This document shows positions 1 through 64,000 of a DNA stretch of 64,000 bases, piece after piece; within the stretch, counting starts at the first letter, position 1, and each line of letters opens with the position of its first letter. Under the pieces are notes generated by a model, which searched no databases, had not been told where the DNA came from, and was given only the letters and a program-made list of their open reading frames with translations. The position numbers and the translations under genes are program-made. The DNA comes from Mytilus trossulus. Taxonomy: Eukaryota. The stretch spans positions 51,522,001 to 51,586,000 of the forward strand of contig NC_086373.1 of the NCBI RefSeq assembly GCF_036588685.1, given 5' to 3'.

Positions 1-1046
1 TTGGCATGAAGAAAGGTGATATCTGTACGATTCAGGACATACCTGGTTTGTAAGAGGTTAAACTTAAGATAAAAAATTTAGAAAGCTATGAAAATTGCAA
101 AATTTGGTTGAACAGATAGGGACTTTTAATTGGTGGTCTGACACCTTAAGTTAAAAGTGCACAAACCGAAACTATACCGACCACGTCGGAATAAAAATGT
201 ATGCCCAATTAGCACAAACCGACACATATAAACTACTGTTATTGAAACATAGTAAGCAAGAACACGTTTAATGCACGAAATTAAGTTAATACAATTATAA
301 AAAAAAATTACAGCTCATAAAAAAGTTCACACATATAAAAATAGGGAGGACCATGCGCATGTGCATTCATATTGAGGTCTTTGATACTTAAATTAGAAAT
401 ATTCCTTTATTTTGTTATGTCAACAATTGAAATAATCGGCTTATTAAAACATTTGAATTAAAACAGTTAGCCAAAAGGCTAATGTCAATACTGAAAAGAG
501 ATAACAACTTGTACTTGATATTAATGTTTGTCAGTTATATTAGTGTAAGATTAAAGTTAATCTTTCTTACTATAAAATGTCATTGTGACATAATTTTACA
601 TATCTCATTCTTAAATATGTATCAAAACTTACCAAAAAATATAAATCTACAATATATATAGTATAGTGTTTATAGTCAGTTTGTTTCCATTCAAACACTT
701 AAAGGGATGCGATAGATATCATAGGTGATATTAAAACACAAAAGAAGAACATAAACTACATTAAACTATTATTCTCATGGCCAATATTATTAACGAACAG
801 ATAGCAGCTTGTACATATGTCAGTGTAGGATCGATATTCTATTCATTCCTATCATCAAATAACCCGAATAATCCAGTCGTTATATTACGCTCCCTATCGA
901 TCACTACATTAACGCCTGAATGCATCCACGATAAAAATGCGTCAGACCGGAAAATTGTGACGCGTTGCATTATGGGTATTTTCTAAACATACACAATGGC
1001 GCCAAAATAAGGAGGAGCATAGTAATCCCACAACAAAAGATGTGCA

Positions 1047-4000
1047 ATGGAGTGGGAAAGTAGTGTTTGTTTACATTGTTCACACGTGTTTGACAAGAAT
1101 TTGAAAAGTGAAAGAAGAAGAAAGGTTTCTAACATCTGTGATTTGGATTTTATAGACATTATAGCCAAAACTTATAGCCTTGATTTTGATCTGTTGAAAA
1201 AATTTCTCGACGCGAATGAAGATTTATTTATATGTGCAAAATGTTATAATTCTGTTAAATCAGTTTCAACAAACAGTAAAAAATATGATCAGTCAAAAAC
1301 ATCTTTAACAGATTCTGCCTCCAATGACTTTAAGAACTTGTCTATACAGATAGAATACCGTTCTATTCCCAGTAACAATGTCAATGACAGAAGTGCACTA
1401 AAAAGAAACAGGAGTAGCCTTACTCCCACCAAGTCTGGATGTACGCCTAGAGCTAAGAAACAAGATAAAAATGTCTCAACAACGAAAACACCAAAGAATA
1501 ATAGACGACGTCTCTGCTTCTCTGACAAGAAATCAACACAGTCTCCAGGCCCTAAAGTAAAGGTAAGCATCTGCAACTGAAATTATGATTCAGCCATATA
1601 TGCATGAAAAAAGGATTTTCTTTTTCTTCTTGAGTGTTTGATTAACACAGGATATACATAAAACTGACAAACAAGATTATGTATGATTGCCAATTATACA
1701 GCTCTTAATCCAAGACCCAATGATATGTCATAAATGTAGTAGAACTTTAAAATATGTTACCAGGTTACAGTATGGGTTTATGACTCAGATTCTTGGTACA
1801 TTATTGGAACTACATGTACATAGGTAAAATGTAATTTCAATGTTTTAAATGTAAAAATGTATAAAGTCTACATTTTTTCTAAAGCAAACAGACAGAAAAC
1901 GATTACATGTATACAAAATATATATACATGTACATGTATATAAGCACTCGTATATAAGTACTCATTTATATTTAATGCATGCGCATCAACCTGCATAATG
2001 TTGTCATGGTTGTACAATGCATGTGTACACAATACATTTATTTGTGCAATAAAAGTAACTGTTGAGATTTATCTTTCAGGTGAACATAGGGTATCGTGGA
2101 AGTTCAAGGAACACAGTTTTGAAAGGACATGAGAAGTTGGCATGTCGTGCCTTAGTACATGAAGCAGTACAAAACAGCTGTAAATCACATGTTCGCATTA
2201 GATGCAAAGAAAGAAATTGGCATTGTCATCAAAAAGAAAATCAATAAAGAAATAACAGAAATAGTAAAAAACAAAGACTCCTTATTAAGGTGATCAAATC
2301 TTTCTTCCTTCTCCTGGAAATCCGCCTACAGACAATTAGAGAATAAATGTCCTTTGACAATGGACCTCCTTCAGACAATATGTGGGGAGAAGAAAAAAAA
2401 TGAACCGAGACTTGTCACCAGCATGGCCGTCCTTCTGTTTACCAGAAATCAGCAAATGAACACTATTCAATCTATAAACAGTGTGTTAATGTTCTGAGGA
2501 CATGTTAGAACAAAGGTAAGCATTTTAAGAATTAATTATATAAATATAAATCATGTACAGTACTTCATTTAAATACCAATTCAGTCTTTCCTAGAGGGCC
2601 TTTCAGCATTTCTTTATTATTTTCAGTTCATTGAGATATACATTGTATATGTACTAGGTAATTTGAAATCAAAATAATTCTTCATATATATATATATATA
2701 TGTAATAAGAAAAAATCTGTTCGGCACACATTGATCTTCTTCACATGCAACTAGTTGATGTGGTACTTATATTTGTTGGGAGCATTTGTATAAGAGTTTG
2801 CACTTTATAAAATATTTCTGTTCTTAGGTTGTGTTTTGAATTGACTCTTTGACACAATCCCTTTGTCCATTCGCAACAACATGGTGTTTCAAAAAAATAT
2901 TTATGCAACATTTTTTGGTTCACCTTCAGTTCTCAAATATTATTTGCTTTCCACCGTGATTGAGTTTTAATTATCACAACATCTGCAGTTGTACTGTACA
3001 TTATTAGATATACATTACATGACCAGCAAATCTCAATGGTTTATTTTATTTCTTCAGGTTTATACTACCTTCAACCGAGCAGGACTTAGTAGTTCCTACA
3101 AGTCCACACTGAATACAATTGATAAGCTATGTGAGAAATTTGATGAGCCTGTGAAGAGATGGACAGAGAAACTCAGCAGTGAAACAATAGATCAGAACAC
3201 TTCATTAGGTATACTTAATTATTAATTATAATTATATATAAGGCATGTTCATTTTTACCTACATGTACATGATGTCCATGTACATGCAATATAAAAAGAT
3301 ATGGTATGATTGACAATGAGACAACTCTCCACAAGAGGCCAAAATGACACAGAAATTAACAACTACAAATGTAAAGGTCACCCTATGGCCGTCAACAATG
3401 AGCAAAACCCATACCGCATAGTCAGCTATAAAATGCCCCTAAATGAGCCAAAAACAAATATGTAACACATTAACAAAGGACAACCACTGAATTACAGGCC
3501 TGTAACTATTTAATGAAAGTGTAAAAGGGAGACAAATTCTCTTAATAAAGATGCTTAAATGCTTTTATATCCATGATATCTATTTATTATATGATACATT
3601 ACTTAAGTGAAAATATATATACACGAAAACTATTATATATAGTACATGAACGTTAGTAAGAAAATGTGATATGGATGCCAAACAAAGGTTACAAGAAGTG
3701 TATATACTAGTATACATGTATAAATCGTTTTATTATATTAAAATCTTGATATCATTTGTATTATTTTGTTTTTAAGGTGATCATACATATTCAGCAACCA
3801 GTGATGAAAGTAATGTAGAGAACATTGCCACAGATGATAACATTCTACACATCCAAAGTCCACCAGTAATGTACATAGCAGAACCTATAACAGATGCATG
3901 TACCACTTCAGATTTTACCTCATTAGATACATGTCAAGAGACAGTTCCAAATACAGACTCTCCTATGGAAAAGCAGTATGACTTTGTGGATAATGGTAAG

Positions 4001-7000
4001 CACATGTAATGTGTATTTTCTGTGTGGCTTCCTTATTTTTTTAGAGTAACTCACACTACCGGTAATCTAGAACCACTGAAGTGTTTAAGAAGAACAAGGA
4101 AATAGCTGTCAAAAATAACTTCAAAGCTGTCACTGTCAGTATTGTAATTTTGTTAATATGAGGGTCTAAGTGTGGTGTATATTTATATTGGTTCTTTTCC
4201 TTTATCTAAAACTGAATTGGGGAAATGCTGAGACTTATAAGAGAAAACAGCTTATTTTTGATTCATGGCGTCTCGATGAGACACTAATATTTTGTATACA
4301 TGTGTATCTTGCCAAGTTGTAATTTACCTATCTAATTCTTATATATGTTCTGTGTATCAAATTTGAATTTATTTTACAGGTACATCTGTTCCACCTGGAA
4401 CTACTTTATGTAGCATAGAAAACAACACATCTTATTACACACCAATGCAACCATCAGTACCATGTGAAGAAGATTCTCCATATACAACTAAGTCGTCAGA
4501 AGCAATTCAGGAAACAGGTTCTTTCCAAATCATTATGGACAACTTGAATATGAACCAAAAGACTAGACACAAGACTGAAGATACCAGCAACAAGGTGCAC
4601 AACTTGGTCCATTCAATGGCAGTTAATGATAGAGCAACACCAACCGACCCGCTAGACGAGATACACCCTCAAGCTGACATTCTATCACTATCTAATGAAT
4701 TGTTCATTCCAAGTGACAATGACATACACAATCTGAATGAAGATTTTAAAATTTTGATCCAAAGAGCTTTAGTAGACAACATCCCAGGACTATCTGAGTA
4801 CCGACAAGTTGTGCAGTACCATATACTACATGAGTTTTCACAACAGGCTGAAAAGAAGAGCACAGTTGTGAGTCTTAAATAATTGTAACATTTTGCATGT
4901 AACATCGTATAACAATCTCACCCTTTCTTTTTTGGATGATCAATGCATATGAATGGAGACGTGTCTTTATCCTGTGTTAAGACCCCCCTCCCCTTTTTTT
5001 TTAAATGGCTGGATCTGCCCCTGCACCCTGCCATCAATGTAATTAATAATTCGATATATATGGTGTAAATAATAATCATGTTCAGACAATAAGAAAATGC
5101 ATTAAATAAAAGGGAGAAATATTGCTGAAGAAAAAAGATATTATATTAACATTGAAAATTGTTCAACTTAAAAATGAGAGAGAAAAAATACTGCCAATGT
5201 GTTCTGCATAAATTTTAATTTTAATCAAAACAAGTTCTTGGTGTTTTCTGTAAAAAAATTTAACATATTATTCTTTTTTATAATTATATTATGTTGCTTT
5301 TATTTCCAGATACCATTAGGAATTCTTGAGAAGGATGAAAACATCACAGAACAAATGATTGATGTAATTACACATTTACAACAGTATGTGCCAAAGAGGG
5401 ACAAGAAATTAAAGCCATTATTGTTGGGTGGCGATGCCTTGAGTGTTGAGAGGGGTGAAGCTGCACAGAAAGCCAGAATTGATGCAGTGACATGTGAAGA
5501 CAGATTAGATGGCTTTATATGGAAAAGTGAAGATTGGCATGGCCATGTTATATCACTACAGGTATATATATATCTATTTTTCCTAGTTCCTCTATACAGT
5601 TGTAAGTGCTACTAAATTAAGGAAATTAATATGGAATTTTAAACTCTCATTTATCATCATATTACTATTATAGTGGAATTTCGCTAAATCCCAAGTCTAG
5701 TTGTTGTATCTGATATTCTCATCGATGAACAAAATCCGAAAATAGTATCATGTATACAACTTGAAAATGAACCTCTTATATATTTATCATACGAAAAGCC
5801 TTTGCATCATTATTATTTATACATTTCCATGAGTCGTATGAATTTATTTGTTCTATTTCAAACAATGCTTAAACAATTATGTATACATGTACATGTAACA
5901 AATAAATTTATTTGTTCTAAATATTTTTTATTATTTTCAGGATACCTTCAACCTCCATTTCAAGGGTTCTTCATCTGGTGAAATGGGAACATTGTTCCAA
6001 TTGAAAAATAAATTTGACAGAAGAGGTGTGAAATCAGAGGTACATATACATAAATTTCTTTCCATTTACAAATGTTAGTTTTGTGAAACATTAACAAACA
6101 TGATAAGAAAAGAGCAAATTATCTAACATTGCAAAAATTACAGTGGGAATGTATTGAAACGGTGAAGATTGTTTCATGATTATCATAATTATTTACATGA
6201 CAGTTTACAACTGGTTTTGATATATTTTATCTTCATAAAGATTCTTTTCTGTTGAATGTTATATGCATGTATTTGGTATGAAGACTGGGTAATGAGACAA
6301 CTATTCGCCCAAATGAAGTTGATGTATATTGTATAACTTTCAAATAAAATGTAATTTTTATATTTCAACCTTAATTTTTTTCTTTTCTCTTCTTTATAGG
6401 TGAAAGATGCAGTAAATGATTGTAGAGAATTTTTAAGATTTGTAACAAGAGGATATATAATTCTTGGAGCCATGCACTTGTTAGGTTTTGATTCTTTAGA
6501 TAAATTTAAAGACCTCAATCATACTTCCGACACTCAAAAGAAGGAATTCCTGGAAAAACTTTCACAAGACATAGTAGACAAGTACATTGCTACAGAAAAA
6601 TTTGATTTAGAAGCATTTAAACAAACCAATACACAAGAAGAAGGAAGACATATGTGTGGATATCCGGGGTGCAAGAAAAGTTTTGCTGTAGATGGGAAAT
6701 GTAGATCCAAACACAGGTTTCGGTGTCCGTATAAAGAGTTTGAAGGTGTTATACAGCCAAATAATGAGAATGACCAACAAGTCCAAAGCACCATTGAGGT
6801 CGAAAAAGATAAGAAGGAAGACTTTAAACGCAACTACAGCTGCAGTTTGTTGAGGGATGGGCTTTTTGACTGGTGTAGAGAAGATGCTGCAAGAGAAAAT
6901 GATGGTGAACGTTTAGTTAGAATGTGGCGATTTGACATTCTAAAATTCGCTTTAAACAATCATGTAAAATACAGACTATTAGCTTTTAAATTACATGCAC

Positions 7001-7482
7001 AACTGTTAGCAATATTGCCTCCGAAACAAGCCTTTCAATTGAAAAACAATCGAACTGTTAACATACACGGTGGAAAGGGTGCTAATGTTCCAGGAGACCT
7101 TGCTCTCGAGTTTATGAACATGAGGGCAAAAGATGCGTTAAACTCTCTCAGAGGCAACATGACAAGTGCTTCAATTGAAAGGTGCGGGAGAAGTCTCCAA
7201 GGCTGCAATGACATCATAGATTCCTATACAACAGGATTAAACCAATTTTTTGGAAAGCCTTCAAACACCAAGCCATCAATTCAGAAAGATATTGACATTC
7301 TTGTAAAACATTTACAACCAGAAGAACTTTTTCAAGACATTCCAGGAAGATGTCACAGGACATTTGACAGTATAAGCTCAAATTGCTTAACCAAGTTGGA
7401 TGGACAAAAATTGAACTCTTGGCTCACCAGCAAAAAAGAAGAATTTTCAAAGACACAAAGACTACGGTCTTATTTAGTTTAA
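1047..7482 (+). pseudogene. Spliced Academ/DUF6589-like DDE transposase (8 exons, ~1080 aa), exon 2 disrupted
   Basis: GT-AG exons read by hand: 1047-1562, 2080-2515, 3058-3208, 3777-3995, 4380-4867, 5310-5561, 5941-6039, 6400-7482. Motifs: N-terminal CxxC...CxxC, FQIIMDNLN, LLGGDALS...SEDWH, a C2HC-like CGYPGCKKSF...H...C insert, and NVPGDLALEFMN. Exon 2 is 436 nt (frameshift near 2160) with in-frame TGA at 2291 and 2495; all other exons are open. Confidence 0.8.
3292..3500 (+). repeat. Short interspersed repeat (TGAGACAACTCTCCA family) in transposase intron 3
   Basis: Related to 8920-9160 (reverse orientation), 11365-11430 (fragment) and 22441-22735. Confidence 0.65.
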
Positions 7483-7599
7483 TTACAAATTTAGTGCTTT
7501 GATTTATAAATAGTATGATGGTGCTACATATTTTACCGAACATGTACATTTTTTATTTCTTGTTTGATGAGCTTCATATTTTTTAGTAGTGCTTTTAAT

Positions 7600-8010
7600 G
7601 TGTCCTTCTTTTGAGTTTAAATTGATGTGTGCTTCTTTTGTTCGTACATATGTGCTGTTAGTGCTTTTAGTGTATCGATGTGTCCTGCTTTGTGTTCAAG
7701 TTAATGTTCTGGTTGTTTATATTGATAAAAGTGGCTGTTGTCTGTACATATTTACCTTTTTTTTGTCTATTATTTTGTGTTTTTTTTTTGTACATATTGA
7801 AGTGTGCTACATGTATATATTGATGTGTGTCCTACATGTTTATATTGATGTGTGTCCTACATGTTTATATTGATTTGTGTGCTGCTTTTGATTGTACATA
7901 TTGAAGAGTGCTGTCTGCTGAGTCTGTTTGTATTGTGTTGTTTGTTTATAATGATGTATACTACTTGTGTTTTGATGTGAGCTGCTTTTGTTCGTACATA
8001 TTTGCTGTTA
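7600..8010. repeat. Degenerate TG-rich minisatellite downstream of the transposase stop
   Basis: Recurring ~24-bp units such as TTGATGTGTGTCCTACATGTTTATA (7821-7870). Confidence 0.6.
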
Positions 8011-8919
8011 TCATGGTTATATGCTATTTTTTTCCAATCAACTTGGTAATTGATTTCTGGAGTACTTAACTAGTTTCTAAAAAATAATATTAATTTGAAT
8101 AGAAATTAAAATCATGAATTTGAATTGTTTGAAATTAAGTTGGTACATTTGAATTTATATTAAATTCAGTATCTGATACATGTACTCATTTTTTGGTTGG
8201 ATAATTGTTATTTTAAATGTTTATTTTTAATGATGTTTACTTTGAGGCAACACTAGTCTTTTTGTTTGTTAAACTTAGGTATTAAAGAAATTTTGATAAG
8301 GTCTTTCTAGTAATGAAGAAAATCTGTTTTAAGTAAATATAAATGCCTCCTATCATATATACATGTACATGTGTGTGTTTAGTTTTATTTATGATACATT
8401 TTAATTTATTTTGATCTATTCAGATCTTAAATAAAATTTGAATACAACTTGCATTGTTTTGATTCTATATACTTGTCAGTTTCAGTTATCAAATAAAAGT
8501 CTTTAATGATTGTTAATTCAGAAACTTGTTATTCTTTGTGTTGTGGTTGATGATCCAGTGAGTACAGCTAATTTCCACTGTTGGTTTTCTCCATACCCTT
8601 TGTTGGTGTACCATAACAAAATTTACAAACCTCTAGCTTAAAGAAAGTAGAAACATACCAAATGGGACAATTCAAGGTTAGGTTGGTGCCATCAATTTTA
8701 AACCTGTTAAAATCCACCAAATTCAATACAATGAAATACATGTCTCTTGGTGGCAATCATACCACAATATATGTTTAAAACCATTGAGAAATTAAACAAG
8801 ACAAACAGCAGACATAATAACACTAAAAACTCTGAAATACAACAAATAACTGGAGTTATCCTAGAAGAAGTTACTGTACCATGTGTAATGTCTGGACTAA
8901 TTGATAACTTATTTATGTA

Positions 8920-9160
8920 TGTGCCTGTTCCAAGTCATGAGCCTGTTATTCAGTGGTTGTCGTTTGTTTATGTGTTACATATTTGTTTTTCGTTAATGAA
9001 TTGTTTTACATTGTCTTATCTGGGCCTTTTATAGCTGACTATGCGGTATGGGCTTTGCTCATTGTTGAAGGCTGTACGGTGACCGTTGTTAATGTCTGTG
9101 TCATTTTTGTCTTTTGTGGATAGTTGTCTCATTGGCAATCATACCACATCTTCTTTTTTA
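8920..9160 (-). repeat. Short interspersed repeat (TGAGACAACT family) between the transposase and helicase genes
   Basis: Reverse-complement similarity to 3292-3500 (GTCTCATTGGCAATCATACCACATCTTCTTTTTT end). Confidence 0.65.
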
Positions 9161-9391
9161 TATCATTTTATATTCTTGAATTAATGTTTACTATTGTACA
9201 CCTTGTACCCATCAAACAAACAAGCACACAACAAATTTTGGCAATGAAAAGTCAGTGCAAATAAATAACTATAATATTTCTATTTATTTTAAAAGTACAC
9301 AAGACAATCATGACATTGTGGATATGTTATGTATGAGAAATATTTATGTTACATTGTACTCAAAAAAATACTTATCAACTCAGTATTGTCA

Positions 9392-9630
9392 GAAATCCCA
9401 CACATACCATGCATACAGTTGTACGTATCTTTATCTGAGCATTAAAAATTGAACATCTACAGACATGTAGATTACACGATAAAAAAAATAGAACTTGGAT
9501 GAGTTTATGAAATCCCACACATACCATGCAAACAGTTGTACGTATCTTTATCTGAGCATTTAAAATTGAACATCCATAGACCTGTAGGTTTACACGATAA
9601 AAAAAAACTGAACTTGGTTGAGTTTATGAA
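9392..9630. repeat. Two-copy 117-bp tandem duplication
   Basis: GAAATCCCACACATACCATGCA...GAGTTTAT begins at 9392 and again at 9509. Confidence 0.85.
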
Positions 9631-9755
9631 AATACATTGTAAATATTGTATGTTGCATTTCAAAAACAAAATTCATGCAATATTTGGACACAAAAAATTT
9701 AGAACTTTTGAAAATACATTGTACATATTGTATGACCCTACATCACTGTATGTAC

Positions 9756-12012
9756 TTAGACTTCTTCAATAAGTGTTAAAATATCTGCAGCAAGCTCAGG
9801 GCTAACAAGTCCTAGAGATATCACATCATCTTCACATAACAAATATGGTGCATTTTTTACAATGTGGTCTAAAGCAAAGTCCTCTAACTCACATGAAAGT
9901 TCACTTTCTTCCTCAATAAGACATTCTTTGTAGTCTAATAAGTTTTCACGAAGTAATCGTCGTTGTTCAAGAGAAAGATCTCTTTTAATACCAGTGTTAA
10001 AGTCTTCATCAAGAACCGATGAGTTATTTAATTCCCTACCTAGAAATTGGCTTTCACTACAGAATCCACAGACACACTTTAATTTGCAGTTACTACAGCA
10101 TGTACAAGGAGGATCAGGCTTTATAACACTATAACCACTAGTATCTAATTGAAAGTACGCACACAAAGTATTCCTTAAACAGTCTTCAGTCTTAAAAAAT
10201 TCTCGCACTTCTTCTGAACAGTTTCCCTTAGCCAAGTCATATCCACTGAAGTAGATAATTGAAACGGCTGAGCAACCATCTCTGCCTGCCCTGCCACTTT
10301 CTTGTGAGAATTGCTCTAGACCTCGTGGCCCTCCCCAGTGAATGACACGCTTAATGTCAGGAATGTCTATACCCATTCCAAACGCAATGGTAGCAAAAAC
10401 AACACGCAGAGAACTGTCAAGTTTCTGAAACTCATCCAACACATGACTTTTATTGATATCAGCAGTCGAACGGTGAAACATTCCTATCAATCTATTATCT
10501 AGAGATACACTTCTGTCATGTAATGAAATTCTGAAATACTCATACAAATTGGAACAAGATACAATATTTCTGCAATATATGATTGTCTTTTTGGTTGATT
10601 TTTCAAATTTAAGTAGGTCGTTAATCAACCAGTCTAAATCTGCCAAATTCTTACTACTTTTTTGCACATAATATGATAAATTTGGTCTTTCTGGTATCAC
10701 GGAAATAATGCACGTTTTTTTCATGTCCATATCAAGAGTTTTCATAATGTCTTTCTTTATTGATCTTGTTGCAGTTGCTGTTAAAGTCACAAAAGTAGTT
10801 TTTTTTGGAACAACAGATCGAAGTTCTCCAAGATGACTATACTCCTTGCGAAATTCACCACCCCTGAAATAGCAAAAAAGAAATATATAATGTACAGAAA
10901 TAAACTGACAATCTTCTTAATGCATTAAATGAAGCATACACACAACTCCTTCTTTCCATTTTGAGGCAACCCAATCTATTGGGAAGCATTTTAATCATTT
11001 GTTTTTCAATGAAATTTTATAGTTTTAAAACCAAAAAATAAATCTGTTAACCCTTTTGCTGCCAGGTGTTTTTCAGGGTTGCATTTCATATGCCAGAAAA
11101 TACTACATTGTACCACTCAACATTAATGACGTTACATGCCAAACAGTGACTTCATACCGTATAAATGACCGTTACATTGAAAGCCAATGTTTTAATAAAT
11201 TAAAACATGGACATAAATGTCCCTCCAGCAGTCGGTGTGGACATGTCCATGTCTGTCATATGATATTTGTTTTTCATAATTGTTATGTTAAAGTTTAGTT
11301 GTTGTCTCAACTGAATTGTTCAGATGAAGCTGTCTTTTAAACATCTAATATCCATATCATCTGAACTTTTGTGGATAGCTATAGTTGTCTCGTTGGCCAA
11401 CATACCATACCCACATCTCCTTTTTCATTTTGTGACATACAAAATTGTTGCCTTCATATAACATGTATAAATTTAATCAGTTAACCTTTAACTGTTCATA
11501 AAAAAAATAATAGATAAATACACATTATATAAATTATATCGTAAAAATTACCATTGTGTTATACAGTGAGCCTCATCTATAACAACTGCCTTCAAATTGT
11601 CGTGGAAAACACCCTGTGTAATACATCTCCGCCATGGACCTTTATTCAATACTGCTTCAGGAGAGGAAAACACAATGGAGAATTCACCCTCGATAATTCG
11701 TGCCGGAAAACTTTTGTCTGTTTGCTTTTCCCCAAGGAATGTAGCACTAACACCATTGTTTTCAAGTTTGGTAACCTGGTCAATCATTAGGGCTTGGATA
11801 GGTGATATAACAAGCACTGTCCCTTTGGCGTGGGTTACAAGTTCGTACAATTCTGGCAAATGTGAGTAAATTTTGGACTTGCCGTAACCAGTTGGCAGAA
11901 CAACGAAGGTATCCTGACAGTTAAATATGGATGTAATAGCGAGCTTTTGTTTTTCTTTAAATATAAAGTCATATTTAGCTTCTAAATCTTGTGGGGCTTC
12001 AACGATGTCCAT
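9756..12012 (-). CDS. RecQ-like superfamily-2 DNA helicase of the transposon, 522 aa, 2 exons
   Basis: Exon 1 12012-11552 and exon 2 10863-9756 (GT-AG intron splitting a Trp codon) join in frame (1569 nt). Motifs: LPTGYGKS (I), ISPIQALM (Ia), IDEAHC (II), QWGGEFR aromatic loop, LTATAT (III), ATIAFGMGID (V), QESGRAGRDG (VI) and a C-terminal CLR...CCSNC zinc-binding module. Confidence 0.92.
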
Positions 12013-12029
12013 GTTTTTGTTTTGAATTC

Positions 12030-12140
12030 AACAACCGGAAACTACGGAAGTGAGTTCTGCGCAAAATCATGCATAATTATAATGACCTGCGATCTGATTG
12101 GGCCCTCTCAGCGACAGGGCTGCTGACGCGTCCAATGATC
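12030..12140 (-). promoter_or_regulatory. Putative promoter of the transposon helicase
   Basis: Between the helicase ATG and the right TIR: ETS-like CCGGAA and CGGAAGTG (~12035-12051), and CCAAT-type boxes CTGATTGG (~12094) and TCCAATGA (~12131). Motif matches only. Confidence 0.35.
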
Positions 12141-12330
12141 ATGAAGAATTCAAGCCCTCGAAAGGTGGAGAGAATCGGAGACGGTAAGGGCTTGAATTAT
12201 TCGAGTTAATCATCAAATATCATTTGATATAATTTAACATAGCAAATCATAAACATTTATACGGCAACGTGCCAGAACATATAAAAATAATAATATTATG
12301 ATGTTTACAAATCATCACCTGACATAAACC

Positions 12331-13054
12331 GTGTGCAAAATTCCGGTTCAATCTAATTACTATGTCATGACGCAGAAATATATAGATTTTAACATGAGGC
12401 TCTCGAGAAGGGTTTATATGTTGTTCGACGTACATCTTGTTTATAAAACGTAAATATACATTAAGAATTGAGTACACATAAAATGTAGAATGATGTGATT
12501 CGATGAGATTATATTTTTTATAGTAATTTAAACTAAGTCGTTGTTAAGTTAAGCTAGACAGAAATATTGATTATGACATATGACGTAGTATACACTATGT
12601 CGGCCCTCAGATGGCATAGTTTTGCACACGAAATGTTTTAATATAATATAGATATCGGCATAGAGGCAAAACATCACGTGACATACACCGTGTGCAAAAC
12701 TCTTGACCAATGTTATTACTATGTTCTGACGCAGTAAGATATAAATATGGACATGAGGCTCTCGGGAAGGATTTATATGTTGTTCAACATACATTGTAGT
12801 TATTAAATGTAAATATGCCTTAGGGAAAAAAGTACAAATAAATTATAGAATGATGTTAGTCGATCATATGTTTTTCACTAATTTAAGCCTAGTCTCTGTT
12901 AAGTTAAGCTAGACTAAAAATGATGATAATGACATACGACATAGTATGCACTATGTTGAACCTCAGATGACATAGTTTTGCACACGAAATTTTCTATGTT
13001 AAACCTCAGATGACATAGTTTTGCACACGAAATCTTCTCAGATTGTTATATAAA
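12331..13054 (+). promoter_or_regulatory. MT gene 1 promoter: 5 MREs + TATA
   Basis: TGCACAC (TGCRCNC core) at 12331(-), 12623(+), 12690(-), 12979(+), 13022(+); TATATAAA at 13047. Confidence 0.88.
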
Positions 13055-13123
13055 AATGGACATACTACCAGAATACAACAATTCTATTTTATATCATTCA
13101 ACAGACAAACCTCGACGAATAAA

Positions 13124-15278
13124 ATGGCTGGACCTTGTAACTGCATTGCAAGTAAGTACTTTACATATATAAACTATTTTATAGAAATTTTACCTAACAT
13201 ATAATATTTGGTAATAATTAAAACAAATAGATGCTATGTATCTTGTTTCTAACAAAATGTTAAACAGTAAATTTTGGATAATTGAAAAATTAAAGACTTT
13301 AATCAAAATTGGTGCTATAATACCTACCAGTAGAGATATTGATAGATGTGTTATTTTTGTAATCCAGGATAGAGAATGAATTGTTATCAATATGAATTGT
13401 AAGATATTAAAGTATTATGCATAAGTTGTACACTCTTCTATTTATTTTGTCCTGCGTTCCCTCCCCTGTTACATGCCCGCCTTACTTATTAGTTACTGAT
13501 AAGTGTAAAGGACAACATTTCATTATCCATGGGTAGGGCAGACGGGTTACTAAGGACTGAATATCTATTTAATATGTTGCTATCCACACTAAGTGTTTCC
13601 CATTGTCTTACCAGGGTAGAATATTTATTTTCAAAATGCTCATCGCTGGCTCTATCCGAAAATCAGATATTCATTAAACTTTCTTGGGTTTTGTTGATTT
13701 TTTTCATGCAATTATTATAATCTTGAATATCAAGGTACTGCTAAAGATAATCCAAAGTTTGCCATTTATGTAATTTAAGTGAAAATTTAAAGAATAATTG
13801 TGAGTCCCTAAAAATCACTTATATTGTTGTTTTACTTTATGTGTAGCAAACGTGTGTATCTGTGGTACCGGATGCAGCAAGAAATGTTGTCGATGTGGAG
13901 ACCTCTGCAAATGTGCAGGACTTAATGGATGCGCATGTTCCGGATGTACAGTCGTTTGCAGATGTTCAGGTTTGTTTATATTTACAACTTTTAAGTAGAT
14001 TTTCATTTTATTTACATAATTTGATTTTTTACATACAATATAATAAGAAGATGTGCGAGGTCTTGTTCTTCTAGATTAAAGTATCAATAAGTACACATGG
14101 AAATGATTCAGTGTTGAGACGCCATAAACAATCTCTAAACGGCACGACCGTGGTCAATTTCTTAAAATCAACAAAACGGATAGATATGATGTCGAATTAA
14201 TGTACCTATAATTGTACATATATAACAACTTATAATTTATCATGTTGATATTTTACAAAGACAATAGTATTTTCAGTGTTTTCCTTTTGCAGAACCAGTT
14301 AATGCCTTAAATTGTATACATATGTGTTAAAAATCCGAATGGATAAAGTATTTGACTGTATTATGATTTTTATTTGTTTGCATTTGTTTGTACCTATGAA
14401 ATTGTTTCGAAAATGTCCTGATACAAAATAGGTTTTATTACTTGTGCAAATGTCCTGATTAAGGAAAAAGTGTTTGAAATATTGGAGATGGGGTCGTGGG
14501 GTGGGGTCGGTGTGTTATTTAAAAAAAGGTTATATTCTTAATTTCCGGAACTAAAAAATCGTTTCAGAAGGGAAGTTAAAGAAATAACTTGCTGTATGTA
14601 TTCGTTTAACATTGTTTAGATTCTTTTTTCATTTCTAAATTAAAAGGAAAACATATGTTCATTTATTCAAAAAAAAAATATCAATGTTCGAAAAAAATAT
14701 AAACTATTGGTGATTAAGAATTTTATTATGGACTTTAAACTGTCCTTATACACGACATTGAAATTTGATACAAACGCATAAAAACATTTAGCAGAAAGAT
14801 TCGAAGAACATTTGTTTGCTAAAGTTTGTTCATAGAAGTCCCATGTTAGATTAAAGCAGTTTTGACTGACCTTTCAACACAATAAAATACCCTATGATCA
14901 CATGCATAAAACTCAAACAGCGAACAAATGACATGGAGGCTACGTCGACAATGAGCAAAACCCGATATCGTATATAGCAAGGAATAAAATGAGATGATTG
15001 GGTTTAGTAAGTTCATGCGATATTGAGTTTTATATATACGGTATGCGGACAAAACAACTTTTTCATAACAGTTTAATGTGCAATTTGCACACATATAATT
15101 CTTCCATTAAAAAGGATTATCACCTTAATATGGAAATTTCATTTTAAACGTCTATATATTAATATTGATATATAAATAATATATATATATATGTATTATT
15201 TTAGGTACCTGTGAATGTGGATGTGATTGCACTGGTCCGACAGACTGCAATTGTGAATCTGGGTGCTCCTGCAATTGA
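13124..15278 (+). CDS. MT20: Metallothionein MT20-type, gene 1 (74 aa, 23 Cys)
   Basis: Exons 13124-13151, 13847-13969, 15205-15278, [78 protein letters not shown]. Confidence 0.95.
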
Positions 15279-17117
15279 AACAAAGACAGCCACAACGTTA
15301 ACGTGCATAATCGTTTCATTCTTAGTCTAGTCATTCATATCATTCATACGTACATTTTAATTCGTTATGTTCACTTATATCAAATACACAATTTTTATAA
15401 ATCTTTTTTGTTGTAAATATTTATTTTGTATTTAAAATGTTTTTAGTCAATAAATGTCAATTCAATTTAGTAAATGATTGTCGTTTTTGTAAAGCTTTTG
15501 TTGTTCAGTACAGTAGTATCTGGTTATCCCAAACATGCAAAAGACATTGTAGTTGTAACATAACTGATGAGAACAACGCAAGAAAGTTCTCCGAACATAG
15601 ATGAAAAAAATTTCATCTACTTGCTATACACATAAAATGTAAAAATTTCATTTCAACTCGTCCATCGAACCAATTGATTAGGGTACGTAATGCATGAAAT
15701 GTACAGCAACGCGTAGACAACGGAGCTGTATCAGATTGTCGTCAAAAAGTCGACCTGTTTCGATTGTTTCTAAAAGAAAAGGAACGAAAGATACCAGAGA
15801 TAACAGCCAGAACATAGATTAAAAATCAACTGAAACCCAGTAACAGGTTGAAAAATTTAGGGTGAGAATTCAAAGAACTAAAAAGGGGCAGTGACAAATA
15901 TTTCATGTAAAATAACCTTCTTTTTCTTATTTTTGACTTTGGACTTTGTTTTGAAATGTAGTTTCACTTTTCAAATTCGGTATTTATTCTGATGTAAGAT
16001 CCATGTGGTAAAAATCACGTTTCACGTTGAAAATAGAGAGCACCAAAAAAGGGTTGTTCCACAGGGAATATTTTTATCTTATGAACTCTACATTTGAAAG
16101 GGTTATTATTATTTTTATTTATTTAAAAGAGAAAAACGAATGTAAAACAAATTGTGAATGGTCTTTCTACCTTTCTCCGGCCATGGCTAAAAAATGAAAA
16201 AGGAAAAGCAGACAAATAATAGTACACAAAACACACCACAAAAAAGAAATACTAAGCAACATTAACACTACTAATAACCTGGGGTGATCTCAGATGCGTC
16301 GGATGGTTAAACAGATCCTAATTCACATGTGGCACTTATGTTATTTAGTAGTAGTAAACTCTTTGTGGATGTATGTGGTCAATGTTACAACCAGGGCTTC
16401 ATTAAGCATTGATCTGATTCCCAATTCAAACAAAAAAACTTGAAAGTTGAGTTTTGTTGGTCACACCAAGCACGCACCATTCAAAAGTACACATACTTCT
16501 ATTCAATTACTAGTATTATGTCAATGCCCAGTTGCATATCATCCAATATTAGCCGTTTGCCGTTCGACTGATATTTATCAATCAAAATTACATCACTCAT
16601 ACGAAAGAATTATCATTCCTCAATCGAAGTAGTTCTCTGGATCAAGGAATTGCAATGTGTGTGTGTGTGTGTGTGTACGGATAGTTCTGATTACTGTCAG
16701 GACTAGATCAGTCGTGTCTTACAACAAATAATATTTCCTCTTTATTAAGTATAATTGTTCCTTTAACTCTAATTTTCCCGTCTTTTATGTTCGTTAATGT
16801 TTTTGATTTGTAAATGTTGCACCTGGGCAAACAGATGTCTCACTGATCTTCTTTTGATGTTTTAATGAAAGCTTCGATCGTGTTGCAACTGAATAATTTA
16901 TTTAATTAAATATTGCAAGTTGTTCCCACTATGAACTTCTCAATTACATGTTTGAGGAACGCCATTTATGAAGACAAATAGTAGAAAGAGGTAGACATTA
17001 CATTCAACTGATACATGTAAAGAGGATTTGTTATTTTAGCCTTTTCATCCCTTGTCATATACAGGTATTCATCAATCAAAAATGTGTTATGGGTACTTAA
17101 AAAATTAGTATACCCTA

Positions 17118-17895
17118 GTCTGTTATGGCATATTTAAGTAACATTAATAAATACATTTGTTTGTATTAGTACCCCAATCAAACTGTGTTGTAGTGATGAC
17201 TACGATTGATAACCAGACATGTACATATAAGACGACGCTTGTGGAGTGTTTAAAATTGTGAAGAATATGTGAAACTACAACGATTTTTTTTTCAATTTTC
17301 AACTGTCTGCTTTAACTTGTCCCCTCATGTTCATTGGTTCGGTGTAGCTTGGTTGTAATGTTTGCGGCGTACCAGACTAATAATCAGATAAAAAAAGAAT
17401 GTATGCCCAATTAGCACAAACCGACACATATAGACTAATGTTATTGAAACATAGTAAGCAAGAACACGTTTAATGCACGAAATTAAGTTTATACAATTAT
17501 AAAAAAAAAAAAAAAAAAAGCTCATAAAAAAGTTCACACATATAAAAATAGGCAGGACCATGCGCATGTGCAGTCAAATTGAAGTCTTTTATACTGAATT
17601 TAGAAATATTCCTTTATTTTGTTGTGTCAACATTTGAAATAATCGGCTTATTGAAACATTTGAATTAAAACAGTTAGCCACAAGGCTAATGTCAATAACG
17701 ACTTGTACTTGATATTAATGTTTGTCAGTTATATTAGTGTAAGATTAAAATTAATCTTTCTTACTATGAAATGTCATTGTGACATAATTTTACATATATC
17801 ATTCTTAAATATGTATCAAAACTTACCAAAATTATTAATCTACAATATATATAGTATAGTATTTGTGGTCCGTTTGTTTCCATTCAAACACTTAA
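17118..17895. repeat. Left copy of ~778-bp direct duplication flanking the Sola3-like element
   Basis: Near-identical to 26856-27632 (a couple of substitutions and poly-A length differences). Confidence 0.92.
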
Positions 17896-20800
17896 GAGCA
17901 ATTCTCTGTAATCACCAAAATATTTCGGCACGCACTAAAATATATTTGTTTTAAACTTTATTAGTTCAATAGAGCCACATGAGCTTAGCAAAAAATATTA
18001 CTACACTTAGCCTCTTATGTTTACCGTTTCCATGGTAACAGGACTTAAAGTGGCAAAAAAGGGGGAAAATGAGGTGTTTACAAATTATGATCAATTATGA
18101 CCTATAAAAAGAAAATAATATAAATATTCAGACATTTAACCTTTTTTCCGTTAAAATAAAACAAATGAAAATTGTTTTTAGCAGTAAACTCTCTTTAAAA
18201 AAAATCTATTTAGCTTAAATAGGGTAAAAAGTGCAATAAAAGGGGGGATTTTAGAGCCTATTTTGATCAGGTGTTGTAAAAAAAGGCAGCCATTTCTTAT
18301 ATTGTTGATTATAAAAATAGAGAGAATGAATTCAGGTTAAACAAGAAAAGAAAAAAAATCAGTGGGCAAATTGACTGTGTTAAAATAAATTGACCATGAA
18401 AAGTCGAGTTGTCCTGTATTTACCTAATCAAATTACCTCCCTTTGCGGAGTTCTCTTTAGAGAAACACATTAAAAACAGGAGGGAAATGTAAACAAATGC
18501 AGACAACAAGGTTATTTTACGATTTTGTTCATGTTTTATATTCAAGCATAATGGGAAATGGATTTTTTTCACAGTGATGTTAGCCTACACTTTTATATAT
18601 TGTTAAGTTGGTATGATGTCCTCATATTATGAAAATATTGTCTGAACAATGGAACTATGTCTGTCTATAGACAGTGTATAAAAAAACTTTGCTTGCCATA
18701 ACTAGCTTGTTTAGCGTATTTATTCATCAATGTAGAATCTGTAATCTTCGATTTATAAAATGAGTGGCATAAAAGATTTCCTACGCAATTGTGACAAGTG
18801 CAGTGATGACAGGTATTTTTGAAACCGCTATCATTTGAAAGAGACATGTATAATTTTTTGTCAGAAATTTCTTTACTTGAATCTGACATACCTTTCCATT
18901 GTACACCACAACTGAGGACCTGTAACATTCATAGAAATGTTATAATTCAAACAACTTACAAGAAACATAGATGGAAAAATTGTGGTGTGCCTTCAGTAAA
19001 TGCTACAAAAGCTGGGGATCGACATGTTGCACCCAAGATGTTTCAAAGACTTGTTACAGAGACACAGACGTGTTCATTCCTATTGGGACAAGTAAGTAGA
19101 CAATATTTAGCTAATGATTTGTTTCTGTAAAAAAGATACAGTGATCATAATTGCACTTATAAGACCAAAAAGTAAACAAATGCAGCTGTCAGATACCCCT
19201 CCAAAAATAAAAAAATAAAACACAAAAAACCATGAAAACACAAAAACAACAAATCTTACAGTTTATCTACATTGTACCATATAAATGTGAACTTCTTTAA
19301 TCAATCAGGGGCATTACTTAAACAAGTAACAATTAAAATAACTTATACAAGTAATGTTGAAAACGAGGCTATTTTAAATATAACTTATATAAGTAACTTT
19401 TTCTGAATAATATTTTTATAGGTGTCCAATAATACAGATTTTACTAACTTTCACAAATTTTCACAGTCATCTGTTTTTTTTCCCCATGAAATGTAAAATC
19501 TAATTCTTCTGAAACACTAATTAACTTTCTGACGCATTTATATTTAATACCGACGCTTCTTGGTCAAAGATTGGTCTCTTGGGACTATTAAATTATCATT
19601 TTCCTCCAAAATCTTGAAGATAGACTGATATAAATAGATATATACTTGAGAATTAATTAAAACTTGAAGTTATTTATAATTTGTAATCAAAATCAATCAC
19701 ATATGTTCCTAAAATATGTGTAATAACTAATTTTTTATCAAAAATGTATAAAATAACTAATTCAAGTCATATTTCTGTCATTATTTTTAAAATCAACCCT
19801 TTATTTGTGAACTCCTCTCAAATCGAATAAATTCGTTGTTTTATGATATAAAGTGGTGTAAAAATTCATGAAAACTACATTTAGTCTGTGTTTCTCCTAA
19901 AAATTAAAATAACTCTATTAAGTAATTTTATTATTTTTAGAAACAGAAATTACTTATATAAGTTACCTTAAAAAAATAACTTGTTCAAGTAACGCCCCTG
20001 ACTGTTAATATCCCCTTTTTAAACTATTTAACATAAAATAATGTGAAGTTTTTTAATCTTGTTTTTGAGAGAGAAAAAAATAACATAAATACTGTTTCAT
20101 GTCTCCTTACCATATTTGTAAGGTTTTGTACATGATAATCACATCATTTCATGCAAGTCCTTATGAAATAAAAAATGTTGCGGCAAGAATGCTGCAAAAT
20201 TGTGACTTTAAAGCAGCAAACTGATGAGGGTGTCAGAACATTGATGCTTCTACTGACATCATTCTGGCTTCTTTGCAGTGCTATTTCAATCCATGACAAA
20301 AAGCGCCGCAATGTCCATAAAGCAAACATATAATTTTCTCATTTCTCATTCTAAATATTATATATACTAAAAATTAATGATGCCAGAATAAGCCCAATAA
20401 GAGCAATTATGATTTGAGTGAGGAATTGGGTGTTCAATTATTGTGAAGACTTGTATGTATTTATGTAGATTAACATGATTAAAGTAAATGCATGATATTA
20501 AAGTTCAATCTCTCATGTAGTTAAATCAAGGAAATTGTCTTATCCTGATAGACCTGAAAAGCATTTTCAAAAAAGTTGTAATTTTCTCCAGGGACGAATT
20601 ATCATGTAATGGGGCGAATTGGTACCTTCTGGTACATTGGTCGGCGTTTCCCTTCCCTTTCTTAATTTAACCGTCACTAAATTTTGAAGTTTATGCAGAA
20701 AGAAGTTTGGTCAACTGTGTATTTGTTTCCCTCTATAGTCAGTTTGAAAGTGTTATTTGTTTGAAAAAAAATGTAGTATAATCACAAAACACAACACCTT

Positions 20801-21691
20801 TGACTGAAGAGAGGGGGCTCCTGTTGGGATCATGGAAATTATGTTGGTATTATTGAAGGTAAATGGATCAGGTATGGATGTTGCATATTGACAGTTCATG
20901 AGTTACACATTTTAACTTTCCTTTCTTTTAATGTAGGAATATTAAGTTCATTACTCGGTACATAAATATTGTACATATAGGAATAACCTCTGAGGATAGA
21001 ACTTTGCTTTCTGTAACAGAAAAAGTTATCATAATAAGTGCACAAAAAATTCATGATGTAATTTAAAAAGGAGTAAAAACCTTTCCTCAGGGAATACTCA
21101 CCACTATACGTATGTATTTGGTAAGACATAACTTGACCTTAGTCACTTAGCATCATTTAAGCAACAAAACATCAATATAGCTGTAATGTTGCCACAACTA
21201 TGATTATAAGGGCGGACGACCTTCTTTCCCTCATGTTTACTTGAGATAGGTTTTAAAATTTATGTTTTTATGTACATACAAGTAAAAATAGTAAATACAT
21301 GTTGTTCTGATAGTTATACACAGAATGAGATCAATTGTGTATCTTTTTTCTTTAATATTACAGCATTTTGTAGACTGTGTAGAGAAAACTACTTGGAACT
21401 AAAAGTATTGAACTTGTTGAGGAGGTATGTCTTTTAATATACATGTATATATAATTTTCCCTGTACACATGTACGGTATACTCAATAGTCAATAATGAGT
21501 TTATTAACTACATGTCAAACTTCTGTACTCATAGGTAGTTTAACTATGACAAGAAAGAAGGTCTTTTAATTCAAAAATAACAAAAAATTAAACTTTCCAA
21601 TTTGGTTTTCATATTCCATGTATTCCATGCTTTTACTTGGCTGAAGCACATTTTATTTGCATTTTGAATTGGTAATCTGGTTTCATTATTT

Positions 21692-22321
21692 AAAAAAGGG
21701 GGGTATACTGTTTTACCTCTGTCTGTCCGTCAGTCCGTCAGTCTGTCAGTCAGTCCGTCCCATGAAACTTTCGTCACATTTTTCTCAGGAACTACATATC
21801 CACCCTTTCTGTAATTTGGTATCAACATTTATATATGTCAACCATACCATGTGATGCGTTTTCAGATTCATCATTCATCGACTTCCTGTTTACCGAACAC
21901 TTGTATGATTTTACACATGATAGCCATGTTGAAAATTTTCGTCACATTTTTCTCAGGAACTACAATACAAGGATTTCTTAAATTTGGTTTCAGGGTTTAT
22001 CTAAGTCAGCTATACTGTGTGATGCGTTTTCAGATTGATCACTTGACAACTTCCTGTTTACCGAACACTTGTATGATTTTACACATGATAGCCAAGTTGA
22101 AATTTTTTTTCACATTTTTCTCAGGAACTTCAATACAAGGATTTCTGAAATTTGGTTTCAGGATTTATATATATAAGTCAGCTTTACCGTGTGATGCGTT
22201 TTCAGATTCATCACTCGACAACTTCCTGTTTACCGAACACTTGCATATTTTTACACTATTAATATTATCCACTTGCGACGGGGGTATCATCAGTGAGCAG
22301 TAGCTCACAGTTTCACTTGTT
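21692..22321 (+). mobile_element. Helentron/HINE-like non-autonomous element with GTCY microsatellite and ~170-bp internal repeats
   Basis: GTCT/GTCC/GTCA array at 21720-21760; repeat units start at 21851, 22019 and 22191; 3' hairpin GTGAGCAGTAGCTCAC followed by CTTGTT. Confidence 0.7.
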
Positions 22322-22440
22322 ATTAACGCATTAGTTAAAATCTATTAAAATAAAAAAAACAAGGTTTTAATTTCAGGATAAATTTCTATATCTTTTTTGT
22401 ATAAACATGATAAAACATATTACCTCAACTGAACCCTTAT

Positions 22441-22735
22441 ATAGATATAGGAAGATGTGGAATGAGTGCTAATGAGACAACTCTCCATCCAAATAAAAAT
22501 TTAAAAAAAGTAAACCATTATAGGTCAATGTACGGCCTTCAACACGGAGCCTTGGCTCACACCAAACAACAAGCTATAAAGGGCCCCAAAATGACTAGTG
22601 TAAAACCATTCAAACGGGAAAACCAACAGTCTAATAATATTAAAAAAAAACAAGAAATGAGAGACACATATATATTACATAAACAAATGACAACTACTGT
22701 ATCTCAGATTCCTGACTTAAGACATGTGCAAACCC
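22441..22735 (+). repeat. Short interspersed repeat (TGAGACAACTCTCCA family) nested in the Sola3-like element
   Basis: Shares AAGATGTGG...AATGAGACAACTCTCCA...GCTATAAA.GGCCCC blocks with 3292-3500. Confidence 0.6.
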
Positions 22736-23038
22736 TTATAACCCATTCATGTACATGTATTACTAACTCCTCTAAGATAGGTGACTAAAGTTGTTGTTTC
22801 TTTCAATTTAATTATGTGTATTCCAGAATTTATTACTGTTTCAGTTTCAATTAGTACTACTAGTACCTTGTTTAAAATACTCTTAAAAAGTTTTCTTTTC
22901 TTTTAATTCAGAAGAACACTACTGAGGACAAATACAAAGATGCCGAAGCTGAAATACTACCGCCTAAAAGAAAAAGGGTATGTATAACTGTATAGAAAAC
23001 AGTGTCATACAATTTATAGAATGTCTCATAAACTTGAC

Positions 23039-24114
23039 TTTTTAGCTCACCAGGCCCAAAGTGACAAGTGAGGTTTCCTGTTTGGTATCAATCATCTTCA
23101 TAGTCCGTCGTGGTCTGTTAACTTTTACAAAAATCTTCTCCTCTGAAACTACTGGGTCAAATTAAACCAAACATAGCCACAATAATCATTGGGTAATCTA
23201 GTTTTAAATATTTAGTTTTTATATCTCTGAAACCAAAGCATTTAGAGCAAATCTGACATGGGTAAAATTATTTATCAGGTCAAGATCTATCTGCCCTGAA
23301 ATTTTCAGATGAATTGGACAACCCGTTGTTGGGTTGCTGCCCCTGAATTAGTAATTTTAAGGAAATTTTGCTGTTTTGGGTCATTATCTTGAATATTATT
23401 ATAGATAGAGGTAAACTATAAACAACAATAATGTTCAGCAAAGTAAGATTTACATATAAGTCAAATGAAGGAAATGATCAGTTGAGCCCTTTATTGCCAT
23501 TTATAGTCAATTTTTAACCATTTTAGGAAATCTTAGTAATCTTTTAGAAAAATCTTATCCTCTGAAATTACTGGGCCAAATAAATCAAAACTTGGCAACA
23601 ACCATATTTGGGGTATCTAATTTAAAAAAAGTGTCCAGTGCCACAGCCATCCAACCAAGATGGCCGCCACCGCTAAAAATAAAACATAGGGGTAAAATGC
23701 AGTTTTGGGCTTATAATTCACAAGCCAAAGCATTCAGAGAACATGTGATGGGGTTAAATTGTTTATCAGGTCAAGATCTATCTGCCCCGAAATGTTTCAA
23801 ATGAATCTGACAACCCATTGTTAGGTTGCTGCCCTTGAATCGGTAATTTTAAGGAAATATTGCCGTTTTTTTTTTATTATCTTGAATATTATTATAGAAA
23901 GAGATAAACCATAAACAGCTATAATGTTCAGCAAAGTAAGACCTAAAAATAAGTCAACATGAGCAAAATTGACAGTTGACAGCCTAAGGAGCAAGAATGT
24001 TCAAACACATCACCATCACTGAAACACAATTTTGTCATGAATCCATCGTCATCCTTTGTTTTATATTCACATAGTCCAAAATGAGCGACACTGGCTCTTT
24101 AGAGCCTCTAGTTT
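23039..24114 (+). mobile_element. Helentron/HINE-like non-autonomous element with ~490-bp internal repeats
   Basis: 5' TTTAGCTCACC...GTGAG hairpin and 3' TGAGCGACAC-GGCTCTTTAGAGCC-TCTAGTTT; same family as 58641-60428 in the opposite orientation. Confidence 0.75.
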
Positions 24115-26855
24115 AAGTCACCTGGCCTATTTTGATTTCATCTGGCACAAACTTTTTGAAAAAAAATCTTCTGATGCAACTGGGCCAATTAGAACTAAAC
24201 TACATCATGTACATGTATATATAGTAAATTTGTATTTCACTGGACTTTATTTTTACTTATTTATTTTCAGGAACAGAACAGGCTCCAAAACAACAGAATC
24301 AAACATTCATTTGTTTTATGGATGACTGCATTTGAGAGTTCAAGAACCAGATCAGTTTTGATCAACATCTCCTTCAAGGCAGATGTGAATATAAGCTAGA
24401 GAGAGGACCATTTAAAGATCAGACATATGTATGCCCAAAAGCTGTCAAATAATGTACATTATTGTCCTGATATGCAAGCAGTTTTATTAGAAAATGCATG
24501 TACTACAGACTTCAGTGCCAACAAAATGGGATGAGCATTGAAAGTGAAAAAAAGCGTCAAACAGAAAGAATTGTTGATATATTTATTTAAATATGGGGAA
24601 AAACTAGCTCTAAATTGACCCTTACACAGCTGCAGAAAGTATGAGATGGCGTGTATATACCTTTAGGAAAGATGAATTCTTAACTGACCAGCAGATAAAT
24701 GGGTTCTTTACTCGATTGACACAACAACAGACAAAAAAGATAAGCATAACTATAAATCAGCTGAGTCTGAAATTCTTAGGGCACAATGGAAAACACAGAT
24801 TTTTGAGACAATTGAAGATTGAATTTGAACACCACTAAAATGAATATTGCAATGTGCTATGATCCTAACAAGATATGGCCGTACAATATGTTTTCTCAAA
24901 CACAATGCTACAAGTTTTTATGAAATTTGTGAAACGCATCATGGAGATGTATATTTTTGATATTTTATTTGTTACACATTTGAATGTATGAACTTTTCAT
25001 TTGCATACCGTTACATCTTCTTTTGGTCAATATGTTCAGACTTGATTAGGTGATATTTCTGTAACCATAGCAGTTTTAACTTATTTTTGAGAATTGCTAA
25101 GTCTCTTGAAAGTTTTGTAATCCCTGTACAATGTCTTTGATATCTTGTTGATTTTATGTTTTTCTGTAAAATGCAGACATGTTGGCATAGTTAGCCGATT
25201 AGTTTTAAGTGAACAGATTTACCATTTTTATAAAGCTATGTACTTTTTCTATTGATAACTCTTCAAACTTGGAAAAGGAATATTCTGATACAATTTGTTT
25301 GTATCATTGAATTTTATTGGTTACCACTCTGTGTAAATTCCACAATCTAACTACCATAACTAAGGCTCTTCTTGAAATGATGCAAGAAACAGTCATACAT
25401 GTTTTGGATTTAACCACATCATATTTACCCCAAAAAATTAGAAAAAAAACCCTGCATACCTTAAACTACTTTTTCATCAGCTTATATTCAAATGTGAAGC
25501 GTTAACGAAGCCCCAAAACAAAAGATATTAGCCTTTGAACTCAAAGTATTCATATGACGTCATGATGTTGCTACAGAAGTAAGCAACATTTGCTGGAATT
25601 TTTAGTTTATGCATCTTTATTTCAAAATAAAAAACAGAAACAATATTTTTATTGTCTATTGCATTAGAATGGATAAAACTGTATTGTATTTTAACATTTG
25701 TGAACATAAATCTAGATTTTCTGTTGCATATATCTGTTTTAACTAGCTCTGCTACATATCACTAAGTCAACTCAATTTACGACAGTAATAAATGTACCTA
25801 CTTTTTATGTATGTATAGGTTAAAATACAAATACAGTTATCTCCTAAACTATATGCACATGATTGAACCAATATGAGTTTAATATAATGAAATTTGAATG
25901 TACTGAGAAGGTGTTTTACTCGATTTAATTATTTTTATGATGGACAAGCATTTACTCAAATTGCTTTATAAATAGCAAACTATGTTTATCTGTATCAGTT
26001 AAAAACTAATATGCACAATCAGTTCTTCCTTCTCTCTGTAGTCAATTACAAATATAAATCTTAAAAAATGAAGAAAAAAACATACTAAATTTGAAAAAAA
26101 AATTGTAAAATTTTGGAAATTTGGTTACCATAGCAACCATTTTTATTAAATTTCATTAAGCAAAAATATTTCTTAGGACTGAAAAAATGTACTGATTGAT
26201 TTTGTTATATTGTAAGGAATTTAATGCCTTGTTTGTATAGAGTAAATATGTAAATTACTATGATTATTATTGACTTGTAGAAAAATATAATTTACGGAAT
26301 TTTCAAAATCTTGTGTTTTTCATTCATTAAAAATATTTTTTACAATTATTTGCCCATTGATTTTTTTTTATAATTTGAAAGGCCTTTATCTGTTCTTTCT
26401 AAATATACCTCACATTTAACTGGGAGACGCTGCATTTACGAAAAAAATACACTTGAATATCATGTATTTACGCATTTTTCACTGAAATCCAAATTTGCCA
26501 TTTGACCATATCTTTACTAGCTGGTAGCAGAATAATTGATAAAGGTAAATGTAAATCATATGTGAATTTTAAACAGCTTAAAGGTCATTTGTATTATATT
26601 ATTCAGAAAAAAAGGATATGTTATACATGAAAAAAGTACTAAACAGTGCAAAATGTCGTTTTTTCACTTTTTTAGAGTTAAAATATAACCTTTTTTTGTG
26701 TGGTTTCCATGGCAACCGGAATATTCCGGAACAATTTGTTGCCTGTTATTGCCTTTATGTAAGGTACTGACTATTACATATAAGTTTCATCAAAATCTGA
26801 GACCATGTGTGCCAGACCCTATTAGAATTTCTTTGGTGGTTACAGAGAATTGCTT

Positions 26856-27632
26856 GTCTGTTATGGCATATTTAAGTAACATTAATAAATACATTTGTTT
26901 GTATTAGTACCCCAATCAAACTGTGTTGTAGTGATGACTACGATTGATAACCAGACATGTACATATAAGACGACGCTTGTGGAGTGTTTAAAATCGTGAA
27001 GAATATGTGAAACTACAACGATTTTTTTTTCAATTTTCAACTGTCTGCTTTAACTTGTCCCCTCATGTTCATTGGTTCGGTGTAGCTTGGTTGTAATGTT
27101 TGCGGCGTACCAGACTAATAATCAGATAAAAAAGAATGTATGCCCAATTAGCACAAACCGACACATATAGACTAATGTTATTGAAACATAGTAAGCAAGA
27201 ACACGTTTAATGCACGAAATTAAGTTTATACAATTATAAAAAAAAAAAAAAAAACAGCTCATAAAAAAGTTCACACATATAAAAATAGGCAGGACCATGC
27301 GCATGTGCAGTCAAATTGAAGTCTTTTATACTGAATTTAGAAATATTCCTTTATTTTGTTGTGTCAACATTTGAAATAATCGGCTTATTGAAACATTTGA
27401 ATTAAAACAGTTAGCCACAAGGCTAATGTCAATAACGACTTGTACTTGATATTAATGTTTGTCAGTTATATTAGTGTAAGATTAAAATTAATCTTTCTTA
27501 CTATGAAATGTCATTGTGACATAATTTTACATATATCATTCTTAAATATGTATCAAAACTTACCAAAATTATTAATCTACAATATATATAGTATAGTATT
27601 TGTGGTCCGTTTGTTTCCATTCAAACACTTAA
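26856..27632. repeat. Right copy of ~778-bp direct duplication
   Basis: Matches 17118-17895, ends at the same CACTTAA and continues into normal intergenic sequence (AGGGATGCGATAG, as at ~700 and similarly ~33765). Confidence 0.92.
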
Positions 27633-28155
27633 AGGGATGCGATAGATATTATAGAGGACATTAAAACACAAAAGAAGAACAGAAATGGGAGACAAAAGAG
27701 AAAAGCGTGTCTATTTTGTAGTTAAACTGATTAACTGATAAAACCCCGTTGTCTAAATTCCCTTAGGGTTTGAACTTTTGGTATACATGTATATTGGCGA
27801 GTTATTTACGCGAGTGACGAAGTTAATTTTTTTTTAAAAGTCATATTTAGGTTTTTGATACTTAGCTTTATTAGAAAAACTCCCGTATAAATTTATGTTA
27901 GGTATCAGTATCAGATCTTCAACTGATTCAACCATTTTAAATTCAACTATTATTCTCATGGCCAATATTATTAACAAACAGATAGCGGCTCGTACAAATT
28001 TCAGTGTAGGATCGATATTTTAATAATTCCTATTATCAAATATCACTTTGACATAATTTAACATAACTAATTCTTAAATATGTATATGGCATTGTGCCAG
28101 AAAGTATAAAAATAATAATATTTTGATGTTTGCAATACAGCACCTTACATAAACC

Positions 28156-28833
28156 GTGTGCAAAATTCCGGTTCAATCTAAGTACTATGTCATGACACAG
28201 TAACATATGGATTTTGACATGAGGCTCTCGAGAAGGGTTTATATGTTGTTCGACATACATTGTGTTTATAAAATGTAAACATACATTAAGAATTAAGTAC
28301 AAATAAAATGTAGAATGATGTAATTCGATATTTTTTTTTATAGTTATTTAAACTAAGTCGTTGTTAAGTTCAGCTAGACATAAATATTGATTATGACATA
28401 TGACGTAGTATACACTATGTCGGCCTTCAGATGACATAGTTTTGCACACGAAATGTATTCATATAATATAGATATCGACATACAAGGCAAAACATCACGT
28501 GACATAAACCGTGTGCAAAATTCTGGATCAATGTAATTACTATGTTATGACGTAGTAAAATATGAATATTGACATGAGTCTCTCGGGAAGGGTTTATATG
28601 TTGTTCAACATACATTGTGGTTATTAAATGTAAATATGCATTAAGAAAAAAAGTACAAATAAAATATAGAATGATGTTAGTCGATCATATGTTTTTTCAC
28701 TAATTTAAGCCTAGTCTCTGTTAAGTAAAGCTAAACTAAAAATGATGATAATGACATACGACATAATATGCACTATGTTGAACCTCAAATAAAATAGTTT
28801 TGCACACGAAATTTTCACAGATTGTTATATAAA
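28156..28833 (+). promoter_or_regulatory. MT gene 2 promoter: 4 MREs + TATA
   Basis: TGCACAC at 28156(-), 28443(+), 28511(-), 28801(+); TATATAAA at 28826. Confidence 0.88.
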
Positions 28834-28904
28834 ATGGGAATACTACTAGAATACAACCATTCTATTTTATATCATTTATAAGCAGAACAACTTCTACGAA
28901 TAAA

Positions 28905-31128
28905 ATGGCTGGACCTTGTAACTGCATTGCAAGTAAGTAGATTACATAATAGTTTACAATATTTTATAGAAATTTTACATGACATATAATATTTGGTGAT
29001 TATTGAAAACAGATACTATATGTATCTGGTGTTTAACAAAAGGTTAACCATATAATTTAGGTTATTATTGATAAATCAAACATTTATTCAAAATTGGTGC
29101 TTTAATTACTGCCGGGTAGAGGGGATATTGATAATCCAGGATTAAGAAATTTTTTGTTATTAGTATGAAATGTGAGTATTATCCATTAGAAGTTCACTTT
29201 TTTTTTTATTGATTTTGTCCTCTGTTTCGCCTTCCTCACTTATTAGTTACTGATAAACATAATCGAAACTTTTCATTATTCATGGGGAGGCCAGAATGGT
29301 TATTAAGGACTGTTTCCCATTGTCTTACCAGGGTAGAATATTCATTTTCAAAAGTACTTGGCTCCTTCCGAAAATCAAATGATCGTTCAACTTACCTGGA
29401 TTTTCTTTAATTATTTGCGTGCAATTATCGTTATCTTGAATATCAAGGTACTGCTCAGGCCCGTAGCCAGGAATTTCCAAAGGGGGGGGGGGGGGGGCGT
29501 CGATGGACTCATAAACTCGACTTTAACAGTCACAATTCGAACAGAACATTGACTTTAACAGTGCTTATTTGTTTTCAAGGGGGGTCTTCCCCCTGGCTAC
29601 GGGTATGATGCTAAAGATAATCGAATGTTTGCCATTTATGTAATTTAAGTGAAAGTTTAAAGAATGATTGTGAGTCCCTGAAATCACTTACATTGTTATT
29701 TTTTTTTATGTGTAGCAAACGTGTGTATCTGTGGAACCGGATGCAGCGAGAAATGTTGTCGATGTGGAGACGCCTGTAAATGTGCAAGTGGATGCGGATG
29801 TTCCGGATGTGCAGTTGTTTGCAGATGTCCAGGTTTGTTCCTATTTACAACTTTTTTGTAAACATGGTAAATGTAGATAGCCATTTTATTTACATAAAAT
29901 TGAATTTTAACATGAAAATTAAATAAGAAGATGTCGTACGTCGTGATACGTGTGTGTTACAATGGATACAGTATTTGGCCGTATTATAATTTTGATTTGT
30001 TTGCATTTTTTGTACCTATGATATTGTTTCGAAATCGTCCTGATACAAAATATATTTCATTACTTTTGCAAATGTCCTGATTAAGGAAAAAGTGTTGGAA
30101 AGGTTTGAAATATGGGCGTGGGGTGGTCAGGGGCGGATCCAGCTATTTCAAAAAGGGGGGTTTTAACTAAGGACAAAGGGGAGGGGGAGGGTTCCAATTA
30201 CATATCCCCATTTAAATGCATTGATCGTTCAAAAAAAATGGGGGGGGGGGGCAACCCCTGGATCCGCGCCTGGGGGTGGGGTTGTTTTGTTATTGAAAAA
30301 AGTCTATTTTGAATTTCCTTAACTAAAAATCGTTTCAGAAGGAAATATTAAGAAATAACTTGCTGTATGTTTTTCTCAAATTAATTTAGCCTCTTTTTTT
30401 CTTAATTCAAATCAATACATATGTTCATTTATTTGTATAAAATATACAATGACTCCAACAAAAGATGAAGTATCGGTGTTAAAGATTTTATTATGTACTA
30501 AGTTCTTAAAACTGTCCTTATACACGAACTTAAAATTTGATGCGATTGTACAGCAACACATTCAGCAAAAGCATCGGAAGAAGATTTGTCTTCTATAGTT
30601 TGTGCATAGAAGTATCGTGTTAGAATTTAACAGTTTTGACCTACTTATCAACATAACGTGATGCCGTATGACCAATTACATAAAACTCCTACAGCCAACA
30701 AATGACACGGAGGCTAGGTTAACAATGAGCAAAACCAATACCGTATAGCATCTAAGGTATAAAAAACCTTGAAATCACAATAGAAAAATAAATTCAGACT
30801 AGAAAACTAACGGCCTGATTTTTGCACAGCACAATAAACAGCATGATTCGCCGTGGTACACCAATAAAATGATTGCGTTAAATAAGTTCGTGCGATATTT
30901 ATATATATATAAGGTATGTGGACCAAATTACTTTTTCATAGGAGTTTAATGTGAAATTTGCACAAACATAATTCTTCTTTTAAAAAAATATGAATACTTT
31001 TGGAGATATCATGTTGGATGTCTATATTCATATTGATATATATCATTTTTTTAGGTACCTGTGTGTGTGGATGCGATTGCACTGGTCCGACAAACTGCAA
31101 CTGTAAACCTGGGTGCTCCTGCAATTGA
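28905..31128 (+). CDS. MT20: Metallothionein MT20-type, gene 2 (72 aa, 23 Cys)
   Basis: Exons 28905-28932, 29716-29832, 31055-31128. [72 protein letters not shown]. Confidence 0.95.
29456..29607. mobile_element. 152-bp MITE in intron 1 of MT gene 2
   Basis: TIR CAGGCCCGTAGCCAGG / CCTGGCTACGGGTATG; flanks CTGCT/ATGCT; absent from the same site in genes 1 and 3 (GGTACTGCTAAAGATAATC). Confidence 0.8.
30128..30272. mobile_element. 145-bp MITE (hAT-like) in intron 2 of MT gene 2
   Basis: TIR CAGGGGCGGATCCAG / CTGGATCCGCGCCTG; 8-bp flanks GGGGTGGT/GGGGTGGG; absent in genes 1 (~14495) and 3 (~36710). Confidence 0.8.
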
Positions 31129-34100
31129 AACAAAGATAACAACAACGTTAACGTGCATAATGTTTTCATTCTTATTCTAGTCATTCCTATCATGCATAAG
31201 TAATTCGTTATATTCACTAGTATCAAATACACATTTTTTATAAATCTTATTTATTGAAATTATTTATTTTGTATTTAAAATGTTTTTAGTCCATAAATGT
31301 CAATTCAATTTAATAAATGATTGTCGTTTTAAAAGTTTTTGTTTTTCAGTACAGGAATCTGGTAATCCCATACATGCAAACGACATTTGTAGTAATCACA
31401 TAACTGATGAGAACAACACAGGAAAGTTCTCAAGACATAGAAAGAAACGATTTCATCTACTTGCTATACACATTAAATCTAAACATTTCATTTAAACTCG
31501 TCCATCAAACCAATTGATTAGGGTACATAATGCATGCAGCCATGGCCATGGTACAGCAACGAGTAGACACCGGAGCTGTATCAGTTTGTCGTCAAAAAGT
31601 CGAACTGCTTCGATTAATTCTCATAGAAAAGGACGAAAGATACCAGAGATAACAGCCAACAAATAGATTAAAATTAAATTTAAAACAAGTTACAGGTAGA
31701 AAAATTCAGGGTAAGAATTCATAGAACAAAAAAGGGGCAGTGGCAAATATTTCATGTAAATAACCTTCTTTTTCTTATTTTTGCCTTCGGATTTGTTTTG
31801 AAATGTAGTTTCGCTTTCCATATTCGGTATCTATTCTGATGTAAGCTCCACGTGGTAAAAATCACGTTTCGCGTTGAAAATAGAGAGCACCAAAAAAGGG
31901 GGTGTTCCACAGGCACAGGGAATATTTTTATCTTATGAACTCTACATTTGAAAGGATTTTTATGAATTTTATTTAATTAAAAGAGAAAACGAATGTAAAA
32001 CAAATTGTGAATGGCCTATCTGCCTTTCTCCCGGCCATGGCTAAAAAAAGAGGAAAAACAGACAAATAATAGTACACAAAACACACCACAAAAAACGAAA
32101 GACTACGCAACATTAACACCACCAATAACCTGGGGTTATCTCAGATGCTCCGGATGGTTTAGCAGATCCTTATCCACATGTGGCACTTATGTTATTTAGG
32201 AGTAGTAAACTCTTCGTGGGTGCATGTGGTCATTGTAACATCCCCAGGCTTCGTTAAGCATTGCTCTAAACCCCAATTAAAACAAAAAACTTGAAAGTTG
32301 ATATTTGTTGGCCACATCAAGCACGCACCTTTCAGAAGTACGCATACTCCTATTCAATTACTAGTATTATGTCAATGTTCAGCTGAATAATATATCATAC
32401 AATTTTAGCCGCTTGACGTCCAGCTGATATCAATCAATCAAAATTACACTACTCACACGAAGGAATTTTCATTCCTCAATCGAAGTAGTTCTCTGGATCA
32501 AGGAGTTGCAAGGTGTGTGTGTAATGTGTGTAGGTGTGCGATTAGTTCTAATTACTGTCATGACTAGACCAGACGTGTCTCACCACAAAAAATATCGCCT
32601 CTTCATTAAAGTATAATTATTCCTTTTACTCTAGTTTTTCCGTCTTTTATGTTTGTTTGTGTTTGTGATTTGTAAATGTTGCACCTTGGGAAACAGATGT
32701 CTCACTGATCCTCTTTTTAGGTCTCAATGGAAGCTGCGTGTTGCAACTGAATAATTTAATGAAATATTGTAAGTTGTCTTCATTCGGAACATCTTAATTA
32801 AATGTTTGAGGGACGCCATTTCTGATGACACATAGTAGTTAGTGACAGAAACTACACTCGAGTGATACATAGAAAGAGGATTTGTTATTTTAGTCTTTTC
32901 ATCACCTGTGAAATACAGGTATTCATCAATTGAAAATATGTTATGGGTACTTAAAAAATTGTCATACCCTAGTCTGTTAAAGCATAGTTAAGTAACATTA
33001 ATAAATACATTTGTTTGTACTGATATCCCAATCAAACTGTATTGTTGTGATGACTACTAGTGTAAAACCAGACATGCACATACAAGGCGACGCTTTTGGA
33101 GTGTTTAAATCATGAAGATGAATGTGGAACTTCAACGAAATTTTTTTTTCAATTCTCAACCGTTTGCTTAAACTGGTACCCTCATGTTCATTGGTTCGGT
33201 GTATCTTGGTTGTTATGTTTGTGGCGTACCAGACTAATAATCAGATTAAAAAAGAATGTATGCCCAATTGGCACAAACCTACACATATAAACTTCTGTTA
33301 TTGAAACATAGTAAGCAAGAACACGTTTAATGCACGAAATTAAGTTTATACAATTATATAAAAAAAAATAACATCACAAAAAAAAATCAACCCATATAGA
33401 AATAGGGAGGACCATGCGCATTTGCAGTCATATTAAAGTCTTTGATACTGAAATTAGAAATATTCCTTAAATATTTGATGTCAACAATTGAAATCATCGG
33501 CTTATTGAAAATTTGAATTAAAACAGTTAGCCACAAGGCTAATGTCAATACCGAAAAGAGATTACAACTTGTACTTGATATTAATGTTTGTCAGTTATAT
33601 TAGTGTAAGATTGAAGTTAATCTTTCTTACTTAAAAATGTCATTGTGACAAAGTTTTACATATCTAATTCATAAATATGTATGAAAACTTACCAAAAAGT
33701 ATTAATCTACAATATATATAGTATAGTATTTATGGTCAGTTTGTTTCCATTCAAACACTTAAACAGATGCGATAGTTATCATAGAGGACATTAAAACACG
33801 AAAGAAGAACATAAATGGAAGACAAAAGAGAAAAGCGTGTCCTTTTTCTAGTTAAACTGATTAACTGCGCCTAATTCAAAGTCATCACTCGAAAATAAGA
33901 CAAAGAACTGATAAAAACCCGTTCTCTAAATTCCCTCGGGTTTTGAACTTTTGGTATACATGTATATTGGCGAGTTATTTACGCGAGTGACGAAGTTATT
34001 CTTTTTTAAAGTCATATTTGAGTTTTTGACACTAAACTTAATTAGAAATACTCTCGTATAAATTTATGTTAGGTATCAGTATCAGATCTTCAACGGATTC

Positions 34101-34326
34101 AACCATTTTATATTAGACTATTATTCTCATGCCCAATATTATCAACGAACAGATAGCGGCTGTTACATTTTTCAGTGGAGGATCGATATTTTAATCATTC
34201 CTAATATCAAGTATGACTTTGACATAATTTTACATAGCTAATTTATAAATATGTATATGGCAACGTGTCAGAAAGTATAAAAATAATAATATTTTGATGT
34301 TTGCAAAACATCACCTGACATAAACC

Positions 34327-35036
34327 GTGTGCAAAATTCCGGTTCAATCTAATTACTTTGTCATGATGGTTTTTGACATGAGGTTCTCGAACGAGGTTTA
34401 TATGTTGTTCGACATACATTGTGTTTATAAAATGTAAACATACATTAAGAATTTTAAAGTACAAATAAAATGTAGAATGATGTCATTCGATAATATATTT
34501 TATAGTAATTTAAACTAAGTCGTTGTTAAGTTAAGCTAGACAGAAATATTGATTATGACATATGACGTAGTATACACTATGTCGGTCCTCAGATGACATA
34601 GTTTTGCACACGAAATGTTTTCATATAATATAGATATCGGCATACAAGGCAAAAAATCATGTGACATAAACCGTGTGCAAAATTCTTGAACATTGAATTA
34701 CTATGTTATGACGCAGTAAAATATGGATATTGACATGAGGCTCTCGGGAAGGGTTTATATGTTGTTCAACATACATTGTGGTTATTAAATGTAAATATGC
34801 CTTAAGAAAAAAAGTACAAATAAAATAAAGAATGATGTTAGTCGATCATATGTTTTTCACAAATTTATGCCTAGTCTCTGTTAAGTTAAGCTAGACTAAA
34901 AATAACGATAATGACATACGACATAGCATGCACTATGTTGAACCTCAGATGACATAGTTTTGCACACGACATTTTCTATGTTGAACCTCAGATGACATAG
35001 TTTTGCACACGAAATTTTCTCAGATTGTTATATAAA
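34327..35036 (+). promoter_or_regulatory. MT gene 3 promoter: 5 MREs + TATA
   Basis: TGCACAC at 34327(-), 34605(+), 34673(-), 34961(+), 35004(+); TATATAAA at 35029. Confidence 0.88.
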
Positions 35037-35105
35037 AATGGGCATACTACTAGAATACAACCATTCTATTTTATATCATTAAGCAGACAAACCTGAACGA
35101 ATAAA

Positions 35106-37286
35106 ATGGCTGGCCCTTGTAACTGCATTGCAAGTAAGTACTTAACATATATAAAAGTATTTAATAGAAATTTTACATGACATACAATATTTGGTAATAA
35201 TTGAAACAAACAGATACTATGTATCTTGTGTCTAACAAGATGTTAAACAGTAAATTTTAGATAATTGAAAAATCAAAGATTTTTTTCAAAATTGGTGCTA
35301 TAATAACTGCCGGGTAGAGCTATTGATTGATGTTTTTGTTTTTATAAACCAGGATAGAGAAACATTTTGTTATCCATATGAAATGTGAGATAAGTATTAT
35401 GCATAAGTTGTACACTCTTCTATTTATTTTGTCCTCCGTTCCCTCCCCTGTTACATGCCTGTCTCACTTAGTAGTTACTGATAAGCATAAGGAACAACAT
35501 TTCATTATCCATGGGTAGGGCAGACGGGTTATTAAGGACTGAATATCCATTTTAAATGTTGCTATCCACACTAAGTGTTTCCCATTGTCTTACCAGGGTA
35601 GAATATTCATTTTCAAAATGCTCCTAGCTGGCTCATTCCGAAAATCAAATGATCGTTCAACTTATATGGGTTTTGTTGATTACTAGCATGCAGTTATTGT
35701 ACTCTTGAATATCAAGGTACTGCTAAAGATAATCCAATATTTGCAATTATATGGTCATTTTTATGAATTTTCTGTTTACAAAACTTTGAATTTTTCGAAA
35801 AACTAAGGATTTTCTTACCCCAGGAGTAGATTACCTTAGCTGTATTTGGCACAACTTTTTGGAATTTTGGGTCCTCAATGCTCTTCAACTTTGTATTTGT
35901 TTTGCTTTTTAACTATTTTGATCTGAGCGTCACTGATGAGTCTTATGTAGACGAAACTCGCGTCTGGCGTATAAAATTATAATCCTGGTACTTTTGATAA
36001 CTATTTGCCATTTATGTAATTTAAGTGCAAGTTTAAAGAATGATTGTACATGTGAGTCCCTGAAATCACTAATATTGTTGTTTATTTTATGTGTAGCAAA
36101 CGTGTGTATCTGTGGTACAGGATGCAGCGAGAAATGTTGTCGATGTGGAGACGTCTGCAAATGTGCAGGACTTAGTGGATGCGCATGTTCCGGATGTACA
36201 GTTGTTTGCAGATGTTCAGGTTTGTTCATATTTACAACTTTTTAGTAGATATCTATTTTATTTACATAATTTAATTTTATACATACAAATATAATAAGAA
36301 GATGTGATATGTCTTGTTCTTCGAAATAAAAGTACACATTCAACTGATTCAGTGTTGATACGCCATAAACAATCTGTAAAAGGCACGACCTTGGCCAATT
36401 CCTTAAAATCACCAAAACGTATATACATGTATATAGCAACTTACAATTCATCATGTTGATATTTTACAAAGACAATAGTAGTTTCAGTTTTTCCCCTTTT
36501 GCAGAAACAGTTACTGCTTTAAAATTTATACATATGTGTAAAAAAATCCGAATGGATAAAGTATTTGACTGTATTATAATTTTCATTTGTTCGCATCTGT
36601 TTGTACCTATGAAATTGTTTCGAAAATGTCCTGATACAAAATATAATTTATCACTTTTGCAAATGTCCTGATTAAGGAAAAAGTGTTTGAAAGGTTGGAG
36701 ATGGGGTCGTGGGGTGGGGTCCGTGTGTTATTGTATGTATTCGTTTAATTTGTTTAGCTTCTTTACTCTTTTCTAAATTAAAATCAAAACACATGTTCAT
36801 TTATTCGAAAAATATATTCAATGTTCCCAACAAAATATAAAATATCGGTGATTAAGATTTTATTATGGACTTTAAACTGTCCTTACACATGAAACTAAAA
36901 TTTGATCCAATCACATAAAAACATTCAGATCCAAACAACATTTGTTTGCTATAGTTTATGCATAGAAGTCCCGTGTTTCAACACAATAAGATGCCCAATG
37001 ATCAATTACATAAATCTCAAACAGCGAACAAATGACATGGAGACTAGGTCGACAATGAGCAAAACCGATACCGTATATAGCAAGGTATAAAATGAGATGA
37101 TTGCGTTTAGTAAGTTTGTGCGATATTTAGTTTTATATATACGATATGCGGACCTAACGGAGATTTAATTTGAATGTCTATATTCATATTAATGATACTT
37201 ATCATATTTTAGGTACCTGTGATTGTGGATGTGATTGCACTGGTCCGACAAACTGCAACTGTGAATCTGGGTGCTCATGCAATTGA
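35106..37286 (+). CDS. MT20: Metallothionein MT20-type, gene 3 (74 aa, 23 Cys)
   Basis: Exons 35106-35133, 36097-36219, 37213-37286. [74 protein letters not shown]. Confidence 0.95.
35745..36001 (+). mobile_element. Retrozyme / Penelope-pLTR-like insertion (257 bp) in intron 1 of MT gene 3
   Basis: Flanked by direct repeat TATTTGC (35738-35744, 36002-36008); absent at the same site in genes 1 and 2; carries a hammerhead motif. Confidence 0.75.
35926..35970 (+). ncRNA. Minimal type I hammerhead ribozyme motif
   Basis: GCGTCA-CTGATGA-GTC TTATGTA GAC-GAAA-CTCGCG-TC-TGGCGT: intact core boxes CUGAUGA (35933-35939) and GAAA (35953-35956), 3-bp stem II, 6-bp stem I, GUC cleavage triplet ending at 35964, very short stem III. 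Confidence 0.8.
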
Positions 37287-39939
37287 AACAAAGATAGTCA
37301 CAACGTTAACGTACATAATCTATTCAGTCTTCGTCTAGTCATTCATATCATTCATCCGTACATCCAATTGGTTATATTCACTAATATCAAAAACACAACT
37401 TTTATTATTTTATCTTTTTTGTTGAAAATATTTATTTTGTATCAAAAATGTTTTGAGTCCATAAATGTCAATTAAATGATTGTCGTTTTGCAGCTATTGT
37501 TTCTCAGTACAAGATTATTTGTTAATCATAAACATGTACAACATATTTGTGGGAATCATATAATTCAGGTAAACACCGCAGGAATGTTCTCCAGACATAG
37601 AAGGAAAAAAATCATCTTCTTGCTATACACATTAAACCTTAACATTACATTTTAACTCATTCATCAAACCAATCTGATTGACGTATAGAGAATGTACGTC
37701 AACAATCAGAATAGCTACGCGTGGACACCGAAACTGTATTTCCACCAGATAGTCATCAAATTGTCAAACTGCTTCAATTGTTTCTAGTAGAAGAAGGGCG
37801 AAAAATACCAGAGGAACACCCAAACTCATAGATTGAAAATAGGCCGACAACGCCATGGCTAACGAATAAAAAAGACTAAAAGATAAATATAAGTACACAA
37901 GACACACAATGGAAAACGAAAGATAAAGCAATACGAACCCCACCAAAAACCGGGGAACATGTAAGGTGTTCTGGAAGGGTATGCATATCCTAATCTACAT
38001 GTGGCACTTATGTTATTTAGATCTTAGCGGATGCATGTGGTCATTTTTTCAACCCCAAGCTAGGTCACGCCTTGCGCGATCCCTAGTTCAAACAAAAGAC
38101 TTGAAATTTGGCACACCAAGCACGCACCATTCAGAAATACACATACTCCTATTCAATTAGTAATATTATGTCAATGCCCAGCTGAAAATCATCCAATATA
38201 AGCCATCGACGTCCAGCTGATATCAATCAATCAAATTTACACCACTCACACGAAGGAATTTCCATTTCCCAATCGAAGTAGTTCTCTAGATCTGGATTCA
38301 GTAATTGGAATGTGTGTGTGTGTGTGCGACTAGTTCTGATTACTTTCAGGAATTGTACTCTAGTTTTCCCGTCTTTTATGTTTGTTTGTGCATTTGATTT
38401 TGTAAATGTAAACCTGGGGAAAACATATATCTCGCTGACCTTCTTTTTAGGTCTCAATGCAAGCTTCGATCGTGTTGCTACTGAACAATTTCATGAAATA
38501 TTGTAAGTTGTCCTGCGTCAGATTTTCACGTTCTAAAACTAGTGGACACTTTGATATCTCATTTTAAATATCTCAATTACAATTAAGTAGAACACCAATT
38601 CTGCTGACACATAGGGGAAAATACCTTTAAGTGAAATATGTGAAGAGGCCTTTTTTCTTTACCTGTCACATATATTACAGGTGTTCATTAATTATAAATA
38701 TGTAACTGGTACATCTAAGATATATTTGACTCTAGTTTTCATTTTATAATTATTTAAGTAGCATAAATAAATACTAGTACCCCATTCAAACTATATGGTT
38801 GTGATGACTAAGAGTGTATATCGAGGCAGTAAACCATAAATGGTGACGCTTTTTGGTCGTTTAAATAGTGTAGAAGAATGTGCAATTAAAACAACCATTT
38901 GTTTTTCAATTTTCGACTGTATCCTGCTTGTCACATTTAAAACTTGTCCCCTCATGTTCATTGGGTCGGTGTAGCTTGGTTGTTATGTTTGTGGCTTACC
39001 AGACTATTAATCCGATTAAAAAAAATGTATGCCCTATTAGCACAAAACGACACATATAAACTTCTGTTATTGAAACATTGTATTAATAAGAGCCAGAACA
39101 CAATTTATTTGTGAAATTGATAAAATATCAATACAACAAATAAACACGATAAAAGCACGAAATAATCAACTGTCATAGAAATATAAAGAAAAAGTGGGAA
39201 ATTTCCATAGCGTATGTGTAGTGATATTAAAGTTTTTGATACTGAAATTAGGAACAGGCCTTTGTAATTTGATGTCAACAATATATTCTTCGACTAACTT
39301 AAACATTTAAATTGAAACAATGAGTCACAGGGCCATTATAATTACCGAAAACAGTGTAAGGTGGATATTAATCTTTCTTGCTATGAAATGTCATTGTGAC
39401 ATAGTTTTATGTATCTCATTCATAAATTTATATGGAAACTTGTTATGAAAGTATACATCTACATAGATGTAATACACGTACTAATGGTAAGTTTTTCATT
39501 CAAACACTTGCAAATTATATACATGGACATATTAAAAGCAATGTTTTGCAATCTTAAATTGTTGGGTATTAATCTTGTTACTGGTAATTGAAATTGTTGT
39601 TTCATTTATATATCATAGTCCAATGTGGACAACGTATAATTAAAAAAAAAGTAATATTTTGTTCTTCATTTATCCGTTATTTATGCCATCAAACTGTTAA
39701 AATAGTTATCAAAGGTAACAGGATTATAATTAAGAAGAGTGAGGACATTACTTGCAAAACAAAGTTTGGTAATTTGTGATTGCAATTTGACTCGTGCAAG
39801 TTAAAATGAGGATTTAGTCAAGTTGAAAAAGGACCAACATCATTACGTCTGAAGATGTTAACTTGACATAGTTACAGATCCATAGTTTTAACATTTAGTT
39901 GTCCATATTTGAGAGAGAAGTGGAATATTTGTTTATGAA

Positions 39940-40110
39940 TAAACTCATCATAGATATCAAGACTAAACTTTGCATATACGTTAGACGCGCGTTTCGTCAA
40001 CATTAAACTCGTCATACAGATACCAGGACTAAATTTAAAAGACTCATAAGATACGCTCGAATCCAAAAATGTTAAAAAGTCCAAATAAAGTACGAAGTTG
40101 AAGAGCATAA
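39940..40110 (-). repeat. Degenerate copy of the hammerhead-bearing repeat
   Basis: Minus strand reads ...ATGACGAGTTTAATGTTGACGAAACGCGCGTCTAACG (39978-40015) and shares TGCTCTTCAACTT with the 35745 element; the CUGAUGA box is mutated. Confidence 0.55.
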
Positions 40111-40853
40111 ATTTATCGCATACATTTATATCCCAGTTTTCAGTCATGATCACAAAATTGGAAATTATTGATCGAATTACACGCAATCCCCTTGTGCTGC
40201 TCAAGATGATATTACATGCACTTCCGTACGCACAAAAATGACATGCGCATTCAAATATTTTACCTTAGTTTTAACTATATAGAAACTAGGTATATCCTGA
40301 ATCGCACATGTATCAGCTTTCTACATGCCAAATTTCAAATGCACTTTTTTTTGTACGAGTAGGCCTACTTTCACATACGTTCTAAATTTGAGGCAGTAAT
40401 TGGTGGCATGACACCTAAAGCCACTCCGATTTGATTAGCGTCACGTTTACTTCTCTTGAGTTAAGTCCCTAAAAATTTACAGATCGAGAAACTGTCGAAT
40501 TTTTTGTTTCCGTTCTCCTACTCAAGTTGTTTTCTCGCTTTCTAAATCAAGTTATATGTTCTATTATAATTTTTTATGGAAGCTTAGGCATCATTTCTGT
40601 CCCATGAACACATTACACATTTATTTTTAGATATTTGACCTAAAGATTTCAAACCATAAATCATCATTATAGATAACCGCGTGCTTTTGTGAAAATAACT
40701 ATTTATACTTTTATATAAATGTATTACAAAAATATGTGTTCACTTATATTAAGAGAAGAAATGCAAACTATTTCTGCTGTGAAGCTGATTTTTCTATTAC
40801 ATAATTAGTTAGGAGCAACTCAAAACTAACAAAGAAAGCTAAAAAACTAACGA

Positions 40854-43800
40854 TAGTACGGTGACGGAATAGTAAAAAGGCGATTATTAACAGAGTTTAA
40901 TTTCACTTTAGGGTATACGGCTAAAAATCGATGTACGTCTAGAGAAATGATTTTACTTTAATTTTAGACTGGTCGTCAAAAAGTCGAACGGTGCAGTTTT
41001 TTAATTTGCCGTTTTGTTAGCAAAAATGACATGAAATGTGGACTCTACAAGGCATGTAATTTCGGTATTTTTTTTTTTAAATCGTTACCAAATATATGTA
41101 TTCCGTATAGGATTTAAATAACACATATAATATGTTATTCATTAAGCAATAAGAGTAACATTATAAGTTTTTTGTTAAATAAATATGAAGATACAAAGTT
41201 CTTAAACTTTGGACATTTTGTCGCTTCACCGGATTTCAATACTTTGCAAGAACGCACGCATCTTTAAATTATGAACTAATTTATACAACGTGAAAATTCA
41301 GCAAATACTCTTTTCAGTGACATAATTTTTTATCATAATAAATTTCACAAAAAGATGTAAAATAGAATTAAAAATATTCACTATTAAAATACAATCTTAC
41401 TTAATTTCCGGAAAGTCGTGTCAGGTACGGGTGATCTGATATTATAAACCTTATTGATTTTGAACTTCGAGCGCACCATATGTTCGATTACTATATAGCA
41501 ATTATCACTTGATATTACTTGTATTTGGTCAAAGTTTTTGGTATTAGATATTTTTGTTTGTTGTTTGTTCAATTTTGAGGTTGTGTTAGTTAGGTTTGAT
41601 TTATTTTAGAAGAATATGAATTATTTAGTTGAAAGTTATTTTTAGAAATTGAGGTCTGGCCTAACCCCAAAAAGAAGGCACAACAGGGAAGTCCGTTGAA
41701 ATTTGGCCCAAGTACTGCAAAGCGGCTGAAACCAAGTTTAATATTAGAAAAATGTGTAATTTGCCAGAAAAGCAGTAACAGTAGTTTTATTTACACATAA
41801 AGCTGGTAGCGTAAAGATGATATTTACTTAAAGGATTCCTTTTTGGACAAGTTACAATAGTCTCTTGTCTAAAAAGGGCGCCGATGTTACAGTTGTAGCA
41901 TATCCTCCAATTATAGACTAAACCGAATGATATGACCACAGCGTATACTGCCATGAAGAAATGTCTTGACATGGGGAATGATGCTGGACAGGATTACGCT
42001 ATTCAAACATTTGACCAGCAACTCTATGCAATCCCACAAGTCAAATGGTCGAATCCTTACATTTTTAATCGCCATATTCTCAGGCTTGGTGGTTTCCATA
42101 GTTTGTCGTGTTTCTTAGTCTCTATCGGGATACTTTGGGTCGAGGGCGGTCTTCGCAATTTGTTTGTACAATGTAGATTATGGTGTGTATGCTGGAAATA
42201 CAGCCGAACTAATGTTGAATGCTAAAGAGTTTAACAGGGCTGTCAGAGGGTTCACGCTTGTGTTTGAAGCCCTACAAGTTCTTTTTATCGCATTTATACA
42301 CTGGTGTAGGACCTTTGATTACTTCGATCAGATACCATCTGCGTTCTGGAATGTTTTGTTAGAGTTCCATAAAAGTATATGTGATCAAACGGACCAAGAC
42401 TCAGACATTAAAACTAGACTGGAAAATTTGTTTGAAGATCATGTACAGCCTCATATTGGTCTGTTCAAATAATGAGGTCACGATGCATCACCTACTTTCA
42501 AATGAGGACACGTTCCTCGTTGCCGTTCAAATTATGTTGTCAAATGTACGAGCAGAACGACAAGGTAATTGGTCGGCAGATTTGATGTCTTCGTCCAAAA
42601 TGCTGCCCTTTTTTTACCTTACCAACCGTACAAATAAAAAAAAAAATTAATTACTCTAGATGGATGCCTGTATATATTCTTGATATGCTCGAACTACCAG
42701 CAGAGATCGAATCAGCTTTTAAACTAGGGGAGTTTTCTATCAGACAAAAGCAAGGCATATTCAATGGCACATTTGGAGTGGTATGGGCACTGAAAAAAAC
42801 ATCATAAAAGATTCAAAGGGTTCCGGTGGTATCGTTTGAATTACAAATCAGAATTCTGCTCTTATAAGGTGGACTCTGACTCGTCATTTATTAGCGTCCT
42901 TTAGTAATGAAATGAATGAAAGAGCAGGTATTACATGCAAAAGTGACAATTCAAGAGGTAATCAAACAGACAGCTTTGAAGCGAGACGAAGAGCAAGTAC
43001 AAGCAATAATTACTCATTTGAACCAAACCATGACTGACCCCTTTTATATAGATGCCGACCCTCCTTGTCTCATTAATATCTCTACAGGCATGCATGCTAC
43101 TAGAGAAGTTCAGGATTCTTGCTTTCTGTAGTAGATGAAGGAGAAAATATGTGCAGAAAATTACTTAAGAGTGCGCTTTCTTTATACCAATCCGGAAGCG
43201 TCTACAGTCCTATTACCAAGTTCAAATGGAAAACATTTGAACATATAAACGCTAAGACAACCCTTAAGTGTTAATCTGGCGAAATTATAACCGGCCATAT
43301 AAATCCAGAAATTGTTTTTAGACGTGCTCTGGTTTGAGCTAACATCAGAGATGATGTTACTATTGAAATTATTCTCTCACTTCCACTTGGGCCTATCCCG
43401 GTTTCTTTGTTCCATGAAGATGGAACAATGAGAAGATCGTGTAAATCTGATCTAGTTAACCAGTTTGAAAATGAAGTCTCGCCGGTTCTTTCTTTGCCAG
43501 ATTTTGATCCTTCGTTGACAATTTACATGAGAGACGGTATGGGTATAGTTCAGTGCATGGATGCAAAGAAACATAAAACCTTTGGAGATCTTGCTCTTGC
43601 CTATTGCAATTATTTAGCAAGTTGTTTTACAAAAAGTATACGTAGCTGATGTTTTTGATCGGTTTGATGTAAAACACTCCATTAAGTCAGCTGAAAGAGA
43701 GCGTCGTACCAAAGTCACTGCTCATGCAAATGTGTTTCAAGTAATTGAAGTTAGAAATGTTCCCGACTGGAAGAAATTTCTTTCTGTTAAAATAGATAAG

Positions 43801-45605
43801 CCGGCTCTCATTAATTTGTTTGGTGACTTCCTGGTCTAGTTTATTAAAAGAAATCCTCTATTAGTGCTCCCTGGACATACTTATTATATGGCAGGTTCCT
43901 TTGAAGATCCTGAAATTGCTAAAGTTATTTCTGACTAGGAAGTCGTTGAATGTCCTGAATTGTTCAGTACTCAGACACCCGCATGATCCTTCAGGCTTTA
44001 CATGCAGACAAAAGAATGAAAGAGATTGGAAAGAAAGGCAGGATCGTTATCAAAACATCTGATACAGATGTCATTGTTCTCTGTATTCATTTTTTCAAGC
44101 AGATGACCATCACGAGTGAATTCTGGATCCAAAATGGGAAATGTTGGTACTTTAAAAGATAATAGAAGGTTTTTGACAATTCACCAACTGTGATCTTCAC
44201 TCCCTGCAATCATTTGTAGAGTTCTTCATGCCGTACATGCTCTCTCTGGGTGTGACACTACCTCTTTCTTATTTGGAATTGGTCAAAAGTCAGTGTATAA
44301 AGTGTTGAAATATGCAGTACTGGATTTCAGTGATCTGTACAATTTAGGAGATTCCGACACAGAGACTGCCATATTATGCTCTAGACGGTTTGTGGCAAGA
44401 CTTAACGACCAAAAGCAGGAATATGCATCCTGCCATCAGGACATTAACAAACTTCGAGTTAAGCTTGCTACAAGCAAGGATTCAAGTCTGATCAGATTGA
44501 CACCCTCTGAAGCGGCGCTTCGACAGCATATCCGTAGTACCTCATTTCAGACTAAAATTTGGCATGCTTCTTGTCTTGCAAAACCACCCCTGCCTTCACT
44601 ATTAGAATAGGGATGGAAATCATTCAAAGATTCATTGCACCCTGTCTACTTTGAAGGAAACATGTCAGCAGATTTTCTTCATGACCTCGTGTGTTCGTGT
44701 AAGGGAAAGTCACAATGTAAAAAGTCGTGTGTTTGCGTCGACCAAAACCTTGTATGTACCGACTTATGATCCTGCCAAGGATCAGAATCATGCAAGACCG
44801 TTCATACACATACCCTAACAGAAGAGGTTTGAGAATAAATTTTATTTGACAGTAAGGCTAGCGCATTTGGTGCGATTTGCAAATTGAATGTGTATTTCTG
44901 ATACCTTTATTAAAAATCTAAAGTTTTCACACAGTTAAATGCAGTTCTAGTAATCCAAAATACTTTTTGCAATTGTGTATATGATCTGCGCTGGTTAGTG
45001 TTCCTTGTAATGCATAGTAGAACATATAAAATGTTTTTGAAAGCCACATATCAGTCTGTCTTATTAGAGTTTGTTGTCAATTTGGCGTGTACCAACCCTA
45101 ATCTAAGTGTACAAAACTTAATTGTTTAACTTATATTGGGTAATAAAAGATATTTATCTTAAAGGAGACATGTTTTTTCGTATTTTATATTCATTTATTA
45201 TAGTTTTGATGCTTGTAATAATGATTGTTTCGAAAAAATACTTCTTTTTTAGTTAAAAATCATCCCTCTTTTTTAAAAGTGTTTCACTTTATCGAAACAG
45301 TTTATTTAAGAATGATTTTTTAATTTTTGGGTGATAATTGAATGAAAAAACAGAACCCATGCGGTTTTGCTAAAAAAAAATATGCGATAAGGTATTTTAG
45401 TTGCTATCTAATATCCTTTGCAATTATGTATGGAAAATGGTGGTTGACCTTTGATCTCGATTTCTGAAAAACTGCACCATATTTAGTTTTGACGACCAAA
45501 TTAATTTTAAAGTACATAAATTTTCGATTCGAATGATATATGATACAGCCGTATACCATTTTTGACGATTACATTTTTAAAATGTTCACTCTGGTCACCG
45601 TACTA
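40854..45605. mobile_element. AcademX-type DNA transposon, decayed, 4,752 bp
   Basis: Perfect 12-bp terminal IR TAGTACGGTGAC / GTCACCGTACTA, further subterminal inverted blocks (GGTATACGGCT, TGGTCGTCAAAA, GGTGCAGTTTTT) and a 3-bp TSD CGA (40851-40853, 45606-45608). Confidence 0.88.
41650..44832 (+). pseudogene. Academ transposase - XPG-like nuclease - Cys-rich finger, multiple stops and frameshifts
   Basis: Relics across frames: TFDQQLYAI, ILRLGGFH, NYSRW, SLFHEDGTMR..CKSDL, DGMGIVQ, DVFDRF, LHAD...IVIKTSDTDVIVL, HALSGCDTTS.LFGIGQK, L.PSEAALRQHI, CSCKGKSQCKKSCVC...CTD. Much of the N-terminal part appears deleted. Confidence 0.85.
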
Positions 45606-46346
45606 CGACAATCAACTGTCATTCTTTGTACAGACATTTCCTTCTATTGCAAATGGTGAATATTATAGCAGCGAAACCCTCTCACTTGTATGACAGTCGC
45701 TTATATTAAACCAAAAAGACTTAATACTAGAAGTTAAAATGTCAAAAAATTTACATAAAGCAGTCAATATTGTGGTATTTTTTTTAATCACTATGAAAAA
45801 CAAAATAAAATATAGAAGTTAACAAGTGCATCAGCAAAAATGAAAGTATACATACAAAGTACACAAACATCATCATATTTGGTGGAAATCAGAAGTTTTC
45901 AGACGCGCCAAAAGAAAATTACCAAATATGGACTAAACATTTGATGTTATTATTTTTACAAAGACAGATATAAGAACACCATAACACGCAATTGATATGA
46001 TAAGGAAAAAAGGACGATACCGTACGTTCTTAAACATTAAAAACTTAAAGGAGGGGGTGTCAATGTCGCCTGTATGGTCGTATTTAAAAATTAATTATTG
46101 TAGTCAGTAACCCTTCCTTATAGTGTCATTATATTATATATTAAAATGAACTCCTTATTTTAACATTCAACTACAAACTATAGTAATATAAGTCGGATGG
46201 TCAATATCAGTTCTGAATAGATTTAGCTTTGCCAAGTAAGGATGGATATTTTAATAATTTCAAGTTTCAAATGTCATTGTGACGTTATTTTACATATCTT
46301 ATTTATTAGTGTATTTGGCAATGGTAACGTGTGAAAATCTCTATCT

Positions 46347-46713
46347 GTGTGCAAATTATCACCCGACATAATGTAAAGCGTGTGCAAAAATACGGTTCAA
46401 ACCTATTGCTATGTTATTACGCAGTAAAATATGGATTTTGGAATGAGGCTCCCAAGAAGGGTCAGTATGTTGTTCGACGTATACTGTGGTTTTTTTTTAC
46501 ATCTAAATATAAAAAAATATCTTAAGAAATAAAATACAAATCAAATGTAAAAAGATGGAAGTCGATGATTTTTTCTCACAAATTAAAACCACGTATTTAT
46601 TAACTAAAGCTGAACTAAATGTGTAAATTATGACAAATGGCATACTATTCACTATGTCGGACCTCAGATAACATAGATTTTGCACACGAAACTTTCTTAA
46701 ATGAATATATAAA
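46347..46713 (+). promoter_or_regulatory. MT gene 4 promoter: 3 MREs + TATA
   Basis: TGCACAC at 46347(-), 46380(-), 46681(+); TATATAAA at 46706. Confidence 0.88.
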
Positions 46714-46784
46714 AAACGGCATACTACCAGACAACAACCATTCTATTTTATAGCATATTAAGCAGACCAGTTTAAACGGAAGAA

Positions 46785-47991
46785 ATGCCTGGACCTTGTA
46801 ATTGCATTGAAAGTAAGTAGCTATCATATATTTAAACTTTTAATTGAAAATCTAACTTGAAGCATAATTAGGTTGATTATTAAACATAAATTTTACGCAT
46901 TTTAAAAAAAATCGATGAATGTATTTTGTTATTAAAAAAACAAAATTAGAAAAGATTCTCGCAGAAATCTATTGTACACTATAAGGCCGGGAATTATTTA
47001 TATGAATTGTAACATAAGTGTTATGCGTAAGAAATTGGACGGTAGAGATTAGAATACAAATGGACAGTCTTCTATTTACTTTGTTTCCCTGCCTTCTACT
47101 TCTACAACCCCCGCCTCACTTATCATAACTGCTTTGCAGAAAGGGTCGATTGAAGCGGTCCATTTGGACGATCGATGCATTTTAATTGAAACTTATAGAA
47201 TAGAAGGAAAACCTCCTTAAATTTTTCCTTGGTGAGAACACTACTTTAATAAATGAATCGATCCATGCATCCCTTACCTGTATGTCGTTGTGTGTTTGCC
47301 TGCATTTATCAGAATCTTGAATATAAAGGTAAACTGCCTGTTAAATTTTTTTTTTTGCAATTTATATAATACAAGTGACAGTTAAAAGATTGATTTTGAG
47401 TCAAATGAGACCACTTATATGGATTCTTTTTTCTTTGTGTGTAGCAAACGTGTGTATCTGTGGTACAGGATGCAGCGGAAAATGTTGCCAATGTGGAGAC
47501 GCCTGTAAATGTGCAAGTGGCTGTGGATGTTCTGGATGTAAAGTTGTTTGCAAATGTTCAGGTTTGTTCATATATACAGTTTTGTTTTTGTAGATATCCA
47601 TTTTATCTACATAATTTGAATTTTAACTAAAATATAGTAAGAATATTTAGTTTGCCTTGTTCTTCTAGACTTAATTATCAATAATTACACGTTCAACTGA
47701 ATAAGTGTTCAAGACGTAATTAACAATTTGGGATATGACTTGTTCTTCTAGACTAAAGTATCAATGAGAACACGTTCAACTGATTAAGTGTCCAAGACGG
47801 AATAAACAATTTGGGAGAGGCATGATCTTGTTCAAAGCCATCAAACAAGCAAAGAGTATCGATATGATGTACGACTACTACTTATGATTAAACCAAAAAG
47901 TATTAATCATTTTTCAGGTACCTGTGTGTGTGGATGTGATTGCACTGGCCCGGCGAACTGCAAATGTGAATATGGGTGCTCCTGCAAGTGA
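46785..47991 (+). CDS. MT20: Metallothionein MT20-type, gene 4 (72 aa, 23 Cys)
   Basis: Exons 46785-46812, 47445-47561, 47918-47991. [72 protein letters not shown]. Confidence 0.95.
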
Positions 47992-50900
47992 AACAAAGAC
48001 AGCCACACCATTAACGTGCATAATCTATTCATACTTGTAACTTATATCATTCATAATTAATTGTTGTTATCAATTCATATGAAAAACTCAAACTTTTATT
48101 TTGTTGTTGTTGAAAAATATTTATTTTGTATATAAAATGTTTTACGTCCATAAATGTCAATTGAATTTTAATAAATGATTGTCGTTTTTACAGCTATCAT
48201 TTTCAGTACAGGATAATCTGGTTATCCCAAATATGTACAAAATATTTGTAGTAATCACAAAATTAAGGTAAACAATCCATGAAGGTCATCCAGACAGTGA
48301 AACCCACCAATTTCGACTACTAAAGTACTTTCTATACTTATTACATCTAAACATTACATTTACACTTGTTCATAAAACCTTTCTGATTGAAGTACAGTGT
48401 GTATATCCACGCTTAGAACAGCAACGCTAGGACACTATATCTGTTAAATGATCAAACTGTTTCGATTGTTTCTTGTAGTGAGCTCTTCGTTAATGCATGT
48501 GATCCTAATGTCAATCCCAGATTAGTTCAAGCATTGTTCTGGTCCCTTGGACTTGGTATTTTGTGCGAAAACGCACCATTCAGGCAAAATCATACTGAAA
48601 ATTATGCATTATTAGCCTTTGACGTTCAGCAGATATCAATCAATCAATAATACACCACTTACAGGAAGGTATTTTGATTTTGATTCCTCAGACGAAGTAG
48701 ACCTTTGGATTCAGTTATTGTAATTTGTGTAATTTGTGTGTGTGTGCATATAGTTCTCATTACTTTCAGGCCTACACCAGACATGTTTCCCCACAAATAA
48801 TGTTGCCTCTTTATTAAAGAACAATTATTCCTTTAACTCTAGTTTTTCCGTCTTTGTGTTTGTTTGTTTTTGATGTTGTAAATGTTGCACTTTAAGAAAA
48901 CAGATGTATTGCTGATCTTCTTTTTAGGTCTCAATGGATGCTTCGAACGTGTTGCCAATGATTAATTTAATGCGTGATATTACATGTTTTGAAACAGTGT
49001 GAGTGTCAATGAGACAACTCGCCATCCAAATAACAATTTATAAAAATAACCCCATTTCTGCTGACACATAGTAGTAAGTATCGGAAATTACATTGAAGAT
49101 GTAAATGTAAAGAAGATTTGTTATTACAGTTTGTTCATCACTTGTCTAATACAGGTGTTCATCAATTAAAAATGTTATGGATAATTCAGAAATATATCAT
49201 ACCCTAGTCAGTTATAGCATATTTAAGTAACATAAATAAATACCAGTACCCCAATCAAACTGTATTGTAGTGATGACTATGTATATCCAGACAGGTACAT
49301 AAAAGGCGACGTTTGTGGAGTGTTTATAATCGTGACGATGAATGTGCAACTACAAAGAACAATTTTACTTAATTCTCGACTGCATGCTTACACCTGTCCC
49401 CTCATATTCATCGGTTTGGTGTAGCTTGGCTGTTATGTGTGTGACGTGTCAGACTAATAATCAGATTTAAAAAGAATGTATGCCCAATCAAAAATATTTT
49501 ATAATTAACAAGAAAACATTCAATTCGTGAAATTGAGTTAATATAATTGAAAAAATAACAGCACGAGAGAAAAAAAAACAAATATAGAAACATATATATA
49601 TATTATATGGAAAAAATTATGACGTATCTATAGTGCATGTGCAGTCATATTAATGTGTTTGATACTGAAATTAGAAACATTTCTTTATAATTTGATGTTA
49701 ACAATTAAAGTTATCGACTAATTTAAACATTTTAACTCAAACAATGAGTCACAAGGCTGTTGATAACTCGTACTTGATATAATTGTTTGTCTGTTATTGA
49801 AGTTAATCTTTCTTACTATGGAATGCCATTGTGACATAGTTTTACATATTTCATTCATAAATATATATGGAAATTTGCCAGAAAGTATAAATCTACATAG
49901 GTATAGTATTGGAAACTTGCCAGAAAGTATAAATCTACATAGGTCAAGTATAAATGGCCAGTTTTTCATCCAAACACTAATAGGGAGGAGATAGATACCA
50001 CAAAGGACATTGAAAATCATAAGTAGAAAGAACAAAAATCGAAGACAAAAGTCTAAAGCGTATTTATTTTCCAGATAAACTTTTATGTCTCATTCAAAAT
50101 CATCAGTCGAAAATAAAAAAAGAACTTTTAAATACCCGTTCTTTAAATCATCTTGAAGTTTGAATAGTTTGGTATTTATAGGCGAGTTGTTTACCCGAGG
50201 GATGAGTTTTTTCTATTCCCGACCAATAGCGGAGGGACACAAAGTTTCACCATTGTTTGCCTGTATGTCCCGAAATATGTTTCCGTTATAACTTTTATTT
50301 CTCTCACCAAAATATTAGAAACTTATACACAATGCTTATTACTGCAAGACACAGATCAAGTTTAAATTTGAGTGGCGTCACGTTTACCCATTTAGAGTTA
50401 TGTCCCTTTCAACGAAACAAAAGTTGAAATTTTCGTTTCCGTTTTGTAGATAGTTTGCCTCAACCAAAACATGTAAACTTACACACGATGCTTATTATCA
50501 CTTACACATTCCAATCTTGTATTTGATTAGGCAGTTGCTATATAGTACATGGACTAATTGACCGGTCAATACTATGTGTGCCTGAAATATTATTTTCTGC
50601 AGCACTAGGGGGTCGGACATTATATGCATGTGCACATAAAAGAAATGTTTTGCAATTTATCAATCTTGTTACTGGTAATTGAAATTGTTGTTTCGTTTAA
50701 ATATCATCGTCCAATGTGGACAACGTCTAATTAGAAAAAAATGGCATATATGTTCCATATTTATTCAAGAAATAATTGATGCAAGCTATACTTTATTGTA
50801 GTTTTAACATAGGTATGCATTATATTCGTGACTATTTTCCCCCTACCGATTGTGAGGGCTAAAAGAACACAAATATAATGCTAACACTACCGGGAAAATA

Positions 50901-52130
50901 TCCCTAGCACTACTCCGATTTGATTAGCGTCACGTTAACTTTTCCTGAGTTAAGTTCCTACTGACTTTTCTAATTCCGTTCGCTTACTCAAGTTTGCCCG
51001 AACCAAATATAATGAAACGTTTACACAGTGCTTACTGCAACAAAACACAGTTCATGTTTAAATTAAGGAGGCGTCACTTTCTCTTTTCTAGAGTTATTTC
51101 TCTTAACCGTTCTCCGTTTTCTAAGTCAAGTTATTTTTTTTTTTATTATAATGTTAAATGCAAACAGGGGCGGCATCATCTTTATTTCTAAAATATATGG
51201 ATACTTTTTTTAAAGAGAAGGGCGCATTTAGTTTCCAGAAGTAGCTTAGTTTTAGTAAATTGATCTATATGAATGTTTACCAGACGGTTCCATGCCACTA
51301 AAGGAATGTTGGAATTATTTTTGGGGGTTAAAGAATTAGGGGCAAAAAAAGTGCCCAAATAAGCCTTTTTGGAGTTTTTAAACAATAACTTGTGTTTTTA
51401 AAAGTGTATGAATCCCTCTGAAATTATACCACAAGTGTCCATACCATGAATGGATGGTTAGTTTTGACTTTGGAGAGTTATGACTCAAAGAGTGTTGGAA
51501 TTACGGGCAGAAAAAGGGGAAAACTAGGGTTTTCAGGACATTAGACAATTTAGACAATTTATAAAAATGCAGTGTAAGGGAAGCAATTCATAACCATTAA
51601 AAATACAATGTTGGGTATGTTAGGATTAACCTCCCTTACACTACTTGTATATTATGCATAAAGAAATGTCAGGTTTGGACTTATTGCAAAAAAAGTTTGA
51701 AGAAGAAATCTATTATTGCACAATATTGCGCAATAGATTAGTAAGATCTTGTCATTTGTTCTGCGTCAGAAACCCATATTACTAGTATATCAATTTTTTT
51801 ATCACAATCCAAATTCAGATCTGAATCCAGCAAAACGAAAGACAAATCTAAGTTTATTAAAAAAGTATACAAATATCATCATATTGGCGGAATGCATAAG
51901 TTCCCAGACGTGCCAAATGGATATCACCAAAAATGAACTTAATATGTAAGATTTATAATTTACATAGACAGATGAAAGAACACTATTACACGTAATCAAG
52001 ATTATAAACAATATCAGTTCCTGTAATCTATATTTCAAGGCAATCATGTATCATTTGTGAAGTTGATATGAAATATTATCAACAATGTCTTCGTACCTTC
52101 CGATGAACTCCTTTAAAAAAAGGGCGATAC

Positions 52131-52715
52131 TTATAGATTATTACATGGCATTTTTCATATGGCCCTGGTATCAGCCCTAGACTCCCATAGCAAGCCAAAG
52201 GGCTTTCGCCCGAGGGCTTGATATGGGTCGTGGGCTGATACCAGGGACCATATGAAAAATGACATGTAATAATATATTTATCACATATTTTTTTAAGCAA
52301 TAGAAAACCAATAGCTTACACCAAATTATGTTTGATATTTCATCAAAAACCAAAAAGATATTTAACGAGAAAAAAAATAAAAATGTATCACTGTGAGTTA
52401 AAAAAAGTTTGTATCATAAATTTTCTAAATTCTTTATGACGTCAAAATTTTACGGGAACTTTTGTGATTTTCACTGTTGATTTCTACTTTTTTCGTCTAC
52501 AGTAGATTCGTAACTTTATAAATTTCTTTTCATTGTGTTCAACTTGTTTACAAATAGTCTTTGATTGACAGTTTACTGGAAGTTAAACTCTGGGGCTTGA
52601 TATGGATTTCGAGGGCTGATATCGATATCGGCCCCGAAGGCTGATAACCAACCTTGACTTCCGGCTATTATTGGCCATGCAAAAACGTACATATCAGTAC
52701 AAAATATGTGATAAA
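52131..52715. mobile_element. Non-autonomous long-hairpin element without TSD (class unassigned)
   Basis: Hairpin arms 52137-52177 and 52232-52273; second IR TTTATCACATATTTT (52277) / AAAATATGTGATAAA (52701-52715); the paralogous empty site at ~46020 reads CGATAC-C-GTACGTTCTT. Confidence 0.7.
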
Positions 52716-52815
52716 GTACGTTCTTGTACATTAAATCTGAATGGAGGGGATGTCTATATCGCCAGTATAGTCGTATTAAAAATACTAATTACTGTAGTCA
52801 GTAATTCTCCCTTAT

Positions 52816-53155
52816 CCTGGGTCGATACCTCTGCTGGTGAATAATCAGTTCCCGAGGGTATCATCAGCTCAGTAGTCAGTGCTTCGGTACTGACATAATT
52901 TAACAAAATTGTCCGTTTATTAATTTTGAAATTATTACAAAATTAAGGTTTCAACTCCCTCATGCAAAGTTGACTTGAGATGAATTTGGCTATTTATTGT
53001 ATGTATTTTTGACATATAGCTCTTCAACGATGTTCTATATTTATCTATCTTCGGTTTTCAAATATTAGGCTTTGACCGTTCCTGGTGAAGGTCAATACAG
53101 AAAAGCGCTTCGGACGCAATAAATTATTAAACTTGTTGTTTCCCAAATTTTTAAT
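52816..53155 (+). mobile_element. Retrozyme-like insertion with a degenerate hammerhead upstream of MT gene 5
   Basis: Absent from the paralogous site at ~46120. CGTTC-CTGGTGA-AGGTCAATACA-GAAA-AGCGCT-TC-GGACG at 53077-53116: palindromic stem III AAGCGCTT and 5-bp stem I, but the core box is mutated and stem II is weak. Confidence 0.55.
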
Positions 53156-53363
53156 ATTTTCATATCAGATATTAAAATAAACTCTTTATTTTTACATTAA
53201 AATACTATAATATAATAGTATAAGCGGTTGGTCAATATCAGTTCTGAAAAGATTTATTGACCCGTACTTAAATCAATAGCATGTTTGCCATGTCAGTGTA
53301 GGATATATATTTAAATGATTCTTATTAGTTAGTGTGTTTGGTAACGTGTGAAAATCTCTATCT

Positions 53364-53712
53364 GTGTGCAAAACACCACCTGAAATAAAGCGTGTGCAAA
53401 AGTCCGGTTAATCTAATTGCTATGTTATTACGCAGTAGTATAATGTGGATTTTGACATGAGGCTCTCAAGAAGGGTCAGTATGTTGTTCGACATACAATG
53501 TTGTTATAAAATCTAAATATATCTTAGGAAATAAAATATAAATAAAATTTAAAATGATGGAAGTCAAATATATGTTTTTTCTCGCAATTTTCAGCCATGT
53601 CTTTATGAAAACTATATATGTATAAAATGACATATGACATACTATATACACTATGTCGGACCTCAGATAACATAGTTTTTGCACACGAAACTTTCGCAAA
53701 TGATTATATAAA
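53364..53712 (+). promoter_or_regulatory. MT gene 5 promoter: 3 MREs + TATA
   Basis: TGCACAC at 53364(-), 53392(-), 53680(+); TATATAAA at 53705. Confidence 0.88.
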
Positions 53713-53785
53713 AATCAGCATACTACCAGACAACAACAATTCTATTTTATAGCATATTGAGCAAACCACTTAAAACGAAAAAAGA

Positions 53786-55379
53786 ATGCCTGGACCTTGT
53801 AACTGCATTGAAAGTTAGTAACTTACATGTATAAAATAGAAACTCTAATCTGAACTATAATGTGTGATGATAATTTTAAACAAATTTGATGTACATTGTG
53901 ACTGCACATGTCTAAAAAATTGTTTAAGTGTGCATTAAGGTTATTATAAATATATCAAACATTCTCCTCAAATTGATGTATAAGTTAAACGTTAAAAGAG
54001 TAATCACTAACATGTCTTCTTTTACTTTATGTGTAGCAAACGTGTGTATCTGTGGCACAGGATGCAGCGGGAAATGTTGTCAATGTGGAGACGCATGTAA
54101 ATGTGCAAGTGGATGCGGATGTTCCGAATGTCAAGTTGTTTGCAGATGTCCAGGTTTGTTCATATTTATAGAATTTAGAAAAGAACTTGAAAGATCATTT
54201 CAGTTTTAACAAACTCATGATTTCTTTCTCTGTGTAAGAACTTCTAAAGCCATGCATCCTAACCTGCCCTTATACTTTTCTATAGTTTGCGCATTGAACC
54301 TGGATCCCAAGCTAAGTACATGTTACTGGTTAAGATTGCACATGTATAAAACAATTATAAAAACAATGAAAGATTGGATGACTCATTTTGCAGGAGATTA
54401 TATTTTTTTGTTATATGAATATGAAAAAAAAGTTTTTCGTGTTCCTGTTTACATAATTGGAAATGAATAATAAAAAAAAATATATTTAGTTTCGTGTGAC
54501 AAAAGAATGAAGATAAAACCATCTCCCGACAAAGTATTTACCTGTTTTATTTTTCATGTAATATAAACCTTTTTGATGTACAGGGAATATTGGCAATATG
54601 GAGCTTCTTAGAAACATAGATTCAATTGACTGAGGCATAGTCGATACCAGCTGAATTTTGTTACTAGTATACTATTTATTTTGCTCTTTGTCATATAGGG
54701 AAAACGGTACTATTTATTCTGCCATAGGCGACAATACTAACATTTTCTAAGTTTACAGTTTTTATAATAAAAACCTGGATACAACAGTTATGTATGGTGT
54801 TAGTACTTTATTACTGTATTCTAAAAATCGAAGCCAAATAGTATCATGACCAATTTTCAACGGAGCTTGTTTATGTTATCCATGCCCACCGTTATTTTGG
54901 AAGCCTTTTCGAATAATTCTTTAGAAAATATTTCTATAGGTTATAACATTTATATTGTAAATTTACAAACTGCAGGTATTCATAAATAAATTAAAAAAAA
55001 TGTATTGTACCCTTACATCCGATCACAGCGCTCCTAAGTTGACTTCCTTCACCTGCCTTGGGTACACAAAAGGCCAACCTAATGCTTGGAAAATGTAATA
55101 CTACCGTTTTCCCGATAGTCTATTACGTTCGTAATTTTTCATGTATTCTTAGTACGAAATATTTTAGCTTTTAGCATTTATAATGAATATAAATAAAGAA
55201 AAGCGATTTTGATAATTTCAATTCATAAATAGTTTTTTTTCATCTTATAAAACATTTGCACATTATATTGAAACGTCTATTTAATTAGTGTTTATTATAT
55301 TTCAGGTACATGTGCATGTGGATGTGACTGCACTGGTCCGACCAACTGCAAATGTGAATCTGGGTGCTCCTGCAAGTGA
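53786..55379 (+). CDS. MT20: Metallothionein MT20-type, gene 5 (72 aa, 23 Cys)
   Basis: Exons 53786-53813, 54037-54153, 55306-55379. [72 protein letters not shown]. Confidence 0.95.
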
Positions 55380-56504
55380 CATAAAGACAATCACATCACG
55401 ATCAATATAGTCATACTTGTAACTCATATCATTCATAAAAGAATTCGTGATGTTCACTGATATCAAATAAAATAACTTTTAATTATCTTTTTGTTGATAA
55501 ATATTTATTCCAATTTACATATATACTTAATCATTAGCACATTTAGGAACTAATTGACACTAACGGTAGACATTTGCATATTGTCGAAATATGTTTCCTA
55601 AATGCTACAGTATTAGGTCTTACATTTCTTATTTAACTTATCAACATAATCATTGTGCTTGATCCGCTGAATTTCTTATACCAAAAAGGTTTGCTGGAGA
55701 TATTGTCATCGTTTGATTTCTTTGAGTCGGAGGTAAAACACTTGGTAAAATTATTTGTAAGTTAGGTTGTTCGGGTTGCATGCTGGAAGAATGTCATGAA
55801 CTGAACATTGAGGAAACCATGCATCAAATCTTTAAGGAGTACATTTCTAGTGTCAATCATTATCTGGCCGACCTGCATTACGGAATTCATAATTGCACTT
55901 GAGTATTTGTTCTCGTCAGGATGAAATAGTTGCTGTTGTAAGTAAAGCAGACTACTTCTGTAATCAGATCTAGATCTACCCGACATAGACTAAAATATAA
56001 TGTTAATTTGGTAAGATACGAAAGTATGCGACATTCTAACATGACGTCCTTCTAACGCTTTGAGTACACACCCGTGGTAAAATATGAATATATTGTAAGC
56101 GCTGTTCCGATTGTTTTCCCACGTCATATGTTTTTTTTATGAATAAGCTACTCGACGTCATAGAACAATGACGTCAGAATATAAGCAACTTACGGGAAAA
56201 TACACGCTTGTGAAACGGAAAATCATCACAACAAGGAAACGTAAACAAATGATGCTAAAATGAGTTATATTAGCCATTTTTGTATACATATGAGACATAT
56301 AAGTACAATTATGATTAGATTCATCTAAAATTATCTAAACATGTTATTATAAATAGTTTAAGCATCATTATTTATCCAGTTTGCTCCGTTATTTTACGTC
56401 AATTTAGTAGTGCGTTTATTTATTGGAACGACAAAAAATGCCATCACCTAGAGCGCTTTGATCCAAAAGAATTGCCGTATTTGTCCTATTAGAATCGATA
56501 TAAC

Positions 56505-56647
56505 TCATGGGAGCTTGAATATATCTAGATTTTACCACGGGTTGTCACTTTATGCCGATATTTTACCCGTCGCTATCGCTCAGGGTAAAATATTTGTCAT
56601 AAAGGGCAAACCCGTGGTAAAATCACGATATATTCAAGCCCCCATGA
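56505..56647. repeat. Long imperfect palindrome (~65-bp stem), probable end of a non-autonomous element
   Basis: TCATGGGAGCTTGAATATATC...TATTTTACCC pairs with GGGTAAAATA...GATATATTCAAGCCCCCATGA around a 14-nt loop; an internal copy of CCCGTGGTAAAAT lies at ~56070. Confidence 0.8.
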
Positions 56648-57759
56648 ATTATTTCTTAATTATACCATGAGCCTTTGAAGATATCTCTAGTTTAACAATA
56701 GACTGCGGCCTTTTGGTCATATATTTTTCACCAGAACATCTTCTCAAAGTTAGTTTCATGTATATTCCTATTTATCTGCGTTGGAAAATAATGTAAGTTT
56801 GCCTTCACCTTCATACTTTGTTTACATTTTGACGATTTGATAAAATGTGTTTATCAAACGATGGAAGGGAATAAGAGTGGTACCCCCTCTAGCACCCTTT
56901 AAGACGTCACTGAATAAAGTATTTATTTTCATAATGTACTATTGATGGAATTGACTAGGACATTTATAATGACTGAGCCGTAGCCAAGGTCACTTTTGCT
57001 GTCACAGGCAATACCGATGGACATTTTATTTTAGAGAATACAGAATATCATTGTTATCCAAGAAGAGAAGCTTATTCTTAACCGATATGAAATAATGGAC
57101 ATGCACTGTAACTACATAATAGTACTTAATTGAAAAACTGGACACTATCGTAATTACCTCATAAATAAGAGAAAAGAGCCTCTATTTTCCAACTTATTAC
57201 GCCTTATTCAAACTCATCATTCAACAAAAAATCAAGAACAAAAAATACCTGTTTTCTAAATCATCTTTGGAGGTTAGAACTTTTGGTATAAATGGGCGAG
57301 TGTTTAAAGGGAGGGATGAAATTGTTCTGTTTACGCCCCAACCAAGTGTCACCATTAACAGTATGTACGTACGGACGTCCCAACATTGGTTTCCACATAC
57401 TAACTTTAGTTTAAAAATCATTTACATAATGCTTCTATATTTATAACCACAGAACAACTTTGAATGTGATCTAGCGTCACTTTTAACTCTTCAGAATTAT
57501 GCTTTTTTACAAATGGTAAATAGTTGAACAATATCAGTACCAATAGAGAGATAACGACTGTGTGTTGTCAGCGTGTTAGGTATTTGTTGTCCTTTTTTAA
57601 ATGTCATCGTGACAAAGTTTAACATTGCTGACTTATTCCTAAATATGTATGGAAACTTACCGGAAACTATGAATTTATATTGGTGTAGTTTCAAAAGACA
57701 GTTAATCATTCAAACGTTAAATTTCGAATAAAAAATACCAGCACTGTATGAGAGGGGCT

Positions 57760-58265
57760 TACGATACCAGAGGGACAGTTAAACTCATTAATCAAAATAA
57801 ATTGACAACGCCATGGCTAAAAAATAAAAAGACAAACAGATAAATAATAGTAAACAAGACAAAACATAGAAAACTAAAGACTAAGAGACACGAACGTCAC
57901 CAAAAACTGGGTGTGAGCTCAGGTGCTCCGAAAGAGTAACCTACTTCACATGTGGCAGCCCGGCCTCTGGTTGCTGATGTTATTACAAACCTGGTAAAAT
58001 TGTCTAATTCGGGAGGTCACATTCGTGGTGAAAAGAGAAGTTGTTTGTAGTTACATAAGGAACATATCCGATTTCATCCTTGAAACGGTTATTCAATAAC
58101 GGTCATCCAACTCGTGATGTCGTCCATAGAATTAACGAAAGTATGATTTCAACTTCACCATTGAAACTCTTGTTTAATAGCTTCCTTGTGAGTAGCAACC
58201 TCTATCAAAGAAATAATAATTGAAAATAAAAGCCCGGGGACTATCGTATTAATTGTGGAATACAT
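57760..58265 (-). mobile_element. 5'-truncated Penelope-like retroelement remnant (RT C-terminus + 3' region)
   Basis: Minus-strand relic resembling (Y)I.QLIR.SRA...FLDRG..LTRKLL...VKLKS..R.FYGRHHEL.DRY. The non-coding part (GATACCAGAG...CGCCATGGCTAAAAAA) recurs downstream of MT genes 1-3 (~15790, ~31640, ~37805). Confidence 0.55.
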
Positions 58266-58640
58266 GTTGTATATAATCCGTAAATTATGTTTCGGATTGT
58301 CTAGAAGATGTGGGCAGAGTTTTTTGGAAAATGGTTTAATTTGTTCTTTTCAAAATATAATAATGAGATTGACCTGTAGTTTTCGAAAACCAATTTAACA
58401 TTATAGATAACCAGGGTCTTGCAAAAATCACATTTTAAACTCTAATGAATAAATTAATAGTTTTTCCCTACACTACAAAACAATGTGGATCATTACACTG
58501 ATTTTTTTGTCAAAAAGAGGTATTGTAGTCATTATTGTGTTTTAATCTATATTACTATAAAACAAAAAACTATGCCAACAGTTTAAAAACAAAATGGCAT
58601 ATAGACAAGGTAAATTAGCATAATTGAAAGACAAGAATAA

Positions 58641-60428
58641 AAACTAGAGGCTCTAAAGAGCCTGTGTCGCTCACCTTGGTCTATGTGAATATTCAACAAA
58701 GGACACAGATGGATTCATGACAAAATTGTGTTTTGGTGATGGTGATGTGTTTGTAGATCTTACTTTACTAAACATTTTTGCTGTGTACAACTATCCCTTT
58801 CTATAATAATTGGCCCAGTAGTTTCAGTGGAAAATGTTAGTAAAAATTTTATGAAAATTGTTAAAAATTTACTATAAAGGGCAATAACTCCTTATGGGGT
58901 CAACTGACCATTTTGGTTATGTTGACTTATTTTAAGGTCTTACTTTGCTGTAAATTATCGCTGTTTTCAGTTTATCTCTATCTATAATATTATTCAAGAT
59001 AATAACCAAAAACAGTAAAATTTCCTTAAAATTACCAATTCAGGGGCAGCAACCAAACAAAGGGTTGTTCGATTCATCTGAAAAGTGCAGGGCAGATAGA
59101 TCTTGACCTGATAAACAATATCAACACCCATCAGATTTGCTCTTAATGCTTTGGTTTTTAAGTTATAAGCCTAAACTGCATTTCACCCCTATGTTCTACT
59201 TTTAGCCATGGCGGCCATCTTGGTTAGTTGGCCGGGTCACCAGACACAATTTTCAAACTAGATACCCAAATGATGATTATGGCCAAGTTTGATTTGATTT
59301 GGCCTAGTAGTTTCAGAGAGTAAGATTTTTGTAAAAGATAACGAAGATTTACAAAAAATGGTTAAAAATTGACTATGAAGGACAATAACTCCTAAAGAGA
59401 TGAACTGACCATTTTGATCCTGTTGAATTATTTGTAAATCTTACTGAGCTGAACATTTTTGCGTTTTACAGTTTATCTCTATCTATAATAATATTCAAGA
59501 TAAAAACAAAAAACAGCAAAATTTCATTAAAATTACCAATTAAGGGGCAGCAACCCAACAAAGGGTAGTCGGATTCATCTGAAAAATTCAGGGCAGATAG
59601 ATCTTGACCTGATGAACAATATCAACGTCAATCAGATTTGCTCCAAATGTTTTGGTTTTTGAGTTATAAGCCAAAAACTGCATTTCACCCTATTTTCTAT
59701 TTTTAGCCATGGCGGCCATCTTGGTTGGTTAGCCGGGTCACCGGACAAAATTGTAAAACTAGATATCCCAATAATGATTGTGGCCAAGTTTGACTTTATC
59801 TGGCTCTGTAGTTTCAGAGAAGATTTTTGTAAAAGATAACTAAGATTTACGAAAAATAGTTAAAAATTGACTATAAAGGGCAATAACTCCTATAGGGGTC
59901 AACTGACCATTTTGGTCCTGTTGACCTATTTGTAAATCTTACTTTGCTGAACATTCTGGCAGTTTACAGTTGATCTCTATCTATTATAATATTCAAGATG
60001 ATAACCAAAAACAGCAAAATTTCCTTAAAATTACCAATTCAGGGGCAGCAACCTAGCAACCAGTTGTCGAATTCCTCTGAAAATTCAGATAGATTTTGAC
60101 CTTGTTAACAATTTTACCCCATGTCAGATTTGCTCTAAATGCTTTGGTTTTTGAGTTATAAGCCAAAAACTGCATTTTACCTCTATGTTCTATTTTTAGC
60201 CATGGTGGCCATCTTGGTTGGTTGGCCGGGTCACCGGACACAATTTTTAAACTAGATACCCCAATGATGATTGTGGCCAAGTTTGATTTTATTTGTCCCA
60301 GTAGTTTCAGGGGAGAAGATTTTTGTAAAAGTTCACGACGACAGACGACAGACGACGGACGACGACGGACGACGGACGCCAAGTGATGAGAAAAGCTCAC
60401 TTGGCCCTTCGGGCCAGGTTAGCTAAAA
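58641..60428 (-). mobile_element. Helentron/HINE-like non-autonomous element with three ~500-bp tandem units
   Basis: Ends AAACTAGAGGCTCTAAAGAGCC and CTTGGCCCTTCGGGCCAGGTTAGCTAAAA; GACGAC microsatellite at 60336-60378; the repeat anchor GGGGCAGCAACC occurs at 59043, 59544 and 60042. Confidence 0.8.
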
Positions 60429-61286
60429 AAGAAATACTGAAAACAATATGTTAGCGGGATGCATTAGTACCCAGGCACGACAAAAGGAAATTAACAAAAA
60501 AATATAAAACAGTAAAGGATAAAAAAGATAAATAAAAGAACACTATAACACATAATTATGATGATAGACAATTGCAGTACCTATAATCTATATTTCAAGG
60601 CCACCACGTATTCTTTGTAAAATTGATCCGTAATAATTATCATCAAGGTATGGGTGACTTCTGATGAACTTTAAAAATGGACGAGACGCTATGATCAAAT
60701 TAAAATATAACAACTTCTAAATATAAAAAAATGTTCATTTCGCCAGAAAAGTCATATATAAGAATTAATTACTTTAATCAGTAATATTTTCGAATTGTTC
60801 ATGTTATATATTAGAACCAACTTCGTATTATAACATTTTACCTTAAAATATAGTATAAGTCGGAAAGTCAATATCATATCTTCCCGTTAACGTTTTTTTT
60901 CTCGAAAAAGTATGAAATGTTCTTAAGAATCAAAATATTAGAACTCTAATATACAGAAAAAAGGTGGCATGTCCATATCGCTTGTATAGTCATTTTGACT
61001 TTTTTTTTTTAATTTAATCAGTAATTTTCCGTAATATTTTTTTTTGTTTGAGATATTAAACTTATCTAATGATTTAAACATTAAACTTTTAACTATAGGT
61101 TTAGTCATGCATAGGGTCAATATCAATTCCAAAAAAAGATATGTTGACCCGAATTTAAAATTACAACGTTTGCTATGTCAGTGTAGGATGGTTATTTTTA
61201 TCTTTACACGTATTAAATGTAATTGTGACATAGGTTTACATATCTAATTATTAAACATGTTTTGGAACGTGACATAATATCTATCT

Positions 61287-61658
61287 GTGTGCAAAACAAC
61301 TGTGTGCAAAACATCATCTGACATAAAGCGTGTGCAAAAATCCATATCAATCTAATTACTATGTTATTACGCAGTAACGTATTGATTTTATCATGAGGCC
61401 ATCGAGAAGGGTCAGTATATTGTTCGACATACGTACACTCTGGTTATACAAATTATGTAGTGATACCACAGAAATAAGTACAAATAAAATTTAGAATGAT
61501 GAAAATTAATTATACATTATTTTCTGATTTTAACCATGTCTTCATTAAGTTAAGCGAAACTGAATATTTAAATAATGACATATGGCATACTATTCACTAT
61601 GTCGGACCTCAGATAACATAGATTTTGCACACGAAACTTTCGCAAATGGTTATATAAA
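61287..61658 (+). promoter_or_regulatory. MT gene 6 promoter: 4 MREs + TATA
   Basis: TGCACAC at 61287(-), 61302(-), 61330(-), 61626(+); TATATAAA at 61651. Confidence 0.88.
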
Positions 61659-61729
61659 AATCGGCATATTACTAAACAACAACTTTTCTATTTTATAGCA
61701 CATTAAGCAGACCAATTTAAACGAACAAA

Positions 61730-63188
61730 ATGCCTGGACCTTGTAATTGCATTGAAAGTAAGTAGCTAACATATATCTTAACTTTTAATTGGAAATCTAA
61801 CTTGAAATATAATGTGATTGATTATTGAACATAAATGTTATGTATATTAAAAAAATTTGATAAGTGCATTTGAAAAACAAAAATGAAAAACAGAGGTCAT
61901 AATATAAATGTACATTCGACTTCTTACTTTGAGAACCTCCCGCTTCATCTACTAATTACTGCTATGCAACTTTTAATTTTTTTGGGGGTGACCAGAAATA
62001 TTAGTAGCTTTTGCGGATTAAATATTCATTTTCATGTGTTGCTTCGCACGCAATTTTTCTTGCAGCCTTACCGAGGCAAATTATTCATTTTTAAAAATCT
62101 TTTGTCCCCTTCCGTTGATCAAATGATCGCTGTCCTACCTTGATGTCGTTGATGGTAGGCGTGCAGAACATGTAATTATACCCTTGAATAGTAAGGTAAA
62201 CTGACTGGTAAAAATTTTCAAATGTTTTCCATTTATGGTGTATTCATTATTATTCGTTGGATACCAATTTAAATGGATTTGGTGGGTACAGGTAAATTAC
62301 GAAATTAAATGTTCAACAAATGACAAACTTTGTACAGGCTTGTTTGCATACATCGGCAGTACTACGAAATTAAGTGTTCACGAACATGCTAGTTTTCCTT
62401 TAACCATGAAAATTGGTTTCCACAAAAAAAGTACAATATATAATACAGGTGAAAGTTAAAAGATTGAGTGTGAGTCAATTGAAATCACTAATAGAGTTTT
62501 TTTACTTTATGTGTAGCAAACGTGTGTATCTGTGGTACTGGATGCAGCGGGAAATGTTGTCAATGTGGAGACGCCTGTAAATGTGCCAGTGGCTGTGGAT
62601 GTTCCGGATGTAAAGTTGTTTGCAGATGTCCTGGTTTGTTCATTTTTACAGTCCACATTTTTAAATATTCATTTTATTTAGATAATTTTAATTTTAACCA
62701 ACGTTTTTTTTTTCATTCTCAGTAACTGCTTTAAATTGGATATGTGTAGAAAGTAAAAAAAATGATGATAAACTGAAACATTTCCCGTGTTATCGTTTTA
62801 TTTAGTGCATGTTTGCTTGTGTCTGGACCTTTATTTCAGTTTGGAAATCGTCATATTACAAAATCCTACTCTATTAACTAACGAACCTGTAAAGGAAAAA
62901 ATTACAATTTTACTAATATCAAAAAACAATTTTCAGAAAGGAAGTTGAAAATGTTTTTTTTGTACATGCTTCTGTTTATATATGAATCTTTTATAATTAT
63001 AAAAATACATCGATCCATCGCTCTTGATAACATCAATCATTGATTTCTTCAATAAAACATATACACATTATATTGAAATGCCTTTTCAAATGATTTTTTT
63101 AAATTATATTTTAGGAACCTGTGCGTGTGGATGTGACTGTACTGGTCCGACAAACTGCAAATGTGAATCTGGGTGCTCCTGCAAGTGA
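61730..63188 (+). CDS. MT20: Metallothionein MT20-type, gene 6 (72 aa, 23 Cys)
   Basis: Exons 61730-61757, 62517-62633, 63115-63188. [72 protein letters not shown]. Confidence 0.95.
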
Positions 63189-63313
63189 CATAAAACCAAT
63201 TACATCACGATCAATATAGACATACTTGTAACTCATATCATTCATAAAAGATTGCGTGATGTTCATTGATATCAAATAAACAAATTTTTAATAATCCTTT
63301 TGGTTAATAAATA

Positions 63314-63754
63314 GAATCATATTCAAAACAGTGTGGTCCTGGCCATCGATTGACGACCTAAATTATCCCATTGACTGGGACAGATTAGGTGAACGTTTTT
63401 CTGTAACGACCATTGCTCACTTCTTACTAATTATAGAATTTAAACTGTGGGGTCACCAAAGGTTCTTAACGCCTTTAATAATAAAATTATTCGAAAAATT
63501 ATTCAGGAATAGCCTTTATGTTTTGATTAATATTATTGATATAAATCAACACATCGTATTATTCCGGATTCGTTTTTCGAATTGCTTTATTTAGGTGTTG
63601 AGAACCTTTGGTGACCCCACAGATTCAGTGTCTTTAACAAGTACATAGTGAGCAGTGATTGTTACCGACAAACGTTCACCTAATCTGTTCCAGTCAAAGG
63701 GATAATTTAGGTCGTCAATCAAAGGCCAGGACCACACTGTTTTGAATATGATTC
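63314..63754. mobile_element. 441-bp fold-back MITE flanked by TA (Tc1/mariner-like) in the 3' region of MT gene 6
   Basis: GAATCATATTCAAAACAGTGTGGTCCTGGCC... / ...GGCCAGGACCACACTGTTTTGAATATGATTC; the imperfect IR extends ~150 bp; TA at 63312-63313 and 63755-63756. Confidence 0.85.
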
Positions 63755-64000
63755 TATATATTCATATTAACATAAAATTAAGAATGAAAATGGGGAATGT
63801 GATAACTGAGACAAAAAACCAACTAAAGTGCAGAAAACAACTTAAGACCACAAATGGGTCTTCAATACAGCTATAAAATCCTGCACCCGAGGGACTCTTT
63901 CAGCTGGCCTTTAACAAAAATGTGTACTAGTTTAGTGATAATGGACGTCATTCTAGATCCAAATATATAAATGAACTAAAATTAAAAATCATGCAAGACT

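What the first reader, a model, noticed from the sequence alone, without database searches (positions are those of the whole stretch)
860..12208. Fully delimited two-gene transposon pairing a spliced DDE-type transposase with its own RecQ-like helicase
Seen: 16-bp TIRs, a perfect 9-bp TSD, two empty paralogous sites in the same window (~28030, ~34200), an 8-exon transposase-like gene on + and an intact 522-aa RecQ-like helicase on -, both pointing inward from the ends. Known: this layout matches the AcademH lineage of Academ transposons, whose helicase role is, to my knowledge, not experimentally established; ordinary cut-and-paste transposons carry no helicase. Inference: a young mussel member of a poorly characterised helicase-assisted transposition system. 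The perfect TSD and intact helicase suggest recent mobility.
Basis: partly seen in the sequence, partly recalled or inferred. Interest (0 to 1): 0.8.

Follow-up and report, generated by a model that had tools for sequence, protein, structure and literature searches.

The report
Helicase-carrying AcademH transposon in a mussel
An 11.3-kb jumping gene of a known but little-studied kind (AcademH), which carries its own RecQ-type DNA helicase gene beside its cutting enzyme's gene, sits upstream of a mussel metallothionein gene; this copy's cutting-enzyme gene is broken, but the family is transcribed and has left near-identical miniature copies.

Summary
Window 860-12208 is a fully delimited 11,349-bp DNA transposon. 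It has 16-nt terminal inverted repeats (14/16 complementary) and a perfect 9-bp target duplication (ATCATCAAA). Two paralogous units of a metallothionein gene array in the same window are empty at that site. RNA contigs confirm an 8-exon + strand gene with GT..AG introns. It encodes a 1080-codon DUF6589 transposase. A natural homologue colinear with exons 5-8 folds as an RNase H-type DDE core, closest to P-element and Hermes transposases and to retroviral integrases. The - strand gene is an intact 2-exon, 522-aa RecQ-family helicase. About 44 loci in this genome pair the same two genes, so the helicase is not a host RecQ. Sixteen insertions of the family were checked, and 15 have perfect 9-bp duplications. 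This matches AcademH (Kojima 2020), and Academ elements are already known to be abundant in bivalves. A public transcript lacks at least two of these lesions, and 106-bp miniature copies share ends 100% identical to this element's. This scan had already flagged AcademH/DUF6589 elements elsewhere in this genome. Verdict: a new member of a known kind; the helicase's role remains untested.

The parts
851..859 (.). Left copy of the 9-bp target-site duplication, ATCATCAAA
   Evidence: identical to 12209-12217
860..875 (+). Left terminal inverted repeat, TAACCCGAATAATCCA
   Evidence: identical in the C7 relative and in all derivatives
860..913 (+). Left 54 nt, kept unchanged in the 106-bp miniature copies. 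This bounds the sequence needed in cis at the left end
   Evidence: prefix of 54 nt identical
1047..1562 (+). Transposase exon 1. ATG at 1047; the mRNA contig starts at or before 982. Contains CxxC...CxxC motifs and a basic tail
2080..2515 (+). Transposase exon 2. Broken in this copy by an extra A at 2157, TGA at 2291-2293 and TGA at 2495-2497
   Evidence: the C14 copy and the C7 relative lack all three lesions; X1 and X2 transcripts lack the extra nt and read C at 2292
3058..3208 (+). Transposase exon 3
3293..3499 (.). Nested very-high-copy short repeat in intron 3. A second copy in inverted orientation lies at 8941-9155
   Evidence: 89% complementary arms; contig depth 4,000-125,000
3777..3995 (+). 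Transposase exon 4. Acidic linker, not conserved in the C7 relative but present in the mRNA contigs and in M. coruscus protein P0154
4380..4867 (+). Transposase exon 5. Holds the first catalytic Asp (codon 4538-4540, motif IIMDNLN)
5310..5561 (+). Transposase exon 6. Holds the second catalytic Asp (codon 5433-5435, motif LLGGDALSVERG). Pfam DUF6589, E 8e-7
5941..6039 (+). Transposase exon 7
6400..7482 (+). Transposase exon 8. Holds the insertion domain with a Cys/His motif and the catalytic Glu (codon 7108-7110, LALEFMNMRAK, E-x6-K). Pfam DUF6589, E 6e-19. Stop at 7480-7482
9756..10863 (-). Helicase exon 2. Contains the aromatic-rich loop GGEFRKEY, motifs III-VI (TATAT, QESGRAGRDG), a Cys4 zinc motif (C...CTCCSNC) and about 130 aa of unassigned C-terminus. 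Stop at 9756-9758
11552..12012 (-). Helicase exon 1. ATG at 12012; motif 0, Walker A (PTGYGKS), DEAH box
12156..12208 (-). Right 53 nt, kept unchanged in the 106-bp miniature copies
12193..12208 (-). Right terminal inverted repeat (TAACTCGAATAATTCA on the - strand)
12209..12217 (.). Right copy of the 9-bp target-site duplication
28032..28040 (.). Empty target site in the second metallothionein repeat unit (ATTATCAAA)
34203..34211 (.). Empty target site in the third metallothionein repeat unit (AATATCAAG)

Best explanation
Window 860-12208 is one insertion of an AcademH-type class II (DNA) transposon. The element has short TIRs and makes a 9-bp staggered cut in the target, which after repair gives the 9-bp duplication. 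It carries two inward-pointing genes, each starting about 190 nt from a terminus. One is an 8-exon gene for a roughly 1080-aa DDE transposase. Its RNase H-fold core is interrupted by a large insertion domain between beta5 and the helix that carries the catalytic Glu, as in P-element, hAT and RAG1 enzymes. The other is a 2-exon gene for a 522-aa RecQ-family helicase. Shown: the boundaries, the TSD, the empty sites, the splicing, the fold class, the RecQ kinship and the recurrent pairing of the two genes. Inferred: the transposase binds the ends (54 + 53 nt suffice in cis), excises the element and integrates it. Also inferred: the helicase is a required accessory factor of the transposition complex. 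My best guess (speculative, about 50%) is that the helicase unwinds donor ends or target DNA for strand processing, filling the place that an XPG nuclease fills in the sister lineage AcademX. This particular copy can no longer make transposase, because exon 2 has a frameshift and two stop codons. It could move only with enzyme supplied in trans. The family is still alive: a spliced mRNA that lacks at least two of the three lesions is present in public transcriptomes, and deletion derivatives with 100% identical ends are scattered over the genome.
For: Boundaries, TSD and empty sites.
Family copies: 14 independent derivative insertions (105-1175 bp) carry the same ends, 13 with a perfect 9-bp TSD and 1 with one mismatch. 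The 12.3-kb C7 relative has identical TIRs and the TSD CAGAAAATC. The 106-bp copies equal the first 54 + last 53 nt of this element (1-nt overlap), and at least 13 copies are 97-100% identical.
Transposase: Pfam DUF6589 on exons 6 and 8. Exons 5-8 are colinear with the natural 682-aa protein P0062 at 35-53% identity. The AF2 model of P0062 has pLDDT 84.9 and pTM 0.83. All 18 chains with VIA Z >= 7.9 are DDE transposases or integrases: P element Z 9.9 over 285 residues, Hermes 9.8 over 283, PFV integrase core 9.6 at rmsd 4.0 over 139, HIV IN core 9.0 at rmsd 3.3 over 121 of 138, ISCth4 8.1. D74 lies on beta1, D221 lies just after beta4 and E563 lies in a helix with E-x6-K. These map to window codons 4538, 5433 and 7108, all intact.
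Splicing and expression. Word shares of 0.35-0.41 in 14 RNA-like runs of 7 studies.
Helicase: DEAD and Helicase_C. The best solved relatives are RecQ, WRN, RECQ1, BLM and RECQ5 (E 3e-26 and 3.5e-12). The intron falls exactly at DEAHCITQW|GGEFRKEY.
Pairing: about 44 loci have a DUF6589 hit and a RecQ-like hit within 10 kb, in convergent or divergent order. Similarity scores of the two genes co-vary (rho 0.47, n 43).
Lesions.
Literature: AcademH makes 9-10-bp TSDs and AcademX 3-4 bp (PMC10045372). Academ elements are expanded in bivalves (PMC10294476).
Against: No reference Academ or AcademH transposase sequence was available, so kinship of DUF6589 with Repbase Academ is inferred from architecture, not shown. 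Repbase and Dfam are not on hand, Kojima 2020 and Yuan & Wessler 2011 are not held, and no XPG fusion turned up in the genome.
The fold test was done on a 35-53% identical amphioxus homologue, not on the window's own joined product.
Foldseek alone gave no match with E <= 0.001, and VIA Z values near 10 are only moderately above background.
Runs X1 and X2 are only guessed to be RNA. Their contigs skip every intron and leave most introns uncovered (intron 4 has faint depth, 3 and 0.6).
The third exon-2 lesion (2495) is only inferred to be absent from the X1 transcript.
The deleted C14 copy has no recognisable TSD.
Nothing here shows what the helicase does.
Confidence: 0.85

Rival explanations
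1. This copy is an intact, autonomous, recently mobile element. The exon-2 lesions would then be assembly errors or be bypassed.
For: Perfect TSD, intact helicase and all seven other transposase exons open in phase. The catalytic D, D and E codons are intact. The family is transcribed.
Against: Three independent lesions lie in one exon: an extra A at 2157, and TGA at 2291-2293 and 2495-2497. They are absent from the C14 copy and the C7 relative. The first two are also absent from the X1 and X2 contigs, and the 2292 lesion from run X15. Two of the three are substitutions, which are not typical assembly errors. The RNA joints use exon 2 in full (2080-2515), so splicing does not skip the lesions.
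Confidence: 0.08
2. The helicase is a host RecQ gene, or a one-off captured host gene, that only happens to lie between the TIRs.
For: Clear RecQ-family sequence similarity.
Against: About 44 loci in the same genome pair a DUF6589 transposase with a RecQ-like helicase within 10 kb. The C7 and C11 relatives have the same intron position. Transposase and helicase similarity scores co-vary. The protein has only 522 aa, with no RQC winged-helix or HRDC hit in Pfam.
Confidence: 0.02
3. The element belongs to another superfamily with 8-10-bp TSDs, such as a MULE-like lineage or an unnamed one. On this view DUF6589 transposases are not Academ.
For: No direct comparison with reference Academ sequences was possible. 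MULEs also make 9-bp TSDs. The closest solved folds are P element and hAT.
Against: No MULE, hAT, P or Kolobok Pfam domain was found on any exon or on 50 homologues. Only DUF6589 matched, in 49 of 50. The combination of a separate helicase gene and a 9-10-bp TSD is the published signature of AcademH (PMC10045372). Academ is the third most abundant DDE superfamily in bivalves (PMC10294476), which fits the many DUF6589 loci here. The one paper that mentions DUF6589 calls it enriched in pathogenic fungi, in a rust pan-genome study. Academ is most abundant in Pucciniomycotina and is listed in Repbase only from Puccinia graminis.
Confidence: 0.08
4. A domesticated transposase-helicase gene pair now serving the host, no longer a mobile element.
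For: Both genes have introns, and the transposase is transcribed in many samples.
Against: TIRs, TSD, paralogous empty sites, deletion derivatives with TSDs at many loci, and disabling mutations in this copy and in the C14 copy.
Confidence: 0.02

Closest known systems
AcademH lineage of the Academ superfamily (Kojima 2020, Mob DNA 11:15; cited in PMC10045372 and PMC10799480)
   Same: DDE transposase plus a separate SF2 helicase gene between short TIRs. 9-bp TSD (published: 9 or 10 bp). Low copy number, and found in animals.
   Different: Nothing that contradicts membership. Specific to this family: 7 introns in the transposase gene and 1 in the helicase gene, convergent gene order, an 11.3-kb length (the 100 curated bivalve Academ consensus sequences average 5.6 kb, PMC10294476), and derived 106-bp miniature copies. 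Kinship to the reference sequences could not be computed here.
AcademX (Academ elements whose transposase is fused to an XPG nuclease)
   Same: Same superfamily by inference, and an accessory DNA-processing enzyme travels with the transposase.
   Different: 3-4-bp TSD and a nuclease in place of a helicase (PMC10045372). No XPG domain on any exon. Only 3 XPG_I hits in the whole genome; their neighbourhoods were not examined.
P-element and hAT (Hermes) transposases, RAG1
   Same: Closest solved folds. The RNase H core is interrupted by a large insertion domain before the catalytic Glu helix (Z 9.9, 9.8 and 6.3).
   Different: 7-12% sequence identity and no shared Pfam family. Those elements encode no helicase and make 8-bp (P, hAT) or 5-bp (Transib/RAG) duplications (TSD lengths from general knowledge).
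Helitron and KolobokH (other eukaryotic DNA transposons that carry helicases)
   Same: A helicase gene is part of the element.
   Different: Helitrons use an HUH Rep fused to a Pif1-like SF1 helicase and have no TIRs and no TSD. Kolobok makes TTAA duplications. Here there is a DDE enzyme, TIRs, a 9-bp TSD and an SF2 RecQ-type helicase.
Bacterial two-protein DDE systems with an ATPase partner (Mu MuA/MuB, Tn7 TnsB/TnsC, IS21 IstA/IstB)
   Same: A DDE transposase works with a separately encoded NTPase. This is a possible functional analogy: DNA remodelling or target handling.
   Different: Those partners are AAA+ ATPases, not RecQ helicases. They are not homologous, and the analogy is untested.
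RecQ family helicases (E. coli RecQ, human RECQ1, WRN, BLM, RECQ5)
   Same: Motif 0, Walker A, DEAH, the RecQ-specific aromatic-rich loop (QWGGEFRKEY against QWGHDFRPEY), motifs III-VI and a C...CxxCxxC zinc motif.
   Different: Short (522 aa), with no RQC winged-helix or HRDC hit, and an unassigned C-terminus of about 130 aa. It is encoded inside a transposon and present at dozens of loci.

Membership tests
AcademH (Academ superfamily) | Transposase groups with reference Academ/AcademH transposases by sequence | not testable with these tools
   No Repbase/Dfam sequences are on hand, and the defining papers are not held. Pfam gives only DUF6589. The links are circumstantial: Academ abundance in bivalves, and a rust-genome paper's remark that DUF6589 is enriched in pathogenic fungi set against Academ's peak abundance in Pucciniomycotina.
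AcademH (Academ superfamily) | RNase H-fold DDE catalytic domain | tested here: met
   Tested on the colinear natural homologue P0062 (35-53% identical to exons 5-8). AF2 pLDDT 84.9. All chains with Z >= 7.9 are DDE transposases or integrases. D, D and E map to intact window codons 4538, 5433 and 7108.
AcademH (Academ superfamily) | A helicase gene inside the element, separate from the transposase | tested here: met
   Intact 522-aa SF2 helicase at 12012-9756 (-), between the TIRs. The same pairing occurs at about 44 loci.
AcademH (Academ superfamily) | Target-site duplication of 9 or 10 bp (PMC10045372) | tested here: met
   9 bp at this copy, at the C7 relative and at 14 derivative insertions. 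15 of 16 are perfect. The deleted C14 copy has none.
AcademH (Academ superfamily) | Terminal inverted repeats | tested here: met
   16 nt, 14/16 complementary, conserved in all copies.
RecQ helicase family | SF2 core with DEAH box, motif 0 and the aromatic-rich loop after motif II | tested here: met
   phmmer against PDB: the 37 best hits of exon 1 and the 38 best of exon 2 are all RecQ-family members. The alignment shows GGEFRKEY against GHDFRPEY.
RecQ helicase family | RecQ C-terminal zinc-binding subdomain | tested here: inconclusive
   The four-Cys pattern C...CTCCSNC sits at the expected place, but Pfam RecQ_Zn_bind reaches only E 0.69.
RecQ helicase family | RQC winged helix and/or HRDC domain | tested here: not met
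   No Pfam hit at E <= 1. Some bona fide RecQ members (RECQ4, RECQ5) also lack them (general knowledge), so this does not exclude membership.
MULE/Mutator (also 9-bp TSD) | MULE transposase domain (Pfam PF10551 and relatives) | tested here: not met
   No hit on any exon or on 50 homologues.
Kolobok / KolobokH | TTAA 4-bp target duplication | tested here: not met
   9-bp duplications of varied sequence.
Helitron | HUH Rep/Pif1-type helicase, no TIRs, no TSD | tested here: not met
   DDE enzyme, TIRs, TSD and a RecQ-type SF2 helicase.

The most novel reading that the evidence does not exclude
The RecQ-like helicase is an obligatory catalytic partner of the transposase. It would unwind donor ends or target DNA, so that AcademH moves by a helicase-dependent route that differs from ordinary cut-and-paste, and it may set the one-helical-turn (9-10 bp) stagger. 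This mussel family would still be active: a spliced mRNA lacks the lesions that could be checked, and the 106-bp derivatives have 100% identical ends. That would give a natural donor/helper system for testing what the helicase does.
Probability: 0.35. Interest if true: 0.65.

Novelty: new member of a known kind. Interest (0 to 1): 0.35.

Why it matters
AcademH is one of very few DDE transposon lineages in eukaryotes that carry a helicase, and no experiment has addressed the helicase's role.

This locus gives a clean reference example:
- exact ends, target duplication and empty sites;
- an RNA-supported gene model for the transposase and a conservation-based one for the helicase;
- a minimal 106-bp non-autonomous derivative;
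- evidence that the family is transcribed.

These are the ingredients for a transposition assay with and without the helicase. It also shows that proteins labelled 'DUF6589' in public databases, or mis-named ING4, png2 or unc-80, are RNase H-fold transposases. That matters for annotating bivalve and amphioxus genomes.

For the host, the insertion lies in the upstream region of one gene of a tandem metallothionein array and distinguishes it from its paralogs.

Tried and rejected
1. First structure job: I used an intronless relative from contig C22 and cut it at the start of the Pfam hit, which removed the first catalytic Asp. The alignment had only 21 sequences. The model was poor (pLDDT 61) and found only ING-type PHD fingers. 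I replaced it with P0062 and a 139-sequence alignment.
2. Foldseek against PDB with the good model gave no E <= 0.001. Only the VIA re-alignment gave a clear picture.
3. Link to Academ through XPG fusions: there is no XPG domain among 50 homologues, and only 3 XPG_I hits in the genome. No link was obtained.
4. Papers: Kojima 2020 (PMC7165386) and Yuan & Wessler 2011 are not held. The curated bivalve TE library in the supplement of PMC10294476 is stored truncated. It holds no 'Academ-H' label and no match to the TIR. There is no DUF6589 or Academ entry in the supplements of PMC10799480.
6. Rfam at gathering thresholds on 1-14000 gave nothing, so there is no hammerhead in this element's helicase intron.
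7. Raw polyA RNA run X21: no read laid, so it is no test.
All searches were done exon by exon or with natural homologues.
Full report
**Observation**

- The left end reads TAACCCGAATAATCCA (860-875). The right end, on the - strand, reads TAACTCGAATAATTCA (12193-12208). They are 14/16 complementary and are the only two matches to that pattern in the window (0.24 expected).
- The 9-mer ATCATCAAA flanks both ends (851-859 and 12209-12217).
- The sequences left and right of the element align to two other units of a tandem repeat in the same window. In each unit the two alignments overlap by 11-12 nt, which is one copy of the 9-mer (28032-28040 and 34203-34211) plus 2-3 flanking nt. So the element is an insertion that came after the duplication of those units.
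- The repeat is a tandem array of at least six metallothionein genes. The Cys-rich exon 2 lies at 13852, 29721, 36102, 47450, 54042 and 62522. The element lies about 1.6 kb upstream of exon 2 of the first gene.

**The + strand gene**

Pfam finds DUF6589 (PF20231) on the open frames at 5178-5612 (E 8e-7) and 6400-7479 (E 6e-19). Conservation with a related element on contig C7 marked seven coding blocks. Public contigs then gave the full model.
- A 4309-nt contig of run X1 (depth 28.6) and contigs of X2, from a different study, join eight blocks with GT..AG at every joint and leave most introns uncovered.
- After placing the cuts on the splice sites, the exons are 1047-1562, 2080-2515, 3058-3208, 3777-3995, 4380-4867, 5310-5561, 5941-6039 and 6400-7482.
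- Their lengths sum to 3243 nt (1080 codons plus stop) once one surplus nucleotide is set aside. Each exon is open in the phase that the joints dictate.

**The lesions**

Exon 2 of this copy is broken three times.
- An extra A at 2157 shifts the frame.
- Codon 2291-2293 is TGA where the near-identical C14 copy has TCA and the C7 relative has ACA.
- Codon 2495-2497 is TGA where they have CGA and AGA.
- The X1 and X2 contigs lack the extra nucleotide and read C at 2292. The DNA-like run X15 also reads C at 2292.
- X1 has one further unlisted difference in this exon, either T>C or A>C. It is probably 2495, but that is inferred.
- None of the listed X1 differences makes a stop. One X2 difference (4556 C>T) does, so more than one copy is transcribed and not all are intact.
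- The transposase of this copy is therefore a pseudogene, although its catalytic codons are intact.

**Fold of the transposase**

- A profile search of the 1.84-billion representative library with an alignment of bivalve relatives found 6565 representatives at E <= 0.001.
- One of them, P0062, is an 'uncharacterized protein' of Branchiostoma. It is colinear with exons 5, 6, 7 and 8 at 35-53% identity, and its alignment blocks change at the exon junctions.
- AlphaFold2 with 139 homologues gave pLDDT 84.9 and pTM 0.83.
- Foldseek was weak. In the VIA re-alignment all 18 chains with Z >= 7.9 are DDE enzymes: P-element transposase (Z 9.9, 285 residues), Hermes (9.8, 283), PFV integrase core (9.6, rmsd 4.0 over 139), HIV integrase core (9.0, rmsd 3.3 over 121 of 138) and ISCth4 (8.1). 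Prp8 RNase H (6.7) and RAG1 (6.3) follow.
- The model has five strands and the expected helices. D74 lies on beta1, D221 lies right after beta4, and E563 lies in a helix after a roughly 290-residue insertion domain, with Lys seven residues on (E-x6-K).
- These residues correspond to window codons 4538-4540, 5433-5435 and 7108-7110.
The test was run on a homologue, not on the window's own product.

**The - strand gene**

It starts at ATG 12012. Exon 1 ends at 11552 (…CAATG|GTAATT) and exon 2 starts at 10863 after …TTTCAG. The split codon TG|G restores DEAHCITQW|GGEFRKEY, and the stop is at 9756-9758.
- Pfam gives DEAD (1e-15) and Helicase_C (7e-15).
- Against all PDB sequences, the best relatives of both exons are RecQ, WRN, RECQ1, BLM, RECQ5 and RECQ4 (E 3e-26 and 3.5e-12). 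DEAD-box RNA helicases follow only at E > 1e-6.
- All SF2 motifs, the RecQ-specific aromatic-rich loop and a C...CxxCxxC zinc motif are present.
- No RQC winged helix or HRDC was detected, and about 130 C-terminal residues are unassigned.

**Is the helicase the element's own?**

Yes.
- Searching the window's own 1.3-Gb genome with the last transposase exon and with helicase exon 2 gave 74 and 116 matches.
- By my count, about 44 loci have both within 10 kb, in convergent or divergent order. Identities to the window range from 61%/51% (C7) down to about 25%/30%.
- The two similarity scores co-vary (Spearman 0.47, n 43; the loci are related, so this is descriptive only).
- The C7 and C11 relatives share the helicase intron position.

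**The family**

- Only one other long copy exists (C14, 9057 bp, about 98% identical). It lacks 8281-10821 and hence helicase exon 2. It has its own frameshifts and a stop in both genes, and no recognisable TSD.
- The C7 element is a divergent relative (about 65-70% DNA identity in the coding blocks). It is 12,327 bp long, appears to have open genes, and has the identical 16-nt TIRs and a perfect 9-bp TSD.
- Deletion derivatives of 105-1175 bp occur at many loci. Fourteen independent insertions were examined: 13 have a perfect 9-bp TSD and one has a single mismatch. One sits inside another.
- The 106-bp form is exactly the first 54 and last 53 nt of this element with a 1-nt overlap. At least 13 copies are 97-100% identical.
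- The target 9-mers show no obvious consensus.

**Age**

This copy differs from the X1 transcript at 17 of about 2600 laid exonic positions (about 0.65%) and from C14 by about 1.7%. At that divergence a perfect TSD and an open helicase frame are both unremarkable. The signs of current activity belong to the family, not to this copy.

**Mechanism**

- Shown: a TIR-bounded element that inserts with a 9-bp stagger. It has a DDE/RNase H enzyme with an intact triad, a RecQ-type helicase that has travelled with that enzyme through deep divergence, and movement of derivatives that keep only 54 + 53 nt.
- Inferred: DDE-catalysed excision and integration, with the helicase as a required accessory factor.
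- Speculative: the helicase unwinds nicked donor ends or the target, functionally replacing the XPG nuclease of AcademX. Kojima links the different TSD lengths of the two lineages to these enzymes (PMC10045372).

**Comparison with what is known**

- The architecture is that published for AcademH: a helicase gene and a 9-10-bp TSD (PMC10045372; PMC10799480).
- Academ elements are reported as expanded in bivalves, with 100 curated consensus sequences (PMC10294476).
- The Academ RNase H domain was defined by Yuan & Wessler 2011 and had no Pfam model in 2017 (PMC5751038).
- I could not compute kinship with reference Academ sequences, so membership rests on four of five defining features.
- Other readers and agents of this scan have flagged Academ/DUF6589 elements, including an AcademH, elsewhere in this genome. 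Those notes are unchecked and were not used as evidence.

**Verdict**

This is a well-delimited new member of a known kind. Interest is moderate (0.35), mainly as a clean natural system for asking what the helicase does.

Noticed in passing
window 13852, 15210, 29721, 31060, 36102, 37218, 47450, 47923, 54042, 55311, 62522, 63120 (+): Tandem array of at least six metallothionein genes, seen as Cys-rich exons 2 and 3. The transposon lies in the upstream region of the first gene, and its helicase gene faces away from that gene's promoter side.
   Followed up: partly
window 3293-3499 and 8941-9155: Two copies, in opposite orientation, of a roughly 210-bp repeat nested in the element (intron 3 and the intergenic spacer). 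Contig depth reaches 4,000-125,000 in public runs, so this is a very abundant SINE/MITE-like repeat. A copy also sits in the C7 relative.
   Followed up: partly
window 860-956 against G000:C7:23208826-23221152 (12,327-bp relative): The left 97 nt are 94% identical between two families whose remaining alignable DNA, mostly coding blocks, is only 64-70% identical (proteins 61% and 51%). Either the left end is under strong constraint or the ends were exchanged between families. Cross-mobilisation is plausible.
   Followed up: partly
L041:4842-7700 (-) and L039:5930-8614 (-), with helicase at L040:1018-2349 (+): A more distant DUF6589 family has an intronless transposase of about 950 aa with an ING-type PHD finger inside the insertion domain, and a divergently oriented helicase. 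Public databases name relatives ING4, png2 or unc-80, which looks like mis-annotation.
   Followed up: partly
run X1 contig laid on window 982-2513: About 650 nt of the 4309-nt contig lie between exon 1 and exon 2 and match nothing in the window's intron 1. This could be an assembly chimera, a different intron 1 in the expressed copy, or an extra exon. It is unexplained.
   Followed up: no
G000:C14:81071862-81080918: The only other long copy lacks 2.5 kb, including helicase exon 2. It has independent frameshifts and a stop in both genes and no recognisable TSD, which suggests a later rearrangement at its borders.
   Followed up: partly
L019 (G000:C4:34285243-34285463): A 112-bp miniature copy is inserted into the end of another miniature copy of the same family. 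Each has its own perfect 9-bp TSD.
   Followed up: partly
window 7794-7880: Short tandem repeat (period about 25 nt) downstream of the transposase stop codon. The C14 copy has more units.
   Followed up: no
L041:126-2432 (+): A Pao/BEL-type retrotransposon pol ORF (Peptidase_A17, integrase zinc domain) lies next to the C22 DUF6589 element.
   Followed up: no
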